DNA from: a virus
Strand: one strand, 5' to 3'
DNA: 64,000 bases
IMG/VR virus record: IMGVR_UViG_3300033485_000001
Location: 96,001-160,000 of that record
The notes beneath the pieces are model-generated. The model saw only the letters and a list, made by a program, of their open reading frames with translations, ran no database searches and was not told where the DNA came from. This document shows, in pieces, positions 1 to 64,000 of the stretch; the stretch's first letter is position 1; every line of letters starts with the position of its first letter. Made by a program: the position numbers and the translations under genes.

Positions 1-74
1 AGCAGTGCCATCGGTGGCATGATGGGTCGTGAGGCCGGCCGGAAGGAGAAGCAGCTCAGGCAGCTGGGGTCGTC

Positions 75-599
75 GTGAGGACCCTCCTCTTCCTGATCGT
101 GCTCTTGGTGCCATCTATGGCACTCGGCCAGGTGATCTGCGGACCGCAGGACTACACCAGTCAGGAACAACCGAACTTCGAGTGCCAGAGCCCCGGCGAA
201 GCAGAGATGGTTCCTGACCTGCACCCGCCAGCGGCGATCCCAGTTCGCCCCGGCACGCCCGTGACGCCGGCGTGGGAGGGGGCCTTGGTTCATCGGGACC
301 GCTTGGTGGAGCTCGGGCTGCGTGTACATGCGCTCCGTCGACTCAGGTGGGCCGACACCCTGCGTCTCGCTGCCGAGTACGCCGTCAACCTCGAGCACGT
401 TCAGGAGCTCGGACAGGTTCAGCTCGAGCACATGACTGCACAGCGGGACGCCTACCGTGAACGATGGCAGGCTGCTGAGGAGCGAGCATCCCGTTCCGAG
501 AGGTGGTGGCACAGCCCTGCCCTCTGGGTTGGGGTTGGCATCGTCGTGGCAGGTTGTCTGGTAGCCCTCACAGCGTATGGGCTGTCTGCGGTGGACTGA
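75..599 (+). CDS. Exported/membrane protein (N-terminal signal peptide, coiled coil, C-terminal TM); possibly lysis/spanin-like
   Basis: Hydrophobic N-terminus MRTLLFLIVLLVPSMALG, C-terminal TM ALWVGVGIVVAGCLVALTAYGL; start overlaps the upstream stop. Confidence 0.55.
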   Translation: MRTLLFLIVLLVPSMALGQVICGPQDYTSQEQPNFECQSPGEAEMVPDLHPPAAIPVRPGTPVTPAWEGALVHRDRLVELGLRVHALRRLRWADTLRLAAEYAVNLEHVQELGQVQLEHMTAQRDAYRERWQAAEERASRSERWWHSPALWVGVGIVVAGCLVALTAYGLSAVD

Positions 600-1228
600 T
601 GATCAACTTCGCTGCATTCGCCGACGAGTTCCAGAAGATTGGGGCGACAATACGTCCTCCAGAGACCTCCAGCCTCCCCAGCTTTCAGCGTCGGATCAAG
701 CCGGGCGACATCCTGTTGACCTCCTTCGACAGGGCCGAGCCGCAGCTCAAGATGGAGCTCACGCTGCCGGAGCGAGTCTTCCGCTCGCTCTCGAGGAAGA
801 TCCAGGGTGAGACGGAGCACTCGGCCATCTACATCGGGAAGGGGCAGGTCATCGAGACGGCCCCCAGGACCGGCGCCGTGGTCAAGCCTCTCACGAACAT
901 GATCGGTGGGCAGGGTGGCATCATAGCCGTTCGGCCAACCGTGGAGGAGGACGAGCGCCGTCGGGCCGTGCAGAGAGCCAGGGAGCTGCTTGGGACCAGG
1001 TACAGCATTCCCAGGCTTGCGCGAGCAGGTCTCGCGAACTACATCCGACTCCGTCCCGAGAGGGTCAGCGACAGGTCCAAGCACGAGTACATCTGCTCCA
1101 CCCTCGTTGGGGACGCCTACCACGATGTCCAGTTCAACGAGCGCAAGCCCTACGACGCGCTCATGCCCGCTGACTTCTTCAGGTCCGACAAGACCGAGAC
1201 CGTGGCGAAGCTGCGTCCAGCAGCATGA
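599..1228 (+). CDS. Permuted papain-like (YiiX/YaeF, NlpC/P60 superfamily) peptidase with N-terminal FxDEFxKI tag
   Basis: PGDILL, HSAIYIG (His) preceding YICSTLV (Cys); start re-called at ATG 599 (TGATG coupling); begins MINFAAFADEFQKIG. Confidence 0.75.
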   Translation: MINFAAFADEFQKIGATIRPPETSSLPSFQRRIKPGDILLTSFDRAEPQLKMELTLPERVFRSLSRKIQGETEHSAIYIGKGQVIETAPRTGAVVKPLTNMIGGQGGIIAVRPTVEEDERRRAVQRARELLGTRYSIPRLARAGLANYIRLRPERVSDRSKHEYICSTLVGDAYHDVQFNERKPYDALMPADFFRSDKTETVAKLRPAA

Positions 1229-1234
1229 TCACAT

Positions 1235-1350
1235 AAAAAAGAGGCTCCAGAGACCTGCTGACGCCAGACGGCGGGGGGAACCGTCTGCGTCAGCATGATC
1301 TCCGGAGCCAAGCCCGAAGGAGAGAAAGGAGTAACCTCCTCCGTCTCACT
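1235..1350 (-). ncRNA. Candidate small RNA (long hairpin with C-rich loop, ends in U-tract)
   Basis: TATAAG at 1359-1354 upstream; imperfect hairpin 1243-1309; T-run 1240-1235 on minus strand; no RBS-linked ORF. Confidence 0.45.
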
Positions 1351-1580
1351 TCTCTTATACCATGATGTGGCTAGTAGTTCACGATCTCCTTAGCTGCTTT
1401 TATGATCACGGCCCTGGCGTGTTCCAACGATGTGACGTTGTCCATGCTCAGGCCGAGCGATGCCGCAAGTTCCTTGATCTCGTTGAGGGACATCCTCCTG
1501 AGATCCTCGTCAGTCAGCTTGATGCAAGGATCCCCGTTCTTGAACCGCCGGGCGGTCCCGCCACCCGACGTCTGACCCCC

Positions 1581-2366
1581 TCAGTCCTCCTTCGGCGTCT
1601 TGCCGAGGGCCTTGTTGGCGATCTCCTCGGCCTTGGCGATCACGTCCCCGAATCCGGGCTTCAGGGGCTGCGCCGCGCCGAGCTTCCAGATCCTCGCGAA
1701 GGCGAACTTCACGATCTCCGCGAAGACGGTGTGCCTCTCGACGAACTTGTCGACCACGTCGCGGAGCTCCACCACCGCCTCGATGGTGGAGACGGTGAGG
1801 TCCAGCAGCTTGTCGACCTTGGCCTCGAGGGCGGAGACGTCCGAGGTGGACTCCTCCGTCCTCTTGGCCTTCCGCTCCGCCTTGCGAGGCGGGTCGGCCT
1901 CGTGGTTCTCGACGCCCTCGTCGTCACCGTGGGGTCCGTCCTCGTCGTCGCCGCTGTCTTCGTCGTTGGCCTTGGACTCCTCCTTGACCTCGTCGTTGTC
2001 GTCGTCGTCGTCGAAGGCGCTCGAGTAGGGGTCGTCATCGTCGTCCTTGCTGACGTTGCCGCCCTTGTCCTCCTTGGGCTTGGAGTCGCGCTTGGCGTTC
2101 CGCTTGGGCTCCTCCTTGGGCTCCTCCTTCTTGGAGGTGGATCCGGTGGGGGCCTTGCCGGCGGACTTCTCGAGTCCGGGGAGGTCGATGGCACCCTCGT
2201 CGTACTTGGTCAAGATGATCTCGACCATCTTGTCTTCGCCCTCGACCTCGGCCTCACGGACCTCCTGCGGCGTGCAGCCGGCCTCGTGCATGACCCGGCG
2301 GAGCCGGTACTTGGCCATCTTCAGGGCCGCCTGCTTGAACGCTTCACGCTCTTCGTTCTTTCCCAT
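1581..2366 (-). CDS. Hypothetical protein with acidic/Lys low-complexity central region
   Basis: 261-aa ORF, strong C/G-ending codon bias, AAGGAG upstream. Confidence 0.75.
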   Translation of the reverse strand: MGKNEEREAFKQAALKMAKYRLRRVMHEAGCTPQEVREAEVEGEDKMVEIILTKYDEGAIDLPGLEKSAGKAPTGSTSKKEEPKEEPKRNAKRDSKPKEDKGGNVSKDDDDDPYSSAFDDDDDNDEVKEESKANDEDSGDDEDGPHGDDEGVENHEADPPRKAERKAKRTEESTSDVSALEAKVDKLLDLTVSTIEAVVELRDVVDKFVERHTVFAEIVKFAFARIWKLGAAQPLKPGFGDVIAKAEEIANKALGKTPKED

Positions 2367-2367
2367 C

Positions 2368-2748
2368 TCAGTCTCCTTCCAGCCTGGCTCTGTTCGCCAT
2401 GTAGCACATCAGCACCTCTGCATCGTGGTGCCGGAAACAGTCTCTGTGGCAGTGTGCAAGTAGCTGATCACGAATCTTGTGCAGGTTCTTCTCGAGGAAG
2501 GTCACGAGCCTTCTCCTCGCGGGGTCCACTGGATGCACAACCTTCTGGACCTCTCCTCGTTCAATGATCATCGCCAGGATCTTCCGTGGCATACCGCGAT
2601 GCGCTCGAGTTCCCATCAGGTTGAGGATCTCCACCATCTCGGTGGCGTTCATCGCTCTGAGGTCATTCGGGTCGATGCTGATTCCCTTCTCGCGGATCTC
2701 CTTGTCCCAGTCGACCTCGCTCCAGTGCCACTTCTTCTTCAGCCCCAT
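2368..2748 (-). CDS. Hypothetical protein
   Basis: 126-aa ORF tiled within the operon. Confidence 0.7.
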   Translation of the reverse strand: MGLKKKWHWSEVDWDKEIREKGISIDPNDLRAMNATEMVEILNLMGTRAHRGMPRKILAMIIERGEVQKVVHPVDPARRRLVTFLEKNLHKIRDQLLAHCHRDCFRHHDAEVLMCYMANRARLEGD

Positions 2749-3275
2749 AGGACCCTCTCAACGGCGGCTTCTACCTCCTCTTCGATCGAGAGGAGTTCGT
2801 CGTCGTCCAGCTCGTAGATCTTGACTTCGACCCTTGGGTCGTCAGAGTCGGCGCGCTTGAACTTGATCACAGGGTGGATGTGGCTGTCGTCCACCCCGAT
2901 TGCTGCCATGATCGAATCCGTAAGTAGCTTGCTTCGGTTCGAGGTGTCTACCTTCTTGTACCGAGATTCAGCCTTACCTGTCGCCCACCCCTTGTTCACG
3001 ATGTCCTCGAAGAACACCTTGGCGAAGAACAGGTAGGGCACGTCCTTCTTGAACTCGACCTGGTTGAGGAGGGCGAGCTCGGCGATGGCGAAGGCTGCCG
3101 AACGCTGGTACGCCTTCGCCTCGTCCGTCATCTTGCGGACGTGCTGCTTGAACCCGCCCTTGCCCTTGATCGTCACGTTGAAGTAGATGTTGTTGTCCGT
3201 CGGTGGAAGGGTGAGGACGACCTCCAGGTACGCCTTCCCGTTTCGAGAACCAAGCCGGTCCATCGGGACGGTCAT
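2739..3275 (-). CDS. rusA: RusA-like Holliday junction resolvase
   Basis: LPPTDNN, DTSNRSKLLTDSI, DDSHI motifs matching the RusA D-x-x-N-x-x-K-x-x-x-D pattern. Confidence 0.7.
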   Translation of the reverse strand: MTVPMDRLGSRNGKAYLEVVLTLPPTDNNIYFNVTIKGKGGFKQHVRKMTDEAKAYQRSAAFAIAELALLNQVEFKKDVPYLFFAKVFFEDIVNKGWATGKAESRYKKVDTSNRSKLLTDSIMAAIGVDDSHIHPVIKFKRADSDDPRVEVKIYELDDDELLSIEEEVEAAVERVLWG

Positions 3276-3901
3276 GAATCGTCTCCGGTGAAGGGAGGTT
3301 CCTTGCCGGGACGGTCGCTCCCGAAGGCGCGGTCCATCTTCCCCTTGATCCTGTTCACGTTGTGATCACGGCGATACTGGTCCCATTCTCGGGTCCTGAA
3401 CTCGACGTCCCTGGACAAGATCTTGTCGCACTTGTCGAGGGTGTCGCACCGGGCTTCGAGGAAGTCGGCGACCCCCTCCCACTCCAGTCGCTTGGCGTTC
3501 AACCGCTTGAACTCCACGTTGGTCCCGGCTTTGGCCTTCCGCTCTTCAGCGGTGCCCTTGGCCTGGCGATATGCGACGTTCCTGACGTGCTTCGCCTCTT
3601 CAGAGTAGGCTTCTGCCGTGACCCGCGCGATGGCCCGCATCTCGATGGCGTAGGAGTAGACCGAGATGATCTCTCCTCGCTTGTCCGTGACCTCCTTGTT
3701 GGAGATCTCGGAGGGACTCTCCGGCATCTCCGGGAGGAGGGATCTTCCCTTCTTCCTCGGCATGGGCGCCGGCTCGAACCCCATCTTCTGGAGACGGGTC
3801 AGCACCTTCTGCCGCACAGTCGAGTAGTCCTTGAGATCCTCGGCGACGCCAAGAACCTCCTCGCTCAGATCGAGCTTCGCTGCTTTTCGTCCTTCTGTCA
3901 T
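3272..3901 (-). CDS. Helical coiled-coil protein, possibly UvsY-like recombination mediator
   Basis: 209 aa, coiled-coil with KGTAEERKAKA; sits in recombination cluster. Confidence 0.45.
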   Translation of the reverse strand: MTEGRKAAKLDLSEEVLGVAEDLKDYSTVRQKVLTRLQKMGFEPAPMPRKKGRSLLPEMPESPSEISNKEVTDKRGEIISVYSYAIEMRAIARVTAEAYSEEAKHVRNVAYRQAKGTAEERKAKAGTNVEFKRLNAKRLEWEGVADFLEARCDTLDKCDKILSRDVEFRTREWDQYRRDHNVNRIKGKMDRAFGSDRPGKEPPFTGDDS

Positions 3902-3902
3902 G

Positions 3903-4736
3903 TCACAGCCTCGGTTCTCGTTTCCTCCGCTTCTCCGATGTGATCGGGGGCTCGCACTTGTCCAGGTACGGACACCCGTAGCAGTGCCTCCCCACGGTCT
4001 TCTGCGGCTCTCGCATCTCGTCTGCGATGGCGATGATACCTCGGAGCCGCTTCCCCAGGGGACTCCACGTCTTGGTATCGAACAGTACGGGGATCGACTT
4101 GAAGACCGAGTTGTCCTTGTTCACGTAGAAGACGAACGTCACAGGGATGTCCCCGGTGACCATGTAGGCGTGCATCTGCTTCTCGTAGTCGGTGCCAACG
4201 CTCTCGCGGAGCGCCGAGAAGCCGCCACTGTTGATCGACTTCCAGTCCACCAGGGCACGCAGCGACAGCCGCACCCCACCAACCTCGAGCTCTCGCTCGA
4301 ACACGCCGTCCGTGTTGCCGCACAGCTGGTAGGCGTCCGCTACCCGGCTCGTCTTCCAGAGCGCCACCTCGTCGTTGTAGACGAAGCCCCTGTCGATCGC
4401 CAGGGTGTGCATGTAGTAGTTCATCATCAGGTGGACGGCGGTACCCATGTCGAAGACCGCCTGCTGCGGCTGCTTCTTCTTGTTCTCCTGCTCACCGACG
4501 AGCTGGAGGAAGAGGTACATGTCGCACGAGTGCTTCAGCGACGAGGGGTGGAACCGGGCTTGATTCCGATCCTTGTTCCAGGTGTAGGTCGAGGTGAACT
4601 GCATCCCCTTGACCGCAACCGTCTTGGCCCACTCCATCATCTCGCCGGCGAAGTCCCACTCTCGGAGGAGCTTTCGGACGTAGGGGCGTCCGAGCTTGTC
4701 CAGATCTTCGATGGTTCGCAGTTCAACCCTTTCCAC
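3903..4736 (-). CDS. Cas4-like PD-(D/E)XK exonuclease
   Basis: FHPSSLKHSC, GNTDG, VDWKS, QMHAY, C-terminal CYGCPYLDKC. Confidence 0.8.
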   Translation of the reverse strand: MERVELRTIEDLDKLGRPYVRKLLREWDFAGEMMEWAKTVAVKGMQFTSTYTWNKDRNQARFHPSSLKHSCDMYLFLQLVGEQENKKKQPQQAVFDMGTAVHLMMNYYMHTLAIDRGFVYNDEVALWKTSRVADAYQLCGNTDGVFERELEVGGVRLSLRALVDWKSINSGGFSALRESVGTDYEKQMHAYMVTGDIPVTFVFYVNKDNSVFKSIPVLFDTKTWSPLGKRLRGIIAIADEMREPQKTVGRHCYGCPYLDKCEPPITSEKRRKREPRL

Positions 4737-5259
4737 AGATCACCTCCACGAAGTCGTCCCACATCATCACGGCCATGTTGATCTTGCTCTTGAGCAGTCC
4801 GATGCGAAGCACAGGCCGCCTTCCGGTTCTGGTTGCCTCGGACAGCGCCTTGGTCATGATCGATGACGACAGCTTGAAGAAGGTGCCACCCGTGAACTTG
4901 TCGTCCACCATCCAGTCATCGTTCCGGGCATCGCCCTTGGAGATCCCCGACCCGGAGGCGGGGGTGGTCCTGCCACCGATGTCCTCGGCGCACTCCTGTT
5001 CCCGTCTCCGAGCGGTCTTGTTGATCGCCCGTCGCGGCCCCTTGGTGTCCATCACGTCGGACAGCTTGAGCTTGATCATGGGGGCCACGTCGCCACAGAG
5101 GCAGCTGATGCACAGCTCTTCGCTGACCACGCGACCAGCAGAGCCCTGCGTCACCGAGACGGCAAGCTCGAAGAGCTCCTTGTCCTTGAGGCACTTCGGG
5201 CAGATGCCGTACCCGTGCTGGCTGTTGAGCGTGGCGGCGGCTACAGTTTGTGGAGGCAT
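4723..5259 (-). CDS. Zn-finger plus PD-(D/E)XK (Hjc-like) resolvase/nuclease
   Basis: CPKC...CISC; GGRTTPASGSG.SKGD...VDDKFT; start re-called at ATG 5259. Confidence 0.6.
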   Translation of the reverse strand: MPPQTVAAATLNSQHGYGICPKCLKDKELFELAVSVTQGSAGRVVSEELCISCLCGDVAPMIKLKLSDVMDTKGPRRAINKTARRREQECAEDIGGRTTPASGSGISKGDARNDDWMVDDKFTGGTFFKLSSSIMTKALSEATRTGRRPVLRIGLLKSKINMAVMMWDDFVEVICGKG

Positions 5260-6494
5260 GACACCCCTGCCGATTCCAGGCACGTGTAGTACATCGTCTG
5301 GAACAGATCGTCGTTGCCGTAGACCTCCTTGATCAGAGCAGAGCCCTTCTCTCCCCAAGGGAGACCGTCGATGACGACCTCCCCGTCTGGCTTCACCAGA
5401 TCCCTGCCCGTGCCCTGGCGTATCAGGAGGCCCATCGTGTCAGCCGTGCTCACGACGTCCTGGTAGACGTCGAAGCCGTGCTTGAAGTAGTAGGCCACCT
5501 CGCCCTTGCCGCCCTCGTGGCAGCCGGCCTTGCCCTTCACCACCTCGTACTTCACCCACTTCCCCTCGAGCGGCTTGCCCGAGTCCGCAGGGATGCGCTG
5601 GCCCTTCATGAGGGTCACGTCCAGGAGCTTGCCGTGCTTGATGGCATGGGGACCTCCGACGGTCCACTCCCGGTCGAAGGCGCTCCTCCGGTTGCGGTTG
5701 GCGCGTACTTGGTTGATCAGGATGAGGCTCGTCATGTTCATGGAGCCCCGAGACGGATTGCCGAAGTGGTGCCAGCACATGCGCTGGAACTCGGACAAGA
5801 GGAAGGCCGACGCAGACTGCTTCGGCTCCTCGTCCATGTCCGTGTCGACTCGGTACTTGCTGACCACCGAGGCGATGGAGTCGAGGACGATCACCTGACA
5901 CCTGTTGTCGGCCACCAGATCCAAGAGGGCCTGGAGCCGGCGTTCGGTGTTCCCCTCGTCGCCGATGAGGAACTCCCCGAGGCTGACTCGCCTCCGTGCA
6001 ATCTGATCATCGGTCAGGGGGTTCATCCCCCTCTTGATGCGCTCCAGGTTCTCGAACTGGATGTCCAGGTCCGACGACGGGACCATCACGCCGTTGATGC
6101 GGGCGTGGACCTTGTCGTAGGGGACCTCGAGCCAGATCCACGCGATGCACGCCTCGTCCCCGTACAGGCGTTGCGTCTGGGCGATGACCATGTTGGACAG
6201 CGCGTTCTTCCCCACGCCGTCCGGTGCGGCGATCTGCGTGATACCGCCGGCTGGGACGCCGCCTCCCGTAACACAGTCGATGGAGGCGATTCCGAAAGGA
6301 CGGCGAAGCAGGAACGGATTGCTGGCCTCGGAGGCCCGCTTCAGGACGGTCTTCTTCGCCTGCTTGTTCACCAGGCTGATCATGTCGTCCAGGCTGGTGC
6401 CGTCCTCGATGTTGAACGTGTTGAGGTTGAACTCGTCCTCGTCCTCGGTCTTCGCCTTGCGGTTCGTCTCCTTCTTGGCCTTCCTACTTGCCAC
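5241..6494 (-). CDS. recA: RecA/UvsX-like recombinase
   Basis: GGITQIAAPDGVGKN (Walker A), VLDSIAS (Walker B), INQVR, GGPHAIKH, KGK; GTG start at 6494 with AGAGGGAG RBS. Confidence 0.9.
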   Translation of the reverse strand: MASRKAKKETNRKAKTEDEDEFNLNTFNIEDGTSLDDMISLVNKQAKKTVLKRASEASNPFLLRRPFGIASIDCVTGGGVPAGGITQIAAPDGVGKNALSNMVIAQTQRLYGDEACIAWIWLEVPYDKVHARINGVMVPSSDLDIQFENLERIKRGMNPLTDDQIARRRVSLGEFLIGDEGNTERRLQALLDLVADNRCQVIVLDSIASVVSKYRVDTDMDEEPKQSASAFLLSEFQRMCWHHFGNPSRGSMNMTSLILINQVRANRNRRSAFDREWTVGGPHAIKHGKLLDVTLMKGQRIPADSGKPLEGKWVKYEVVKGKAGCHEGGKGEVAYYFKHGFDVYQDVVSTADTMGLLIRQGTGRDLVKPDGEVVIDGLPWGEKGSALIKEVYGNDDLFQTMYYTCLESAGVSCLHKL

Positions 6495-6963
6495 CGTCGG
6501 GCTCCCTCTTCTCGAAGGGCTCGCTTCCGTGCTGCGGGCAGACAGGGGGCTTGCCCTGGAGCTCGGCACCGCACTTCGGACATCGGCCCGACACGGAGGC
6601 TTCCTTCACCTTCGGATCCTTCTTCTCCTGCTCGTAGCCGTACTTCTCCATGCTGGTCCTCCTCTTCAACGTGTCGGCCAGGGCCTTCTTCCATGCCCCG
6701 CTGGCCTTGAACATGATCCGGATGTAGGGCTTGGACATCTTCGTCCTCGCCCCCTTCGCGCTGTAGGCCAGATGCGGAGCCCGCATCATGGGGTAGAGCG
6801 TGGCGAACTTCTTGATCCTCACATCCTCGCCCTGCAACGTGGCGGCGATGATGGTGGTGAAGACCTCGTCTACAACACGCCGCACGCCGTTCATACCGAA
6901 CCGGGTCCGGTAGTACTGCGGCAGCGCGTTGTAGACTTCCTGGATCAACTCAGACCTCGTCAT
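6484..6963 (-). CDS. HU/IHF-like DNA-binding protein fused in frame to a C-terminal Zn ribbon
   Basis: MTRSELIQEV..., GEDVRIKKFATL, IMFKASGAWKKAL; then CPKCG...CPQHG; ATG at 6963 coupled to the polA stop. Confidence 0.75.
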   Translation of the reverse strand: MTRSELIQEVYNALPQYYRTRFGMNGVRRVVDEVFTTIIAATLQGEDVRIKKFATLYPMMRAPHLAYSAKGARTKMSKPYIRIMFKASGAWKKALADTLKRRTSMEKYGYEQEKKDPKVKEASVSGRCPKCGAELQGKPPVCPQHGSEPFEKREPDGGK

Positions 6964-8996
6964 CAGCCCTTCGCCGTCACCCAGTTGTCTCCAGATCCGG
7001 GCGCTGCCTTCAGTGGGACCCGGAGTCGGATGCCTGGGTTCTGCATGTGGTACTGAATGATCTTCTTGGCCTCTTCGACGTGCTCCTCTGGGCACTCGAA
7101 GACGATCTCGTCGTGGATCTGAAGGAGCATGTCGCAACCCATCTCTCGGAGGCGGGGGTCCTGCTCGCAGCGAATCATGGCCAGCATGACCACGTCCGCC
7201 GCAGTGCCCTGAATGATCGTGTTGACCGACTGCCTGTCCCCGTCTCGGGAGAGCTTGCACTCGGCGCACCAGCACAGGTCTCGACTCTCCTTGCGGGCCT
7301 CCCACCTGTGGTACTCCTGGTCCTCCCAGTCCATGATGTCCAGCAGCCATCGGCGTCGGCCAAGGTAGGACTCGACGAACTTCGTGTCGGCCACCTTCCG
7401 GTACGTGCCGAAGATGAACTCCTGGGCGCCTGGAATCTTCTCGAAGTACCTATCGATCAGCTCCTGGGCCTTCTCCTTGGCAGCCCACTTGACCTTCTTC
7501 TCGTCCCAGTCGGGATGCTCTTCTGCAATCTGATCCGGGAAGCCTAGCTCCCTCGCCACGCTGTTCGCGGCCTTGCCGTAGTTCATGCCGAACCCAATGA
7601 CCTTGACGAAGTTTCGGAGCTCGCGCAGTCGCTTGGCACGAGGGGAGTGGTCGTCCTTGTCCTTCTTGGCGGCGGCAACGTCGGCGTAGGGTTCGCCCCA
7701 CACCAGCTCCACGTTGGACGTGTGGATGTCCCTGCCCGCCAGGATATTCGCGATCATTCCCTGGTCCTTGGAGAAGTGGGCCAGTAGGAACATCTCGAGC
7801 TGGTCGTAGTCGGAGACGATCAGCTTCTTGCCGGGGCTTGCGATGAACGACGTGCGGATGTCGAAGTCGTCCCTCGGCCGAGGCTGGTTCTGGAGGTTGG
7901 GGTCTCGAGACGACAGCCTCGAAGTGTCGGCGACGTGCTGGGTGAACGTCGTGTGGATGCGGTCCTTCGCATCCTTACGGATCAGCAACCCATCGACGTA
8001 AGTGCCCAGGAGCTTCTTCAGCTCACGGTGCTTCAGGATCAGCCCAGCTTCCTCGATACCCTCGCCGGCGTAGTGACGCAGCACGTGGACGTCGACGGAT
8101 GCCTGGCGCTCGCCGGAGGATCCGCCGCTGGTGAACTTCAACGGCTGCAACCCCAGCTTCTTGAACAGGAGGTCCGCGAGCTGCGGGTTCGAGTTGGGGT
8201 TCACCATCGTCCCGGCGAGCTTGTTCAGCTTCTTCTCGATGAGCTTGATCTCCTCTACGATCTTGGGACGCATGTCCTTGAGGTATGCGACGTCCAGCCG
8301 TGTACCACGGCGCTCCATGTTGTAGAGCACTCGGGTGAACGGAACCTCGCACCACAGGAACACATCGAAGAGCGTGTACCCGTCCCAGGTCCTGGTCGTC
8401 TCGAGCTGTTCCCTCAGCGCATGGAACAGCCGAAGCACCGCCCACGCATCCATGCTGGCGTAGTCGACCACACGATCTGGGTCCGTGTCGTAAACCTCCG
8501 TGAGGATCTCGTACATCTCCTTCTTCGGAGGCTTGCGTGGCTTCCCCTTCTTGTCCTTCGGGTAGAAGGTCTCGGCGAAGGAAGCCATCCTCTCCCCGAA
8601 CTCGCGGGAGTAGGCGGACTTCAGATCGTGTGGTCGACCAGGATCGACAAGCCTGTCCATGGTCAGCGTGCACATCAGGTCGCCGGCCAACGGATACCCG
8701 CTGTTCGCGAGGACGTTGGCGTCGTACTTGATCTGCGAACCAACCCAGGACATCCTTGGGTCGCTGAGCACCGGACGGAAGTCCTCCAGCGTCTTCGACT
8801 CGAGGAAGTAGCGGTCGTCTCCTGTGGAGAGAGACCAGAAGACCACGGTGGCCCGATTGATGTCGAGCCCCGTGGTCTCTGTGTCGATAGCCAGCAGGTC
8901 GAAGTGGGTGAGCTTCTCCTTCAGCAGACTGATCGCTGCCGGAGTGGTGACGCGGATCGGGTCCGGTCTATCCAAGCTCCACCCATATCGACGCAT
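6963..8996 (-). CDS. polA: Family A DNA polymerase with 3'-5' exonuclease, no 5' nuclease domain
   Basis: IDTETTGL (ExoI), PNLQNQP, DYDQLEM (motif A), KVIGFGMNYG (motif B), QIHDEI (motif C). Confidence 0.95.
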   Translation of the reverse strand: MRRYGWSLDRPDPIRVTTPAAISLLKEKLTHFDLLAIDTETTGLDINRATVVFWSLSTGDDRYFLESKTLEDFRPVLSDPRMSWVGSQIKYDANVLANSGYPLAGDLMCTLTMDRLVDPGRPHDLKSAYSREFGERMASFAETFYPKDKKGKPRKPPKKEMYEILTEVYDTDPDRVVDYASMDAWAVLRLFHALREQLETTRTWDGYTLFDVFLWCEVPFTRVLYNMERRGTRLDVAYLKDMRPKIVEEIKLIEKKLNKLAGTMVNPNSNPQLADLLFKKLGLQPLKFTSGGSSGERQASVDVHVLRHYAGEGIEEAGLILKHRELKKLLGTYVDGLLIRKDAKDRIHTTFTQHVADTSRLSSRDPNLQNQPRPRDDFDIRTSFIASPGKKLIVSDYDQLEMFLLAHFSKDQGMIANILAGRDIHTSNVELVWGEPYADVAAAKKDKDDHSPRAKRLRELRNFVKVIGFGMNYGKAANSVARELGFPDQIAEEHPDWDEKKVKWAAKEKAQELIDRYFEKIPGAQEFIFGTYRKVADTKFVESYLGRRRWLLDIMDWEDQEYHRWEARKESRDLCWCAECKLSRDGDRQSVNTIIQGTAADVVMLAMIRCEQDPRLREMGCDMLLQIHDEIVFECPEEHVEEAKKIIQYHMQNPGIRLRVPLKAAPGSGDNWVTAKG

Positions 8997-8999
8997 GAT

Positions 9000-10133
9000 C
9001 TACTCCTCGTCCTCGTCCTCCCAGGCGCTCGAACCGGAGCGGGGGCTGCCCTTTCCGTCGTCCGAGCCGCGCTTGCTCTCCTCCTCGACGGCGCTCTCAC
9101 GGAGCTCCTCGGGGATCTTGAGCTTGTAGATCTTCGCCTGATCCTTGAGGGTCAGGTTGGGGAAGACCTTGTCCAGGCTGACGGGATTCATGACCCCCTC
9201 GATCTTCTTCCACTCCTCGTCGGTCACGGCCTTGAAGCGCCGGACCTGGAGGGAGGTGTTCGTCCCCTCGCCCGACTTGTAGAGCTCCATCTTCACGTCC
9301 CAGAGCTTGAGGGGCTCGGCCTTGTTGCACTGGTTGCACTCGTTGACGGCCTGCATGTAGCCCTCGAACCCGCACCCGCCGCACTTGTGCATCTCCATGC
9401 GGATGTCCTCGAGCTCCTCCTCGTTGGCCGGGTGCTGCTCCAGGTCGCGGTAGCATTCCCCGCACTTCGGGCACTCGTAGGCCGGGACGCTGATCTCGCC
9501 GCCGCACTTGCAGCTGGTGGAGAGCGTGTAGTCCGCGAAGTCCACCAGCTGCTCCGTGAAGCTCGGGCCGACGGGCCAGTAGACCCGGCGCCCGAACCGC
9601 TTCTCGATCCCCTTGTCGCAGTGCTTGCACCCGCGACCCTCGCACTGGACCGGGTCCTTGTAGAAGTCCCCGGTCTTGTCGTTCTTCCGGTCGGAGTCCA
9701 CCAGGTGGAACTCCGCCATCAGGACGCCGTTGAAGACGTGGAGCTTCTTCGCCCACGCCATCCCCTTGTCCTTGCCCTTGCTGGCCTGGTAGCAGCCCAG
9801 GCACGGCTTCTTGCCGATGTCCACGATCAGGTTGCCATCGGTGTCCCTGATGTCCATGAGACCGGCCGAGCAGCGCCCGAAGCTGTTGGAGGACTTGTGG
9901 TAGTGCCTCATGACGAGGCCGTAGGGCGACTCGAACTTCCGGCTTCCCTTCCCGTCCTCGTTCGCGATCGGGGTCACGTACTCGGCCTTGAAGAGCACGA
10001 TGGGCGTGATCTTCCCCGCCGATCCCTCCTGCGGAGCGTACCTGTCGCTGAACGACCCGCCGCCACCACCCGTGTACTTCTTGTTCTTGACCGTGTTTCG
10101 CATCATGCGAGTGACGTCGCGTTCCTCATCCAT
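9000..10133 (-). CDS. Single-stranded DNA-binding protein (gp32-like) with multiple Cys clusters
   Basis: Position between polymerase and primase; YKSGEGTNTSLQV OB-type strand; acidic tail WEDEDEE; six CxxC-type pairs. Confidence 0.65.
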   Translation of the reverse strand: MDEERDVTRMMRNTVKNKKYTGGGGGSFSDRYAPQEGSAGKITPIVLFKAEYVTPIANEDGKGSRKFESPYGLVMRHYHKSSNSFGRCSAGLMDIRDTDGNLIVDIGKKPCLGCYQASKGKDKGMAWAKKLHVFNGVLMAEFHLVDSDRKNDKTGDFYKDPVQCEGRGCKHCDKGIEKRFGRRVYWPVGPSFTEQLVDFADYTLSTSCKCGGEISVPAYECPKCGECYRDLEQHPANEEELEDIRMEMHKCGGCGFEGYMQAVNECNQCNKAEPLKLWDVKMELYKSGEGTNTSLQVRRFKAVTDEEWKKIEGVMNPVSLDKVFPNLTLKDQAKIYKLKIPEELRESAVEEESKRGSDDGKGSPRSGSSAWEDEDEE

Positions 10134-11152
10134 CTCTCGAACCTCTTTCTGTCGTTGTAGGTATCTCGCAAACCGAGTCCGTTCAGATCATCGGGCTGCT
10201 GCGCCCAAGCCGGCAACGCCCAGACCTTGACGTTCACCACGGTCCGGGACAACCACTTGCCGATGCTCTTCATTCCCTTGATCCCAGCGAAGTCATTGTC
10301 GTAGAAGAGCACGACTCCGCTGCCTGACATGCGACAGATCAGATCGTACTGTTCCTGCGACATCGACGACCCCATCGTGGCCACCGTGTTCCAGTAGCCG
10401 TGCTGCAACAGCCAGATGCAGCCCTTGAATCCCTCCACCACGATCACCGGCTCGTCGGATGTCTCCAGGAGCTGATAGACGCGGTGCGCGTTCCACAGAT
10501 ACTTGTGACTTTTGATCTCATAGGTAGGGAAGAGATCGTCGAAGCCTGGACCGAAGTCGCTGCCGACGAGCCCTTTGTCCGTTTTCCTCCGTCCCCTGTA
10601 CACCAGGTACCGGGGTTGCACATCGTGGAGAGTAGATCGGCCTGATACCCCTACCAGGTTCCCGTAGACGTCCCTGATGGGGAAGGTGATTCGATCTTTC
10701 TCCCTGTCATACCCGATCTCTAGTTCTCGGAGCAGCTTCGGGTCGAAGCCTTGTTCCACAAGTCCGTCCGGGCGCCAGTCGTAGACGCCCAACACCGACT
10801 CTGGGATGGTGACTTCGGCCAGAAAAGGATCGCTCCCAATGAACCTGCGTCGCTTCTTCTGCTGTTCACGTCGCTGTCTCTTCTGGATCAGGGGTGCTGC
10901 CGGGCCGATCAACTGGTCGACCCGGCTACGGGACACCCCTAGTCCACGAAGCAGTGTAGCCAAGTTCCCACTGCGATTGCAACCATGACATTTCCACAGC
11001 CCGTTGTTGATGTTGATGGCGAAGGACGGGCTGTGATCGTTGTGGTCTGGGAACGGGCACCTTGCAGAGAGATTGGAGGATCCGCTGAGCTTGGGCCGAT
11101 CCAGATACGGACTGACGATGTCCGCGATCGGCCCGAGGTTACCAGTCGTCAT
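10103..11152 (-). CDS. dnaG: DnaG-type primase
   Basis: CPFPDHNDHSPSF...CHGC (CHC2 Zn finger), VVEGFKG and FYDNDFAG (TOPRIM). Confidence 0.9.
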   Translation of the reverse strand: MTTGNLGPIADIVSPYLDRPKLSGSSNLSARCPFPDHNDHSPSFAININNGLWKCHGCNRSGNLATLLRGLGVSRSRVDQLIGPAAPLIQKRQRREQQKKRRRFIGSDPFLAEVTIPESVLGVYDWRPDGLVEQGFDPKLLRELEIGYDREKDRITFPIRDVYGNLVGVSGRSTLHDVQPRYLVYRGRRKTDKGLVGSDFGPGFDDLFPTYEIKSHKYLWNAHRVYQLLETSDEPVIVVEGFKGCIWLLQHGYWNTVATMGSSMSQEQYDLICRMSGSGVVLFYDNDFAGIKGMKSIGKWLSRTVVNVKVWALPAWAQQPDDLNGLGLRDTYNDRKRFERWMRNATSLA

Positions 11153-12692
11153 TCGGATTGTCTCCGAAGTTGACCATGTCGGCGTCGACGGTATCTTGAT
11201 CGTAGGTGTAGCTGCCCGGTGCCTTCACCGGGTGCTTCTCGTCGTCGTCCACCTTGGCCTTGCGCCTACCGCCGCCCTTCTTCTTGGCCTTCTTCTTGAC
11301 ATCGGCCTGTCGGGTGTTGTCCCCGTCCAAAGACCTCTTCGTCTGATCTTCGCTCTGAGCATGACGAGCCTGCTCTACTTCCGACATCTTCTTGCCAACG
11401 TCGGAGAGCCAACAGCTGAAGGACCAGGACGTGCATGGGGAGACGTTGAGCACCATGCCGCCAGGGCGGATCTCTCGAGCTCCAGCTATCATGGCGTCGA
11501 GGTTCACCGTCCCGTTGGCGAAGGTGACACCCTTCTTGATCCTGATGATCATGTCGGCTTCCTGGCCGGCGGCGTCCGCGTAGGCGATGTCCTCCAGGTG
11601 CTCCTCATCGTCTCCGCCATCTTCATCGTCGCCCTTCTTCCTGGTGCGCTGCGTGACCCCGATGACCGGAACGTCGAGCTGCTGCGTCAGGTGCTTCAGG
11701 TCTTGGATGATGGCGTACTGGTCCTGCCACTTCATTGATCGTTTGCCAGACCGATCGTTCTTCATTCGGTAGAACGAGTCGACGATGATCAGGTCGGGCT
11801 TGAACGCTTCGGCCTTGGAAAGGATGTGCGAGACACCCCCGCCGAGCATGTCGTCCTTGTCGGACGTGAACATGACCGATGGGCTGTGTCCGTTGATCAG
11901 GGCTCTCGCCTCCTCTTCCTTGAGGTTGCGGAGGGTGGAGAAGTAGATCACCTTCTCCTCGGGTGTGAGCTGTCCCTTCTTCAGCCGCTCGTAGTCGACC
12001 TCCGCGATGCAGCACGCGACACGCTTCCGGAACTGTGCGGGCGGCATCTCGCAGCTGTACACCAGCACACGCCGGGACGCGAAGGCGTAGGCGTGCGTCA
12101 GGATCTTGGTGACGAACCAGGACTTCATGCTCTTGGGCCGGCCGAAGACGATGATGTAGTCCTGCTGCTGGATGCCGCCGGTCTCCTCGTTCAACCTGTC
12201 CCACGGCCACGGGATGCCGGACATCGCCCCCGAGGTCTCTTGGTTCTCGTACTCCTGGATCAAATCCTCTGCACCATCGGCCAGGATGAGGTCCCGACTG
12301 GTGGTGACCATGGTCTGAATGGTATTGATCTTGGCTCTCAGGTGAGCGAGTGCATCGAAGGGCGACTGCGTGTCGATGAGATCTGTGGCCTCCTCACACG
12401 CTTCCCTCAGCTCACGTGACATCGTCTTCTTGCGGACTTCTTCGCAGAGCTCCGAGAGCGTCTCGGTGATGTTCTCCGGCAGCTTGGTCGGCCTATGATC
12501 GTAGACTACTCGCCTGGTTGGCACGCGGCCGTAGTGAGCTGGGTTGTGGTAGTGGTCCTTGATGAACTTGAAGATCTCTTTCGCCTCGGTGTTCGAGAAC
12601 ATGACCTGGGAGATGTTGCTCCGGAGGACACTCCTCAAATCTCCAGTGGCGATGATCTTCGCAACCAGACGGAGTTCAGCGTCGAGGGACAT
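11139..12692 (-). CDS. dnaB: DnaB-like replicative helicase
   Basis: GRPKSMKS (Walker A), YSCEM, IIVDSFY (Walker B), IGVTQ, ADMII. Confidence 0.88.
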   Translation of the reverse strand: MSLDAELRLVAKIIATGDLRSVLRSNISQVMFSNTEAKEIFKFIKDHYHNPAHYGRVPTRRVVYDHRPTKLPENITETLSELCEEVRKKTMSRELREACEEATDLIDTQSPFDALAHLRAKINTIQTMVTTSRDLILADGAEDLIQEYENQETSGAMSGIPWPWDRLNEETGGIQQQDYIIVFGRPKSMKSWFVTKILTHAYAFASRRVLVYSCEMPPAQFRKRVACCIAEVDYERLKKGQLTPEEKVIYFSTLRNLKEEEARALINGHSPSVMFTSDKDDMLGGGVSHILSKAEAFKPDLIIVDSFYRMKNDRSGKRSMKWQDQYAIIQDLKHLTQQLDVPVIGVTQRTRKKGDDEDGGDDEEHLEDIAYADAAGQEADMIIRIKKGVTFANGTVNLDAMIAGAREIRPGGMVLNVSPCTSWSFSCWLSDVGKKMSEVEQARHAQSEDQTKRSLDGDNTRQADVKKKAKKKGGGRRKAKVDDDEKHPVKAPGSYTYDQDTVDADMVNFGDNPNDDW

Positions 12693-13007
12693 TTACAGCT
12701 CCTCATGCCATCGGATGTGACCCTTGTTGAAGGTTCGATCCTTGCCGCCCTCCATCCGCAGCTTCACGCGGAACTTGCTGATCCCGACGACCATGCCCTC
12801 GTAGCATTGACCATCGTCCATGCAGATTCTGATCGACTTGTTGGATATCTCCAGGTCTCCGACTTCGGATGCGGCGTCGACCTGCTGCTCAAGGCGCGTG
12901 ACCTTCTTCTTGAGCTCCTTGAGCTTCTCGTCGTGGTTGTTCAGGCGTGCTCCCACGCCCAGACTACCCTGCGCAGTCTCCTTGCGTTCTTCCATGGAAC
13001 TCTTCAC
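12693..13007 (-). CDS. Coiled coil plus Hfq/Sm-like domain protein
   Basis: IRICMDDGQCYEGMVVGISKFRVKL...TFNKGHI resembles the Hfq Sm1/Sm2 pattern. Confidence 0.55.
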   Translation of the reverse strand: MKSSMEERKETAQGSLGVGARLNNHDEKLKELKKKVTRLEQQVDAASEVGDLEISNKSIRICMDDGQCYEGMVVGISKFRVKLRMEGGKDRTFNKGHIRWHEEL

Positions 13008-13107
13008 CTCCCGGAACTTCCCATGCTATTGCAGTCAGGTGGACCGTCACAAGCCACCAGGGGTGGTGGTTGAGCCCCCCGCTCAACCGCACCCGTTGTG
13101 GTCGGCG

Positions 13108-14265
13108 TCAGGCTCTCCTGATCGCGTCGAAGATGTACTTGCCAGCGAGCTTCTCCAGCTCGAGCTGACGGTCCCTGTCCGACCGCATCACCATGGCGAC
13201 TCGGGAGATGGACTGCGCGATGCCGAAGGCGTTGTCTGGATCGCCCTCCTGATGCCACGCCTTCTCCGCAGCCTCCAGGATCGCCTTGGGCTGACCCTTG
13301 AGGTAGTTCTTCAGGTGCTCGAGCGGCTCCGGCACGACGACCTCGTGCAGGCGGGTGGCCTCGCTGATGAGCCTGTTCTTCCGCTCCGGGAGCTGCCGGA
13401 ACATGCTCCCGATCATCGCGTCCAGATCCTCGTTGTCGATGGACCTGTGCGTCCGGTAGAGCAGCGGTCCGTCTTCCACCCCGACGATCATGCCGTTGGC
13501 GCAGACGAACTTCACGAACCAGGGGGCGCCCATGAAGGCGCCGCCGCCGACCTCGCTGTTCTTGAACCTGATGCCGAAGTAGTAGTTGTCGCCCTCCGCC
13601 ATCGGCATCTTGCCGGCGCGGATCGCGTCGAACGGCTCGTTGTACGTGAGGAAGTAGTGGGAGGCGTTCGGCTTGAAGGAGACCATCTTGAAGTGCATCT
13701 CGCCCAGATCGGAGCCGATGCTCTCCTGCATCCTCTCGAAGATGCGGGCGTCCCTGATCTCGCTGTACTTCGGGCTGACGAAGGCCCGGAGCACGCCGTT
13801 GGATCCAGCCACTTGGGGCTCCTCGCTCGTATCGAACGACCGAGCGATGATCTTCTGGACGAGGGGTTCCTCCCTCGACCGGAGGTGATCCATGACCGCG
13901 CGCTGGATCTGGTCGGTGGGCGTGGAGGCGAAGAACTTGTCCCACTTCACGCCCAGCTCGGACCCCAGCTGCTTGCGGGACCACTCGTTCATCTCGAGCA
14001 GCCCGAAGGGCGGGATGAACACCGAGCCGGCGCTCATGAAGCGCATCTTGCTCAGCTCGATGACATCGGGGCCTGGGTCGTCCATGTCCACCGGGATGCC
14101 CCTCGCCCTGGCGCTCACGTTGTCGGGAGCCAGCTTCAGGCTCTCCCGGTGTTGCACGATCGCGTGGACTTCCTCAAAGGGCTTCTGGCTCATCTTCTGG
14201 ACTTCCCAGTCCAGAGCCACCGAGGCCCGCCGGGACGTCGATCGGGTATTCTCTTCCGTCTCCAT
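13108..14265 (-). CDS. DUF932-family protein
   Basis: RAFVSPKY, NSEVGGGAF, VCANGM, HRS motifs. Confidence 0.7.
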   Translation of the reverse strand: METEENTRSTSRRASVALDWEVQKMSQKPFEEVHAIVQHRESLKLAPDNVSARARGIPVDMDDPGPDVIELSKMRFMSAGSVFIPPFGLLEMNEWSRKQLGSELGVKWDKFFASTPTDQIQRAVMDHLRSREEPLVQKIIARSFDTSEEPQVAGSNGVLRAFVSPKYSEIRDARIFERMQESIGSDLGEMHFKMVSFKPNASHYFLTYNEPFDAIRAGKMPMAEGDNYYFGIRFKNSEVGGGAFMGAPWFVKFVCANGMIVGVEDGPLLYRTHRSIDNEDLDAMIGSMFRQLPERKNRLISEATRLHEVVVPEPLEHLKNYLKGQPKAILEAAEKAWHQEGDPDNAFGIAQSISRVAMVMRSDRDRQLELEKLAGKYIFDAIRRA

Positions 14266-14527
14266 CTGCGCTCTTCCTCTCGTTGATGAAGTAGACCTGC
14301 AATAGGTGATCTTCGATTGCGCTGTGCAGCTCCCCTGCCAGCTTTCGGACGTTGTCCGGCCACGTGGCGGCCAGAGTCTCCCTCCCCATGAGAACAGGGG
14401 ATTCGTCCTTCTCTTTGTGCAACAGGGCGATGTGGACGGCGATCATGCTGTCCGGCCACGTGCCCTCGATGGAGATCTTCACCGCTGAGACGGCATTGAT
14501 CCTGGAGCTCGAGGATGCGGTCTTCAT
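14174..14527 (-). CDS. Hypothetical protein
   Basis: Start re-called at ATG 14527 with AAGGAG RBS. Confidence 0.55.
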   Translation of the reverse strand: MKTASSSSRINAVSAVKISIEGTWPDSMIAVHIALLHKEKDESPVLMGRETLAATWPDNVRKLAGELHSAIEDHLLQVYFINERKSADGDGREYPIDVPAGLGGSGLGSPEDEPEAL

Positions 14528-14868
14528 TCTCGCTCCTTGACCAGCTCTGTGAGGAGAACCTTCATCTTGGGCTCGTACTTCCTGATGGCCATCTTGGCGA
14601 TCTTCTGGCAGACAACGAGCGCGTTGGCGATGCTCGCGTCGTCCTGGTTGCATCTGATCCGCACACCAGCGGTGGTGCCCAGGGTGATGGCGTTGAAGTC
14701 GCCACCCTTGATCACCATGGAGAACTCCCTCCACGCCTCAGCATTCCCGTCCCCGAGCAGCAGCTCCGTGGGGACGATCTTCGTTGTGGTTGGCACGTAG
14801 ATCCTCCTGTCCTCGTCCTTGTCGTACACCCACAGCTCGAAGGTCAGAATCGCGTCTGCCTTCTGCAT
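14524..14868 (-). CDS. Hypothetical protein
   Basis: 114-aa ORF tiled in operon. Confidence 0.65.
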   Translation of the reverse strand: MQKADAILTFELWVYDKDEDRRIYVPTTTKIVPTELLLGDGNAEAWREFSMVIKGGDFNAITLGTTAGVRIRCNQDDASIANALVVCQKIAKMAIRKYEPKMKVLLTELVKERE

Positions 14869-14871
14869 GTC

Positions 14872-15306
14872 TCACCCGAGCTGGAAGGACTTCGGACGGT
14901 GGTCCACGCGAGGGCTCTCCTTCACGTCGAGGACGGCTCTGTCCGCGATCCTTCCGTTGATGAGCCCGAGCTTCTGGAGCGAGTCGAACTCCTTGGAGAC
15001 GACCTTGTACTCGACCCTGACGAGGCGGTCCCTCGTCACGGGGTCGTGCTTGAACGCCTCGTACAGGTACGCCCCGTCGAACTCCCGCTTGGGAACGATC
15101 GTGACCGTCATGCCGGCGGCGCCGATGCGGGTCTCCCTGACCGCGATCTCCAGCTCCTGAAGCACAGCCTCCCGCAGGGTGGCCAGCTTCCGCAGCTCGT
15201 CGAGGACGTCGGCGTTCTGCTCCTCGAAGTTGCGCAGCTCGTCGTTGGCCTTCTCGTACTTCTTCTCCAGCCTGCGTACACGTTTCTCTGCGTCGTTCAT
15301 CACCAC
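14872..15306 (-). CDS. Hypothetical protein with N-terminal coiled coil
   Basis: 144-aa ORF, GGAGAG RBS. Confidence 0.7.
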   Translation of the reverse strand: MVMNDAEKRVRRLEKKYEKANDELRNFEEQNADVLDELRKLATLREAVLQELEIAVRETRIGAAGMTVTIVPKREFDGAYLYEAFKHDPVTRDRLVRVEYKVVSKEFDSLQKLGLINGRIADRAVLDVKESPRVDHRPKSFQLG

Positions 15307-15950
15307 TCTCCTTTGCCGTCGTAGAGTCTTCGTAACTGATCAACAATCCTTCGTGCCAGCTTCAGGTCCTCCCAGAAGTCCGTGACCAGCGATCCCGGTC
15401 TGACCTTCGGGTTCCTCAGCAGCGCCGCAGGGTGGTACGTCGGGATGACGGGGTAGCTGACGTACTTGTAGAACCCAGGCACCTTGGCGAAGAACATCTC
15501 GCCTCGCACCCCCTTCATCGCCGAGTTGACCCCGGTCAGCCCGTACAAGGCCGTGGCGCCGAGGGCGACGATGAGGAGTGGATCCACTCGGTAGATGACC
15601 TCCTTGATTCGGCTGCTGCACGCAGCGATCTCCTGCCTGGACGGCTTTCGGATCACCGCGTTTCCTTCCTCCTCCCTGTGGGGGAAGCAGGCCACGATGT
15701 TGTCGATGAACAGGTCCTCCCTGTTCCAGCCCAGCCGCTCCTCCAGGAACTCCGTCAGCAGCTTCCCAGATCTGCCGATGAACGGATACCCGATCTTATC
15801 TTCGTCAGGCCCAGGTCCCTCTCCGACGAACATGACCTCCGCGTTCGGATTGCCCACGCCGAGGACGACGTAGCTTCGATCCTTGCAGAGTCCACATCGC
15901 TGGCACGTGAGCCATTGGAGAGAGAACGCGAGCGGCTTCTCGGCTCTCAT
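15300..15950 (-). CDS. udg: Uracil-DNA glycosylase family 4
   Basis: [31 protein letters not shown]. Confidence 0.92.
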
Positions 15951-16480
15951 TTGATCAGCTTGCCCCCGCTCTTGAGCGCCTGGAGGAGGTCGGGGCCGGT
16001 GCCGAGCCCGAGCTTCTTGGCAGATTCCTCCATGCGCTTGAGATCAGCAGGGGACGCCTTGGAGATGTTCGCCTTCTCCATGGCGTGCTGCGCCTTGGCC
16101 GCTTCGAGCTCCTGCATGAACTCGGAGTACGTGCGGTGGAACTCGCTCTGCGACTCCTCGCCCTGCGCCGCCGGGAAGAAGTACCACTTCGGCATGACGA
16201 CCATCTTGCGGATGGGCTCGAGGACGCACCAGGCGATGGTCCCGAGGGCCGGGACGTGCATCGGACCCTGCGGTCCCATGACCGGCTGCTTCCCGATCGG
16301 GAAGCAGTCGAAGATGTTCGTCATCTTCCCGTTGAGCACTCGTTCCTCGAACGCCTCGATGATGTAGCTGTCGTCGAGATCGGGAGGGATCTCGACGCCC
16401 GGCTTGTCCAGCCGTCCCAGGAACGTGTGGTCACCACCCGCGTTGAAGACGATCAGTACGGGCTTCTGCTCCTCCATCAT
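15947..16480 (-). CDS. Hypothetical protein
   Basis: Start re-called at ATG 16480; GAGG RBS; tiled. Confidence 0.65.
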   Translation of the reverse strand: MMEEQKPVLIVFNAGGDHTFLGRLDKPGVEIPPDLDDSYIIEAFEERVLNGKMTNIFDCFPIGKQPVMGPQGPMHVPALGTIAWCVLEPIRKMVVMPKWYFFPAAQGEESQSEFHRTYSEFMQELEAAKAQHAMEKANISKASPADLKRMEESAKKLGLGTGPDLLQALKSGGKLIK

Positions 16481-17844
16481 TGCACCTCTACCTTCATGCC
16501 CCACTTCCTGAAGTGGTTCATCAGCTTGTACCCCATGTTCCTCATCGGGGTTACGTTGACGTGCCAGATCACGATGACCTTCGTCTTCTTCTTCCCCGCC
16601 AGGAATCGTTGGATGCGACCCATCGACTGCTGGAGGATGTTCTTGCTGCTGAACTCCGTGAGAATGATCAGCGCGTCCAGCTTCTGCTTGTTGAGCGCCT
16701 CCTGCGCCATCGTGATGGTGGCGAAGGTCAGGCGGCTGTTCTTGAGGATGCTCAACCTCTTCTTCGGCGGCACATCCTGGTGAAGGACGCCCGAGTCTGG
16801 GTAGAGCTCGTGGAGGAGCTGGGCGTGATCCTTGGACATCGTGATCGCCAGGATGTCACGGTCTCGCTTCAGCCCCTCGTCAATGATCTCTCGTGCGAAC
16901 GCGATCTCCTCTGGCCTCATGCCGACGTGGCTGGCCAGTCGGTGGATGTGGATCTCCCCAGTCCTGTCTGTGCAGGCCCGGTACGTAGCAGGATCGGCGA
17001 AGTCCGGTGTGGTGGTGGACTTGAGGAACGTCACGGTGGGGATCACATCCTGATTCAGGTTCTTGTGGACGACCTTGCCGACGTGCCAGAGGTAGAGCAG
17101 CTCTCCGCCGTCGTCACGTTCGACTGTCGCTGTGGCCCCGAACCGCGCGCCGTAGAACATGTCGGCGGTCTTGGAGAACTCGTCTGCGGAGAGGTGGTGG
17201 ATCTCGTCCCACACAATCGTCCCGAACCAGGACGTCATCTCGGGTGGTACCAGATCGGCGTACATGGCCAACGTCTTCAGGCTGGCCAGGGCGATCGGGC
17301 ATCTCCAGTTCCACTTCGACGGGTGTCCCTGGATCCACCCCAGCTCCCCAGGTACCACCAGGAAGCGATTGATCTCCTGGATCCACTGCTGGAGGATGTG
17401 GGTCTTGTCGTTGATGATCAGGGCCGGCACGCCTCGGTGAGCGATGTGATGCAGCGCGATGACGGTCTTGCCCTTGCCGCAGGCCAAGTTCAGGATGCCG
17501 CTGTCGGCGACAACCATGGCGTCGAAGGCTCGTTGCTGCTCGTCCTTGTCAGGCTGGACGTGGTCCAGCGTGACCTTGCTGTGGAACCTCACCGGCTCGT
17601 AGCTGGAGGGGGTGAGGTCCACAACCGGGTACGGCAGGTCTTCGATCCTGATCTTCTCGCGTGGCACACCGAGGTGGTGTGGCGCGTCCCTCCAGAGGGT
17701 CATGAAGACAACATCGTCCTTGACCCTGACAGGAACGGTCAGGCTGTTCTTGATCACCTCTACGGAGATCCTCTTCTTGGGCAACCACAGCCAGGTGTCG
17801 CGGTAGCCGATGTCGGGGTCCCTGATTGGCAGTGTGTAGATCAT
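16477..17844 (-). CDS. SF2 helicase (UvsW/XPB-like)
   Basis: ACGKGKT, WDEIHH, ATAT, QQSMGRIQR. Confidence 0.9.
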   Translation of the reverse strand: MIYTLPIRDPDIGYRDTWLWLPKKRISVEVIKNSLTVPVRVKDDVVFMTLWRDAPHHLGVPREKIRIEDLPYPVVDLTPSSYEPVRFHSKVTLDHVQPDKDEQQRAFDAMVVADSGILNLACGKGKTVIALHHIAHRGVPALIINDKTHILQQWIQEINRFLVVPGELGWIQGHPSKWNWRCPIALASLKTLAMYADLVPPEMTSWFGTIVWDEIHHLSADEFSKTADMFYGARFGATATVERDDGGELLYLWHVGKVVHKNLNQDVIPTVTFLKSTTTPDFADPATYRACTDRTGEIHIHRLASHVGMRPEEIAFAREIIDEGLKRDRDILAITMSKDHAQLLHELYPDSGVLHQDVPPKKRLSILKNSRLTFATITMAQEALNKQKLDALIILTEFSSKNILQQSMGRIQRFLAGKKKTKVIVIWHVNVTPMRNMGYKLMNHFRKWGMKVEVQ

Positions 17845-17871
17845 GGCGTGGACCTAAGATGCTAACACGGA

Positions 17872-18231
17872 TCAGGGGAACTTCCACCGGCTGAAGAAGA
17901 CTGCAAACTGGATTCCTGTTTCCTTCAAGCATCCAGCGGCAATGTTCTTCCCCAGCCGGGAGATTGCGCTCTCACCCTCCTTCGGGAGCACGTGCTCGTC
18001 AGGGGGGAGGTGGACGGTCAGCGATGATGACGTCCTGGTCTCACCCTGAGACCTGGACGAAGGCGAGGAGTGAACCATCACGTTCCCCCCACCGCCGCCA
18101 CCGCTCCTCTTGATCTTGTCTTCCTGGGCCTGGCAACACATGGCCTCGCAGGTGCATACGTCGCACTCCGGATCTCCTGAATCCCACCGCGTGAAGCAGT
18201 CGGGGACATGCGTCCCCTTGTAATACGGCAA
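17872..18231 (-). CDS. Hypothetical Cys-containing protein, first gene of the replication operon
   Basis: TTG start with AAGGAGG RBS; C..W.....C..C.C...C. Confidence 0.7.
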   Translation of the reverse strand: MPYYKGTHVPDCFTRWDSGDPECDVCTCEAMCCQAQEDKIKRSGGGGGGNVMVHSSPSSRSQGETRTSSSLTVHLPPDEHVLPKEGESAISRLGKNIAAGCLKETGIQFAVFFSRWKFP

Positions 18232-18287
18232 CTCTGTCCTCCTTGATCTTCGGCGTACACGCCTAGTTTGCGCGCTCGGTCAAGACC

Positions 18288-18313
18288 CTTATAGCTCGGA
18301 TCTCCCCATCTTT
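18288..18313 (-). promoter_or_regulatory. AA-N18-TATAAG promoter of the replication operon
   Basis: CTTATA at 18288-18293 on +; same motif precedes four other minus-strand units. Confidence 0.6.
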
Positions 18314-18339
18314 GCCTTGACGTTTGGTGGTGGTAGACT
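18312..18339 (+). promoter_or_regulatory. Putative sigma70-like extended -10 promoter (TTGCCT-16-TAGACT, TG upstream)
   Basis: Similar TTG...TGG-TAnnnT elements at 24485-24513 and 39647-39675. Confidence 0.35.
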
Positions 18340-18383
18340 GGAGACCAGAGTTCGATACTGACAGGGCGCGTGGAGGCTGGCAC

Positions 18384-19589
18384 ATGATCGGAACCCCAGG
18401 GGCCGTGTTCGATCCCTACGACGACGAATTCGAGTCCCTTCAACAGATGCTTCAGGGGCGCGAGATCCCTGAGTTCATCAAGACGGCCTCGATCCTCGAT
18501 CGGGAAGACCTTCAGCGGCTGCCGGACCATGCCTTCGCCATGGTCGTGATCGGTGACGGCTACCAGATGCGGAAGTACGCCTGCATCGATCCGGCGCACG
18601 TCACGGTCAACGTGATGTACTTCCTCGAGCACGCCGACGAGCTGCCGGAGGCGGCGAAGGAGAAGGTCGCGCACAACCTCCTCCGGGCCTGCAACCACTT
18701 CGGCATCACGCCTCCGGCTCCGCTGACCAAGATGGCCGCCGGCAGGAAGGTCCTCATCAAGACCGACGGCACCAACATCACGGTGAAGAGGGAGAAGACC
18801 GGCGAGCTCAGCGGCTCTCCGGTGATGCCGCTCTCGGCCAGGCCGTCCCTCGCCAAGCTGTCGTCCGTGATCAGTGACCCCTACGTCGAGCCAGGTCCCC
18901 CGAGCCGGCGGCAGTTCGACCCCGGCCCGAGCGTCCTGGACGACGAGCTTCCGCTGGCCAGCTACGGCCAGGTGAAGGAGGCCATGACCTTCTTCCACGC
19001 CTTCAACGGCGACATGCACCCGCGACAGCGTCACGAGATGTGCGTCAAGATCGCGTCGAGGGCTGACGCTCTCGGCATCCCAGTGGACGACGTCATCAGG
19101 AAGTACGGGTCCCGCACCTTCGAGACCAGCGTCTTCCTGAAGGCGGCGGCGCTCACCAGGAAGCAGATCTGGGCGGAGATGCAGAACGGCGAGGCTCCGC
19201 ACCTGCTCGAGCAGATCATGGAGAAGCAGGCGAGCGCGCAGCTCTCTCCGGACGTGTTCGCCGAGGCCCTGGCAGAGCTGGACATCATGACCGGGATCGA
19301 CAGGTACTGGGACTCCACGGTTCCCGATCCGTGGTTCTCCACCTACGGTCAGCAGAAGCTGGCCGAGGACAAGCAGTGGCGCTGGGCCAACGGGACGGAG
19401 TACCTCACCGAGACGCAGCTCATGAAGATGGTGGGCAGCCAGCGCGGACGGGATGCGGTGACCAGCACCTTCGACGAGAAGCTGGCCGATGGCCTGAAGA
19501 AGAACCCGACCGTGGTCTTCGACTCCCTCCCCATGGACACGAAGAGGACCATCGCCAGGATCGCACAACAACTCGAAGCAGGGCTATAA
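18384..19589 (+). CDS. Putative virion head/internal protein rich in K-x-A sites
   Basis: ATG 18384 with GGAGG; IKTAS, TKMAA, EKQAS, QKLAE; first gene of structural block. Confidence 0.6.
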   Translation: MIGTPGAVFDPYDDEFESLQQMLQGREIPEFIKTASILDREDLQRLPDHAFAMVVIGDGYQMRKYACIDPAHVTVNVMYFLEHADELPEAAKEKVAHNLLRACNHFGITPPAPLTKMAAGRKVLIKTDGTNITVKREKTGELSGSPVMPLSARPSLAKLSSVISDPYVEPGPPSRRQFDPGPSVLDDELPLASYGQVKEAMTFFHAFNGDMHPRQRHEMCVKIASRADALGIPVDDVIRKYGSRTFETSVFLKAAALTRKQIWAEMQNGEAPHLLEQIMEKQASAQLSPDVFAEALAELDIMTGIDRYWDSTVPDPWFSTYGQQKLAEDKQWRWANGTEYLTETQLMKMVGSQRGRDAVTSTFDEKLADGLKKNPTVVFDSLPMDTKRTIARIAQQLEAGL

Positions 19590-19630
19590 TAGCCCGCCCC
19601 CTAGAGGAAAGGGGATAGGAGGAGACGGTT

Positions 19631-20365
19631 ATGAGCAAGGCACTTTCCGGCATGAACCCCAAGAAGCCCCATCTTCTGAACGCGGGCGGGCTCGCAGGCG
19701 AGATCAGGGATCTCCGTTCCGATGTCGACTCGGCACTCGAGAACCTCGAGGAGCGCGACTCGTCCCTGAACTTCCCGGAGCTGGACTGGGTGGACGGCGC
19801 CGTGACGGCGGCGGCGGGAGACGTGATCCTGATGGGTCGCAACTTCCTCCAGGGCCAGACCTTCGCGTCGCTGACCAAGTTCACCGGCGTGGATCAGCTC
19901 GTCTTCACGGCGCTCAAGCCCGGCCTGGACGGCAACGCCCTGACCATCGCGCTCGTGCACAGCCTCGGACTCCCCGCCGTGACCGTGGGCAAGGTGGGCA
20001 ACGCGATCACCATCACCGCCGACCTCGGAACTCACACGGGGACCGAGATCGCGACGGCTGTCAACGCCAACGCGGCGGCCACGGATGGCTACCTGCGCTG
20101 CGTCGGCGGTGCCGGCACGGCGCAGACCGCCTTCACCGCAACCCCGCTTGCGGGCGGCACGGGCAGCGGCGACTTCAAGGTCTACGTGGGCGGACAGCTC
20201 TGCCTCCCCGGCAACGATCCGGCTGCGGGCACAGCAGCGATCACCGCCACGTCAGCCAGGATGACGCACCCGACGGTCACTGGCGCGGCGGCCGGCGACA
20301 TGGCGCAGATCACGCTGAGGTCGGACAACGTCCTCGCCCAGCCGATCAGCGCGGTGCTGTCGTAG
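19631..20365 (+). CDS. Putative virion structural/decoration protein
   Basis: Ala/Gly/Thr-rich, strong codon bias, TGTEIATAVNA module shared with sheath insertions. Confidence 0.6.
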   Translation: MSKALSGMNPKKPHLLNAGGLAGEIRDLRSDVDSALENLEERDSSLNFPELDWVDGAVTAAAGDVILMGRNFLQGQTFASLTKFTGVDQLVFTALKPGLDGNALTIALVHSLGLPAVTVGKVGNAITITADLGTHTGTEIATAVNANAAATDGYLRCVGGAGTAQTAFTATPLAGGTGSGDFKVYVGGQLCLPGNDPAAGTAAITATSARMTHPTVTGAAAGDMAQITLRSDNVLAQPISAVLS

Positions 20366-20377
20366 CGGTGAAGCTCG

Positions 20378-21298
20378 GTGAACGGTCATGAGGACAGGTT
20401 CATCGAGAGGTTGCAGAAGGTAGCGGCACCTCCGGAGCCGCCGCCGCCACAAGAGGAGGACGACCAGTCCCCTGCCTCCGTGGAAGCGGTGCCGGCTCCG
20501 GAGGAAGCTGCTCCTCCTGCTGAGAAGCCGAGCTTCGTCCCGATCGGACCGAAGAACGTCTTCGGTCATCACGACGCTCACCCTCTACTTCTCGATGCCC
20601 TGCTGCTCCAGAAGTACGGCCCGCTGTGGCTGGACTGGGAGCCAGAGACGATCTGGTCGGAGATCGACGACGACTTCGGCCAGGCAGTCAGCGTTCACAA
20701 CAGGAACAAGATCCAGGCCGTGAGGCTTTGCCATCTGGTGGACACCCCGTGGACCAGCTGGGAGGTGTTCGTAGTTGTGGCCCAGGCGTTCAACAACAAC
20801 GTCCCCAACTTCCGAACCCTCCAGCGTCCGACGGTTGCGCAGATCCTGAATGCGGTAAGCATCATGGACAAGATCAAGTCGGAGGACGAGGTCAAGTTCT
20901 CCGAGGAGGTCATGAAGTTCATCGCTGCTTGCTTCCTCGATGAGGGGGTGGTGTACCTGCCCCCTCCAGTGGATGAAGCCCAGCATTGGGCATCTCGACC
21001 GAGGTATCGCTGTTCCAAGTGTGGTAAGATCGACAGCGACGACGACAACGACATCTGCGACAACTGCGGGGTGTCGGACGAGTATCTCGTCAGGGAGATG
21101 GAAAGGGACTACAGATCCATCAAGAAGAGGTACGATGAGTGCGTGGCCGCCGGTCCGAAGCGAGACGAGCTCGGGGACGATACACCCGAGGACGTTCAGA
21201 CGGCCAAGCTCCTGGTCGCTGACGAGTACGTCAAGGAGCGTCGCCGGCAGCTCGAGGAGCAGACGAGGATACTGAGGGATGTCCGATCACACCTATGA
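20378..21298 (+). CDS. Hypothetical protein with Zn ribbon
   Basis: CSKCG...CDNCG; N-terminal FIERLQKVAA. Confidence 0.65.
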   Translation: MNGHEDRFIERLQKVAAPPEPPPPQEEDDQSPASVEAVPAPEEAAPPAEKPSFVPIGPKNVFGHHDAHPLLLDALLLQKYGPLWLDWEPETIWSEIDDDFGQAVSVHNRNKIQAVRLCHLVDTPWTSWEVFVVVAQAFNNNVPNFRTLQRPTVAQILNAVSIMDKIKSEDEVKFSEEVMKFIAACFLDEGVVYLPPPVDEAQHWASRPRYRCSKCGKIDSDDDNDICDNCGVSDEYLVREMERDYRSIKKRYDECVAAGPKRDELGDDTPEDVQTAKLLVADEYVKERRRQLEEQTRILRDVRSHL

Positions 21299-22223
21299 CA
21301 TGATCCTGTCCGACGCGATGCTCCGCGAGTTCTACATGCTCGAGAAGCAGGCAGCCACTGCGTGGACCGGACGACTTGTGGGAGCTGGTATCGGCGCCCT
21401 TGGCGGTGGTCTGGCTGGTCGCTACACAGCCCCGGAGGAACAGAAGAACCTCGGCACCGTCCGTGGTGCGATCCTCGGCGGCATAGGCGGACTTGGCGCC
21501 GGGCAGTTCGCGACCAAGGCAGGGCGCACGGAGGCACTCCAGTTCGGGCAGCGTCAGCTCCACGGAGCGACCGGCTACATGCCTGGTCGGGGTCTCTTCG
21601 GTCGTGGGGCTGAGGGGAAGCAGCTCACCGGATCCGATCGTATCAAGGCCCTTGAGGACATGGGCTTCAAGTTCGGCAAGGGCAAGGACATGAAGTCGGC
21701 CCTGAAGGAGTCCGAGAAGGAAGTCGCCGAGGGTGTGATCAGCGGGATCATGCCGAAGGGGGTCCAGAAGTTCTGGGCCAAGCGGCATGCGGCAGCGGAG
21801 CTGGCGAGGAGACAGGTAGCCGAGGCTGGGATGACCTCGCTGCCTGGCCTCGCCAAGGGCTACGTGGGTCGGGGACTACCCGTGGCGGGCAAGGTCATGA
21901 CGCCATGGCAGGCCGCGAAGACCAACCTGAAAGCTCCCGGTATCGCGATGGGTGTAGGCGTCCCCGCGCTCATGTCGGCGCAGTCCCTCGCCGAGTACGG
22001 ACAGACGGGTGACACGGGACAGCTTGCGGGATCACTCGCTGGAAACGTCGCATTGGGAGCGGGAGGGGCGTTGCCCATAACCGCCGCGATGGGACTGGGA
22101 TCAGCCGTTGGACGTGCTGGGACGCTGGTTGCTCGAGGGGCAACACGAGCGCGAGACGCGCTGGTGAACCGCCCCGTTGCGCAGCCTGTCGAACAGCCGG
22201 TTGGGCAAGTGGCTCCGCGTTGA
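21279..22223 (+). CDS. Glycine-zipper membrane-like protein with tag variant (LREFYMLEKQAA)
   Basis: GAGIGALGGGLAG, GAILGGIGGLGAG repeats. Confidence 0.65.
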   Translation: MSDHTYDMILSDAMLREFYMLEKQAATAWTGRLVGAGIGALGGGLAGRYTAPEEQKNLGTVRGAILGGIGGLGAGQFATKAGRTEALQFGQRQLHGATGYMPGRGLFGRGAEGKQLTGSDRIKALEDMGFKFGKGKDMKSALKESEKEVAEGVISGIMPKGVQKFWAKRHAAAELARRQVAEAGMTSLPGLAKGYVGRGLPVAGKVMTPWQAAKTNLKAPGIAMGVGVPALMSAQSLAEYGQTGDTGQLAGSLAGNVALGAGGALPITAAMGLGSAVGRAGTLVARGATRARDALVNRPVAQPVEQPVGQVAPR

Positions 22224-22231
22224 GGTGATCC

Positions 22232-24136
22232 ATGTTCGATTTCGGCTACGGCGGCACCAGTCACTTCCAACCCACGCACACCTACGGTCGCGTGAGAGGG
22301 CAGGCGGTCACGCAGGGCGTGGCCTACCCGTCCCCGTTCTTCGATCTGGCGCACACCTACCTCCCGCCGACGGTCAAGCAGATGTTCAAGTGGTGCAGGT
22401 ACTACTACCTCACCCAGCCGCTCATCGCTGCCGTCGTGAACAAGATGGCGGAGTATCCGATCACGGACCTCGTGATCGACACGGACAACAAGGGTCTCCG
22501 CAACTTGTGGGAGAGGTTCTTCGAGGCGGACATCCAGCTCCGTCCGAGGTTGATCGACATCGGCCTGTACTACATGTGCTACGGCAACGCGCTCGCGTCG
22601 CTCATGCACCCGTTCGTGAAGTGGCTGAAGTGCAAGTACTGCGGCCACTCGGTCATGGCGAAGAAGGCCATGTACAGGTTCCGCACCTACGAGTTCCACA
22701 TGACCTGCGACAAGTGCAACCAGACAGGTCACGCTCTTGTGGAGGATCAGTACCTCCAGACCTCGGGAGGCACCCGCATCATCCTGTGGAACCCCGAAGA
22801 CATCGACATCGTCTTCAACCCGATCACGCAAGAAACGATGTACTTCTACAGCCTCCCCATCCAGACGCTCAACGACATGGCGGTGGGACGGCGGGAGGTC
22901 ATCGAGCAGCTGCCGCAGGTCTTCATCGACGCTGCGAAGAAGCGCAAGTCGATCACGCTCAACAAGGACAACCTCTTCCACATCAAGAGGCCATCCGTCC
23001 TCTCGGGTCCAAGGGACACCGGCTGGGGTACCCCGCTGGTGCTCCCCGTCCTGAAGGACGTCTTCTACCTCCAGATCATGAAGAAGGCACAGGAGGCCAT
23101 CCTCCTCGAGAGGATCGTGCCCCTGACCGTCATCTTCCCGCAGCAGGCGAGCGGGACCGCAGATCCGTACACGAGCGTCAACCTGATCGACTGGAAGGAT
23201 CACATCGCGCAGGAGATTCAGAGGTGGAGGCTGGACAGGAACTACATCCCCATCCTGCCTCTCCCGATCGGGAATCAGGTCATCGGCGGCGACGGACGAG
23301 CTCTGCTCATGTCGCAGGAGATCAAGCTCTGGAGCGACCAGATCGTAGCTGGCATGGGGGTCCCCAACGAGTTCATCTACGGCGGCCTCCAGTGGTCCGG
23401 CTCGAACGTGTCGTTGAGGATGCTCGAGAACCAGTTCATGAGGTATCTGTCCGGACTCCTCCTCTTCATCAAGGACTTCTTGATCAAGGGTATGGCCGCC
23501 CACATGGGGTGGCCCACCGTAGGAGTCAGGTTCAAGCCATTCAAGATGGCTGATGATCTCCAGAGGAAGGCGTTCCTCTTCCAGCTCAACCAGGCCGGCA
23601 AGGTCAGCGACACGACGCTGATCAACGATGCCGACCTGAACCCGGATGAGGAGAACGATCTCCTGCGGAAGGAGACGAAGGCCCGACTCGAATCGGTGAA
23701 GGCACAGCAGATCGCGGAAGCTGAGATCGCCGGCGAGGCTGGTATCGTCCAAGCCAAGTATCAGGCGAAGGCTCAGACGATCATGTCGCAGGAACAGCAA
23801 CAGGCGGCTGCCGGATCTCAGGGCACTGCCCCTGGAGAACCCAGCGAAGAGGTGGGGTCTCAGGCAACGCCACCTCCGGCTGGTGCTCAGCAGGGTCCGA
23901 TGGGACAGCCTCAGCAGGATCCCATGCAGCAGATCGTTCAGCGCCTCCGGGCTCTGAGTCCGGAGGCCCAGCGTACCGTGCTAATGAGGATCGAGCAGAG
24001 CAACCCGGAGCTGGCGAACCAGCTTCGGGCGCAGTTCAAGGAGGGTGGTGGTGTCGATGCCTCGCCGAACTCGGCAGGCAAGCCGCTCCCAACCCAGCTA
24101 CCCCCTCGTAGGGGAACCGAATCAGCGATGATCTAA
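22232..24136 (+). CDS. Portal protein with Zn-ribbon insertion and Gln-rich C-terminus
   Basis: Size and context; GWGTPLV.PVLKD, RIVPL, GMGVPNEFIYGG portal-like motifs; CKYCG/CDKCNQ insert. Confidence 0.75.
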   Translation: MFDFGYGGTSHFQPTHTYGRVRGQAVTQGVAYPSPFFDLAHTYLPPTVKQMFKWCRYYYLTQPLIAAVVNKMAEYPITDLVIDTDNKGLRNLWERFFEADIQLRPRLIDIGLYYMCYGNALASLMHPFVKWLKCKYCGHSVMAKKAMYRFRTYEFHMTCDKCNQTGHALVEDQYLQTSGGTRIILWNPEDIDIVFNPITQETMYFYSLPIQTLNDMAVGRREVIEQLPQVFIDAAKKRKSITLNKDNLFHIKRPSVLSGPRDTGWGTPLVLPVLKDVFYLQIMKKAQEAILLERIVPLTVIFPQQASGTADPYTSVNLIDWKDHIAQEIQRWRLDRNYIPILPLPIGNQVIGGDGRALLMSQEIKLWSDQIVAGMGVPNEFIYGGLQWSGSNVSLRMLENQFMRYLSGLLLFIKDFLIKGMAAHMGWPTVGVRFKPFKMADDLQRKAFLFQLNQAGKVSDTTLINDADLNPDEENDLLRKETKARLESVKAQQIAEAEIAGEAGIVQAKYQAKAQTIMSQEQQQAAAGSQGTAPGEPSEEVGSQATPPPAGAQQGPMGQPQQDPMQQIVQRLRALSPEAQRTVLMRIEQSNPELANQLRAQFKEGGGVDASPNSAGKPLPTQLPPRRGTESAMI

Positions 24137-24171
24137 AAAGGGGAGGCGTCTCAGATGTTGAGACGCCTCCC
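24135..24171. terminator. Bidirectional intrinsic terminator
   Basis: 13-bp perfect stem gggaggcgtctca/tgagacgcctccc, A-run at 24135-24139, T-rich on right. Confidence 0.85.
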
Positions 24172-24201
24172 TTCACTTTCCACAGCCATCGACTCCGGAC
24201 G

Positions 24202-24297
24202 CTACTCGTCGTCGTCGGAATCGATCAGCCACTCCTCCGTGCTTCCTGTGACCACTGCGACGTACGCAGACAGGAACGCCAGGAGGAAAAGTCTCAT
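24202..24297 (-). CDS. 31-aa peptide: hydrophobic N-half, acidic tail
   Basis: MRLFLLAFLSAYVAVVTGSTEEWLIDSDDDE, RBS AAGGAGGT 3 nt upstream of ATG; not in ORF track. Confidence 0.55.
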   Translation of the reverse strand: MRLFLLAFLSAYVAVVTGSTEEWLIDSDDDE

Positions 24298-24331
24298 CCA
24301 ACCTCCTTTCCGTCAGACGACACGGTACCCA

Positions 24332-24427
24332 TCAGTCGGCCTCGTAGTCGCCGAGGAGATCGTCCTCGACCTCCGACTCGAAGTCCGCGAGCTCGCTGTC
24401 CTCCACCACGTCTTCCGGATCCACCAT
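24332..24427 (-). CDS. 31-aa highly acidic peptide
   Basis: MVDPEDVVEDSELADFESEVEDDLLGDYEAD, RBS AGGAGGT; downstream of TATAAG; not in ORF track. Confidence 0.6.
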   Translation of the reverse strand: MVDPEDVVEDSELADFESEVEDDLLGDYEAD

Positions 24428-24469
24428 GCACCTCCTGAGCTAGGGTAAGAGTTTTCCCTACTCAATGAT

Positions 24470-24496
24470 CTTATATCTGGGATCTTGTCGTCCTTG
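24470..24496 (-). promoter_or_regulatory. CAA-N18-TATAAG promoter of peptide mini-operon
   Basis: CTTATA at 24470-24475. Confidence 0.55.
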
Positions 24497-24545
24497 CACG
24501 CGATTGGTAGAGTGAATGAAGCTCATGTTGACCCCCTAGAGGACT

Positions 24546-27500
24546 GTGATCCTCGATGATCGGGGGTTGCGGAGGCAGCAAGTGGCGAGACTTGACCCGG
24601 CCGAGGGGTTCGAGATCCTCAAGAGTCATGTGAAGGACGCGATCTCCAGCTCGTTCCCACAGGAAGGAGCCAAGAACGTCCTCAAGCTCGAGAGCCTGGA
24701 CATCCCCGACAAGCTGAGCGTCAGCAACGTCGGAGAGCAGAAGGCCGCCAAGATGAACGGGCGCACCTGGGGCGTTCCCGTTCACGCGACGCTGGTGCTC
24801 GAAGACAAGAAGACAGGCAAGGTCCTTGACCGAAGCAAGATCAAGATCGCCACGCTGCCCAAGGTGACCAACCGCTACTCCTACATCGTGGAGGGGTCGG
24901 AGTACCAGGTCGACAACCAGTGGCGGCTCAAGCCGGGCGTCTACACGAAGGTCCAGCAGAACGGTGAGCTGGATTCCTTCTTCAACATTCAGGGGCAGCC
25001 GCTGCATCTCGGCTTCGACCCGAAGGAGCGGTCCTTCGTGATGAAGCACGGAGGAGCGCAGCCCCCGCTGTACCCGATCATGCGGGCTCTTGGTCACAGC
25101 GACGGTGACCTCGAGAAGGCGTGGGGCAAGGACATCCTCAACGCCAACATGACCGACAGCCGGGGGAAGGTGCTGAAGGTCGACAAGCACGCCATCGCCT
25201 TCGCGAAGCGCCTGGTGCCAGAGGAGGAGATCACAACCCTCGAGAAGGCGTCGGAGGTCATCAAGCAGAAGTTCGCCGAGTCGCGTCTGCACCCTGACGT
25301 AACGAGCCGCACGCTGGGCAAGGCCATCGACAAGATCACACCAGAGGCGATGCTGCGCTCGTCTCAGCGCCTTCTCGGCGTGGCTCGTGGGACCGAGAAG
25401 CCTGACGTCCGGGACTCACTCATGTTCAAGGAGTTCCTCAGCACCGAGGACTTCATTGGGGAGCGGATCAAGCAGAGCAGCCCGGTCATCCAGCGTCGCA
25501 TCGGGAACAACATCGACAGGCGGGACAAGATCCGTGACATCGTGGGCATGGATGTCTTCCAGCGACCCGTCAAGGAGTTCTTCTCCAAGGTGTCCCTGGC
25601 CTCGACCCCAGAGCAGACCAACCCCCTCAAGATGATCTCGGGTCAGCTTCGTACAACGATCGCTGGGGAGGGTGGCGTCAAGGACGCGAACAGGATCACA
25701 GAGGATGCGAAGCTGGTGGACCCAAGCCACTTCGGCGTTCTCGATCCACTGCACACACCGGAGAGCGTGAAGACCGGCGTGAACCTCCAGCTCGCCCTGG
25801 GGACCAGGAAGGTGGGGACTCGCGTAGAGATCCCGCTCATCCACGCCAGGACCGGGAAGGTGACCTACCTGGATCCTGGGAAGATCAACGACGCCATGGT
25901 GGCGCTTCCCGATTCGGTGAAACGGGTGAACGGGAAGTTCTCTCCGAAGGAAGGATCCACGGTCCTGGTGAGCGGTCCTGGAAACGAGCTGATGCGCGTT
26001 CCCATGAAGGATGTCGAGTACGTCGTGCCGCGCTCGAGCCAGATGTTCTCGATCGCCACGAACATGGTCCCCTTCATCTCCAGCGATTCGCCGAACCGAG
26101 CAACCATGGCCGGCAGGCACATGGAGCAGGCCATCCCGCTCGTGAACCCAGAGGCCCCGCTGGTGCAGTCTGTCCTCGGCAAGAAGAGCTTCGACGAGCT
26201 CGTTGGTTCCTACGCCTCCCATGCGGCGCCGGCGGACGGGACCGTCCTGCGTGTCGAGAAGGACGCCATCCACATCAAGGGCTCCGACAAGAAGACCCAC
26301 ATCGTCCACACCTACGATCACTACCCGACCAACGACAAGAAGGGGATGATCCACAGCAACTCACTCGTGAAGGCCGGCGACAAGGTCACGAAGGGTCAGG
26401 TCGTAGCCGACACCAACTTCACCAAGAACGGCGTCTACGCCCCAGGCAAGAACCTCCAGGTCGCCTACATGCCGTGGCGGGGGTACAACTTCGAGGACGG
26501 CGTGGTGATCAGTGAGACTGCTGCGCAGAAGCTCACGAGCGAGCACCTCCACAAGAAGGGCCTGTCCACGAAGGAGGCGCAGCTTCTGGGGACGAAGAAG
26601 TACCAGGCGTACTACCAGGACCGTCTCAACAAGGAGCAGGCCGCCAAGCTGGATCCTGACGGAGTGGTCAAGCCTGGGATGAGGGTGAAGCCAGGAGACA
26701 CGCTGATCGCAGCTCTGGCGGAGCAGCAGCTCACCACCGAGGAGCAGAAGCTGAAGCTCTTGCACAAGAGCTTGGTGAGGCCGTTCAAGGACAAGGCAAT
26801 CACATGGGACGAGGACGTGGAGGGGGAGGTCATCGAGGTCAACAAGAGGGGGACCAGGGTCGACGTCCACGTCAAGACGGCGGAGCCGATGGACGTGGGG
26901 GACAAGCTGGTGGGTCGTCACGGAAACAAAGGAATCGTGACGATGATCCTACCAGACCACGAGATGCCGAAGACGAAGGACGGGAAACCGATCGAGGTGA
27001 TCATGAACCCCATCGGGACCCCCGGCCGTATGAACATTGGACAGGTCCTCGAGACGGCTGCCGCAAAGATCGCGCAGAAGACTGGTCAGCCCTTCAAGGT
27101 CACCAACTTCGAGGTGGAGAACAACCTCGAGTTCGTCGAGAACGAGCTCAAGAAGCACGGGCTGACCGACAAGGAATCGATCATCGATCCGAAGACGGGC
27201 AGGGAGATCCCGAACATCCAGGTTGGCCCGCAGTACATCCTGAAGATGGAACACCAGGTCGGGAAGAAGATGGCTGCCCGATCACGGGATTCTTACGACC
27301 GCAACCTGGTGCCGAAGGGTGGCGGTCCACACGGAGCTCAGGCCCTCGGCTCGCTCGGCATCTACTCCATGCTGGCCCACGGTGCCAAGGCCAACATCCG
27401 GGAGATGCAGACCTACAAGAGCGACAAGTCGCAGGGTGGTGACAACGACGAGCTCTGGAGTGCGCTCCAGGCTGGTGAGATGCTGCCCCCGCCCAGGACC

Positions 27501-30500
27501 ACCTTCGCCTACAACAAGTTCAACTCCTACCTGAAGGCGCTCGGAGTGAACACTGAGAAGGACGGCAACAGCCTGAACCTCGTGCCGCTCACGGACAAGG
27601 ACGTCCTCTCGATGTCCAACGGCGAGCTCAAGGACGCGGGCCGCGTCGTGAAGATGAGGACGCTCCAGCCGGAGAAGAACGGCCTCTTCGATCCGAAGAT
27701 CACAGGCGGGCATGACGGGACCAACTGGTCCCACATCAAGCTCACCTCACCCATGCCGAACCCCCTGTTCGAGAAAGCCATCATGAGCGTGGCTGGGATC
27801 CGTGGTCCGCAGTTCGACAAGATCATAGGTGGCACGGCGGGTGTGACGAAGGACGGCGCCATCGTCGAGCAGACGGGTGTGAAGGGGGCGACCTACGGAC
27901 CCGCAGCGATCGATCACTTGCTGGCGAAGGTGGACATCAAGAAGGACCTCGCGGTGGAGGAGGCACGGATCCAAGGGCTCAAGGGCCAGCTTCAGAACGA
28001 GTCGAGGCGCAAGATCAAGTACCTCCGTGCGTTGGACAAGCTGGGCATGAAGCCGACTGACGCCTACATGATGAAGCACGTTCCGATCCTGCCTCCGAAC
28101 ATGCGGCCCATCGCCGTGCTCGATGACGGGAGCCTCCAGACCGATGACCTGAACGAGATCTACAAGCAGCTCGCGATCGTCAACAAGAAGCACGGCGAGT
28201 TTCCGGCCAACGCGCCGCAGTCGCTCAAGGCCCCGCTCCAGGAGGACATCTACGATCACCTGAAGTCCCTCACTGGGCTCGGTGGCACCCTCAACAGGAA
28301 GCACCCTGGCATCCTCGACGTCCTCTCAGGACGTGAGGGACCGAAGACCAGCTTCGCACAGGACGTTCTGATCAAGCGCAAGCAGGACCTCACCATGAGG
28401 TCCACCATCGTCCCGGAGCCGTCCCTCTCGCTGGACGAGGCGGAGATCCCGAGGAAGGCTGCGAAGGAGATGTACAAGCCCTTCCTGGTCCGGGAGCTGC
28501 GCCGCACAGCCGGAGTCACCCCGCTTGCCGCCAAGAAGATGATCGACGAGGACGACCCGCTCGCGAACAAGGCGCTGGATCGTGTGGTTCAGGAGCGCCC
28601 TGTGCTGCTGAAGCGCGACCCGGTCCTCCACAAGTACGGCATCCAGGCGTTCAAGCCACGGCTCGTCGAGGGGAAGGCCATCAAGATCCACCCCCTCGTG
28701 TGCTCCGGCTTCAACGCCGACTTCGATGGCGACACCATGAGCGCCTACGTTCCGATCACGGCGGAGGCCGTGAAGGAGGCGGAGCAGATGTTCCCCTCGC
28801 GGAACCTCTTCTCCCCGGCCACTGGATCCGTCATGTACACCCCCGGCCACGAAGCGCAGGTCGGCCTGTTCATGATGGCCGACGCTGGGAAGTGGACTGG
28901 TCAGCGGTTCAAGAGTCAGGCCGAGCTCGAGAGCGCGGTGAGAGCCGGGAAGGCGACTCAGAACGACGTGGTCATGGTGGGGAACGTCAAGACCACGCTC
29001 GGGAGATTGCAGATCAACAGCCACCTCCCAAAGGATCTCCAGGGAGGGAAACTCCTCACCGATCTGAACTACAGGTTCACGAAGAAGGAACAGGAGAAGC
29101 TCTTCAACGGCATGGTCAAGGTCGACCGCGCCGCGTATCCGTCTTCGATCAACAAGCTGAAGGACCTCGGGAACGAGGCAGCCACGATGGGCAGCTTCAG
29201 CTTCGGCCTCGGAGACTTCAAGGTCCACAAGGACATCCGTGATCCAATCCTGCGAAGCGCGGAGGCAAAGGCGGCCAAGCTGGACCTGTCCAAGAAGGAT
29301 CAGCTCAACAAGTTCATCGACATCTACGAGGGCGCGACCAACGAGATCGATGAGAAGCTGAAGCAGCGCATCGCCGACCCCAAGTTCCAGACCAACCTCG
29401 TCAAGCTCGAGGTGGCAGCTGGGATCAAGGGAAGGGGTCTGCGGCAGCTCACGGCAGCCCCAGTTCTCTTCGTAGACGGCAAGGGCGAGGTGGTCACCAG
29501 CCCCGTGAAGAAGTCCTACGCAGAGGGCCTCTCGTCAGGGGACTACTGGGCGGCGACCAGCGGCGGCAGGAAGGGTGCGATCCAGAAGGTCCAGTCGGTC
29601 AGTGAGCCGGGCTACCTGACGAAGCAGATGGCCAACAGCACCCTCGACATGCTCGTGGCCGCCAACGACTGCGGCACCAGCCGAGGCGTGAACCTGCACG
29701 TGGACGAGCCTGATGTGATCGGCAGGTACACCGTCGCGGACCTGAAGCTCCAGAAGGGAATCATCCCGGCGAACACCCTCGTCACGCCGGAGATCCTGAG
29801 CCGTATCAAGAACGCCAAGATCGACAAGGTCGTGGTCCGATCTCCGATGCGCTGTGTCCACGGTAAGGGTGTCTGTGCGAAGTGCATGGGGCTCAACGAG
29901 AACGGGAAGCTCAACGATCTGGGAACCAACGTGGGCATCCTGGCCACCCAGTCCATCGGCGAGCGCGGCACGCAGCTTGCCATGAAGGCGTTCCACTCAG
30001 GCGGCGTCTACGAGGGCAGGGAAGCAGCCACGAAGTCCATTGCAGCGGGTGGCCTCGACCGAGCCGGCAACATCCTGAACCTCCCGCAGAAGCTCAAGGG
30101 ATCAGCGATCCTCTCGACCACTGTCGGTCGGGTGAACAAGATCGAGAAGGATCCCGCCGGCGGTGTTCGAGTCTCCATCGGGGACAAGGAGCACTACGTC
30201 CCCGCCGACCGAGCGATGCTCGACAAGGTTCGCGTGGGGTACCAGGTCAAGAAGGGCGATCCGATTACCAACGGCCCCGTCAACCCACACGAGCTGCTCC
30301 CGCTCACCAACATGAGCAAGGTGCAGGGTCACCTGGCGGGGGAACTCCATTCCATCTACGGGCAGTACGGCATCAAGCGGAGGCACTCCGAGCTCATGGT
30401 GCGGGCGCTCTCGAACGTGACCAAGGTCGAGAACCCCGGCGGCAACCCAGACCTCCTGCCCGGAGACTTCACGAGCACGAGTCAGGTCTACGAGTGGAAC

Positions 30501-30743
30501 AAGCAGAACCCGAAGACCAAGCCCGTGGTTCACACCCCAGTTCTGCGCGGTGTGAAGACGATCCCCCTCGACATCCAAGAGGACTGGATGGCTCGATTGA
30601 ACCACGAGCACTTGAAGAGTACGCTTGTGGAGGCGGCACAGCAGGGATGGCAAAGCAACCTCCACGGCATGCACCCGATCCCGCCCCTCATGCATGGGGC
30701 CGAGTTCGGAAAGGGTACCAAGGACAAGCCCTGGGCCTACTGA
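24546..30743 (+). CDS. rpoBC: Single-polypeptide fused beta-beta' DNA-directed RNA polymerase
   Basis: Beta: HFGVLDP.HTPE, ANM/RATMAG.HMEQA, GYNFED, GDKLVGRHGNKG; beta': LIKRKQDL.MRS, LLKRDPVLHK, NADFDGD, EPGYL, QSIGERGTQL.MKAFHSGG. Confidence 0.97.
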   Translation: MILDDRGLRRQQVARLDPAEGFEILKSHVKDAISSSFPQEGAKNVLKLESLDIPDKLSVSNVGEQKAAKMNGRTWGVPVHATLVLEDKKTGKVLDRSKIKIATLPKVTNRYSYIVEGSEYQVDNQWRLKPGVYTKVQQNGELDSFFNIQGQPLHLGFDPKERSFVMKHGGAQPPLYPIMRALGHSDGDLEKAWGKDILNANMTDSRGKVLKVDKHAIAFAKRLVPEEEITTLEKASEVIKQKFAESRLHPDVTSRTLGKAIDKITPEAMLRSSQRLLGVARGTEKPDVRDSLMFKEFLSTEDFIGERIKQSSPVIQRRIGNNIDRRDKIRDIVGMDVFQRPVKEFFSKVSLASTPEQTNPLKMISGQLRTTIAGEGGVKDANRITEDAKLVDPSHFGVLDPLHTPESVKTGVNLQLALGTRKVGTRVEIPLIHARTGKVTYLDPGKINDAMVALPDSVKRVNGKFSPKEGSTVLVSGPGNELMRVPMKDVEYVVPRSSQMFSIATNMVPFISSDSPNRATMAGRHMEQAIPLVNPEAPLVQSVLGKKSFDELVGSYASHAAPADGTVLRVEKDAIHIKGSDKKTHIVHTYDHYPTNDKKGMIHSNSLVKAGDKVTKGQVVADTNFTKNGVYAPGKNLQVAYMPWRGYNFEDGVVISETAAQKLTSEHLHKKGLSTKEAQLLGTKKYQAYYQDRLNKEQAAKLDPDGVVKPGMRVKPGDTLIAALAEQQLTTEEQKLKLLHKSLVRPFKDKAITWDEDVEGEVIEVNKRGTRVDVHVKTAEPMDVGDKLVGRHGNKGIVTMILPDHEMPKTKDGKPIEVIMNPIGTPGRMNIGQVLETAAAKIAQKTGQPFKVTNFEVENNLEFVENELKKHGLTDKESIIDPKTGREIPNIQVGPQYILKMEHQVGKKMAARSRDSYDRNLVPKGGGPHGAQALGSLGIYSMLAHGAKANIREMQTYKSDKSQGGDNDELWSALQAGEMLPPPRTTFAYNKFNSYLKALGVNTEKDGNSLNLVPLTDKDVLSMSNGELKDAGRVVKMRTLQPEKNGLFDPKITGGHDGTNWSHIKLTSPMPNPLFEKAIMSVAGIRGPQFDKIIGGTAGVTKDGAIVEQTGVKGATYGPAAIDHLLAKVDIKKDLAVEEARIQGLKGQLQNESRRKIKYLRALDKLGMKPTDAYMMKHVPILPPNMRPIAVLDDGSLQTDDLNEIYKQLAIVNKKHGEFPANAPQSLKAPLQEDIYDHLKSLTGLGGTLNRKHPGILDVLSGREGPKTSFAQDVLIKRKQDLTMRSTIVPEPSLSLDEAEIPRKAAKEMYKPFLVRELRRTAGVTPLAAKKMIDEDDPLANKALDRVVQERPVLLKRDPVLHKYGIQAFKPRLVEGKAIKIHPLVCSGFNADFDGDTMSAYVPITAEAVKEAEQMFPSRNLFSPATGSVMYTPGHEAQVGLFMMADAGKWTGQRFKSQAELESAVRAGKATQNDVVMVGNVKTTLGRLQINSHLPKDLQGGKLLTDLNYRFTKKEQEKLFNGMVKVDRAAYPSSINKLKDLGNEAATMGSFSFGLGDFKVHKDIRDPILRSAEAKAAKLDLSKKDQLNKFIDIYEGATNEIDEKLKQRIADPKFQTNLVKLEVAAGIKGRGLRQLTAAPVLFVDGKGEVVTSPVKKSYAEGLSSGDYWAATSGGRKGAIQKVQSVSEPGYLTKQMANSTLDMLVAANDCGTSRGVNLHVDEPDVIGRYTVADLKLQKGIIPANTLVTPEILSRIKNAKIDKVVVRSPMRCVHGKGVCAKCMGLNENGKLNDLGTNVGILATQSIGERGTQLAMKAFHSGGVYEGREAATKSIAAGGLDRAGNILNLPQKLKGSAILSTTVGRVNKIEKDPAGGVRVSIGDKEHYVPADRAMLDKVRVGYQVKKGDPITNGPVNPHELLPLTNMSKVQGHLAGELHSIYGQYGIKRRHSELMVRALSNVTKVENPGGNPDLLPGDFTSTSQVYEWNKQNPKTKPVVHTPVLRGVKTIPLDIQEDWMARLNHEHLKSTLVEAAQQGWQSNLHGMHPIPPLMHGAEFGKGTKDKPWAY

Positions 30744-30752
30744 GGTAAGATC

Positions 30753-31139
30753 ATGATGAGCGAGATCGACGAGGTCAGGTACGGTGCCTTCTTTGACGAG
30801 CTGGGTCAGATCGAGAAGGCGGGCATCCTCACGAAGTTCGCGGCTGGGCCTGGGTTCTTCGGCCAGCTCTGGCGGGGCGGAAAGCAGCTGCTCACCCAAC
30901 CGACCCACGCCATCAAGGGGATTCAGAAGGCATACGGTCGGGGCTCGCTGCTCCAGGAAGCTACTGGAGGGGGCAGGCTTCGGCAGTTCGGCGGTGGCCT
31001 CAAGGAGGTGTGGAAGACACCGCAGGGCAAGGCCGCCATCGTCGGAGGTCTCGGAGTCGCCGGCGGTCTGACTGGGGCCGGGTACATGGCCGGCAGAGGC
31101 GGCGGTGGCCAGCAGAGCCAGAACGTCTACGTGAGGTAG
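30753..31139 (+). CDS. Tagged Gly-rich small protein (AFFDELGQIEKAG)
   Basis: Tag near N-terminus; C-terminal AAIVGGLGVAGGLTGAG. Confidence 0.7.
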   Translation: MMSEIDEVRYGAFFDELGQIEKAGILTKFAAGPGFFGQLWRGGKQLLTQPTHAIKGIQKAYGRGSLLQEATGGGRLRQFGGGLKEVWKTPQGKAAIVGGLGVAGGLTGAGYMAGRGGGGQQSQNVYVR

Positions 31140-31142
31140 CGC

Positions 31143-32336
31143 GTGGCGCGATCACATCGCAACTCGATGGTCCAGCGGGGCGTGAACCCCGTACTGATCG
31201 AAGATGGCCGGATCATCAACGTCGACATGGCCCACTGGACCGTCGACGTCAGAACCATGCACTCGCAACGGCAGCTCCTCGACATGCAGGTCGGAGCGCC
31301 CTACCTGCACTTCACGGCAGGCGAGGGCATCTACGCGATGCCCGAGGTTGGCGCCAAGGTCAAGACGTGCAGCCCCAGCGACGGATCACCGTTCATCCTC
31401 TGCTTCATCACAGCCTTCGAGCGCGAGGGACAGCCTGCGTCCGACGAGGGACAGACCACGACACGTCCCACGACGGAGACCTCGAGCGAGGAGGGCGACG
31501 CCCCGTCCGAGGTGACGTTCCGTGCTGGCCGCCCGAAGCTCCAGCAGGGCGACATCATGATGCGCTGCCGAGACGGGAACCAGATCTGGCTCCATCGTGG
31601 CGGCGTCGTCGAGATCGGAGCTACCTGGATCGCCAAGCGTTACTACATCCCGCTCCTCAACACGGTCCGGGACATCGCCGAGAATTGGGAGGCGCTGACC
31701 ATCGCTGGAGACATGATGTGGCACGTCGAGCGCGCCGACTCGAGTCAGTCCAGCGAGTCACGTCAGGACGAGGCGACCTTCACCCTCATGGCGAAGAACT
31801 TCGCCCAGGATCAGTACGCCACCATCCTCGTCCGCGCTGGTCACGTCGATGACACAGGGCGGTTCAGAATGATCGTGGCCCCCAACCTCATCGACACCAG
31901 GACCGGGGAGGTTCGCGGTGAGGCGGTCTACACGATGGACATCGATGAGGAGGGCAACGTCGACATCACCGTGAAGAAGGATGTCACGATCACCATCGAG
32001 GGCGAGCTGTCCCAGACCGTCAACGGAGACGCCGACTACGTTTACGGGTCGAATCGGACGATAAGCGTGGCTGGCAACTCCGAGGAGACCGTCACCGGCA
32101 GCCACAGGTTCGAGGCAGCCAGCAGCGAGGAGAGGGTCGACGGAACCAAGACGATCGCGTCTCCGTCGATCAAGCTGGGCAGCTCGGGTGCTCCGTACAA
32201 GGTTCTCCTTGGGACCCCGGCGGCGCTCGCGTTCTTCGCTGGCCACAAGCACACCGTGATCGGCAGCGAGACTTCCATCCCGGTGACTCCGGTGTTTCCC
32301 AATCAGGTCTCTGCTCGAAAGGTGTTTGGTGAGTGA
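31143..32336 (+). CDS. Baseplate central spike (gpV/gp5-like)
   Basis: N-terminal OB fold (GRIINVD...VDVR, MPEVGAKV), beta-helical repeats, GHKHT metal-binding tip. Confidence 0.75.
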   Translation: MARSHRNSMVQRGVNPVLIEDGRIINVDMAHWTVDVRTMHSQRQLLDMQVGAPYLHFTAGEGIYAMPEVGAKVKTCSPSDGSPFILCFITAFEREGQPASDEGQTTTRPTTETSSEEGDAPSEVTFRAGRPKLQQGDIMMRCRDGNQIWLHRGGVVEIGATWIAKRYYIPLLNTVRDIAENWEALTIAGDMMWHVERADSSQSSESRQDEATFTLMAKNFAQDQYATILVRAGHVDDTGRFRMIVAPNLIDTRTGEVRGEAVYTMDIDEEGNVDITVKKDVTITIEGELSQTVNGDADYVYGSNRTISVAGNSEETVTGSHRFEAASSEERVDGTKTIASPSIKLGSSGAPYKVLLGTPAALAFFAGHKHTVIGSETSIPVTPVFPNQVSARKVFGE

Positions 32337-32623
32337 TCGTGTCGCTGAGTGCTACCAGATTGGAGCAGCGCATCATCAGCATCTTCCGGGTGACCGCCCG
32401 TTCGCTGTATCCTGATGTAGTGAAGAGCGTGTCCGTCCGCCAGGTCCCGAAGAGCGACGGGACCGTCGATGTGGAGCTGACGGAACACCGAGGTCCGCTC
32501 GAGGTGGATGAGAGGTACATGATTCCACTGGCTAGGGCGATTGCTCAGGCCGTGGTAGAAGAGATCAAGTCAGGGGCCGAGGTGGAGGACACCGTGGCAC
32601 TCCAGACCTGGAGGATCAAATGA
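32333..32623 (+). CDS. Hypothetical protein
   Basis: 96 aa, GTGA-coupled to neighbours. Confidence 0.55.
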   Translation: MIVSLSATRLEQRIISIFRVTARSLYPDVVKSVSVRQVPKSDGTVDVELTEHRGPLEVDERYMIPLARAIAQAVVEEIKSGAEVEDTVALQTWRIK

Positions 32624-34689
32624 GCGACGTTCCGCTGTTCTTCGAGGTGAAGACGCCGACCATCGAGAAGACTGCCTTCGAGGCCAAGCTCTCCGAGAAC
32701 GCCGACACCTGGCCGAGGGAGGTGCTCGACGAGCTGCTGAAGCAGCATCCCTACATGGGCATCTACGACGTCAGCCCGATCATGACCGAGGTGAACGGCG
32801 ATCGGGGGATCGGCATCGGCTTCTTCCAGGTGAGCAACACCTCTGCCACCGCCGCCCTCGGTCCGGGCGGTGAGGCGCTGCGTGCCATGCAGGGCGTCAA
32901 GACCGTCCGCATCCCGATCATCATCAAGGACACCAAGCTGTCCCCCCTCGACGTGATGATGCAGTCGGACGGCAAGGCGTTTCCGCTCAACGAGCGGAGG
33001 ATGCGTGAGGCCCTGCATCGCCCGCAGCTCTTCGACGCGGTGAAGAAGTCCCCCGGCGATCAGTCGCTGGTGGAGAGCCTCTACCCACCGACCGCCCGTC
33101 AGCGCGGCATCCAGGCTGGTCAGGTCGTGGATGCTCCGCAGATGAAGATCGGCTCGGCCAAGTCGGAGCTGCTCCTTCAGGCCATCGCCCCCTCGGTGCT
33201 TCAGGGCGACCTCGACAAGGTGGCCTCCGCGCTGGAGAGCGACGAGGACCTCACGAGGGCGCTGGTCCACAACCCCTACACCAGGGAGGCCCTTCGGTTC
33301 ATCGGCACCCTCGAGGCCACGACCGCAGAGGACGTCGCCAAGGTGGCATCCAAGATCTCCAGGCCCGACATCATCCAGGTCAGCCGGGACGGCGAGGTCT
33401 ACCACCTGAAGATGGCGAACAGCCAGGACTTCAGCCCGGAGGTCGTCGAGGCGGATCGTCCCACCATGGTGGACCTCGCCGGCGAGGACCTCGTGCGGAA
33501 GGCGGACAAGGACGGCGCCGTCACCGTCAGCACCGACCCCGTCGTCCGGGACACGCTGGAGGACGAGGTGGCCGAGGTGGTGACCCGCTTCGGCGAGTAC
33601 CGCGTCAAGACCTCGGACGGCAAGGAGCTCATGGGCTGGGTCTTCCCGACTGTGCTGGACTTCGATGGGACCGCGCTCCCCATGCAGCTCTTCACGAACG
33701 GGAGCAACTCCGCCGTTCAGCCGCAGATCGCAGGCAGCCTGGTCGGCAAGAGCTCGAACATCATCCGGGGCAAGCCCGAGGGCTACGGCTTCTTCTACCG
33801 GGTCACGGCGAGCGGCAGCGTCCTCGCCTTCCTGCCGGTGGAGGTCAAGTCGAAGTTCGCGGAGTCGGGTGGCGAGGGCTACCTGGTCCGGACCATGATG
33901 GGTGGGGCCGCGCGAATCATGTTCGCGCCCGGAAGCCGGGAGATCATCAAGACCGGACCCGAGGAGTTCACGCTGCCTGCCGACGTGCGGTGGGCTCCGC
34001 TCGGCGATGCGGTCCCGCTCATGGAGGATCCAGGCCAGTTCGCCAAGGTGGCCTACCTGAAGGACATCCACAACGTGGTCAAGATCGTCTCGGACAGGTC
34101 CACCTGGTCCTTCAAGAGCGGCCCCGGTCTCAACAAGGTGGCCTACCAGTGGCGCGAGGGACTGAGCGGCGAGAACGCCATGTTCATGGCCTGCACCTTC
34201 GGCATGGATCCGGGGACGGCCGCCAGGGCGCTCGTGAAGGCGGCCAAGGCCGGCTACTCCGAGGTGAAGGGCTGCCGCGAGATCCACATCCACCAGGAGA
34301 AGCTGGCCTCCGCTCGGCAGGAAGCAGCGCAGCTGATGCGCGAGGTGCCGAAGAAGCACCTGCTCCTCAAGGAGGCGGCCGGGCTCGACGACATGACCAC
34401 CGTGGATCACATCCTCTCCCTGGGCTTCCTCAACCCAGAGAACCTCCGCACCTTCGTCAACTACCTCCCCGACCTGGACGAGACGGTGAGCAAGCTCGCC
34501 GAGCTGCTCGTGGCGGCGAGGACGGGCATGAAGGACGTGCCGGAGGACAGCATCAAGAGCGCGATGGAGCGCCTGGATGAGGTGATCATCGGTCTGAAGG
34601 AGCTGCTGCATCGGGAGTCCATCAGCAAGACCAGTGCGGCCAGGCGTGACGCCTTGACCGAGAAGCTCCTCGGTATGGCCGGGGGATGA
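32620..34689 (+). CDS. Putative head internal protein rich in K-x-A sites
   Basis: EKTAF, DKVAS, AKVAS, AKVAY, EKLAS, LKEAA, SKLAE; strong codon bias. Confidence 0.6.
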   Translation: MSDVPLFFEVKTPTIEKTAFEAKLSENADTWPREVLDELLKQHPYMGIYDVSPIMTEVNGDRGIGIGFFQVSNTSATAALGPGGEALRAMQGVKTVRIPIIIKDTKLSPLDVMMQSDGKAFPLNERRMREALHRPQLFDAVKKSPGDQSLVESLYPPTARQRGIQAGQVVDAPQMKIGSAKSELLLQAIAPSVLQGDLDKVASALESDEDLTRALVHNPYTREALRFIGTLEATTAEDVAKVASKISRPDIIQVSRDGEVYHLKMANSQDFSPEVVEADRPTMVDLAGEDLVRKADKDGAVTVSTDPVVRDTLEDEVAEVVTRFGEYRVKTSDGKELMGWVFPTVLDFDGTALPMQLFTNGSNSAVQPQIAGSLVGKSSNIIRGKPEGYGFFYRVTASGSVLAFLPVEVKSKFAESGGEGYLVRTMMGGAARIMFAPGSREIIKTGPEEFTLPADVRWAPLGDAVPLMEDPGQFAKVAYLKDIHNVVKIVSDRSTWSFKSGPGLNKVAYQWREGLSGENAMFMACTFGMDPGTAARALVKAAKAGYSEVKGCREIHIHQEKLASARQEAAQLMREVPKKHLLLKEAAGLDDMTTVDHILSLGFLNPENLRTFVNYLPDLDETVSKLAELLVAARTGMKDVPEDSIKSAMERLDEVIIGLKELLHRESISKTSAARRDALTEKLLGMAGG

Positions 34690-34692
34690 TGC

Positions 34693-35571
34693 GTGATCTC
34701 CCACCCAGCCATCTTCTGGGCCAAGTTCTACCTCTCTCGTAGATCGCACACATACGACGGGGTGGCCCAGCTTCTCTCCGTCATCGGGCTGGCAGGGCTC
34801 AACACCCCCGAGCTCGAGCAGATCGACAAGGCGATGAACTACCCGACGCCGTTCACGCCGAAGAACCTTCGGGATCGCCCAAGCCAGACCTTCTTGAGGT
34901 ACGAGCGGATCTATGATGCCTGGCATCAGGGTGAGGACATGCGCAAGGCGTTGGCCGTCCTGAACACGGCCAAGCTGCGAGATCTGGTGGAGACCTACAT
35001 CCTGTCACCGATCAAGCCGGAGCAGGCTGTTAGGAAGATCAATCGACTGTTCCCCGAAGCCAACCTCACGGTGAGGGCCTACGACCTCTTCCAGCACTTC
35101 TTCTGGAATCGTGAGGGGATGGGCGGCTCGGAGTGGGGCAAGTTCGTAGGTGATCGTGATGCGTCGAACAAGGAATGGCTTCAGCTTGCGGTAGATGTGC
35201 GGGGGCCTGGTGGAGTCCAGGCCCTCTTGTGGAAGACGAACACGGGACCCCTGAAAGGCATCGAGGCGAACAAGGCGTTCACGGACGTCCGCAACATCGC
35301 GTACATGTGCATCCAACAGATCGGGATGCAGACCCCGTCCAAGTACCACTCGGAGATGATGCTCAACTACGCCAGGGCGATGAAGCTGGCACAGGAAGGG
35401 ATCGACGCGAGCTCCGATGCGGTGCGGGATGTGGTGCAGGCATTCGGCTCCTTCAAGATGCGACACGCCGAGTTGACCACACCGTCGGTGCAGCAGTTGA
35501 CGGGCGGCAACTTCTCCGAGGCCGAGGGAGGTTCCGATACGGAAGGAGTGCTGGACTATGGGGATGTTTGA
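34693..35571 (+). CDS. Hypothetical protein
   Basis: 292-aa ORF in structural block. Confidence 0.7.
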   Translation: MISHPAIFWAKFYLSRRSHTYDGVAQLLSVIGLAGLNTPELEQIDKAMNYPTPFTPKNLRDRPSQTFLRYERIYDAWHQGEDMRKALAVLNTAKLRDLVETYILSPIKPEQAVRKINRLFPEANLTVRAYDLFQHFFWNREGMGGSEWGKFVGDRDASNKEWLQLAVDVRGPGGVQALLWKTNTGPLKGIEANKAFTDVRNIAYMCIQQIGMQTPSKYHSEMMLNYARAMKLAQEGIDASSDAVRDVVQAFGSFKMRHAELTTPSVQQLTGGNFSEAEGGSDTEGVLDYGDV

Positions 35572-35965
35572 CCAGAGGGGGAACCCCACTGATCTCGTCA
35601 AGGAGCACGGTGGTGAAGCTCGTGAGATGTTCCAGAAGAACTACTTCGGCCAGGGTGCCCCGAACATCCGGCCTGTGGACATGAAGCACGTCGAGCTCCC
35701 GAACTTCATCGCCGAGTTCGTCGTGAAGGGTGAGGATCTGATCCTCCACTTCTACAAGAACGACGACAAGGGCTGGCCGTCGGACTTCAGGAGCCGGATG
35801 TGGAACGCGCTCATGGAGACCTTCAAGCTCCAGGACCACCAGGACCGCATCGTGATCGAGTGGATCCCGGAGCTGTTCAGCTGGTGCGTCACCGTCAAGA
35901 AGATGGCGATCGTCTCGGCTCCGCCCGATGACGTTGTCCTCACCGCCCTCCAGCGCGTAGGATAG
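35558..35965 (+). CDS. Hypothetical protein
   Basis: 135 aa, GGAG RBS. Confidence 0.65.
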   Translation: MGMFDQRGNPTDLVKEHGGEAREMFQKNYFGQGAPNIRPVDMKHVELPNFIAEFVVKGEDLILHFYKNDDKGWPSDFRSRMWNALMETFKLQDHQDRIVIEWIPELFSWCVTVKKMAIVSAPPDDVVLTALQRVG

Positions 35966-35970
35966 ATCCG

Positions 35971-36246
35971 ATGGGAGAGACGTCACCTACGACAGATGCA
36001 CGGGCGTTCGCGCAGGCGAACGACGAGATCACCCGTCAGCAGCGGCGGTCTCGTCAACCACAGGAGAAGCAGTCCCAGATCGGAGGCTCGCCGTTCTCGG
36101 CTGTGAGCGGGAACACGCCTACCGTACAGGCGACTCCTCCATCGAACGCACCCTCGGTCCCCAACGCCTCCGCGACCGTCACGAAGGTGGGGCAGGTGAT
36201 GTTCTCCGCGTTTGCTGATGAGCTCAAGCAGATCATCAGGAGGTAG
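35971..36246 (+). CDS. Small protein with C-terminal tag (AFADELKQII)
   Basis: Pro/Ser-rich body, tag at C-terminus. Confidence 0.65.
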   Translation: MGETSPTTDARAFAQANDEITRQQRRSRQPQEKQSQIGGSPFSAVSGNTPTVQATPPSNAPSVPNASATVTKVGQVMFSAFADELKQIIRR

Positions 36247-36249
36247 ATC

Positions 36250-36912
36250 ATGCCAGCGTGGATCCACGACCGTGCGATGTCGATGAAGAAGAGCATGGAG
36301 AAGACCTACGGCCCCGAGAAGGCCAAGCAGGTCGCCTTCGCCGTCGCCACGCAGCAGGCGCACAAGGTGGGCAAGAGTCCCAAGACGCACGTCTCCAAGG
36401 AGACGGGGGAGCGAGAACGATTCGGCACCCCTGAAGGTCGGGCAGAGGCCAAGGCCAAGTTCGACAAGCCCAAGAGCGAGTACAAGAAGACTGCCTCTGC
36501 GATCATGTTCGACGGCTTCGCCGATGAGCTGTCGAAGATTGCGGCTGCGAAGTGGCGAGAGGTTCTGAGAGCTGGCGGTGAGGCAGCCCAGAGGCTCAGG
36601 AGGGCGGGGGCTGTCTCCTCCAAATCCAGAGTTGTTCACGGTGCCTTGTTCGACGATGCCGCTGCCATCAACCCGCAGCTTCACATGCCGGGGGCTGTCC
36701 CGTCCAAGGTTCCGGGCATGATGTCCCTGTTGCAGAAGCTGCCTGCCGCTGAGCGCGCGAGGGGTGTGCGGATGATGCGGTCGATGGCGACCAGTTCTCC
36801 GACAGCGTCCCACTCTCTACCCTGGCCCAGCGGCACGCCGGCTCAACTTGCCCAGAGCATGGTCCCTGAGTCGAGTGTCGTTGCTCGGCGTGTGGTGAAT
36901 GTCGGCGGCTGA
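36250..36912 (+). CDS. Basic protein with internal tag (GFADELSKIAA)
   Basis: GGAGG RBS; two modules separated by KKTAS and the tag. Confidence 0.65.
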   Translation: MPAWIHDRAMSMKKSMEKTYGPEKAKQVAFAVATQQAHKVGKSPKTHVSKETGERERFGTPEGRAEAKAKFDKPKSEYKKTASAIMFDGFADELSKIAAAKWREVLRAGGEAAQRLRRAGAVSSKSRVVHGALFDDAAAINPQLHMPGAVPSKVPGMMSLLQKLPAAERARGVRMMRSMATSSPTASHSLPWPSGTPAQLAQSMVPESSVVARRVVNVGG

Positions 36913-36929
36913 TCAGAAAGGTACTTGAA

Positions 36930-38027
36930 ATGCCAACCGAACAGACGATCCTGTTTCTCGGATTCTCCGACGAGCTCGAGAAGATCGCTCGTGCCAAGTG
37001 GCGCATCATCGCTGAGAAGGGCGGCAAGCTCCTGAAGAAGTTGGAGCAGGCTGGACTGAAAATGGAGGAGACACCTCTCGGCAAGTCGATGTCCATGCCG
37101 CAGGCTCGCGGCGAGGTCTTCAATCCAGTGACTCGCCGTTCCGTGAAGCAAATTCGGAATAATCAGATGGCCACCATGCGAGGTGGAGAGATCCGCGTGG
37201 GTAACTACGCGCTCCCGAAAGGTCCTACGCTGACCCCAATGGGGGAGGAGCCCGTGGGATACTACGGCAAGTTGCAGAAGAAGCTGCGCGGCACCCCGGC
37301 GGAGAAAAGCTCAACGCGCGCTCACATCAGTCGGCTCAGAAAGGAGTTCAAGGCGCGACCGCAGGAGGCGTTCGTGGCGAACGAATTGCCCTACGGACCA
37401 GAAGGGGCCTCGAGGACTCGGGAGGTTGCCCGTTCAGTTCTGGGAGCGCACAAGGACTTCCTGCGCGGGCAGACGGATGTCCGGATCCCAGCAGCGTTGC
37501 AGAAGAAGCTCAACATCAAGGCGCCCACCGAGAAGGAGGTCCCGCAGACCGCCCTCGCGAGAGCTCTCAGCATCAAGAACGAGACCGACGCCAGCCGGGT
37601 CGCGAAGGAGATGAAGTCAGCGCGGGAGGAGTTCAAGGCTCAGGGGAGGCCCGCGCCCGGATCCGCGCCGAAGCCCAAGGCCATGCCGCCTGCCGTTCCG
37701 GAGCTCAGCAAGAAGGATCGGGCGGCGGTCGATCGCGTCAAGAAGATGAACGACGAGGAGCAGGCGAGGGCGTCTCTCGCTCGTGCCAAGAAGGTGTTGA
37801 AGGAGGAGAAGACGAAGAGTTCGCCTCCTGCCCCCAAGCTGAAGGCGCCAAAAGAGCGCGGCGCATCCAAGGAGCGGTACGAGGATCTGAAGCGGGAGAT
37901 GCGAGACGAGAAGGGGAAGGCGACTCCCTACCTGATCGCTGGTGGTCTCGCTGCGGGTGCTACGGGCGGCGCCTACCTGCTTCACAGGCGTCGGCAGAAG
38001 CAACGGGAGCTGGATCAGAATAGGTAG
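36930..38027 (+). CDS. Basic tagged protein (GFSDELEKIAR) with C-terminal TM
   Basis: Lys/Arg-rich; C-terminal YLIAGGLAAGATGGAYLL. Confidence 0.7.
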   Translation: MPTEQTILFLGFSDELEKIARAKWRIIAEKGGKLLKKLEQAGLKMEETPLGKSMSMPQARGEVFNPVTRRSVKQIRNNQMATMRGGEIRVGNYALPKGPTLTPMGEEPVGYYGKLQKKLRGTPAEKSSTRAHISRLRKEFKARPQEAFVANELPYGPEGASRTREVARSVLGAHKDFLRGQTDVRIPAALQKKLNIKAPTEKEVPQTALARALSIKNETDASRVAKEMKSAREEFKAQGRPAPGSAPKPKAMPPAVPELSKKDRAAVDRVKKMNDEEQARASLARAKKVLKEEKTKSSPPAPKLKAPKERGASKERYEDLKREMRDEKGKATPYLIAGGLAAGATGGAYLLHRRRQKQRELDQNR

Positions 38028-38058
38028 CTAAGAGAACGCCGCAGAGGTGCGGCGAGAG

Positions 38059-38739
38059 CTACTTGGGGGGAGCCTCCAAGTAGATTCTGATCTCACCATG
38101 TCCGTCGGGCATGATGTGCCAGTCGCAGAAGTCCCGCTTCCCCCTCTTCTTGGTCTGCACCAATCCAGGGTACGCTCCTTCTGCGGCGGTCTCGATCAGC
38201 TTCATCAGGGCGGGGCCTTCCTCATAGGGAAGTCGTCGGTTGCGGGGGTTGTCTTCCTCGGTGGGAAACATCATGCGGTAGCACACCTGGAGTACACGGC
38301 CATGTACTTGTACATCCGCGATCTCTCGGTGAGCATTCCACAACCCTCCAGGCACAAGCTGGAACTGATCCTGATACAGCATGTTGATCTGTTTCACGAG
38401 GACATCCATCCAGTGGAAGTCCCCCTCCACGGCTTCGAGTGTCACGGCGAACCTCCCGTTGGGGCAGTACTTGCACCACTCACGGTACCTCTCGGGGGTC
38501 TTCTTGGTCCACACACAGGAGGTTCTCTGAACCATCTGGATGTGGCCGGAGCGGATGCGCTCCTTGGGTTCGCTGACGCTCTTCGGCGGGCGGCCGGTAT
38601 CTCGAGGACAGGCGACCCACAGCCCCTTCTGATCCAGGAACCACTGACTGAGACCGGAGGACGCCTTCCTCTTGGGCTTCTTCTCTTCGACCCCCGAAGA
38701 CTCGGGATCAGTCGTCCCAGATGTCTCCTCCTTCGTCAT
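38059..38739 (-). CDS. Hypothetical protein
   Basis: 226 aa, GGAGG RBS, Cys residues incl. WCKYC. Confidence 0.65.
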   Translation of the reverse strand: MTKEETSGTTDPESSGVEEKKPKRKASSGLSQWFLDQKGLWVACPRDTGRPPKSVSEPKERIRSGHIQMVQRTSCVWTKKTPERYREWCKYCPNGRFAVTLEAVEGDFHWMDVLVKQINMLYQDQFQLVPGGLWNAHREIADVQVHGRVLQVCYRMMFPTEEDNPRNRRLPYEEGPALMKLIETAAEGAYPGLVQTKKRGKRDFCDWHIMPDGHGEIRIYLEAPPK

Positions 38740-39589
38740 CGTCCTCCTCGCTGTCCTCGTCCTTGTCGGAGAGCCAGAACCGCTCGAGCAGCGTTCGGGC
38801 GCGATCGTCCGACACCAGAGCGATCGCCTTCTCGGGGTGCTCCCCGTCCCGCAGGTCGATGCCGTCCTGCCAGCCGGGCTTGCCCTCGAAGCCGGACAGC
38901 TTGATGGTGTCGTTGGCTGCCCTCTTCAGGAGCGCGATGGGAAGACCAGTTGGCCCTCTCCGGACCGGGGCCATCTTGTAGTTCCCAGGAAGCTCCTCGA
39001 TGAGCGTGCGCTGCTCCTTGGTCGTGTCGCACCCGTCCGCCACTCCCTTGAGCGGGGTGTGGCTCTTCTTGCCGCTCGGGTCGCCGGCGAAGAAGCACGG
39101 CTCCCACTCGGACCACTCTCGCCCGTTGGGCGGCAGCAGACCGAACATGGCCAGGTCGCGCCTCGTGTTGAGGATCATACCGTAGCCGACGGTCTCCACC
39201 ACGATCTCCTTCTGCGAGCGAGTCCTGATCTTCACCTTCGGCCCCTTGAGGAGGCCGTTGTAGACCATGAGGAGGTCGAGCCGCAGCTTGACCTTGACGC
39301 CCTCGACGATCTTCATCCAGGACACACCTTGGGTCTTGATCATCTCCTTGAACATGTTGTCCGCCATGGCCACGTGCGTCATGCGGGTCATGGCCAGCTT
39401 GGATCCCAGGGCACCACCCTCGGTCCTGGCCCGCTTGAGGATCTCGTGGAGACGCTTCCCGCCGTACATCCGCAGCATGCGATGCGCCTCCTTGTCGGAG
39501 AAGCCCATGTCGACCGCTTTCGCGATCAGCTTCTCCTCCTTCTTGTCCTCCTTCTTGGGGGCGACCGATCCCTCTTCCACCGATGCCAT
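38708..39589 (-). CDS. Hypothetical protein
   Basis: 293 aa, GGAGGT RBS, TATAAG upstream. Confidence 0.7.
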   Translation of the reverse strand: MASVEEGSVAPKKEDKKEEKLIAKAVDMGFSDKEAHRMLRMYGGKRLHEILKRARTEGGALGSKLAMTRMTHVAMADNMFKEMIKTQGVSWMKIVEGVKVKLRLDLLMVYNGLLKGPKVKIRTRSQKEIVVETVGYGMILNTRRDLAMFGLLPPNGREWSEWEPCFFAGDPSGKKSHTPLKGVADGCDTTKEQRTLIEELPGNYKMAPVRRGPTGLPIALLKRAANDTIKLSGFEGKPGWQDGIDLRDGEHPEKAIALVSDDRARTLLERFWLSDKDEDSEEDDDEGGDIWDD

Positions 39590-39636
39590 CTTGCACCTCC
39601 TCCCTAACTAGGGAAACAGATCACTGCCACATGAAC

Positions 39637-39663
39637 CTTATAGCGGTTGGCTTGATCGATTTG
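39637..39663 (-). promoter_or_regulatory. CAA-N18-TATAAG promoter
   Basis: CTTATA at 39637-39642, ~48 nt upstream of ATG 39589. Confidence 0.55.
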
Positions 39664-39684
39664 TGGTGGTACTTTCAGAGGCAG

Positions 39685-41505
39685 ATGCAAGCCGAACCTG
39701 TCAGTGACTACAGGGACTTCTACGTTGACGCCAAGCGAGCCGTAGATGCGGGAGTCTTCGATCAGAGCGTCGAGGATGGCATCGATGACTGGATGGCAAG
39801 GCTCAACGAGGAGGACGAGGAGATCGAGGCGATCCTTGCTGAAGAGGATGTGACGGACGGGACGTTCAAGCGCCCGCAGATGGAGATCCTCCCCTCCGAG
39901 TTCACCGAGTTCGCGATCAGAATTCCGGTGGCTGGAGACCTCGAGCCCTTCAGCTTCGCGACCAGGCGCTACCTCAAGCCGGTCTACGACACGCCGGCGA
40001 GGAGGACGCTGCTCAAGTGCGCCCGGCAGACCGAGAAGAGCACATCGCTGGGCAACAAGAGCTTGGCGTACTGCGGGATCAACTACGGCTTCAAGGTCCT
40101 CTACGTCAGCGCCACGGCGACTCAGGCCCAGGTCTTCAGCGTCGACCGCATCAAGGAGCCGCTCGACATCTCCCCCGAGATGCGGTTCCTCATCGACACC
40201 CGGCTCAACCAGAACGTCCTCTTCAAGCAGTTCAAGAACCGCTCGCAGATCAGAATCAGGTACGCCTTCCTGAACGCCGACCGGACGCGCGGCATCCCGG
40301 CGGACATGATCCTGATCGATGAGTTCCAGGACATCCTCTTCGCCAACGTCCCAGTCATCGAGCAGTGCGCCTCCCACTCCTACTGGAAGCTCTACTGCTA
40401 CTCGGGCACGCCCAAGAGCTTGGACAACTCGATCGAGGTCTACTGGTCGAACTACTCCACCCAGAACGAGTGGATGGTCCCATGCGAGAGGCACGGTCAC
40501 CCCGGCAAGCCGCACTCCTGGTTCTGGAACAACCTCGGCATCAAGAACATCGGGAAGAAGGGATTGATCTGCGCCAAGTGTGGACAGTCCATCGATCCAA
40601 CGCATCCCAGCGCGAGCTGGGCCTCACGACAACCAGTCACCGAGGACAACGCCCACCGTGTCACCTTCGAGGGCTACCGCATCTCCCAGCTGATGGTCCC
40701 GTGGATCAGCTGGCAAGACGACGTCATCATGGCGCTCGAGCGGTACGGCACCGCCAAGTTCTACAACGAGGTGCTCGGCCTCTCCTACGACTCCGGTGTT
40801 CGCCCGCTCACCAGGACCCAGGTTCAGTCCTGTTGCCAGAACAGGATCAGGTTCGGTGATGTGATCGAGAACGCGCAGAAGTGCCACGGAGGTGTCTTCG
40901 TCGGCATCGACTGGGGCACTGGAGAGCAGGCGTCCTACACCGTCGTCGCCCTCGGCGGGTACATGGGCAACGAGTTCCAGATCTTCTACGTTCACAGGTT
41001 CACGGGTGAGGACCTCGAGCCGCAGCGGCAGCTTCAGATGATCGCGAAACTCCTGGTCGCCGTGAACTTCAAGATCATCGGAGCAGACTACGGCGGCGGC
41101 TTCGACAGGAACGACTTCCTCCAGAGGAACTTCGGAACCCTGCGCCTGGCCAAGTACCAGTACGCTGGATCTCCCAAGGCGAAGGTGAAGTGGCAGCCCA
41201 AGCTCGGCCGCTTCATCCTCCACCGCACCGAGATCATGAGCGACATCTTCAACGCGCTCAAGTACAAGAAGATCTACCTCCCCAACTGGGAGGAGTTCGC
41301 AACCCCGCACGGGGACGACATGCTCAACATCTTCAGCGAGTACAACGATCAGCTCAACATGATCCAGTACAAGCTGAGTCCTGGGAAGAGCGACGACACC
41401 TTCCACGCCGTCCTCTATTGCTTCCTGGTCTCCATGCTCATGAAGCCCAGGCCCGACATCATCATCCCGCTTCACGCCGGACACGTGGACTTCAACCGGC
41501 GCTGA
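39685..41505 (+). CDS. terL: Terminase large subunit (lambda gpA-like)
   Basis: LKCARQTEKST (Walker A variant), LIDEFQD, YSGTP, Cys cluster, VGIDWG nuclease Asp, DDTFHA; start tentatively ATG 39685. Confidence 0.88.
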   Translation: MQAEPVSDYRDFYVDAKRAVDAGVFDQSVEDGIDDWMARLNEEDEEIEAILAEEDVTDGTFKRPQMEILPSEFTEFAIRIPVAGDLEPFSFATRRYLKPVYDTPARRTLLKCARQTEKSTSLGNKSLAYCGINYGFKVLYVSATATQAQVFSVDRIKEPLDISPEMRFLIDTRLNQNVLFKQFKNRSQIRIRYAFLNADRTRGIPADMILIDEFQDILFANVPVIEQCASHSYWKLYCYSGTPKSLDNSIEVYWSNYSTQNEWMVPCERHGHPGKPHSWFWNNLGIKNIGKKGLICAKCGQSIDPTHPSASWASRQPVTEDNAHRVTFEGYRISQLMVPWISWQDDVIMALERYGTAKFYNEVLGLSYDSGVRPLTRTQVQSCCQNRIRFGDVIENAQKCHGGVFVGIDWGTGEQASYTVVALGGYMGNEFQIFYVHRFTGEDLEPQRQLQMIAKLLVAVNFKIIGADYGGGFDRNDFLQRNFGTLRLAKYQYAGSPKAKVKWQPKLGRFILHRTEIMSDIFNALKYKKIYLPNWEEFATPHGDDMLNIFSEYNDQLNMIQYKLSPGKSDDTFHAVLYCFLVSMLMKPRPDIIIPLHAGHVDFNRR

Positions 41506-41534
41506 GAAAAACGACATGGCCTGAAGATTTTCTG

Positions 41535-41563
41535 TTGACAGGTCAGGTAGGCGGACCTATAAC
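41535..41563 (+). promoter_or_regulatory. Consensus sigma70 promoter TTGACA-N17-TATAAC
   Basis: TTGACA 41535-41540, TATAAC 41558-41563. Confidence 0.85.
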
Positions 41564-41569
41564 AGACAC

Positions 41570-41962
41570 TGCCTCGCGAGATCGAGGAGGCTCCGAAAGG
41601 ATCCGAATCGCTCTCCGAACCGGGGAGGCCCCCGGAACTGCTGGAGGAGGATCATCCCCAACGATCCCAGCAGTCGGCCCTGGAGCGGAAGGGAAACCTT
41701 CCAGGGATGGTCGGCTCCAGGGAAGCTCGAGATGGGGCAGCGTGCGGGTAACACCGTTTCGTGCGTCCCATCGAAGAGTGCGGTGACGGATCGGATGTCC
41801 GGGCTGGACTCGAAAGAGGAAGGCGGCTCTGATCAGGGGAGGCGGCGTCGAGCTCGAACCCGTAGGCGCCAGGCCGGTGGGTAACACCATCGGTGGGGAA
41901 ACCCGGATCGAGACGCGATGCGACGAAGGCCCGGTGGCGAAAGCTGTCGGGCCTTTCGTCTA
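41570..41962 (+). ncRNA. Candidate large structured non-coding RNA (~400 nt)
   Basis: Multiple nested stems and GNRA tetraloops, own promoter, terminal hairpin 41922-41960, no convincing ORF. Confidence 0.65.
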
Positions 41963-42043
41963 TCTGGACCATGACCATGTAAGAAGATCACCCAAGGGGT
42001 GACCATCCCGACCGGCGGCGGGGTTGGTAGGTGCCGGTTGCGG

Positions 42044-42538
42044 CTAGCGGCGGGCGCTCTCGCGGTCGCCCTTGCGGTCGCCCTTGCGGGGCTTCTCGTC
42101 GTCCTCGTCCTCGTCGTCCTTCTTGGACTTGGACTTCTTCTTGCGCTCGGGGGTTCCGGCGATCTCCTCGCGGATCGCCTGGACCAGCTCTCGCGCGTCG
42201 AGCTGTCCGGCGTCCTTGATGGCGTCGCCGACTTCCTCGAGCGCCTCGCCGAACTCCTCGACGAGCTCCTCGGCGCCGTTCGCGATCGCGCACTCGAGGT
42301 CGTGCGCGTCCTCGGCGGCGTCGGCGGCCCCGAGGATCGTCCCGGTGATGCCGCCGACGACGAGCGCGGTGGTCTGGTCGACGGCGAAGAGCTGGCTCGC
42401 GACGAACCCGCCGCCGACCCCCACGCCGCCTCCCTTGATCCCTCCCCGAATGACCTTCTCGGAGTGTCGCTTGACGCTGCCCCACCGGGTCGGCTTCTCG
42501 ATCTGGATCCCGAGTCTCTTCTTCTTCCCCTTGGACAT
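42044..42538 (-). CDS. Highly expressed small protein: basic N-terminus, Gly-rich hydrophobic segments, acidic middle, charged tail
   Basis: ATG 42538 with AAGGAGGT RBS and TATAAG at 42593-42588; near-exclusive C/G-ending codons. Confidence 0.75.
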   Translation of the reverse strand: MSKGKKKRLGIQIEKPTRWGSVKRHSEKVIRGGIKGGGVGVGGGFVASQLFAVDQTTALVVGGITGTILGAADAAEDAHDLECAIANGAEELVEEFGEALEEVGDAIKDAGQLDARELVQAIREEIAGTPERKKKSKSKKDDEDEDDEKPRKGDRKGDRESARR

Positions 42539-42587
42539 GTGCACCTCCTTGCTTGCAAGCAAATGTAGGGGTTTCCAGTACATTGAT

Positions 42588-42614
42588 CTTATATACTGGG
42601 AGGTGCTGGGATTT
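42588..42614 (-). promoter_or_regulatory. AA-N18-TATAAG promoter
   Basis: CTTATA at 42588-42593. Confidence 0.55.
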
Positions 42615-42620
42615 TCACTT

Positions 42621-43361
42621 TTAGCTGATCTGAAGGTGTCCGGGACGGCCTGTGACCTTCAACTGCTTGGCGAGATGATCGAAAAGCTCGATGTCGGACG
42701 CAGCGAGCTTGGCGAGGAGCTTGCGGGAGGGTCCTAGTTGAGCAGCCTTCTCCACGAAGAGCACGGCGATGGTGGCGAGGTTCTTCCTGCCGAAGTGGAG
42801 GAGGTCTCGAAGGCGTTGGAGATCGAGGTTGGTCTGGAGATCCTTGTGCTGCCCAACGAAGCGGGTCATGTCCAGGCAGAGCCGGTAGAAGGTCTGCCAA
42901 CTGTGATCCACGTTCATCATCTCGTTGAGCCTGTCGATCTCCACCTCAGTGATCTTCATGAAGACCTCGGCGTACTTCAGCATCTCGTCCACCGGCCACG
43001 CCTCTCGGCCCATCGACAGCATGGCGTTCTCGTGGAGGTTCTGGAGAGCTGCATCCTCCAGGTGTAGGAACCTGGAGGCAGACTGGCTGTTCACCTCCAG
43101 CAGCAGGTTGATCGCGTTCTCCAACCGCTGAACCTTCTGCTCCACGAAGAGGAGCCGCCTGATCAGCTCTCCCGGCTTCATCTCCCCGGCGATGTTCAGC
43201 CGGTGGATGTCGGCCAGGTCTTCCTGGCGGACGAAGATGTTGTCGCCCTCCGCCTTCCAGCGCATGAGGCCCTGGTCGAGGAGATCGTGGACTCGCTTCG
43301 AGCTGAACCCCAAGATCTTTGCTGCCTCGGACACCAGTAGGTACTTGACATCGCTTCCCAT
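42621..43361 (-). CDS. HTH_17/MerR-like DNA-binding protein with coiled coil (regulator or terminase small subunit)
   Basis: YLLVSEAAKILGFSSKRVHDLLDQG. Confidence 0.7.
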   Translation of the reverse strand: MGSDVKYLLVSEAAKILGFSSKRVHDLLDQGLMRWKAEGDNIFVRQEDLADIHRLNIAGEMKPGELIRRLLFVEQKVQRLENAINLLLEVNSQSASRFLHLEDAALQNLHENAMLSMGREAWPVDEMLKYAEVFMKITEVEIDRLNEMMNVDHSWQTFYRLCLDMTRFVGQHKDLQTNLDLQRLRDLLHFGRKNLATIAVLFVEKAAQLGPSRKLLAKLAASDIELFDHLAKQLKVTGRPGHLQIS

Positions 43362-43434
43362 TAGATCTCTCGTGTGTTACGTTGATGTTAGCAGAGACAC
43401 GGCCGGGCGTGTACGCGAAACAAGGAGACCGGCC

Positions 43435-44343
43435 ATGACGAGGGATCGGCACATGATGGGAGCACAGGCAGCGCACTTCACGACGGCAGCAGGATCGCAT
43501 CGTGAGGTACAGCCCGAGCGGCTCCAGATGCTCGGGAAGAGGGCCAGCGCCCTGTTCGTCGAGCAGGGGATCCCGCTGACCGATGCAGTGGTGCGTGTCC
43601 TCTCGGAGGAGAACGGGCTGAATCGCAACCACGTCCAGCGGGTGACGGAGTTCGCGAACAACTACGCCTTCGAGGACATGTTCAACAAGGAAGCCAGTGA
43701 TCACAGGGTCATCGACTTCGGCGAGAGCGGACCGGCGGACACCGCCGCAGTCCTGAAGGAGCTCAACTCCGTGGGACGTGGTCAGATCAAGACGGCCGCC
43801 AGGCAGCCCGTTCCCAGTCGGCGCTTCGTCCCCGGTCAGGACAGCGCGCAGGAGAACCACGCCCTCACCAAGACCGCTGCGGCTGCGCCCTCGTACCCGT
43901 TCGTCGATCCGTATCGGGAGCTGGGTGATCTGCGCGATGACGTCGGCAGGGCGAAGGGCGAGATGCTCCAGAAGGTCGCAGACGCCGGTCTGGAGTACGA
44001 CGCTGCGTGCAACCTGCTCTACGCCCTGACCAAGCAGGCCGTGCTCCATGGGACCTCGCCGGCGGACGTGACCGTGGCCTTCATGCAGCGGGCGCCCGAC
44101 AAGGTCATGGTGAAGCTCGCGCTGAAGGAGATCGCGCAGCGCATGGATCACGACCAGATCCCTGCGGTGCCCATGGCGAAGCACGCCTCGGCGCGCGTGG
44201 TCAACCCGGACCACCCCCTCATGAAGGCGTTCGACGACTTCACGAAGACGGCGGTGGACTACTTCGGGAAGATCAAGGCGGCGGAGGATCTGACCGCGCA
44301 GTACACCCGAGTCGATCGGAAGCTGCGAGGGATGATCCAATGA
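43435..44343 (+). CDS. Head-associated protein rich in K-x-A sites
   Basis: ATG 43435 with AAGGAG; NKEAS, IKTAA, TKTAA, QKVAD, TKQAV, AKHAS, TKTAV. Confidence 0.7.
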   Translation: MTRDRHMMGAQAAHFTTAAGSHREVQPERLQMLGKRASALFVEQGIPLTDAVVRVLSEENGLNRNHVQRVTEFANNYAFEDMFNKEASDHRVIDFGESGPADTAAVLKELNSVGRGQIKTAARQPVPSRRFVPGQDSAQENHALTKTAAAAPSYPFVDPYRELGDLRDDVGRAKGEMLQKVADAGLEYDAACNLLYALTKQAVLHGTSPADVTVAFMQRAPDKVMVKLALKEIAQRMDHDQIPAVPMAKHASARVVNPDHPLMKAFDDFTKTAVDYFGKIKAAEDLTAQYTRVDRKLRGMIQ

Positions 44344-44693
44344 TCGAGAAGTCAGCACAGCTCATGAGCGCAGACCTCCTGGTCCGCATGGAGAAGCTCG
44401 CCGACGTCGCTGGTGCTGTCGGCAAGGGCATCTCCGGAACAGCCAAGGGGATCTGGGACGTAGTTGGCGCCGGGACTGGCGCAGCCGCGAAGGAGCTCGG
44501 GCGACACGGTCTCGCCGGCAAGGCGCTCGGGCTCGGCGTCCGCGCAGCTCCTCTGACAGGGGTTGTGGTGGGCGGCAACTACCTCGTGGGCGATCCAGCA
44601 GGGAAGCATCTCCGCAGGAAGATCGACGAGTTCCGCGCTCGTCGGGCCATGCAACAGGCTGTGTACGATCCACAGTCAGGGATGATGTACTGA
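44340..44693 (+). CDS. Gly-rich small protein (MIEKSA...MEKLAD)
   Basis: ATGA-coupled start at 44340. Confidence 0.65.
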   Translation: MIEKSAQLMSADLLVRMEKLADVAGAVGKGISGTAKGIWDVVGAGTGAAAKELGRHGLAGKALGLGVRAAPLTGVVVGGNYLVGDPAGKHLRRKIDEFRARRAMQQAVYDPQSGMMY

Positions 44694-45172
44694 TGAGCGA
44701 TCCAGTAACAGAGTTCCTCGAGCTCGAGAAGCGTGGCGGTGCACTGGGCCAATTCGGCGGTCAGCTCGCGCTGGCCACTGGGACCATCGCGGCTGGTGCC
44801 CTCGCGAATGAGGTCTATCGCGGGATCAAGAACGCGGTCGGACGTTCGCGGGGCTTCAGGCAGATGATGGAGTACAACCCGGAGCTGGCGAAGGAAGACC
44901 GCGCCAAGGTCCAGATGATCTTCAACACGCTTCACAACGTCAGCCCGGACCTGGCCAAGGATCCACTCGTCGCCAACTCCTGGGTCAAGCGGATGATGTA
45001 CCAGGACGAGTACATCGACCCCAAGACGATGAGCGACCTGGCGACCGCGCAGCAGCGCATGGGGCAGTCGCGGGGGTACGGCCTGGACTTCGCCAACATC
45101 GCGATGGAGGGAGTCCGGGGTTCGGCCACGCCCGGAGGGATCAGCCCCTTCGCCCCTCACGGTAGGGGATAG
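44693..45172 (+). CDS. Small protein with tag variant (EFLELEKRG) and hydrophobic segment
   Basis: TGATG coupling. Confidence 0.7.
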   Translation: MSDPVTEFLELEKRGGALGQFGGQLALATGTIAAGALANEVYRGIKNAVGRSRGFRQMMEYNPELAKEDRAKVQMIFNTLHNVSPDLAKDPLVANSWVKRMMYQDEYIDPKTMSDLATAQQRMGQSRGYGLDFANIAMEGVRGSATPGGISPFAPHGRG

Positions 45173-45182
45173 CTGCTGAGTC

Positions 45183-47123
45183 ATGATCGTCAAGCAGTGC
45201 CAGTTCTCCGGACGGGATGACCACGGGGTCTACGTTCACCTCGTACACCCCGGCTACAGCAACGACCAACTGATCAAGAACGCCGCCGCATCCCCACCCC
45301 AGCTCGAGCAGATCCAGAGGTTCCTCAAGAGCATGAGCCGCGCGGACGGGATGCTCTACACCTTGGTCAGCGCGCTCGGTGCCGGGGAGTTCTGGGGATC
45401 GAACTCCAACGCCGACTGGTTCGGTATGGACGCCCTGCTGCACGTCCCTCCCGACTGGGACATGATGCCAGCGGATCAGCAGAAGCTGATGGGGCAGAGG
45501 TGGCAGTGGGGCTACCCGACCTTCTACAACGCCTACGCCTACCAGCACCACGTCAACAAGGATCCGGCGAGAGCCTTCGGGACTGTCGAGTACGTCCTGT
45601 GGGACCCCCGCATGAAGAGGGTGCTGCTGATCGTAGGCATCAGCCGGCAGAAGGCGCAGCAGCTCGGAGCCCAGGGTGTAGTGGACCGGATCGAGAACGG
45701 TGAGTACCCGGACGTCAGCATGGGCTGCAAGGTGCCCTTCGACGTCTGCTCGATCTGTGGTGAGATGGACTTCATTCGTCCATTCCTCGGCAAGCCCAAC
45801 GAGATCGTGAGGCTTCACAAGCAGCGTCCCATCCGAGGGATCAGCACCACCACCAACGAGTACTGCCAGCACCTCAAGTTCGAGCTGAACAAGATCTACC
45901 CGGATGGGCAGCGGGTGATGATGCTCAACATCCACCCCCGCTTCTTCGACATCAGCTTCGTCTTCATAGGGGCGGACAAGACGAGCAAGATGCTGGCGAA
46001 GCTGGCCGCAGGCCAGTGCCCGATCCGGTTGAACGCCCCAATCTGCAAACACGGCTGCACCCAGTGCAACCCTCAAGGAGTCGTTCCCTCGGCGCACGTC
46101 TACAACGTGTGGTCCAGGGAGAAGGTGGCCTCCGATCCAGTGGAGGAGATCCTCATGGGAACGCCAATCGAGAAGATGACCTACGAGGATCGCTTCGTGA
46201 CGACGCTCGAAGCTCCAGCAGTGACGAAGACCGCCGCCATGAGCGATGAGCTGATCAAGGAAGCCTACGGCCTCGAGGAGTTCGAGGAGGATCCGGCGGA
46301 GACAGCTCGCATCTCGGACTACTTCCGACGCAAGGTTGGTGGCGGCAGGCTGGTCAAGAAGTCGGAGATCGCCAAGCGCGTCTCCTCCCACTTCGGGAAG
46401 CACGCCCCGGCCATCGAGCGCAGCGAGCCCGACATCCCGCACGAGGTCCAGGATGAGATGGCGGAGGATCTGCCTCACGCTCTGAGCTCAGCAGGTGGAA
46501 TGGGCATCGTCGTGAAGCCCCGAGAGTTCCAGCGCATGATGCTGATCTCCTCGGGAAACGGCAGGCTGGCCGACGACCTGGACCATCGGGGAATGATGTT
46601 CCGTCCTGGGGCTCCGATGGACCGTAGCTTCGGGATCGCGGACAGCGTCGTACCGAGGATCCTGGCGGCGCTCATGCCGATGCTCCACCAGCGCAGCTCC
46701 TTCGGACCGGCGCTTCACAAGCGGATCACCATCGTCATCCAGAGCCCCGGTGAGGGGCACGGATGTGACATGGGTCACATGCGTCACATGGGTGGCGATC
46801 TCATGGATAAGATCAGCAGTGCGTACACCTCCTACCGGCGAGGGCTGATCTACAAGACGGCGAGCCTCATTCCGCAGGCTCTGCACGAGAAGCCGGAGAT
46901 CCTGAACCATCTCTTTGGCGGAGATCTCATTCGATCCTTCGGAGGGGGTCTTGTCAAAGAGGGGGGCGATGTGATGGAATCGTTGATTGGAGGCATGCTT
47001 CCTGTGATCTATTTGAACCAAGCTCACTTCGGAGGGCCTGTGTCCAAATACGTCCAGGAGCATCTCGATCTCAGAGGGCTCACCAATGCAGGTGGGCTCG
47101 CAGCCTTTGGCGGGTTGGCGTAG
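45183..47123 (+). CDS. Prohead maturation protease with C-terminal extension
   Basis: NSNADWF, YQHHVNKDP, DVSMGCKVPFDVCSICG, FFDISFVFIGAD; lies upstream of scaffolds and capsid. Confidence 0.7.
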   Translation: MIVKQCQFSGRDDHGVYVHLVHPGYSNDQLIKNAAASPPQLEQIQRFLKSMSRADGMLYTLVSALGAGEFWGSNSNADWFGMDALLHVPPDWDMMPADQQKLMGQRWQWGYPTFYNAYAYQHHVNKDPARAFGTVEYVLWDPRMKRVLLIVGISRQKAQQLGAQGVVDRIENGEYPDVSMGCKVPFDVCSICGEMDFIRPFLGKPNEIVRLHKQRPIRGISTTTNEYCQHLKFELNKIYPDGQRVMMLNIHPRFFDISFVFIGADKTSKMLAKLAAGQCPIRLNAPICKHGCTQCNPQGVVPSAHVYNVWSREKVASDPVEEILMGTPIEKMTYEDRFVTTLEAPAVTKTAAMSDELIKEAYGLEEFEEDPAETARISDYFRRKVGGGRLVKKSEIAKRVSSHFGKHAPAIERSEPDIPHEVQDEMAEDLPHALSSAGGMGIVVKPREFQRMMLISSGNGRLADDLDHRGMMFRPGAPMDRSFGIADSVVPRILAALMPMLHQRSSFGPALHKRITIVIQSPGEGHGCDMGHMRHMGGDLMDKISSAYTSYRRGLIYKTASLIPQALHEKPEILNHLFGGDLIRSFGGGLVKEGGDVMESLIGGMLPVIYLNQAHFGGPVSKYVQEHLDLRGLTNAGGLAAFGGLA

Positions 47124-47201
47124 GGCCTTGATGGGGCCGAAGAATCGTCCTCGCCTGTGGTTGAGGGAACTGGAACGAACACAACCAAGGGAGAATGATC
47201 A

Positions 47202-48056
47202 ATGAACGAGTTCCTGAAGGACTACTACAACACCGCCAGCGGCGGCAACGACGACGCGGACGCCCTCGAGAAGATGGCGCAGCTCACCCTCCTCACCAAG
47301 GAGGCAGAGGAGGAGGGGATCGACCTCTCCGGGCTCTCGGACGACGAGGTCATGCAGCTCGCGGACGAGCTGTACGGCAACGAGGCGGAGACGGGCGGCG
47401 ACGATCTCGAGAAGGAGGCGCAGGCCAAGTTCGAGGAGGCCGACTTCCTGGGTCGCGTCATGGCCCACTCGATGTGGCAGGAGCTGGACTCGATCCAGAA
47501 GGAGGCCGCCGGCGGCAAGGAGGGCCTCGCCCGCCGTGCCTGGGGCGCGACCATGGGCCGCCTCGGCGGCGCCGCCGAGGGCAAGGCGCGGGACGTCGCG
47601 TCCAACCTCATGCTGAAGACCAAGGAGGTCGAGGGCAAGAAGGTCCCGTCGGGCGTGGCTCGCGCCCTGATGCGGCTCGGCGGCAAGGGCGGCGAGGGCG
47701 TCTCGGACGTCAAGCGCATGAACAAGGCCCTCGCGCGGATCGGCGGGGCGGCGCGGGTCGGCTCGCAGGTCGGTGCGGGCGCTGCCGGCGCGGCGGCTCT
47801 CGGCGGAGCCGGCTACGGCGGCTACCGTGGCGTGAAGGCGCTGCGTGAGCGCGGCAAGGAGAAGGAGGGCTCGGCCCTCAACGCGCTGATCGAGCAGCGG
47901 GCGATCGAGCACCTGGCGGCGGCGGGCTACGTCGACCAGCAGGGCAACGTCTACGGCCCCGAGAAGACGGCGTCGGACAACGACTTCAACACCGTCGTCG
48001 ACAGGGCCGCCCTCGAGCTCCTCGAGCAGAACGGCTACCCGGTGCAGTGGCGGTAG
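47202..48056 (+). CDS. Scaffold/internal core protein
   Basis: Acidic N-half, Gly/Ala-rich C-half, EKMAQ, TKEAE, EKEAQ, QKEAA, EKTAS; strong codon bias. Confidence 0.65.
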   Translation: MNEFLKDYYNTASGGNDDADALEKMAQLTLLTKEAEEEGIDLSGLSDDEVMQLADELYGNEAETGGDDLEKEAQAKFEEADFLGRVMAHSMWQELDSIQKEAAGGKEGLARRAWGATMGRLGGAAEGKARDVASNLMLKTKEVEGKKVPSGVARALMRLGGKGGEGVSDVKRMNKALARIGGAARVGSQVGAGAAGAAALGGAGYGGYRGVKALRERGKEKEGSALNALIEQRAIEHLAAAGYVDQQGNVYGPEKTASDNDFNTVVDRAALELLEQNGYPVQWR

Positions 48057-48072
48057 TTGGACAAGTCGGGAA

Positions 48073-48354
48073 ATGGAGCTGACGATGCTACGCGCTATGG
48101 TGGATGAGATGAGGAAGATCGCAGCGGTCTCCTCTCCATCCATCACAGCGCCCCCGACCCCCGGTGGTGTGAACGGCAATCTCCACGCGGAGCCGCCGTC
48201 TCCCGTCTCTGTGGGCAAGATCACGGGCAAAGCACTCGGAGGCACCAACCTGATGAGGACCAACTACACCGCTGTGAATACAAGAGCGCAGGCACCAGAC
48301 ATCACTCTGACCTCTGAGCAGAAGTCGCTTACGCCGCCAGTGGTCAGGTCGTAG
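48073..48354 (+). CDS. Small tagged protein (AMVDEMRKIAA)
   Basis: Tag followed by Pro/Ser/Thr-rich body. Confidence 0.65.
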   Translation: MELTMLRAMVDEMRKIAAVSSPSITAPPTPGGVNGNLHAEPPSPVSVGKITGKALGGTNLMRTNYTAVNTRAQAPDITLTSEQKSLTPPVVRS

Positions 48355-48365
48355 GGAGGTCCGAA

Positions 48366-49481
48366 ATGGGACAGTCTCTGAACAAGCTGATCGAAGCCGC
48401 GCTCCTTGACGGCAATGCCGGAGTGATGACGAAGATCGCTCAGGAAGCCGAGGCCGAGGACGACGACGACGAAGGGAAGTGCGAAGAGTGCGGCAAGGCC
48501 GCCGTCGCCGGATCGAAGTTCTGCAAGGAGTGCGCGGAGAACAAGGCTCGCTCGGAAGAGCGGGCCAGCGGAGTCACTTCGGGAGAGGGAAGCGAGAAGA
48601 CCTCTTCCGCCCGGATCGAGAAGCTCGCCGCAGCGGTGGAGTACATCCGGGACAACTTCCTCGAGATCCAGATGCCGGTCGGCAGGGTCAAGATGGCGGA
48701 GGGCTCCTCTGCCGATTCGGGACCCGGCGTCGGCGCGAACTCGCTCGACACGAACCTGAACAAGGTCACGCCGGGTGAGGCACCCGAGGGGTTCGGTGAG
48801 GCCAAGGCCAAGAAGCCGGCCATGACCATCCCCCTCGAGGCCGGGGCGTCGCCCAACGCGGCGTCCACCGCGATCCAGACCGATGCCGCAACCCCGCCCG
48901 GCGGATCCGGGGAGCAGCCCCAGATGATCCAGCCCAGCGGGACCGGCGGGGCCACTCCCCAGGCGAAGACCGCCAGCGTGAAGCGCATCATGGCCGCCAT
49001 GATGAAGTCTGCCGCTGACGACTTCGAGGGGAGTTCGTCGATCAAGGCCCCTCAGTCGATGACGACCACCACGCCGGAAGACAAGCCCTCTGGCGTGGAG
49101 CGCCCTGCGGAGGTCACCTCCCAAGAGAAGCTGATCGCCTCGTCGGATGCAGCGATCGATGCGACGAAGCGTGACGCGAAGGAGGTTCCGAAGAAGCGAA
49201 TGGGCGACGTCCTGACCGAACCGGCGCTGGCCAAGTCCACGGACTCGGCTCTCGACAAGGCGCTGGGGACGCAGGTGGTGACAGAGGCCGGTGCCAAGGT
49301 CGCTGCGGCACAGGCCCGCGTCCTGTTGCAGAAGACCGCGTCGGGCAAGTGCACCTGTGGTGGCAAGCACGAATGCGGGTTCTGCAAGATCGCTTCGCGA
49401 ATCGGTCAGAAGAGCACGCGGCAGGCTGGAGCCGTGTGGGACTCTGGCCACAAGCCGGGCACCCCCGCCCGGTCGGTGTAG
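48366..49481 (+). CDS. Scaffold-like low-complexity protein with Cys clusters
   Basis: TKIAQ, EKLAA, VKMAE, AKTAS, MKSAA, AKVAA, QKTAS; CEECG...CKEC. Confidence 0.65.
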   Translation: MGQSLNKLIEAALLDGNAGVMTKIAQEAEAEDDDDEGKCEECGKAAVAGSKFCKECAENKARSEERASGVTSGEGSEKTSSARIEKLAAAVEYIRDNFLEIQMPVGRVKMAEGSSADSGPGVGANSLDTNLNKVTPGEAPEGFGEAKAKKPAMTIPLEAGASPNAASTAIQTDAATPPGGSGEQPQMIQPSGTGGATPQAKTASVKRIMAAMMKSAADDFEGSSSIKAPQSMTTTTPEDKPSGVERPAEVTSQEKLIASSDAAIDATKRDAKEVPKKRMGDVLTEPALAKSTDSALDKALGTQVVTEAGAKVAAAQARVLLQKTASGKCTCGGKHECGFCKIASRIGQKSTRQAGAVWDSGHKPGTPARSV

Positions 49482-49492
49482 GAGGAGGCGCC

Positions 49493-49870
49493 ATGAAGAA
49501 GCTCAGTGCACAGAACGTGGTGGCCATCCTCACCGAGGTCCCCAGCACCCTCCGGAAGCTCGCTTCGGAGCGAGACAGCTACAAGGCACGGGCTCTCCGC
49601 GCCGAGGGGCGTGTCGCCGAGTACGAGCGGAAGGAGCAGGTCGAGAAGGTCGCGGCGATGATCATGGAGAAGAACCTGAACAAGGGTCAGACCATGGACG
49701 AGCTGCGATCAACCCTCATGCAGAAGGCTGCCGAGGGCAAGCTCGGGGTGGTGGCCGAGGCCGTCAACATGACGGCACGGTCCAACCCGCTCGGGTACCT
49801 GGGCGAGGACCGCACGACCGGAAGCGGTGGCCAGGCTGAGGCGGCGTTCGAGAACGCCATCATCGGCTGA
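49493..49870 (+). CDS. Scaffold-like coiled-coil protein
   Basis: ATG 49493 with GGAGGAGG; RKLAS, EKVAA, QKAAE. Confidence 0.7.
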   Translation: MKKLSAQNVVAILTEVPSTLRKLASERDSYKARALRAEGRVAEYERKEQVEKVAAMIMEKNLNKGQTMDELRSTLMQKAAEGKLGVVAEAVNMTARSNPLGYLGEDRTTGSGGQAEAAFENAIIG

Positions 49871-49918
49871 AGCCAAGGGTGTACGAACAAGGAACCTGAA
49901 ACCAAGGGAGAGTGATCA

Positions 49919-50395
49919 ATGGCATACGAGGCCACATTCAGACTGCTCACTCCCGTCGCCATGGTGGAGAGGCACGACTTCGTCGTGTCCGACCGGAAGC
50001 TGCTCGAGTTCGACAGCCTCGCCCCGGTCCCCCTGCTGATGGGTGAGTGGTGCACGCTCGATTCGTCCTACAAGCTCGCCAGGGCCGCGAACCCCGGCGT
50101 GCCGCCCGGTCCCTGGGCTCTGTTCACGGAGCTCGGGAGGTCCGACACCCAGGGCATCGCGGAGGGCAAGGCCCCCGTGCTGTTCCAGGGTTCGTACTGG
50201 GCCGAAACCAAGCTCTTCGCGGGTGCGCCGGCCCTCGGTGCTGCCCTGGAGGTCGCGCAGGTAACGTACCCGGTCGGTGTCTTCCGGTCGGGTCTTCAGA
50301 CCAAGGGCGTGGGCACGAACCCGGTCATCGGGTACGTGACCAAGCTCGCGGCGGACAACGGCGGCTGGCTCCAGTTCCAGCAGACGCTGTACTAG
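49919..50395 (+). CDS. Capsid decoration/cement protein
   Basis: 158 aa immediately upstream of major capsid gene; codon bias. Confidence 0.55.
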   Translation: MAYEATFRLLTPVAMVERHDFVVSDRKLLEFDSLAPVPLLMGEWCTLDSSYKLARAANPGVPPGPWALFTELGRSDTQGIAEGKAPVLFQGSYWAETKLFAGAPALGAALEVAQVTYPVGVFRSGLQTKGVGTNPVIGYVTKLAADNGGWLQFQQTLY

Positions 50396-50413
50396 GGAAA
50401 GGAGGAACAGAAC

Positions 50414-51544
50414 ATGACCACGAGAGCATCAGTCCTGAACGATCTGTTCGTCCAGAACCTGGACAGCTGGGAGGGCAAGGAGAAGGTCGCCCAGGCAGGC
50501 GGGACCTTCATCCGCGACCGTCTCCGTGAGGTCGCGTTCTCCAGGCAGGTCATCCCGCCGGAGAACGTTACCAAGGCGGACTGCCAGCGCAGCACCCGGC
50601 ACGACACCCTCGTCAAGATCATCGACGTGGAGCCCCAGAGCCGCGCCATGGCGATCACCTTCCGTGGTCAGCCGACGGCCAGGTTCATCCGGGGCGCTCG
50701 TGCGGAGATCCCCTTCTTCACCATCTCGTCCGAGAAGTTCGAGAAGGTGGAGCAGGAGCTGCTCGCCTACGAGATGCCGATCACCCGGATCATCGAGGAC
50801 AACTCGGTGAAGGACATCCAGGAGATCGAGGACCGCGAGTTCCTCCTCCACATCGAGGCGGCGGTCCAGGCGATGCAGGCCGAGGCGAACGGCGTCGCCG
50901 CCGCGCCGGCCCTCAACAACGCCGCGCTCAACGGCGCCACCCCGCCGAAGGAGTTCTCCGTCCGCAAGGGCGAGCTCTGCCGGCAGATCGGCATCACCGA
51001 CAACTCCTACATCTGGCCGCTCCAGAGGCCGGACCTGGTCAACCTCCACAAGCTCCTCGACGGCAACCGTCTGCGGGCCGAGAAGGTCCTCATGACGGAG
51101 TACGACTTCGACGACCTCAACCAGTGGACCATCGAGGACTTCGGCTCGAAGATCGAGAGCGAGACCGCCGTGGACGGGTACAAGTACTCCACGCTGCTCG
51201 GCAGGGCGTTCGTCCGCACGATCAAGACGGACATCCTGCGGCCGGGGAACCTGTACGTGTTCACCTCGCCCGAGTTCCTGGGGAAGTTCTACGTCCTCAA
51301 CAACACCAAGTTCTACATCGACAAGATCGCGAACCTCATCACGTGGCAGTCGTGGGAGGACATCGCGATGTCGATCGTGAACGTGGCCTCGGTCCGGAAG
51401 CTCGAGCTCTACTCGGGTGACGCGACGGCCCACAACACGGACTCGATCCGCGTGGACGTCACGCCGAAGGACGAGGCCGACCTCGGCGCCGTGAACAACC
51501 GGGTCGACAGCGGCCTGGTGTTCCCGCAGGTGAAGGTCTACTAG
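50414..51544 (+). CDS. Major capsid protein
   Basis: 376 aa after protease/scaffold/decoration; extreme codon bias; GGAGG RBS; followed by hairpin. Confidence 0.8.
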   Translation: MTTRASVLNDLFVQNLDSWEGKEKVAQAGGTFIRDRLREVAFSRQVIPPENVTKADCQRSTRHDTLVKIIDVEPQSRAMAITFRGQPTARFIRGARAEIPFFTISSEKFEKVEQELLAYEMPITRIIEDNSVKDIQEIEDREFLLHIEAAVQAMQAEANGVAAAPALNNAALNGATPPKEFSVRKGELCRQIGITDNSYIWPLQRPDLVNLHKLLDGNRLRAEKVLMTEYDFDDLNQWTIEDFGSKIESETAVDGYKYSTLLGRAFVRTIKTDILRPGNLYVFTSPEFLGKFYVLNNTKFYIDKIANLITWQSWEDIAMSIVNVASVRKLELYSGDATAHNTDSIRVDVTPKDEADLGAVNNRVDSGLVFPQVKVY

Positions 51545-51548
51545 AGAC

Positions 51549-51616
51549 CGCGCCCTGCGCCGAGCTTTAGTGCGCGCTGAAAGGGCGCGGCGTCCCAACC
51601 GGCGCCGCGCCCTTCG
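51549..51616 (+). terminator. GC-rich hairpin after major capsid gene (terminator or stabiliser)
   Basis: gaaagggcgcggcg...cgccgcgcccttc stem. Confidence 0.55.
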
Positions 51617-51628
51617 CTTCTGAGGAGG

Positions 51629-52183
51629 ATGATCGTGAGCGGAACATACGTCATCAGGAACACGAGCAAGAAGGTCCACACCAGGACCACCAGGGCGATG
51701 ACCCCCGGTCGCAAGTCGGCTGTGCAGAGGGTGTGCGGCGGCAAGGTCCGGCTCAGTCGTGGGGACAGCGTCGTCATCACTGAGGATCAGTTCAGGACCC
51801 ACTACGTCGAGCTGGCCCAAGCCTGTGCCAGGGGTCTGATCGAGGTTCACGAGGGCGCGTTCAACGGCCCGGTCGTCAAGTTCAACGGCGCCCCTCCGGC
51901 GGGTACCCCACAGGAGGAGCCGGAGGAGGTGGTGATCGATGTCCAGCCCGAGCCTTCGACTCAAGAAGTTCAGGATCCGGCAAGCGCAGCAGAGCCAGTC
52001 GAGGATGACGAGGTCAGCGTCGAGCTGGAAGCCGAGCCCCAGCTGGCCAGGCCAGAGCCCGACAAGCCCCTCGACAAGATGAACAAGGCCGAGCTGATCG
52101 AGTACGCCTCCGAGGTGCTGGGTGAGCGCCAGGAGGACCTGGAGCTGCTCACCAAGAGGCAGATCCTGGAGAAGATCTCATGA
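51629..52183 (+). CDS. Hypothetical head-completion-region protein
   Basis: GGAGG RBS; C-terminal LDKMNKAELIEYA helix-extension-helix-like motif. Confidence 0.65.
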   Translation: MIVSGTYVIRNTSKKVHTRTTRAMTPGRKSAVQRVCGGKVRLSRGDSVVITEDQFRTHYVELAQACARGLIEVHEGAFNGPVVKFNGAPPAGTPQEEPEEVVIDVQPEPSTQEVQDPASAAEPVEDDEVSVELEAEPQLARPEPDKPLDKMNKAELIEYASEVLGERQEDLELLTKRQILEKIS

Positions 52184-52488
52184 TCATCTACAACCTCACG
52201 GACAGGACCCCTCCCTGGGAGAAGGTGGCCCGGACGGCGCAGTCCGTGAAGCTGTTCGGCAAGCTCATTCCAGCAGGCGGTCGAGGGGAGTTCCCGAACT
52301 TCCCGCTTCGCTCTGTCACTGGGCTCATCAGCTCACACACGATCAGCGTGGACAGCCTTCCGGACTGGTACCAGAAGGTGGGCGATGATCTCCGACAGAA
52401 GGAGCAGGAGAAGCTGATCAAGTCGAAGTCGGAGCCGCCGGGAGAGGACGAGAAGCCGAAGAGGCGACCTCGTAGGGAGAGCCGATGA
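52180..52488 (+). CDS. Hypothetical protein
   Basis: ATGA-coupled. Confidence 0.65.
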   Translation: MIIYNLTDRTPPWEKVARTAQSVKLFGKLIPAGGRGEFPNFPLRSVTGLISSHTISVDSLPDWYQKVGDDLRQKEQEKLIKSKSEPPGEDEKPKRRPRRESR

Positions 52489-53006
52489 CGACGCTTCAAG
52501 GCATGGACAGCGCGCTCATCCCAGGAGCTTCGCAGACGTTCAACGTCTTCGTGGCTCAGACGCGCTTGTTCATGCGCGACTTCCCGGAGCTGAACCGACT
52601 GGTGGCCGGGGAGGAGTCCAGCGACCGCATGATCGCCTTTGCGGCTTTCGAGGCGCTCTCCGACTTCAACTCCGAGCCACCGAACCTCGGCGTCTACACC
52701 TTCGAGATGTTCGTGCAGAAGGGCTGGGTCCACCCCCTGCGGACAGGGACCATCTGTCAGCTCCTCCACATGGTCGGGCTGCTCCAGACCAGGAACCACC
52801 TGCCCTTCTCGGACGGCGGGCTCAATGTGGCCGTGAGCGACAAGACTCCGCTGATCCAGGCGTGGATCCAGATCTTCTGCTCGAAGTGGGAGAACTGGAA
52901 GCAGAAGACGAAGGTCGCGCAGAACATCGCAGGCATCCTCACCGGAGCCGGTGGCGTCTCGAGCGAGCTCTTCGCCGTCAACGGGTACTTCGGTACCTAC
53001 TACTAG
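52485..53006 (+). CDS. Putative head-to-tail adaptor
   Basis: Size, helical character and position after capsid. Confidence 0.55.
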   Translation: MTTLQGMDSALIPGASQTFNVFVAQTRLFMRDFPELNRLVAGEESSDRMIAFAAFEALSDFNSEPPNLGVYTFEMFVQKGWVHPLRTGTICQLLHMVGLLQTRNHLPFSDGGLNVAVSDKTPLIQAWIQIFCSKWENWKQKTKVAQNIAGILTGAGGVSSELFAVNGYFGTYY

Positions 53007-53015
53007 GAGGCCGAG

Positions 53016-53477
53016 ATGGCGACTTGGAGGATTTTCAGGTTCCGTGAGGACAGGGACCTCTACGACACGCTGAACGGAGCGATCAACTGCCCGCAGGACA
53101 TCCAGGCTGGAGTCAACGTCGACGGCCTCACCCTCGTCATCGATGCGGGGGCGGGTTCCGTCACCGTCACGTTCGCGCCGGCGAAGGGCAGGCCGTGGAC
53201 CGCAGAGGAGATCGTGGACGCCATCGAGACCACCGCTGGTCTGGCTGGAGTCGCCTCGTTCTGGAGATCGACGACGGCGCACCAGGGCGGTCAGCAGACG
53301 TACCTCCGCCTCGGGATGGACACCGGAACCCTCGTGACGTTGAAGGGCACTGGGACCGCGAACGCCCTCTTCGGGTGGCCCGCCGTCGACGTGCCGGGGG
53401 TTCCCTACCTCCTCGCCGAAGTGAAGTCCGTCTACATGGTCGACAACAAGACCTGGTACGCCGTGACGTACAAGTAG
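53016..53477 (+). CDS. Putative structural protein sharing a module with sheath insertions
   Basis: WTAEEIVDAIET...YLRLG...GTANALFG. Confidence 0.55.
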   Translation: MATWRIFRFREDRDLYDTLNGAINCPQDIQAGVNVDGLTLVIDAGAGSVTVTFAPAKGRPWTAEEIVDAIETTAGLAGVASFWRSTTAHQGGQQTYLRLGMDTGTLVTLKGTGTANALFGWPAVDVPGVPYLLAEVKSVYMVDNKTWYAVTYK

Positions 53478-53487
53478 GAGCAAGATC

Positions 53488-55626
53488 ATGTCTCACACAT
53501 TCGACAGCATGCTCAAGGAAGCCACCGCGCTGCCCTGGACGATGGGCGCGCGTCTCATGGTCGAGCTCCGCAGCACGGTGAGGGTTCCCGAGCAGCCGGT
53601 GATGACCAAGGAGGCTGCCCTCGGTCTCGTGAAGATCGCCAGGATCGTCAAGCAGGCCAAGGACCCGGACAAGGCGCAGCTGGCCCTCCAGCAGGCGGCC
53701 ATGACCGACCCGAGCATCGTGCAGGCCATGGACTACCAGCAGGCCGAGAACGAGCGGCAGATGCTGATGGCGAAGGTCCAGGAGCTCCAGATGGTCGCCG
53801 AGACCGCCCAGGCGCAAGCTGCACAAGCGGATCAGCAGGCCCAAGCTGCGATGCAGCAGCAGGAGCAGCTGACGGCGGCGGCGCAGCAGGCCAAGCAGGA
53901 GCAGGTCAACGCCGTCATGGAGTCGATGCAGGCGAAGGACCAGACCCTCCAGACCCAGGTCTCGGCCCAGCAGCATCGGCAGCAGATTGCCGGGTACGCC
54001 CAGCAGATGGCGGACCAGCTGAAGCAGATCGCTTCCACCAGTCCCGAGGAGCAGCAGATGCAGCAGGAGCAGGCTGCCGCCGAGCAGCAGGCTCAGCAGC
54101 AGGCTGCGATGCAGCAGCAAGGCGCGGATCAGCAGGCCCAGGGTCAGCCTGCGCAGCAGGGTCAGCCTCCGGCGAAGTCGAAGACCAAGAAGGAGACCGA
54201 CGAGGCGCAGAAGGCGCAGCAGAAGGCGCAGGAGCAGACTGCACAGGCGCAGCAGGCGCAGCAGGAGGAGGCGCAGCAGCCGCAGCCGCCCCAGGCAGCG
54301 ATGCCCCCGAAGATGGGATCGGCCAAGCTCCAGAAGGTGGCCAACGCCTTCTACCAGGCTCGCCTCCAGAAGCAGGCCGCCATCGGTGTCGGAAAAGCCT
54401 ACAAGCTGGGCAAGGCCGTTCGCGAGATGGGCAAGGCCAAGCGGATTCGCTACATGGGCGAGTCGACTCCTGCGAAGGAGTTCGTCGGCGACATCAACGA
54501 GGCGGTGAAGGAGGTCGCGTCCATCCCAGAGAGGATGGCGTACCACGTCGGCAAGCATCACGTCGCGTACAAGGGTGGTCTCATCGGTGGCGCGGTCGGT
54601 ACCGCAGCGATCCCGATCGCCAAGCGGCTCCGAGAGAAGAGGGAGAAGACCTCGCAGTTCTCCGGGTCCAACGAGGGCGCTGGCGAGAGCCAGGGTGGCA
54701 TCGGACAGCAGGGCGGCTTCGCGCAGTACGCCTCCATGGGCAAGACCGGCGCGTGCGGCGGCTGCGGCAAGATGTCCAAGATCTCCAACATGGGGAAGTG
54801 CGCGAAGTGCAGCGGCGGTCACTCCAAGCTCGCCGCCCTCATGCAGAAGCTCGGATCCGAACAAGAGGCCGCTCGCATCGGAGTGGACCTGGGCGTGAAG
54901 TGGGGCAGGGTCGACTTCACCCCCGCCGACCTGGCGAAGGGGATGGAGGTCGAGAAGGAACACCACCAGCCCGGCGTCGACGTCATGCCGGGTGAGGAAG
55001 CGCCCACGGTGACGGCCAAGATCGCGCTGGCTCACCTCAAGGAGAGGGGCGACTACTACGACCTGCTCGAGCCGAAGGTGGAGAAGGCACCCGGCGACAA
55101 GGTCTCCGAGGACAGGGAGAAGGTGGGCTTCTCGAAGGAGCAGGCGATGATGATCGCCCAACGGGTGCGGCTGATCAAGGAAGGTCAGCTAAAAAAAGCA
55201 TCCAGGGGCTCCGCTGACGTTGCGGAGTCCCGCCACATCACGAAGGAAGGTGGAGCTGAGGAAGCTGCGCGCGGTGGTCTCGGTCACACCCTCGGGTACG
55301 CCGCGCTCGGAGCGGCCATCGGCGGTGGCATCTCGAAGGCCAGGATGAAAGCGCACGAGCAGAAGTTCGGCCTCGATCAGCCAACCGGGAAGGAGCTGAA
55401 GCTCCACGGTGAGCTCGCGGCAGCCGAGGACATGGCGAAGAGGGATCCGTCCTACTCCAACAAGCTCCGGATCTCGAACCTCCAGTACAAGATCGACATG
55501 GAGAAGTTGGATAGGGAACATCCGAACCGTGCCAGCGTCCGGGGTGCCACGAGGGGTGCGCTGATCGGCGCAGTGGCTGGGCCGCTCGCCCATCGTCTCC
55601 TCGGCAAGGTTCTCAGGAAGGGGTAA
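53488..55626 (+). CDS. Modular Gln/Ala-rich protein with DUF5661-like domain and many K-x-A sites
   Basis: Q/A coiled coil; GMEVEKEH...AKIALAHLKERGDYYDLL; glycine-zipper segments. Confidence 0.7.
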   Translation: MSHTFDSMLKEATALPWTMGARLMVELRSTVRVPEQPVMTKEAALGLVKIARIVKQAKDPDKAQLALQQAAMTDPSIVQAMDYQQAENERQMLMAKVQELQMVAETAQAQAAQADQQAQAAMQQQEQLTAAAQQAKQEQVNAVMESMQAKDQTLQTQVSAQQHRQQIAGYAQQMADQLKQIASTSPEEQQMQQEQAAAEQQAQQQAAMQQQGADQQAQGQPAQQGQPPAKSKTKKETDEAQKAQQKAQEQTAQAQQAQQEEAQQPQPPQAAMPPKMGSAKLQKVANAFYQARLQKQAAIGVGKAYKLGKAVREMGKAKRIRYMGESTPAKEFVGDINEAVKEVASIPERMAYHVGKHHVAYKGGLIGGAVGTAAIPIAKRLREKREKTSQFSGSNEGAGESQGGIGQQGGFAQYASMGKTGACGGCGKMSKISNMGKCAKCSGGHSKLAALMQKLGSEQEAARIGVDLGVKWGRVDFTPADLAKGMEVEKEHHQPGVDVMPGEEAPTVTAKIALAHLKERGDYYDLLEPKVEKAPGDKVSEDREKVGFSKEQAMMIAQRVRLIKEGQLKKASRGSADVAESRHITKEGGAEEAARGGLGHTLGYAALGAAIGGGISKARMKAHEQKFGLDQPTGKELKLHGELAAAEDMAKRDPSYSNKLRISNLQYKIDMEKLDREHPNRASVRGATRGALIGAVAGPLAHRLLGKVLRKG

Positions 55627-55634
55627 AGGACACC

Positions 55635-56174
55635 ATGCTGAACACCATGTTGGAGAAGCAGGCTTCTCAGATCAAGACAGCAGCGGATCAGTTCCGCATG
55701 CTTTCACGTGAGCTGGACAAGCTGGCGTTCACCCCAGACCCCACCCGCAAGGTGGAGGGGATGGACGCGCTCCTGGCCGTGAGAGACTACAACTCGCCGG
55801 TCTACAAGCGCCACCGCGACAAGCCCGGTGCCGTGGACGAGCTCCTCGGAGAGGACGCGCTGCACACCGTTGCGAGGGTGGCCAACCTCCCGAGCGAGGT
55901 GCAGGAGCCCCCGATGGCTGCGGAGCACGGGGACGACAGCCGCAAGTCGGCGGTCGAGAACAAGGCCCTCGGCACCGTCGGCATGACGTGGGATCCGAAG
56001 GCGCCCGTCAAGACCGTGCCGAGGCTCGTCGCCGATGCGCTCCCAGGAACAGGAGGGGCGGCGAAGCCGCAGCCCAACATCCCCAAGTCGGCCAGCAGGA
56101 GGACTTCGATTCAGCAGGCCATCGCCAAGTTGGCAGCGCAGGGGAGGATCAGAACCCTGGAGAACTGGCGGTAG
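55635..56174 (+). CDS. Hypothetical K-x-A-rich protein
   Basis: EKQAS, IKTAA, DKLAF, PKSAS, AKLAA. Confidence 0.7.
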   Translation: MLNTMLEKQASQIKTAADQFRMLSRELDKLAFTPDPTRKVEGMDALLAVRDYNSPVYKRHRDKPGAVDELLGEDALHTVARVANLPSEVQEPPMAAEHGDDSRKSAVENKALGTVGMTWDPKAPVKTVPRLVADALPGTGGAAKPQPNIPKSASRRTSIQQAIAKLAAQGRIRTLENWR

Positions 56175-56178
56175 CGCG

Positions 56179-57063
56179 GTGCTGAAGGTCACCAAACTCC
56201 AGGTGAAGTCCCTCGAGCTTGATCACCTCGACGTGTACTGGGAGATCGAGGACTCGTCCGAGGATGCGTGGGACTACACCTTCACGATCGAGCGCAGCGA
56301 GTCCCCGATGGGACCGTTCGATCAAGTGAGCGAGCCGTTCTCGGACAAGTACAACTTCCGAGACTCGATCGTGAACCTCTACAGCCGGTGGAGGCAGCTC
56401 TGGTACCGGATCAAGGTCACGAAGAAGTCGGACGGGGTGTACGACTACACCGAGGCCGTGACCCAAGAGGCCAGGCCGCCGTTGGACGCCCTCGAGGTCC
56501 GCAGGCTCGAGCTGATCGCGTTCCGAGAGCACATCGGTCGGCTCGTGTGGATCTTCCCAGTGCGTACCTTCGGCCAGCGGTGCCCGGACTGCTACGACAA
56601 GAGGAGCGGCAACCGTCGCAGATCGAACTGCCCCACCTGCTTCTGCACAACCTACGTGCGTGGCTACCTGGACCCCATCGCCACGTACATCCAGATCGAC
56701 CCGAGCCCCAAGCACGCGGAACCTCTCCAGCTCGGGAAGACGGAGCAGTCGAACACGTCGGCCAGGACCCCCTACTTCCCGCCCCTCAAGCCGAAAGATA
56801 TAATCGTAGAAGCTGAGAACAGGCGATGGAGGATCGAAAGGGTAAGTACAACGCAGCGGCTCCGAGCGGTGTTGCACCATGAAATCGTGATGCACGAGAT
56901 CCCGAAGGCGGACATCGAGTACACGATCCCGATCAACATCGATGACCTCATGGCACACGAGCCGAGTCCGCAGCGTGAGTTTACGAACCCCCACAACCTC
57001 GAGAGCTTGGACGGGGCCGAGTTCATCAACAACCTCCTCATGGGGTATGGGTACAGGCCGTGA
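56179..57063 (+). CDS. Putative neck/head-closure protein with Fn3-like N-terminus and Zn site
   Basis: GTG 56179; CPDCY...CPTCF; position between head and tail genes. Confidence 0.55.
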   Translation: MLKVTKLQVKSLELDHLDVYWEIEDSSEDAWDYTFTIERSESPMGPFDQVSEPFSDKYNFRDSIVNLYSRWRQLWYRIKVTKKSDGVYDYTEAVTQEARPPLDALEVRRLELIAFREHIGRLVWIFPVRTFGQRCPDCYDKRSGNRRRSNCPTCFCTTYVRGYLDPIATYIQIDPSPKHAEPLQLGKTEQSNTSARTPYFPPLKPKDIIVEAENRRWRIERVSTTQRLRAVLHHEIVMHEIPKADIEYTIPINIDDLMAHEPSPQREFTNPHNLESLDGAEFINNLLMGYGYRP

Positions 57064-57257
57064 TCGACTTCCGGGCATTCAGTGATGAGCTGGTGAAGAT
57101 CGCCGGGGGTCTCATACTGCCGAGGCCGGCTCAGGTCTCAGAGGGAGTCTCGAACCTGAAGAGGATGCAGCGGTTCTCGAGCGTGATAGGTAGGCCCGAC
57201 GTCAAAGCTGGGAAGAACATCCTTGGTGGGAACCTCGTCGGATCCGGAGTTCGGTGA
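57060..57257 (+). CDS. Tagged 65-aa protein (AFSDELVKIAG)
   Basis: GTGA-coupled; tag at N-terminus. Confidence 0.65.
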   Translation: MIDFRAFSDELVKIAGGLILPRPAQVSEGVSNLKRMQRFSSVIGRPDVKAGKNILGGNLVGSGVR

Positions 57258-57526
57258 TGTACGACCTGATCACAATGGCCGCGTTCAGTGACGAGCTACA
57301 GAAGATCGCTGGCGGGGAAGCCCTGCTGAGGACCGCAGAGCCTGCTGCGCTGGGGTTGTTCGGCAAGGGGAGGCTCGCAGAGCCCCTCATGCAGTATGTC
57401 GGACGCAGCGGGGAGTTTCTGAGCAGCAAGGCGGTCCCGGCGAGTCGGAAGGGCAGCATCCGGCGCCTGGCGAAGGGGTTCTACGAGAAGCACAAGCGGA
57501 GCGCGCCACAGGGCATGTTCCCGTGA
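57254..57526 (+). CDS. Tagged 90-aa protein (AFSDELQKIAG)
   Basis: GTGA-coupled; tag at N-terminus. Confidence 0.65.
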   Translation: MMYDLITMAAFSDELQKIAGGEALLRTAEPAALGLFGKGRLAEPLMQYVGRSGEFLSSKAVPASRKGSIRRLAKGFYEKHKRSAPQGMFP

Positions 57527-57530
57527 GGAC

Positions 57531-57938
57531 GTGATGTACGACTTGATCTCCATGGCCGCGTTCCGGGACGAGATGACGAAGCTGGCGCAGTACTCTGCGC
57601 AGCGCGTCGACCCGCAGGCCATCGAGCTACAGCAGGCGCTCGACCAGGACCAGAGCCGCAAGGACCTGAACCGTCAGGCTCTCGGACAGTTCTTGAAGGA
57701 CACGGCCATCGTTGCAGGAGGCGTGGGTGCCGGCTACGGTCTGGGTCGCCTGACCGTGGATGCGCTCAAGAAGTTCCGTGGACCGTCTTCCTCTCCGTGG
57801 AGGACTGCCATCGCTGCGACGCTCCCAGTGGTCGGTGGTGGAGCAGCACTCGTCCTGCGCGGGAAGATGCGTGAGGAGCAGGATCGCAGGCTTCAGGAAG
57901 CGTACCAGCGCGGCCTGCAAGCACGGGGTATGCAGTGA
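57531..57938 (+). CDS. Tagged 135-aa protein with two Gly-rich TM-like segments (AFRDEMTKLAQ)
   Basis: Leader nearly identical in DNA to that of 57254. Confidence 0.7.
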   Translation: MMYDLISMAAFRDEMTKLAQYSAQRVDPQAIELQQALDQDQSRKDLNRQALGQFLKDTAIVAGGVGAGYGLGRLTVDALKKFRGPSSSPWRTAIAATLPVVGGGAALVLRGKMREEQDRRLQEAYQRGLQARGMQ

Positions 57939-58780
57939 GCGTGTCGGTCCCCACCGTCGCCCCCGCTCCGAGGGGTAGCAGCTGGGCGGAGAACCCGCTC
58001 GAGCACCTGGTACGTCTGTGCCTGATCTTCCTCCAGGAGCTGTGGAAGGAGGCGCCGCCAGGGAACTTCAAGTGGGACCCCGACGAGACCATGACGGAGC
58101 TGCTCATCACGGACGACGCGCCGATCGAGCCCGAGGTCATCGAGAAGCGACCGGCCATCGTGTCCGTCCTCTCGCAGTGCGGGTGGGCCGGCATCGGCTT
58201 GGACCAGCTCCAGAGCTTGAGCATCAGGACTGGAGAGCGCGTCCACACGGACATGATCTCCGGGAACATCACGATGAACTGTCTCTCCAGGGTGAAGACC
58301 GAGGCGCAGCTCATCGCTTGGGTGACGGCGAACCACTTCTGGGTCTTGAAGTACATCCTCATGAAGCTCGGCTTCCACAAGATCGGTGAGCAGACCCAGA
58401 TCCTGGCTGCGTCTCCACCGGGCGCTCTCATCTCCGGTGACACCGAAGCTGAGATCGTCAACGTGGCGGTTGTGATCCCCTACCACTTCCAGCACTCCGT
58501 GACGGTGAGTGAGGAAGGGCTGCGGGTTCTGAATAGGATCGAGCAGACGATCACTGTGATGATGGCGAATCCGTCGAAGCCGACCAACCAACTCGCGGAA
58601 GGCGGCTGGGGAACCGGGCTCTACCAGTCAGATGGGAAGAGGGCCGAGTTCCAGAACATGAAGGGCAGAAACATCCGGCCACCGACGTTCAGGGGCCGGC
58701 CGTTGGCGCCGAGAAACTACATCGGTGGTGGGAAGGCGGATCCGCCTCTCCAAGTAACGGTTGAGATCAACGAGGAGTAG
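57935..58780 (+). CDS. Putative tail terminator/completion protein
   Basis: Directly upstream of sheath; RPAIVS...G motif. Confidence 0.55.
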   Translation: MSVSVPTVAPAPRGSSWAENPLEHLVRLCLIFLQELWKEAPPGNFKWDPDETMTELLITDDAPIEPEVIEKRPAIVSVLSQCGWAGIGLDQLQSLSIRTGERVHTDMISGNITMNCLSRVKTEAQLIAWVTANHFWVLKYILMKLGFHKIGEQTQILAASPPGALISGDTEAEIVNVAVVIPYHFQHSVTVSEEGLRVLNRIEQTITVMMANPSKPTNQLAEGGWGTGLYQSDGKRAEFQNMKGRNIRPPTFRGRPLAPRNYIGGGKADPPLQVTVEINEE

Positions 58781-58785
58781 AGAAC

Positions 58786-61700
58786 ATGGCAGCTGCAATC
58801 CCCGAACTTCCGCAGCCTGGTGTACAGGTCGTCCAGGAGTACACGGATCAGACCCCTGTCATCGTGATCCCGACGCTGGTTCCGTGCGTGGTCGGGGTTG
58901 CGAAGGAGATCCGTGAGCTCTACGACGCGGACGGCACGCTCAACTCGGACATCATCGTGGATGGCCCGGCCATCGCGGTGGCGCCCAACGATCAGACGAG
59001 CTACACGGCGATGGACGCGCTCACGCTCCAGGTCCGTGTCAACGGCGGGGTCCTCCAGACCTTCACGATGCCCACCGGGGCGTCTCCGCCCACGACCATG
59101 ACGGCGCAGGAGGTGGCCATCGCCATCAACAGCGCCGCGCCTCCGCCCGTCAACTTCGCGGCCTACGTGCTGCCGGAGGACTCGGACGGCGATGGCGTGG
59201 ACGACAAGTGGTACCTCGAGCTGCGCTCGACGGCCACGGGTGAGGACACCTCCATCCAGGTCGTCGGCGGCACGCTGCTCACGGGCGGCGGCGGCAACAA
59301 GTTCGGGTGGGGCGTCGGGCAGACCTTCTACGGTCTGGGCGCCTACATCCAGGACGCGGTCTACCTGAAGCAGTCCAGCTTCCCGGATCCGCGTGGCAAC
59401 CTGGACGAGCTCGACATCGACGAGGACTCGATCAGGGTCTTCGTGGACCTGGGCACGGCGCCAAGGGAGTTCCTGCGGGACGAGTCGTTCCTGCGCCGGG
59501 GCTCCTACTACAACGCCGTCGGCCCGGTCTACGGCGTGACCCCGGTGGACGATGGCGACGGCGACACCATGTCGCCCTACGTCGACTTCAAGGACCTCCT
59601 GGCCGTGGTCCCCAACTTCCTGGCCCTGGCCGGCGCCGCGTCGCTGACCGGCATCGTGGACCTCTCCACCTTCCAGCCGCTCCACGGCAAGGAGCTGATC
59701 CTCCAGGTCGATGGTGGCGGGAAGCAGACGATCAAGTTCTACGGCCAGCCCATCATCTCGACCGACTCGGCAGGTGGCGGTGGGTGGGCCTTCGGCGGCT
59801 TCGGCGGGACCACGCTCAAGCTGCTCGTGAACGGCGTGGCGCTGGACGTGCTGTTCCCGGTGGTGGCGAACATCACTCAGGTAATCGCTGCCATCAACGC
59901 CGCGTCGGTGGCGGCCTTCGGTGTCAACGTCGCCTACGAATGCGACTCCGTCGGAGTGGCTGGGGCGGGCGGCTACATCGGATTCTTCTACGGGGCGCAG
60001 CCGGCAACGAACATCGTCTCCAACACCGAGGTTCAGGTGGTGGCGTGGGCTGGCCCGTCGGCATCCCAGAGCGCCATCATGGGTGACCTCCTCGCCCACT
60101 ACCAGCTCCTCGGCAAGAACGCCGGCGCGGAGCCCGTGAACGACGTGGTGGAGCAGATCAACGCCGTCTACCCGTCGGGCATCGCCTCGTGGGTGGGCGG
60201 CACGCTGAAGCTCCTGAGCACGACCTCGGGGTACGAGTCGAAGATCGAGATCGACGTGAACAGCACGGCGTGTGGCACCCCACCCCCACCCATCACTGAT
60301 CTCCTGGGTCTCGACGTGTGGACCAACGGCTACGTCTACTACGGCACCCCGTTCCCGGTGCGGATCGGCGACGCCGTGTACGGCGACGGGACCTTCCTCG
60401 GCAACGTGAGCGAGATCCACCCCATGGCGACCCAGGGGCGAATCAAGCTGGATCGGGAGGTTTCGCTGACCGGCCGGTGGCAGTACTGGTACTTCCTGGC
60501 GAAGAACCTGGACACGGTCCTCAGCAGCCAGTGGGGCGTCACGGTCCCGACCCCGGACCTGTACCTGGACACCCAGGGCAACGTCCACCTCAAGCAGGAC
60601 TTCCTGCGGGACATCTACGGCATCCCGGTGTCGACGGCGAGGGTCTCCCTCTACGTGGCCTACACCGCCGTGCGTCTGGACGTCACGTCCGAGGCGGATC
60701 AGCCTGCGCTCCTGACCTTCAACAACGTGACCGAGCTCGAGGCAGCACTGAGCCCGGTCACCCCGGAGAACCCGCTGGCCTACGGCGTGTTCTGCGCGCT
60801 GGGCAACTCGAACGGCGTGGCCGTCTCCTGCATCGGCGTCTCCGAGACGACGGCGGACAAGCCCTACGGCACGCTGGCGGGCTTCATGAAGGCGTTCGAC
60901 TTCCTCGAGGCGTGCGAGGTCTACGGTGTCGGCGTCCTCACGCAGGACCTCGACGTCGCCCTGGCCGCACAGCAGCACGTCGACGCGATGAGCGAGCCCG
61001 AGATGAAGGGCGAGCGGATCGCCTGCATCTACCTCGGCAGGCCGACGCGGAAGGTGGACACCATCATCTGCTCCGGGAACGACGGCGACACCGTCACGGG
61101 CACGCCGACCTACCTGGACACGGCGATCCCGAACCTCTCCCAGCTGCTCCTGGACGCCGGCCTCAACCCGGCCTCCTTCACCATCGCGGACGGGGTCTTC
61201 ATCGACCTGTCGGCGGACGGCTACAACTGGAACGTGATCGGTCCGGTGGTGGGCGGCACCCAGCTGCGGGTCAACACGACCTTCGCCCCCGGCCAGAACG
61301 ACGACGGCTTCTACCACGACGTCATCGGGGACTTCCCGACCATCATCAGCGGGGCCTTCTCGGTGAAGATCCGTGGGGCGGCCATCACGGACAAGGACGA
61401 GGAGGTCGAGACCGTCTACTACCGTGGCCAGGGCTTCTCGGACCGGCGCGTGTGGATGGTGCAGCTCGACCAGCTCAAGGCGACGGTCAGCGGCATCGAT
61501 CAGCTGGTGCCCGGCTTCTACATGACGGCCGCCAAGGTCGGCCAGATCGGCGGGCTCAACCCGTCGCAGCCGCTCACCAACTTCCCGATCGCCGTCTTCA
61601 CGGGCGTCACCGGGACGACCGACAGGTACAACACCACCCAGCTCAACAAGATGGCGGCGGGTGGCGCGGACCTGATCATCCAGGAGAACGCCAACGTCCC

Positions 61701-62034
61701 GCTCACCTCGCGGATGCAGGTCACCACCAGGATGACCAGCATCGAGGAGCGCGAGCAGTCGATCGTGAAGGCGGTCGACTACTGCGCGAAGTTCTACCGC
61801 ATGAGCCTGAAGGTCTACATCGGGCGGTACAACATCACGCAGGCGTTCCTCGACACGCTCTCGACCGTGGCCCAGGGCCTCGGCCGCTGGCTGGAGGAAG
61901 AGGGCAAGGTCGTCGCGGGCGCGGAGCTGAACAACCTGATCCAGGACGAGGACAACCCGGACACGGTCCTCGTCAACGTGACCATCGATCCGCTGTACCC
62001 GTGCAACTACATCGTCATCACGCTCGTCGTATGA
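58786..62034 (+). CDS. Contractile tail sheath protein with large insertion domains
   Basis: PQPGVQVVQEY N-terminus; C-terminal sheath motifs (EQSIVKAVDY, IQDEDNPDTVLVNVTIDPLYPCNYIVITL). Confidence 0.88.
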   Translation: MAAAIPELPQPGVQVVQEYTDQTPVIVIPTLVPCVVGVAKEIRELYDADGTLNSDIIVDGPAIAVAPNDQTSYTAMDALTLQVRVNGGVLQTFTMPTGASPPTTMTAQEVAIAINSAAPPPVNFAAYVLPEDSDGDGVDDKWYLELRSTATGEDTSIQVVGGTLLTGGGGNKFGWGVGQTFYGLGAYIQDAVYLKQSSFPDPRGNLDELDIDEDSIRVFVDLGTAPREFLRDESFLRRGSYYNAVGPVYGVTPVDDGDGDTMSPYVDFKDLLAVVPNFLALAGAASLTGIVDLSTFQPLHGKELILQVDGGGKQTIKFYGQPIISTDSAGGGGWAFGGFGGTTLKLLVNGVALDVLFPVVANITQVIAAINAASVAAFGVNVAYECDSVGVAGAGGYIGFFYGAQPATNIVSNTEVQVVAWAGPSASQSAIMGDLLAHYQLLGKNAGAEPVNDVVEQINAVYPSGIASWVGGTLKLLSTTSGYESKIEIDVNSTACGTPPPPITDLLGLDVWTNGYVYYGTPFPVRIGDAVYGDGTFLGNVSEIHPMATQGRIKLDREVSLTGRWQYWYFLAKNLDTVLSSQWGVTVPTPDLYLDTQGNVHLKQDFLRDIYGIPVSTARVSLYVAYTAVRLDVTSEADQPALLTFNNVTELEAALSPVTPENPLAYGVFCALGNSNGVAVSCIGVSETTADKPYGTLAGFMKAFDFLEACEVYGVGVLTQDLDVALAAQQHVDAMSEPEMKGERIACIYLGRPTRKVDTIICSGNDGDTVTGTPTYLDTAIPNLSQLLLDAGLNPASFTIADGVFIDLSADGYNWNVIGPVVGGTQLRVNTTFAPGQNDDGFYHDVIGDFPTIISGAFSVKIRGAAITDKDEEVETVYYRGQGFSDRRVWMVQLDQLKATVSGIDQLVPGFYMTAAKVGQIGGLNPSQPLTNFPIAVFTGVTGTTDRYNTTQLNKMAAGGADLIIQENANVPLTSRMQVTTRMTSIEEREQSIVKAVDYCAKFYRMSLKVYIGRYNITQAFLDTLSTVAQGLGRWLEEEGKVVAGAELNNLIQDEDNPDTVLVNVTIDPLYPCNYIVITLVV

Positions 62035-62042
62035 GGTAGCCG

Positions 62043-62921
62043 ATGCTGGCGCTCGCGGAGAGGAGGGCCATCCTCCAGAAGATCGCTGCCGAGCAGGCTG
62101 CTGCGAAGAAGCCGTCTCGGAACGACCCGATCTACTCTCCAGGCGTGGTTGCTCACGAGGCAGGCCACGCCTGGATGCACAGGCAGCCCGAGAAACCTGG
62201 GGAGGAGAAGTTCGACATCACCGGAACGGCTGAGATGGTTGGAGGACTTCTCCCCCTTGGGGTCTTGGCCGGCAAGCTCTTGACTGGCAAGGGTCCGCCG
62301 TCTGCACGAGAGATGTACGGAGCGATGGCCCTCGGGTTCACCCCCAGGCTCGTGGACGAGTACTCGTCTTCCTTCAAGGGTCACGGCGCCCTAAAGGGGT
62401 CGAAGGCGTTCAAGAAGCCCTTGACCGACGAGGAGGTCAGGCAGGAGCGCAACAAGCTGATCGCTGCCGGATCAACCTACGCAGCAGTCCCCCTAGCTTT
62501 CCTCAGCCAGGGAGAGATGCAGCAGCGAAAAGATCCTCGTTGGATGCTGGGAGCACTCGGAGCCATCGGAATTCAGCTCGGGGGTCTCGCCTACGCTGCC
62601 AAGGCCAAGGGTCCGAAGGTCAACGCTCAGGAGGCGAAGGCTCTGGCGCAAGAGATCGCCCCCGGAGTTCCTGTCTATGCAACGACAGGGACCTTCGCTG
62701 GTGGGTCGGCGTACCTACCTCCCGTGAAGAACAGGGTGATGCGGGCGCTGATGAACCACCAGCTGAAGCCGTACTTCGACGAGAAGGAACGAACGAAGAT
62801 CATCAACGAGGGCGGTATCATGATCGCCCCGATGAGCGGCAAGAATCTAAGCGAAGCCCTCATGTCGTCTATTGGCGGCGGAGGGGGCGGATTGGATGAC
62901 AGGTTCAAGGAAGTCAAGTAG
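62043..62921 (+). CDS. Zn metallopeptidase-like membrane protein (HExxH) with tag variant (AILQKIAAE)
   Basis: VAHEAGHA, downstream LVDEYSSS, hydrophobic segments. Confidence 0.6.
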   Translation: MLALAERRAILQKIAAEQAAAKKPSRNDPIYSPGVVAHEAGHAWMHRQPEKPGEEKFDITGTAEMVGGLLPLGVLAGKLLTGKGPPSAREMYGAMALGFTPRLVDEYSSSFKGHGALKGSKAFKKPLTDEEVRQERNKLIAAGSTYAAVPLAFLSQGEMQQRKDPRWMLGALGAIGIQLGGLAYAAKAKGPKVNAQEAKALAQEIAPGVPVYATTGTFAGGSAYLPPVKNRVMRALMNHQLKPYFDEKERTKIINEGGIMIAPMSGKNLSEALMSSIGGGGGGLDDRFKEVK

Positions 62922-62942
62922 ACTTCCTTGTAGGAGGACATC

Positions 62943-63689
62943 ATGTCGGGACCCTTCTCAGGCTGGAACCCCCTCAACCACTACGTGCAGTCGGGCATGG
63001 TTGACGGTCGGTTCGTTTCGGGTGGGCTCACCCTCATCGCAGCAGGTCCTCCCCGGCTCTCGCAGCTTGGGACGGGATCATCGGGAGCCGCGCTGGCCGC
63101 TGCCGCCCAGTCGGGCGGGAACAGCGACATCGTGTACCCGATCGGGGTGACGCAGAACATCAACCACTCCCAGAACAAGACCTTCATGCGGATCTGGGAG
63201 CTCGGATCGGAGCGCAGCTACTTCATCGGCGGCAGGACCGTCGGACAGCTCGCGCTCTCCCGTGTGTACTACCACGGGGCGTCGCTCCTGCGCGTGCTGT
63301 ACGCCTACTACCAGGACCTCATCGGCGCGGTCCAGGTCCCGTGGGTGTACCCCAACGTGGGCGCGGCGAACATGCCCAACCCGCACGACGTGATCGTGCC
63401 TCCGGGCTACGAGAACCTGTTCCTCAACCTGGCGTCTGACCTGTTCAACCAGCCGATCGGTCTGCTGGTCTACATGCGCGACTCGAACCTCGACACCATC
63501 GGTGCCGTGTACCTCGAGGCGTGCTACATCCCGAACCACACGTGGGCGACCGACGCTCAGGGCACCATCGTGCAGGAGACGGCTGCCATCCAGTACGAGC
63601 GCGTGATCCCCGTCAACGTCTCCGCCGTGTCGCTCATCAGCGGGCTGGCCGAGGCCGTGAGCGGCATCATGGGAGCCGCAGCGGCGTAG
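62943..63689 (+). CDS. Tail tube protein
   Basis: Follows sheath; IGVTQNIN...IWELGS.RSYF..G, YLEACY...H tube-like motifs. Confidence 0.72.
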   Translation: MSGPFSGWNPLNHYVQSGMVDGRFVSGGLTLIAAGPPRLSQLGTGSSGAALAAAAQSGGNSDIVYPIGVTQNINHSQNKTFMRIWELGSERSYFIGGRTVGQLALSRVYYHGASLLRVLYAYYQDLIGAVQVPWVYPNVGAANMPNPHDVIVPPGYENLFLNLASDLFNQPIGLLVYMRDSNLDTIGAVYLEACYIPNHTWATDAQGTIVQETAAIQYERVIPVNVSAVSLISGLAEAVSGIMGAAAA

Positions 63690-63690
63690 C

Positions 63691-64000
63691 ATGGCCGTCT
63701 ACTCCTCCAGAGCTGAGTGGCTCGAGGCCCAGTCCCGGAGCCACTTCCACAAGCTGGGCTCCCTCACGGTGAAGACCGCCGACGTCTACTTCATGGGCAA
63801 GTTCGCAGCTCGTGCCCAGATGGAGAAGGTGGGCATCAACGCCGTCAGCACGGCCAAGGCGGTCGGGGCGGCGGGCAAGTCCGAAGGTACGATCAGTCGA
63901 ATCTTCGGTGCGATCAGACGGAAGACGCCAGCTCCAACTGGCGCGATTCCTCCTGCTCCGAAGCCGGGTCCTGGGACGCAGTTCATCCCAGGTCCGAAGA
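63691..64000 (+). CDS. Partial hypothetical protein (runs off window)
   Basis: ATG 63691, open to the end; VKTAD, EKVG. Confidence 0.55.
   Translation, partial: MAVYSSRAEWLEAQSRSHFHKLGSLTVKTADVYFMGKFAARAQMEKVGINAVSTAKAVGAAGKSEGTISRIFGAIRRKTPAPTGAIPPAPKPGPGTQFIPGPK

What the first reader, a model, noticed from the sequence alone, without database searches (positions are those of the whole stretch)
41535..41962. ~400-nt highly structured ncRNA candidate with its own perfect sigma70 promoter, right after terminase
Seen: TTGACA-17-TATAAC (41535-41563) points into an ORF-poor region made of stems. These include tcc-GAAA-gga; ccgggg/ccccgg; ctgctgg/ccagcag (41638/41667); ccctggagc/gctccaggg enclosing ggaagg-GAAA-ccttcc (41678-41722); gatggg/cccatc; ggtg-GGTAA-cacc; ggg-GAAA-ccc; and a terminal gacgaaggccc...gc-GAAA-gc...gggcctttcgtc hairpin (41922-41960). 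GGGTAACACC occurs twice (41746, 41879). GNRA loops are on the plus strand, indicating the RNA's polarity. I could not match it to RNase P, tmRNA, SRP or an intron. Established: phages encode large structured RNAs (GOLLD, ROOL, phi29 pRNA). Inference: this could be a new RNA class made by host RNAP, perhaps a ribozyme, a decoy against host defence or RNAP, or a packaging-related RNA.
Basis: partly seen in the sequence, partly recalled or inferred. Interest (0 to 1): 0.85.

Follow-up and report, generated by a model that had tools for sequence, protein, structure and literature searches.

The report
Orphan structured RNA gene after terminase
A 460-base insert just after the large terminase gene of an uncultivated 178-kb phage looks like a self-contained gene for a ~390-nt folded non-coding RNA of no known family, found in only two phage lineages, and its function is unknown.

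Summary
Window 41506-41966 is a non-coding cassette between terL (39583-41505, +) and a convergent 179-aa gene.

- **Promoter:** TTGACA-17-TATAAC is the best sigma70-like site in the whole 178.5-kb genome (11/12). It is not "perfect": the last -10 base is C.
- **Known families:** no Rfam family matches, even at E<=10.
- **Coding:** no frame has the phage's codon signature.
- **Homologue:** one diverged copy exists, in a Logan-assembled phage (L036 plus L040/L041, terL about 86% identical). Both promoter hexamers are identical there. Conservation restarts at the predicted +1. The same helices form despite 35% substitutions and frame-breaking indels.
- **Conserved structure:** consensus fold z = -7.4 against column shuffles. 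One helix keeps pairing through six double changes in a row.
- **Distribution:** closer and farther relatives have an empty site or small unrelated ORFs at this spot, so the RNA is dispensable accessory cargo. It is not a packaging RNA, a pac site or an intron.

With only two lineages, covariation cannot be tested statistically and function is inferred only. My best guess is a trans-acting, protein-binding accessory RNA made by host RNA polymerase. Another first-stage reader of this scan flagged the same stretch independently.

The parts
39583..41505 (+). Large terminase gene (640 aa), the left flank of the cassette
   Evidence: PF05876 GpA_ATPase, E 2e-7. tblastn matches annotated terL genes of Bacillus and Geobacillus phages at about 26% identity. 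GC3 is 0.88.
41506..41534 (+). Left end of the cassette: a block conserved in the homologue (GAAAAACGACATGG), then a T-rich tract next to the -35, possibly an UP-like element
   Evidence: Invariant columns A8-G20 in alignment A1. T-rich ATTTTCTG / CTTTTCTTTG lies just upstream of TTGACA in both phages. The block is absent from empty-site relatives. The UP-element reading is inference.
41535..41563 (+). Sigma70-type promoter: TTGACA, 17 nt, TATAAC
   Evidence: Best sigma70-like site in the 178.5-kb genome, 11/12. Both hexamers are identical in L036, while only 10/17 spacer bases and 1/6 bases between the -10 and +1 are identical. The consensus scan does not call it because the last -10 base is C.
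41570..41576 (+). Predicted 5' end of the RNA and 5' strand of P1 (UGCCUC), which pairs with 41839-41844
   Evidence: Sequence conservation restarts here, 7 nt after the -10. P1 appears in both independent MFE folds and in the consensus.
41578..41615 (+). P2/P2a arm: GAGA/UCUC closing GGCUCC-GAAA-GGAUCC
   Evidence: Segment folds. In L036 the homologous GGGUCC/GGAUCC helix is kept but carries a 20-nt insertion with its own GCC-GAAA-GGC tip.
41620..41635 (+). P3 hairpin: CCGGGG-AGGC-CCCCGG
   Evidence: Six invariant pairs. The loop is AGGC in the window and AGCC in L036.
41637..41674 (+). P4 hairpin: ACUGCUGG / CCAGCAGU with a 22-nt loop
   Evidence: Eight pairs, the closing pair changing A-U to G-C. 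Loop bases 41650-41658 can pair with 41704-41712 in the P5 loop. The same loop-loop pairing exists in L036 (GACCAC/GUGGUC) with one U-A to C-G change by my hand alignment. Duplex energies are -16.0 and -10.9 kcal/mol, reached by 9% and 3% of shuffles. Tentative.
41678..41722 (+). P5 hairpin: CCCUGGAG / CUCCAGGG, with an extra GGAAGG-GAAA-CCUUCC tip (41687-41702) found only in the window phage
   Evidence: Eight pairs, the closing pair changing C-G to A-U. The 17-nt inner hairpin is cleanly absent in L036 while the outer stem is kept.
41725..41779 (+). P6 (GCUC/GAGU) closing the long P7 hairpin (GAUGGGGC/GUCCCAUC, tip GCGG-GUAACA-CCGU)
   Evidence: Segment folds. L036 keeps P6 (GCUCC/GGAGU) and has a hairpin of different sequence at the same place (AGCAGC/GCUGCU, tip UAGUC-GAUA-GACUG).
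41787..41836 (+). P8 arm, tipped by CUC-GAAA-GAG
   Evidence: Thirteen pairs. AUCGGA/UCUGAU in the window becomes GCGAAG/CUUCGC in L036: six double changes in a run of seven changed stacked pairs. None of 300 column-shuffled alignments reaches six.
41838..41844 (+). 3' strand of P1 (GAGGCG), closing the 275-nt 5' domain
41845..41921 (+). Domain 2: a long irregular hairpin with base GCGUCG/CGAUGC and tip GCCGGUGG-GUAACA-CCAUCGGU
   Evidence: Both RNAs fold this stretch into one long hairpin. The base helix has one C-G to U-A change. The interior differs by 11- and 6-nt indels.
41922..41966 (+). Terminal 16-17-bp GC-rich hairpin with a GAAA loop and a short U-poor tail (UAUCU; UUUCU in the homologue). 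Likely 3' end or terminator
   Evidence: Thirteen to sixteen pairs are kept, with four G-C/G-U changes. The 3' end of the homologue was completed from L040/L041. The terminator scan does not call it because there are too few U.
41967..42043 (-). Right flank: a relic of the ancestral terL end (CCATGACCATGTAAG) and the hairpin after the stop of the 179-aa gene (41983-42007). Not part of the cassette
   Evidence: The same motif follows the insert in L002 and in L040. In the empty-site relative L037 it contains the terL stop codon itself. Inverted repeat I13.
42044..42583 (-). Convergent 179-aa gene with no family hit, driven by a phage TATAAG promoter at 42593
   Evidence: GC3 0.92. No Pfam or PHROG hit. 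Promoter listed.

Best explanation
Window 41506-41966 is a self-contained accessory cassette, in effect an 'RNA moron'. It sits in a hypervariable slot at the 3' end of terL.

The cassette carries a host-type promoter (TTGACA-17-TATAAC). That promoter would start transcription at about 41570. The product would be a non-coding RNA of about 390 nt ending at the GAAA-capped hairpin 41922-41960.

The RNA folds into three parts:
1. A 275-nt multi-helix domain, closed by pairing of its 5' end (P1) and containing arms P2 to P8.
2. A second long hairpin.
3. A terminal stem.

Shown here: it is non-coding, it is an insertion absent from relatives, and the promoter hexamers and the helices are conserved in the one diverged homologue.

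Inferred: the RNA is made by the host RNA polymerase, independently of the phage's own TATAAG-promoter system. It then acts in trans as a folded protein-binding RNA (decoy or scaffold) in host takeover or defence evasion. That is the usual role of cargo in such variable slots. The confidence given is for 'a real, selected, structured RNA gene'. The functional part alone I put at about 0.25.
For: 1. Non-coding. GC3 is flat in all six frames of both versions, against 0.84-0.92 in neighbouring genes. The indels between the two versions (20, 1, 17, 1, 3, 11 and 6 nt) are mostly not multiples of three. All six frames give equally weak protein similarity. The ORFs have no Pfam or PHROG hit. A search of the 115-aa ORF against 1.84 billion proteins gave only one weak hit, in six short stretches of a 459-aa protein, which I take to be noise.

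2. A real insertion, not an assembly artefact.
- It is present in the IMG/VR record, in an independent JGI contig (L029; no difference between 40612 and 44775, a span that includes the cassette) and in Logan contigs from two runs.
- L037 and L039 (terL 78%) show an empty site, with the terL stop sitting inside the motif that follows the cassette here.
- L002 and L030-35, L003 and L038 carry unrelated small ORFs or a P63C-domain gene in the same slot.

3. Selection. Four-fold degenerate sites of terL and the 246-aa gene are only 51-55% identical between the two phages. The RNA is 65% identical overall: 76% in paired columns and 52% in unpaired columns.

4. Promoter. All 12 hexamer bases are identical, against 10/17 in the spacer and 1/6 before +1. 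It is the best sigma70-like site in the genome.

5. Conserved structure.
- Both RNAs fold independently into the same arm order, with z = -4.45 and -4.88.
- The consensus energy is -122.2 against -74.5 +/- 6.4 kcal/mol in column shuffles (z = -7.4). The SCI is 0.63 against 0.47 +/- 0.04.
- Fifteen pairs changed on both sides, against 0-2 when the partners are slid.
- P8 has six consecutive double changes; 0 of 300 shuffles reach that.
- Whole sub-hairpins are gained or lost while the bearing stems stay.

6. Polarity.
- Promoter direction.
- GAAA loops on the + strand.
- Eighteen G-U cells, which would be A-C mismatches on the other strand.
- A stronger consensus z on the + strand (-7.4 against -5.1).
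Against: - Only two diverged lineages exist, so covariation has no statistical power in the R-scape sense. The number of double changes in the alifold consensus (15) is only modestly above what alifold finds in shuffled alignments (10.3 +/- 2.6).
- The tested structure was derived from the same two sequences.
- There is no transcript evidence.
- The -10 hexamer ends in C, a position where primary sigma factors need T. It differs by one base from the phage's own TATAAG core. Which polymerase reads it is therefore open.
- The terminal hairpin lacks a U-tract.
- On a genome-wide scale the folding energy of the overlapping grid windows is not exceptional (ranks 82 to 350 of 1782).
- For L036 alone the two strands fold about equally well relative to shuffles.
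- Nothing bears directly on function.
Confidence: 0.65

Rival explanations
1. The promoter fires towards the convergent 179-aa and 246-aa genes, which are driven by a phage TATAAG promoter. The structured RNA with a leaky, U-poor terminal hairpin would then work mainly in cis: by transcriptional interference or antisense read-through, or as a stabilising 3' end for the terL message. It would not be a trans-acting RNA.
For: Convergent layout: the RNA ends 84 nt before the stop of the 179-aa gene. The terminal hairpin has no U-tract. The conserved segment GGGAGGC (41837-43) can pair either with the 5' end (P1) or with the 3' strand of the terminal hairpin (GCCUUUC, 41951-57) in both phages, giving a possible switch.
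Against: Relatives regulate the same two genes without the cassette. In the L036 phage a 66-aa ORF with its own promoter lies between the RNA and those genes, so the spacing is not kept. About 390 nt of conserved multi-arm structure is far more than interference or a 3' stabiliser needs. In GC-rich sequence many alternative 5-7-bp pairings arise by chance.
Confidence: 0.1
2. It is a neutral remnant: horizontally acquired intergenic DNA (for example a decayed gene or a fragment of host DNA) that happens to be GC-rich and therefore folds well. The promoter-like site would be fortuitous.
For: GC-rich phage DNA folds strongly everywhere. The overlapping grid windows rank only 82nd-350th of 1782 on a composition-corrected scale. 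GNRA-hairpin density is matched elsewhere in the genome. The element is rare: scans of IMG/VR, JGI metagenomes and GTDB genomes found no further copy.
Against: Neutral sites between the two phages are saturated (51-55% identity at four-fold sites). Even so, the element is alignable end to end, with blocks such as 31 of 33 identical bases. Both promoter hexamers are intact, and paired columns are 76% identical against 52% for unpaired ones. The consensus fold has z = -7.4 and helix P8 has six compensatory changes.
Confidence: 0.1
3. It encodes one or more small proteins, on the minus strand like the cargo ORFs of relatives, in foreign codon usage.
For: Minus-strand ORFs of 108 and 115 aa with ATG starts exist. 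One minus-strand frame of the L036 version has no stop over 126 codons. The same slot in relatives holds small minus-strand ORFs.
Against: No frame has a coding signature in either version. The translations are Pro/Arg/Ser-rich with no family hit. Most indels break the frame. All six frames are equally and weakly similar between the two versions. A search of 1.84 billion proteins finds no relative. Gene callers called nothing here in L029 or L036.
Confidence: 0.03
4. It is a DNA-level or essential packaging element tied to terminase: a pac/cos site, or a phi29-like packaging RNA.
For: It lies immediately after terL. It has many inverted repeats.
Against: Phages with 78-86% identical terL lack it, and some have an empty site. 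It is therefore dispensable for packaging. Strand-asymmetric features (promoter, GAAA loops, G-U pairs) point to RNA rather than DNA. There is no match to the Rfam pRNA family.
Confidence: 0.02

Closest known systems
Large 'ornate' bacterial and phage ncRNAs of unknown function (GOLLD, ROOL, and by extension OLE and raiA)
   Same: Several hundred nucleotides long, with a multi-helix architecture and several GNRA tetraloops. Carried by phages or prophages, non-coding, with no known biochemical role when first described. A possible loop-loop tertiary contact is also present.
   Different: No sequence or structure match to their Rfam models, even at E<=10. At about 390 nt it is smaller than GOLLD and ROOL, to my knowledge. 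It is known from two phage lineages only, rather than hundreds of representatives. It is not near tRNA genes: the 64-kb window has none.
Phage morons (independently transcribed accessory cassettes inserted between conserved phage genes)
   Same: A discrete insertion between genes that are adjacent in relatives. It carries its own promoter and a terminal hairpin. The slot holds different cargo in different relatives.
   Different: The cargo is a structured RNA, not a protein. Base composition does not differ from the rest of the genome (about 0.64 against 0.62 GC).
cabRNA (CBASS-activating bacteriophage RNA of staphylococcal phages; PMC10686824)
   Same: A structured phage RNA of about 400 nt that maps to the terminase region (paper read).
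   Different: cabRNA is transcribed from within the terS-terL coding sequence. The paper reports no sequence homology between the cabRNAs of different phages. It is defined by binding to a CdnE cyclase as an immune trigger. The present element lies outside the coding sequence, has its own promoter, is an optional insertion and shows conserved helices. No binding data exist for it.
phi29 pRNA (packaging RNA)
   Same: A phage-encoded structured RNA. To my knowledge pRNA is transcribed by the host polymerase and is functionally linked to the packaging motor. Here the link is location only.
   Different: To my knowledge pRNA is about 120-174 nt, essential, and present in all phi29-like phages. This element is absent from close relatives. 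It has no Rfam pRNA match, and the phage is an unrelated 178-kb virus.

Membership tests
Any Rfam 15 family (incl. RNase P, tmRNA, 6S, SRP, group I/II introns, GOLLD, ROOL, HEARO, pRNA, CRISPR-DR, self-cleaving ribozymes) | Covariance-model score at or near the family's gathering threshold | tested here: not met
   No hit at gathering score anywhere in the window. At E<=10 on 41400-42100 there were only two chance-level hits, to a mouse lncRNA region and a eukaryotic frameshift element. No hit at E<=1 for the homologue L036. ARAGORN finds no tRNA or tmRNA.
Sigma70-type (primary sigma) promoter | -35 TTGACA and a 17 +/- 1 bp spacer | tested here: met
   TTGACA at 41535-40 with a 17-nt spacer. 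Both are conserved in L036.
Sigma70-type (primary sigma) promoter | -10 TATAAT, with the invariant A at position 2 and T at position 6 | tested here: not met
   The -10 is TATAAC in both phages, with C at position 6. The consensus scan rejects it. It is one base from the phage's own TATAAG core.
Intrinsic (Rho-independent) terminator | A GC-rich hairpin directly followed by a U-tract | tested here: inconclusive
   The hairpin is strong, 16-17 bp with a GAAA loop. The tail is UAUCU here and UUUCU in the homologue. The scan needs at least 5 T in 8 bases and finds none.
Phage moron | An insertion between genes that are adjacent in related phages, with its own transcription signals | tested here: met
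   Empty site in L037 and L039; different cargo in L002, L003, L038 and L040. A promoter and a terminal hairpin are predicted but not shown experimentally.
Phage moron | Protein-coding cargo | tested here: not met
   No coding frame.
phi29-type pRNA | Essential packaging component conserved across relatives that share the packaging motor | tested here: not met
   Absent from phages with 78-86% identical terL.
cabRNA | Derived from terS/terL coding sequence; binds and activates a CD-NTase | tested here: not met
   The element lies wholly downstream of the terL stop codon, so the location feature is not met. The binding feature cannot be tested with these tools.
Conserved structured ncRNA (generic criterion used by comparative RNA discovery) | Statistically supported covariation across many independent homologues | tested here: inconclusive
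   Only two diverged sequences are available. There are 15 double changes, a consensus-fold z of -7.4 and six compensatory pairs in a row in P8. The count of double changes alone is only about 1.8 sd above alifold on shuffled alignments.

The most novel reading that the evidence does not exclude
A new class of large, tertiary-structured phage RNA: a multi-arm fold closed by P1, conserved GAAA loops and a candidate L4-L5 kissing contact. It would be made from the only host-type promoter in a phage that otherwise runs on its own RNA polymerase and TATAAG promoters. It would therefore be expressed by the host enzyme at a time or state when phage transcription is not available. It would act as a ribozyme or as a specific decoy against a host defence or host enzyme.
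Probability: 0.15. Interest if true: 0.8.

Novelty: new variant of a known kind. Interest (0 to 1): 0.55.

Why it matters
Structured RNAs over 300 nt are rare. To my knowledge they have usually turned out to be ribozymes or cores of ribonucleoprotein machines. Phage-borne examples such as GOLLD and ROOL still lack a function.

This one is unusually tractable in design. It is a discrete, optional cassette with clear ends and natural empty-site controls. It also has a promoter type unique in its genome, which hints at a regulatory separation between host and phage transcription.

If it is an accessory host-interaction RNA, it would extend the 'moron' and anti-defence cargo concept from proteins to large folded RNAs. 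Its very narrow distribution limits general importance until more copies or a host are found.

Tried and rejected
**Searches for known families or further copies**
- Rfam at gathering and permissive thresholds on the window, the homologue and the second RNA locus: nothing.
- blastn of the region against 50,697 phage records: nothing.
- blastn/nhmmer against 19 terL-linked IMG/VR loci, and an nhmmer profile of the two-sequence alignment against all 45 session loci plus the whole genome: only self and L036.
- BLAST of the region against the full records of five related phages, including one 95% complete: only chance matches of 14-31 nt.
- Eleven exact or degenerate pattern scans:
  - IMG/VR, six scans (the terL-based related-loci scan, used the sixth).
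  - JGI metagenomes, two scans.
  - GTDB genomes, two scans.
  - These gave one match, in a Hymenobacter gene start, which blastn showed to be chance.
- terL C-terminal fragments on short contigs: none closer than 65%.
- Homologues of the 246-aa neighbour gave the 3' completion of the L036 RNA, but no third lineage with the slot on a contig.
- Searching the 115-aa spurious ORF against 1.84 billion proteins, to catch mis-called homologues, found only one weak hit in six short stretches, taken to be noise.

**Ideas tested and dropped**
- Internal duplication of the RNA is not significant (score 41 against 33 +/- 6 in shuffles).
- The two copies of GGGTAACACC are not a conserved motif.
- Intron idea: the insert lies at or after the stop codon, other cargo uses the same slot, and no intron model matches.
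- RNase P resemblance (GUCCGGGC, GGUAAC and GGGGAAACCC strings, compared from my memory of the E. coli sequence): no model hit, so dropped.

**Steps that could not be run**
- mafft-qinsi structural alignment was unavailable.
- No covariance model was built. The only searchable targets would have been loci already shown to lack the element.
Full report
**Setting.** The window is bases 96001-160000 of a 178,539-bp IMG/VR virus record with 62% GC, which CheckV rates complete. No cultured phage is close: the best terL identity is about 26%. The ORF at 39583-41505 is the large terminase (PF05876). The next gene, at 42044-42583, encodes 179 aa on the opposite strand. The 538 nt between them hold the finding.

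**Observation.**
- The + strand of 41565-41965 folds at -200.6 kcal/mol, z = -4.45 against dinucleotide shuffles. The - strand gives z = -2.19.
- Two cautions apply. On a genome-wide regression of 400-nt folding energies on base composition, the grid windows overlapping the region rank only 82nd-350th of 1782. The number of GNRA-capped hairpins (three with stems of at least 4 bp) is matched elsewhere in the genome. Thermodynamics alone would therefore not carry the claim.
- The promoter is 11/12, not perfect, because the -10 ends in C. It is still the best sigma70-like site on either strand of the whole genome; only two others reach 10/12.

**Not coding.** Real genes here have GC3 of 0.84-0.92 and GC2 of 0.30-0.42. 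No frame between 41506 and 41980 shows this. The minus-strand ORFs of 108 and 115 aa translate to Pro/Arg/Ser-rich strings with no Pfam or PHROG hit. They have no relative among 1.84 billion proteins.

**Not a known RNA.** Rfam gives nothing at gathering scores, and only two chance-level hits to eukaryotic models at E<=10. ARAGORN finds no tRNA or tmRNA.

**A variable slot and an empty site.** Relatives found through terL were compared.
- Phages with 85-86% identical terL (L002, L030-35, and the contig carrying P0002) carry two to four small minus-strand ORFs between terL and the homologue of the 179-aa gene.
- L003 (65%) carries one 91-aa ORF.
- L038 (74%) carries a P63C-domain gene.
- L037 and L039 (78%) have nothing. 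There the terL stop lies inside the motif CATGACCACGTAAG.
- In the window, the same motif (CCATGACCATGTAAG, 41969-83) follows the cassette. It also follows the different inserts in L002 and L040.
- So 41506 to about 41966 is an insertion at the 3' end of terL, in a slot that collects accessory cargo. This excludes an essential packaging role or a pac site.
- The cassette is not an assembly artefact. An independent JGI contig (L029) is identical from 40612 to 44775, a span that includes the cassette.

**One diverged homologue.** A Logan contig (L036, run SRR28346263) has a terL about 86% identical that also contains an intein. It ends 435 nt past terL, with no gene called there.
- That stretch is a diverged copy of the cassette.
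- Its last 12 nt lie on L040 and L041, which overlap L036 by 27 nt.
- In that phage the RNA cassette is followed by a separate 66-aa minus-strand ORF with a TATAAG promoter. This shows the RNA cassette is a module in its own right.
- Every other route to further copies failed (see Tried and rejected).

**What the pair shows.** Four-fold degenerate sites of terL and of the 246-aa gene are 51% and 55% identical, so neutral sites are near saturation.
- The RNA is 65% identical over 359 aligned columns, with 59 gap columns.
- Paired columns are 76% identical and unpaired columns 52%.
- The two promoter hexamers are 12/12 identical. The spacer is 10/17 and the six bases before the predicted start are 1/6.
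- Identity resumes at UGCCUCGCGAGA. This lies 7 nt after the -10 and is the 5' strand of the closing helix P1.
- The indels (20, 1, 17, 1, 3, 11 and 6 nt) are mostly not multiples of three. All six frames are equally and weakly similar between the two versions.

**Structure.** Each RNA, folded alone, gives the same order of arms (L036 z = -4.88).

| Element | Window sequence or position | Behaviour in L036 |
|---|---|---|
| P1 | UGCCUC / GAGGCG | kept (GAGGCA in L036) |
| P2/P2a | GAAA-tipped arm | longer by one inserted hairpin |
| P3 | CCGGGG / CCCCGG | kept |
| P4 | CUGCUGG / CCAGCAG | kept |
| P5 | CCUGGAG / CUCCAGG | lacks the window's extra GAAA hairpin |
| P6/P7 | long hairpin | different sequence, same place |
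| P8 | GAAA-tipped arm | pairing kept through many changes |
| Domain 2 | long hairpin, 41845-41921 | kept, with internal indels |
| Terminal stem | 16-17 bp, GAAA-capped | kept |

- The RNAalifold consensus energy is -122.2 kcal/mol, against -74.5 +/- 6.4 for column-shuffled alignments (z = -7.4). The SCI is 0.63 against 0.47 +/- 0.04. The reverse strand is weaker (z = -5.1, SCI 0.56).
- Of 92-95 consensus pairs, 15 changed on both sides and 14 on one side, all staying paired. Sliding the partners by 1-3 columns leaves 0-2 double changes.
- The raw count of doubles is only about 1.8 sd above what alifold extracts from shuffled alignments, and the structure was derived from these same sequences.
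- The most telling item is P8. AUCGGA/UCUGAU became GCGAAG/CUUCGC between fixed anchors. That is six double changes in a run of seven changed stacked pairs, which 0 of 300 shuffles reach.
- A loop-loop pairing between L4 and L5 exists in both RNAs at matching places, with one compensatory change by my hand alignment. It is only marginally better than shuffled loops, so I list it as tentative.

**Polarity and ends.** Four things favour the + strand: the promoter direction, the GAAA loops, 18 G-U cells and the stronger consensus z. The 3' end is assigned to the terminal hairpin. Its tail (UAUCU here, UUUCU in the homologue) is too U-poor for the terminator scan, so termination there is plausible but not shown.

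**Which polymerase.** The genome has 26 TATAAG sites against 2 TATAAC. The TATAAG sites have conserved flanks, and some carry an AAAAGTGAAA element upstream. This is the promoter family that other first-stage readers noted, together with a phage RNA polymerase and sigma factor that I did not test. The RNA's promoter lacks those flanks and is the only one with a consensus -35. That argues for the host holoenzyme. The conserved C at the end of the -10 keeps the phage sigma in play.

**Function.** Nothing tests it directly.
- Dispensability rules out core roles.
- The slot's other contents are small orphan proteins, typical accessory cargo.
- The size and conserved multi-arm fold exceed what a terminator, a 3' stabiliser or simple antisense control needs.
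- I therefore favour a trans-acting, protein-binding RNA used in host takeover or defence evasion (about 0.25).
- A cis or interference role on the convergent genes is the main alternative.
- cabRNA (PMC10686824) is the nearest precedent for a structured RNA of about 400 nt at the terminase locus. It differs in origin, in conservation and in being a defence trigger.
- A survey of IMG/VR structured RNAs (PMC10690425) reported motifs of 29-151 nt that needed at least three matching regions. It could not have captured this element.

**Verdict.** This is a real, selected, structured RNA gene candidate of a new family (confidence about 0.65). It is rare and its function is unknown. It is a good target for a wider covariance-model search and for transcript mapping.

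Noticed in passing
L021:690-1075 (-), = genome 168,489-168,874, about 8.5 kb beyond the window's end: A second candidate structured RNA of about 370 nt, behind a phage TATAAG promoter and ending in a 19-bp hairpin. It folds at -172.6 kcal/mol, z = -5.88. No Rfam hit. No BLAST match in the 95%-complete relative G002.
   Followed up: partly
whole genome; in the window e.g. 42593 (-), 39642 (-), 24475 (-), 18293 (-), 1359 (-): There are 26 TATAAG sites against 2 TATAAC, with conserved flanks (GG/GTA before, ATC/GG after). Several sit about 17 nt downstream of AAAAGTGAAA. This is probably the phage's own promoter class. None lies on the + strand between genome 39,653 and 165,401 apart from the RNA's TATAAC site.
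   Followed up: partly
L036:4001-7090; also P0017, P0020, P0022, P0023, P0028 and others: Many terL genes of this phage clade carry an intein with a LAGLIDADG homing endonuclease (PF14890 + PF14528), giving proteins of about 1030 aa. In L005, L006 and L008 the terL match is split by 1.1-1.2 kb.
   Followed up: no
L002:2572-3480; L003:5834-6197; L038:3231-4175; L040:5300-5670: The slot between terL and the homologue of the 179-aa gene holds different cargo in each lineage. The cargo is one to four small orphan ORFs (36-134 aa), lower in GC in L002, with no Pfam or PHROG hit, or a P63C-domain protein.
   Followed up: partly
L002:2572-2585 and 3011-3025; L040 (rc) about 5660-5648; window about 42620-42632 (-): The motif GATCAGCTAA(G/A) recurs at the borders of cargo modules and just upstream of the TATAAG promoter of the 179-aa gene. 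It may be a junction or promoter-associated element that helps modules swap.
   Followed up: no
window 42044-42583 (-) and 42621-43361 (-): The 179-aa protein has a Gly-rich hydrophobic centre and a Lys/Asp/Glu-rich tail, and it evolves fast (33% identity to the L040 homologue). Its neighbour of 246 aa is 83% identical and has a weak HTH_17 / excisionase-like N-terminus.
   Followed up: no
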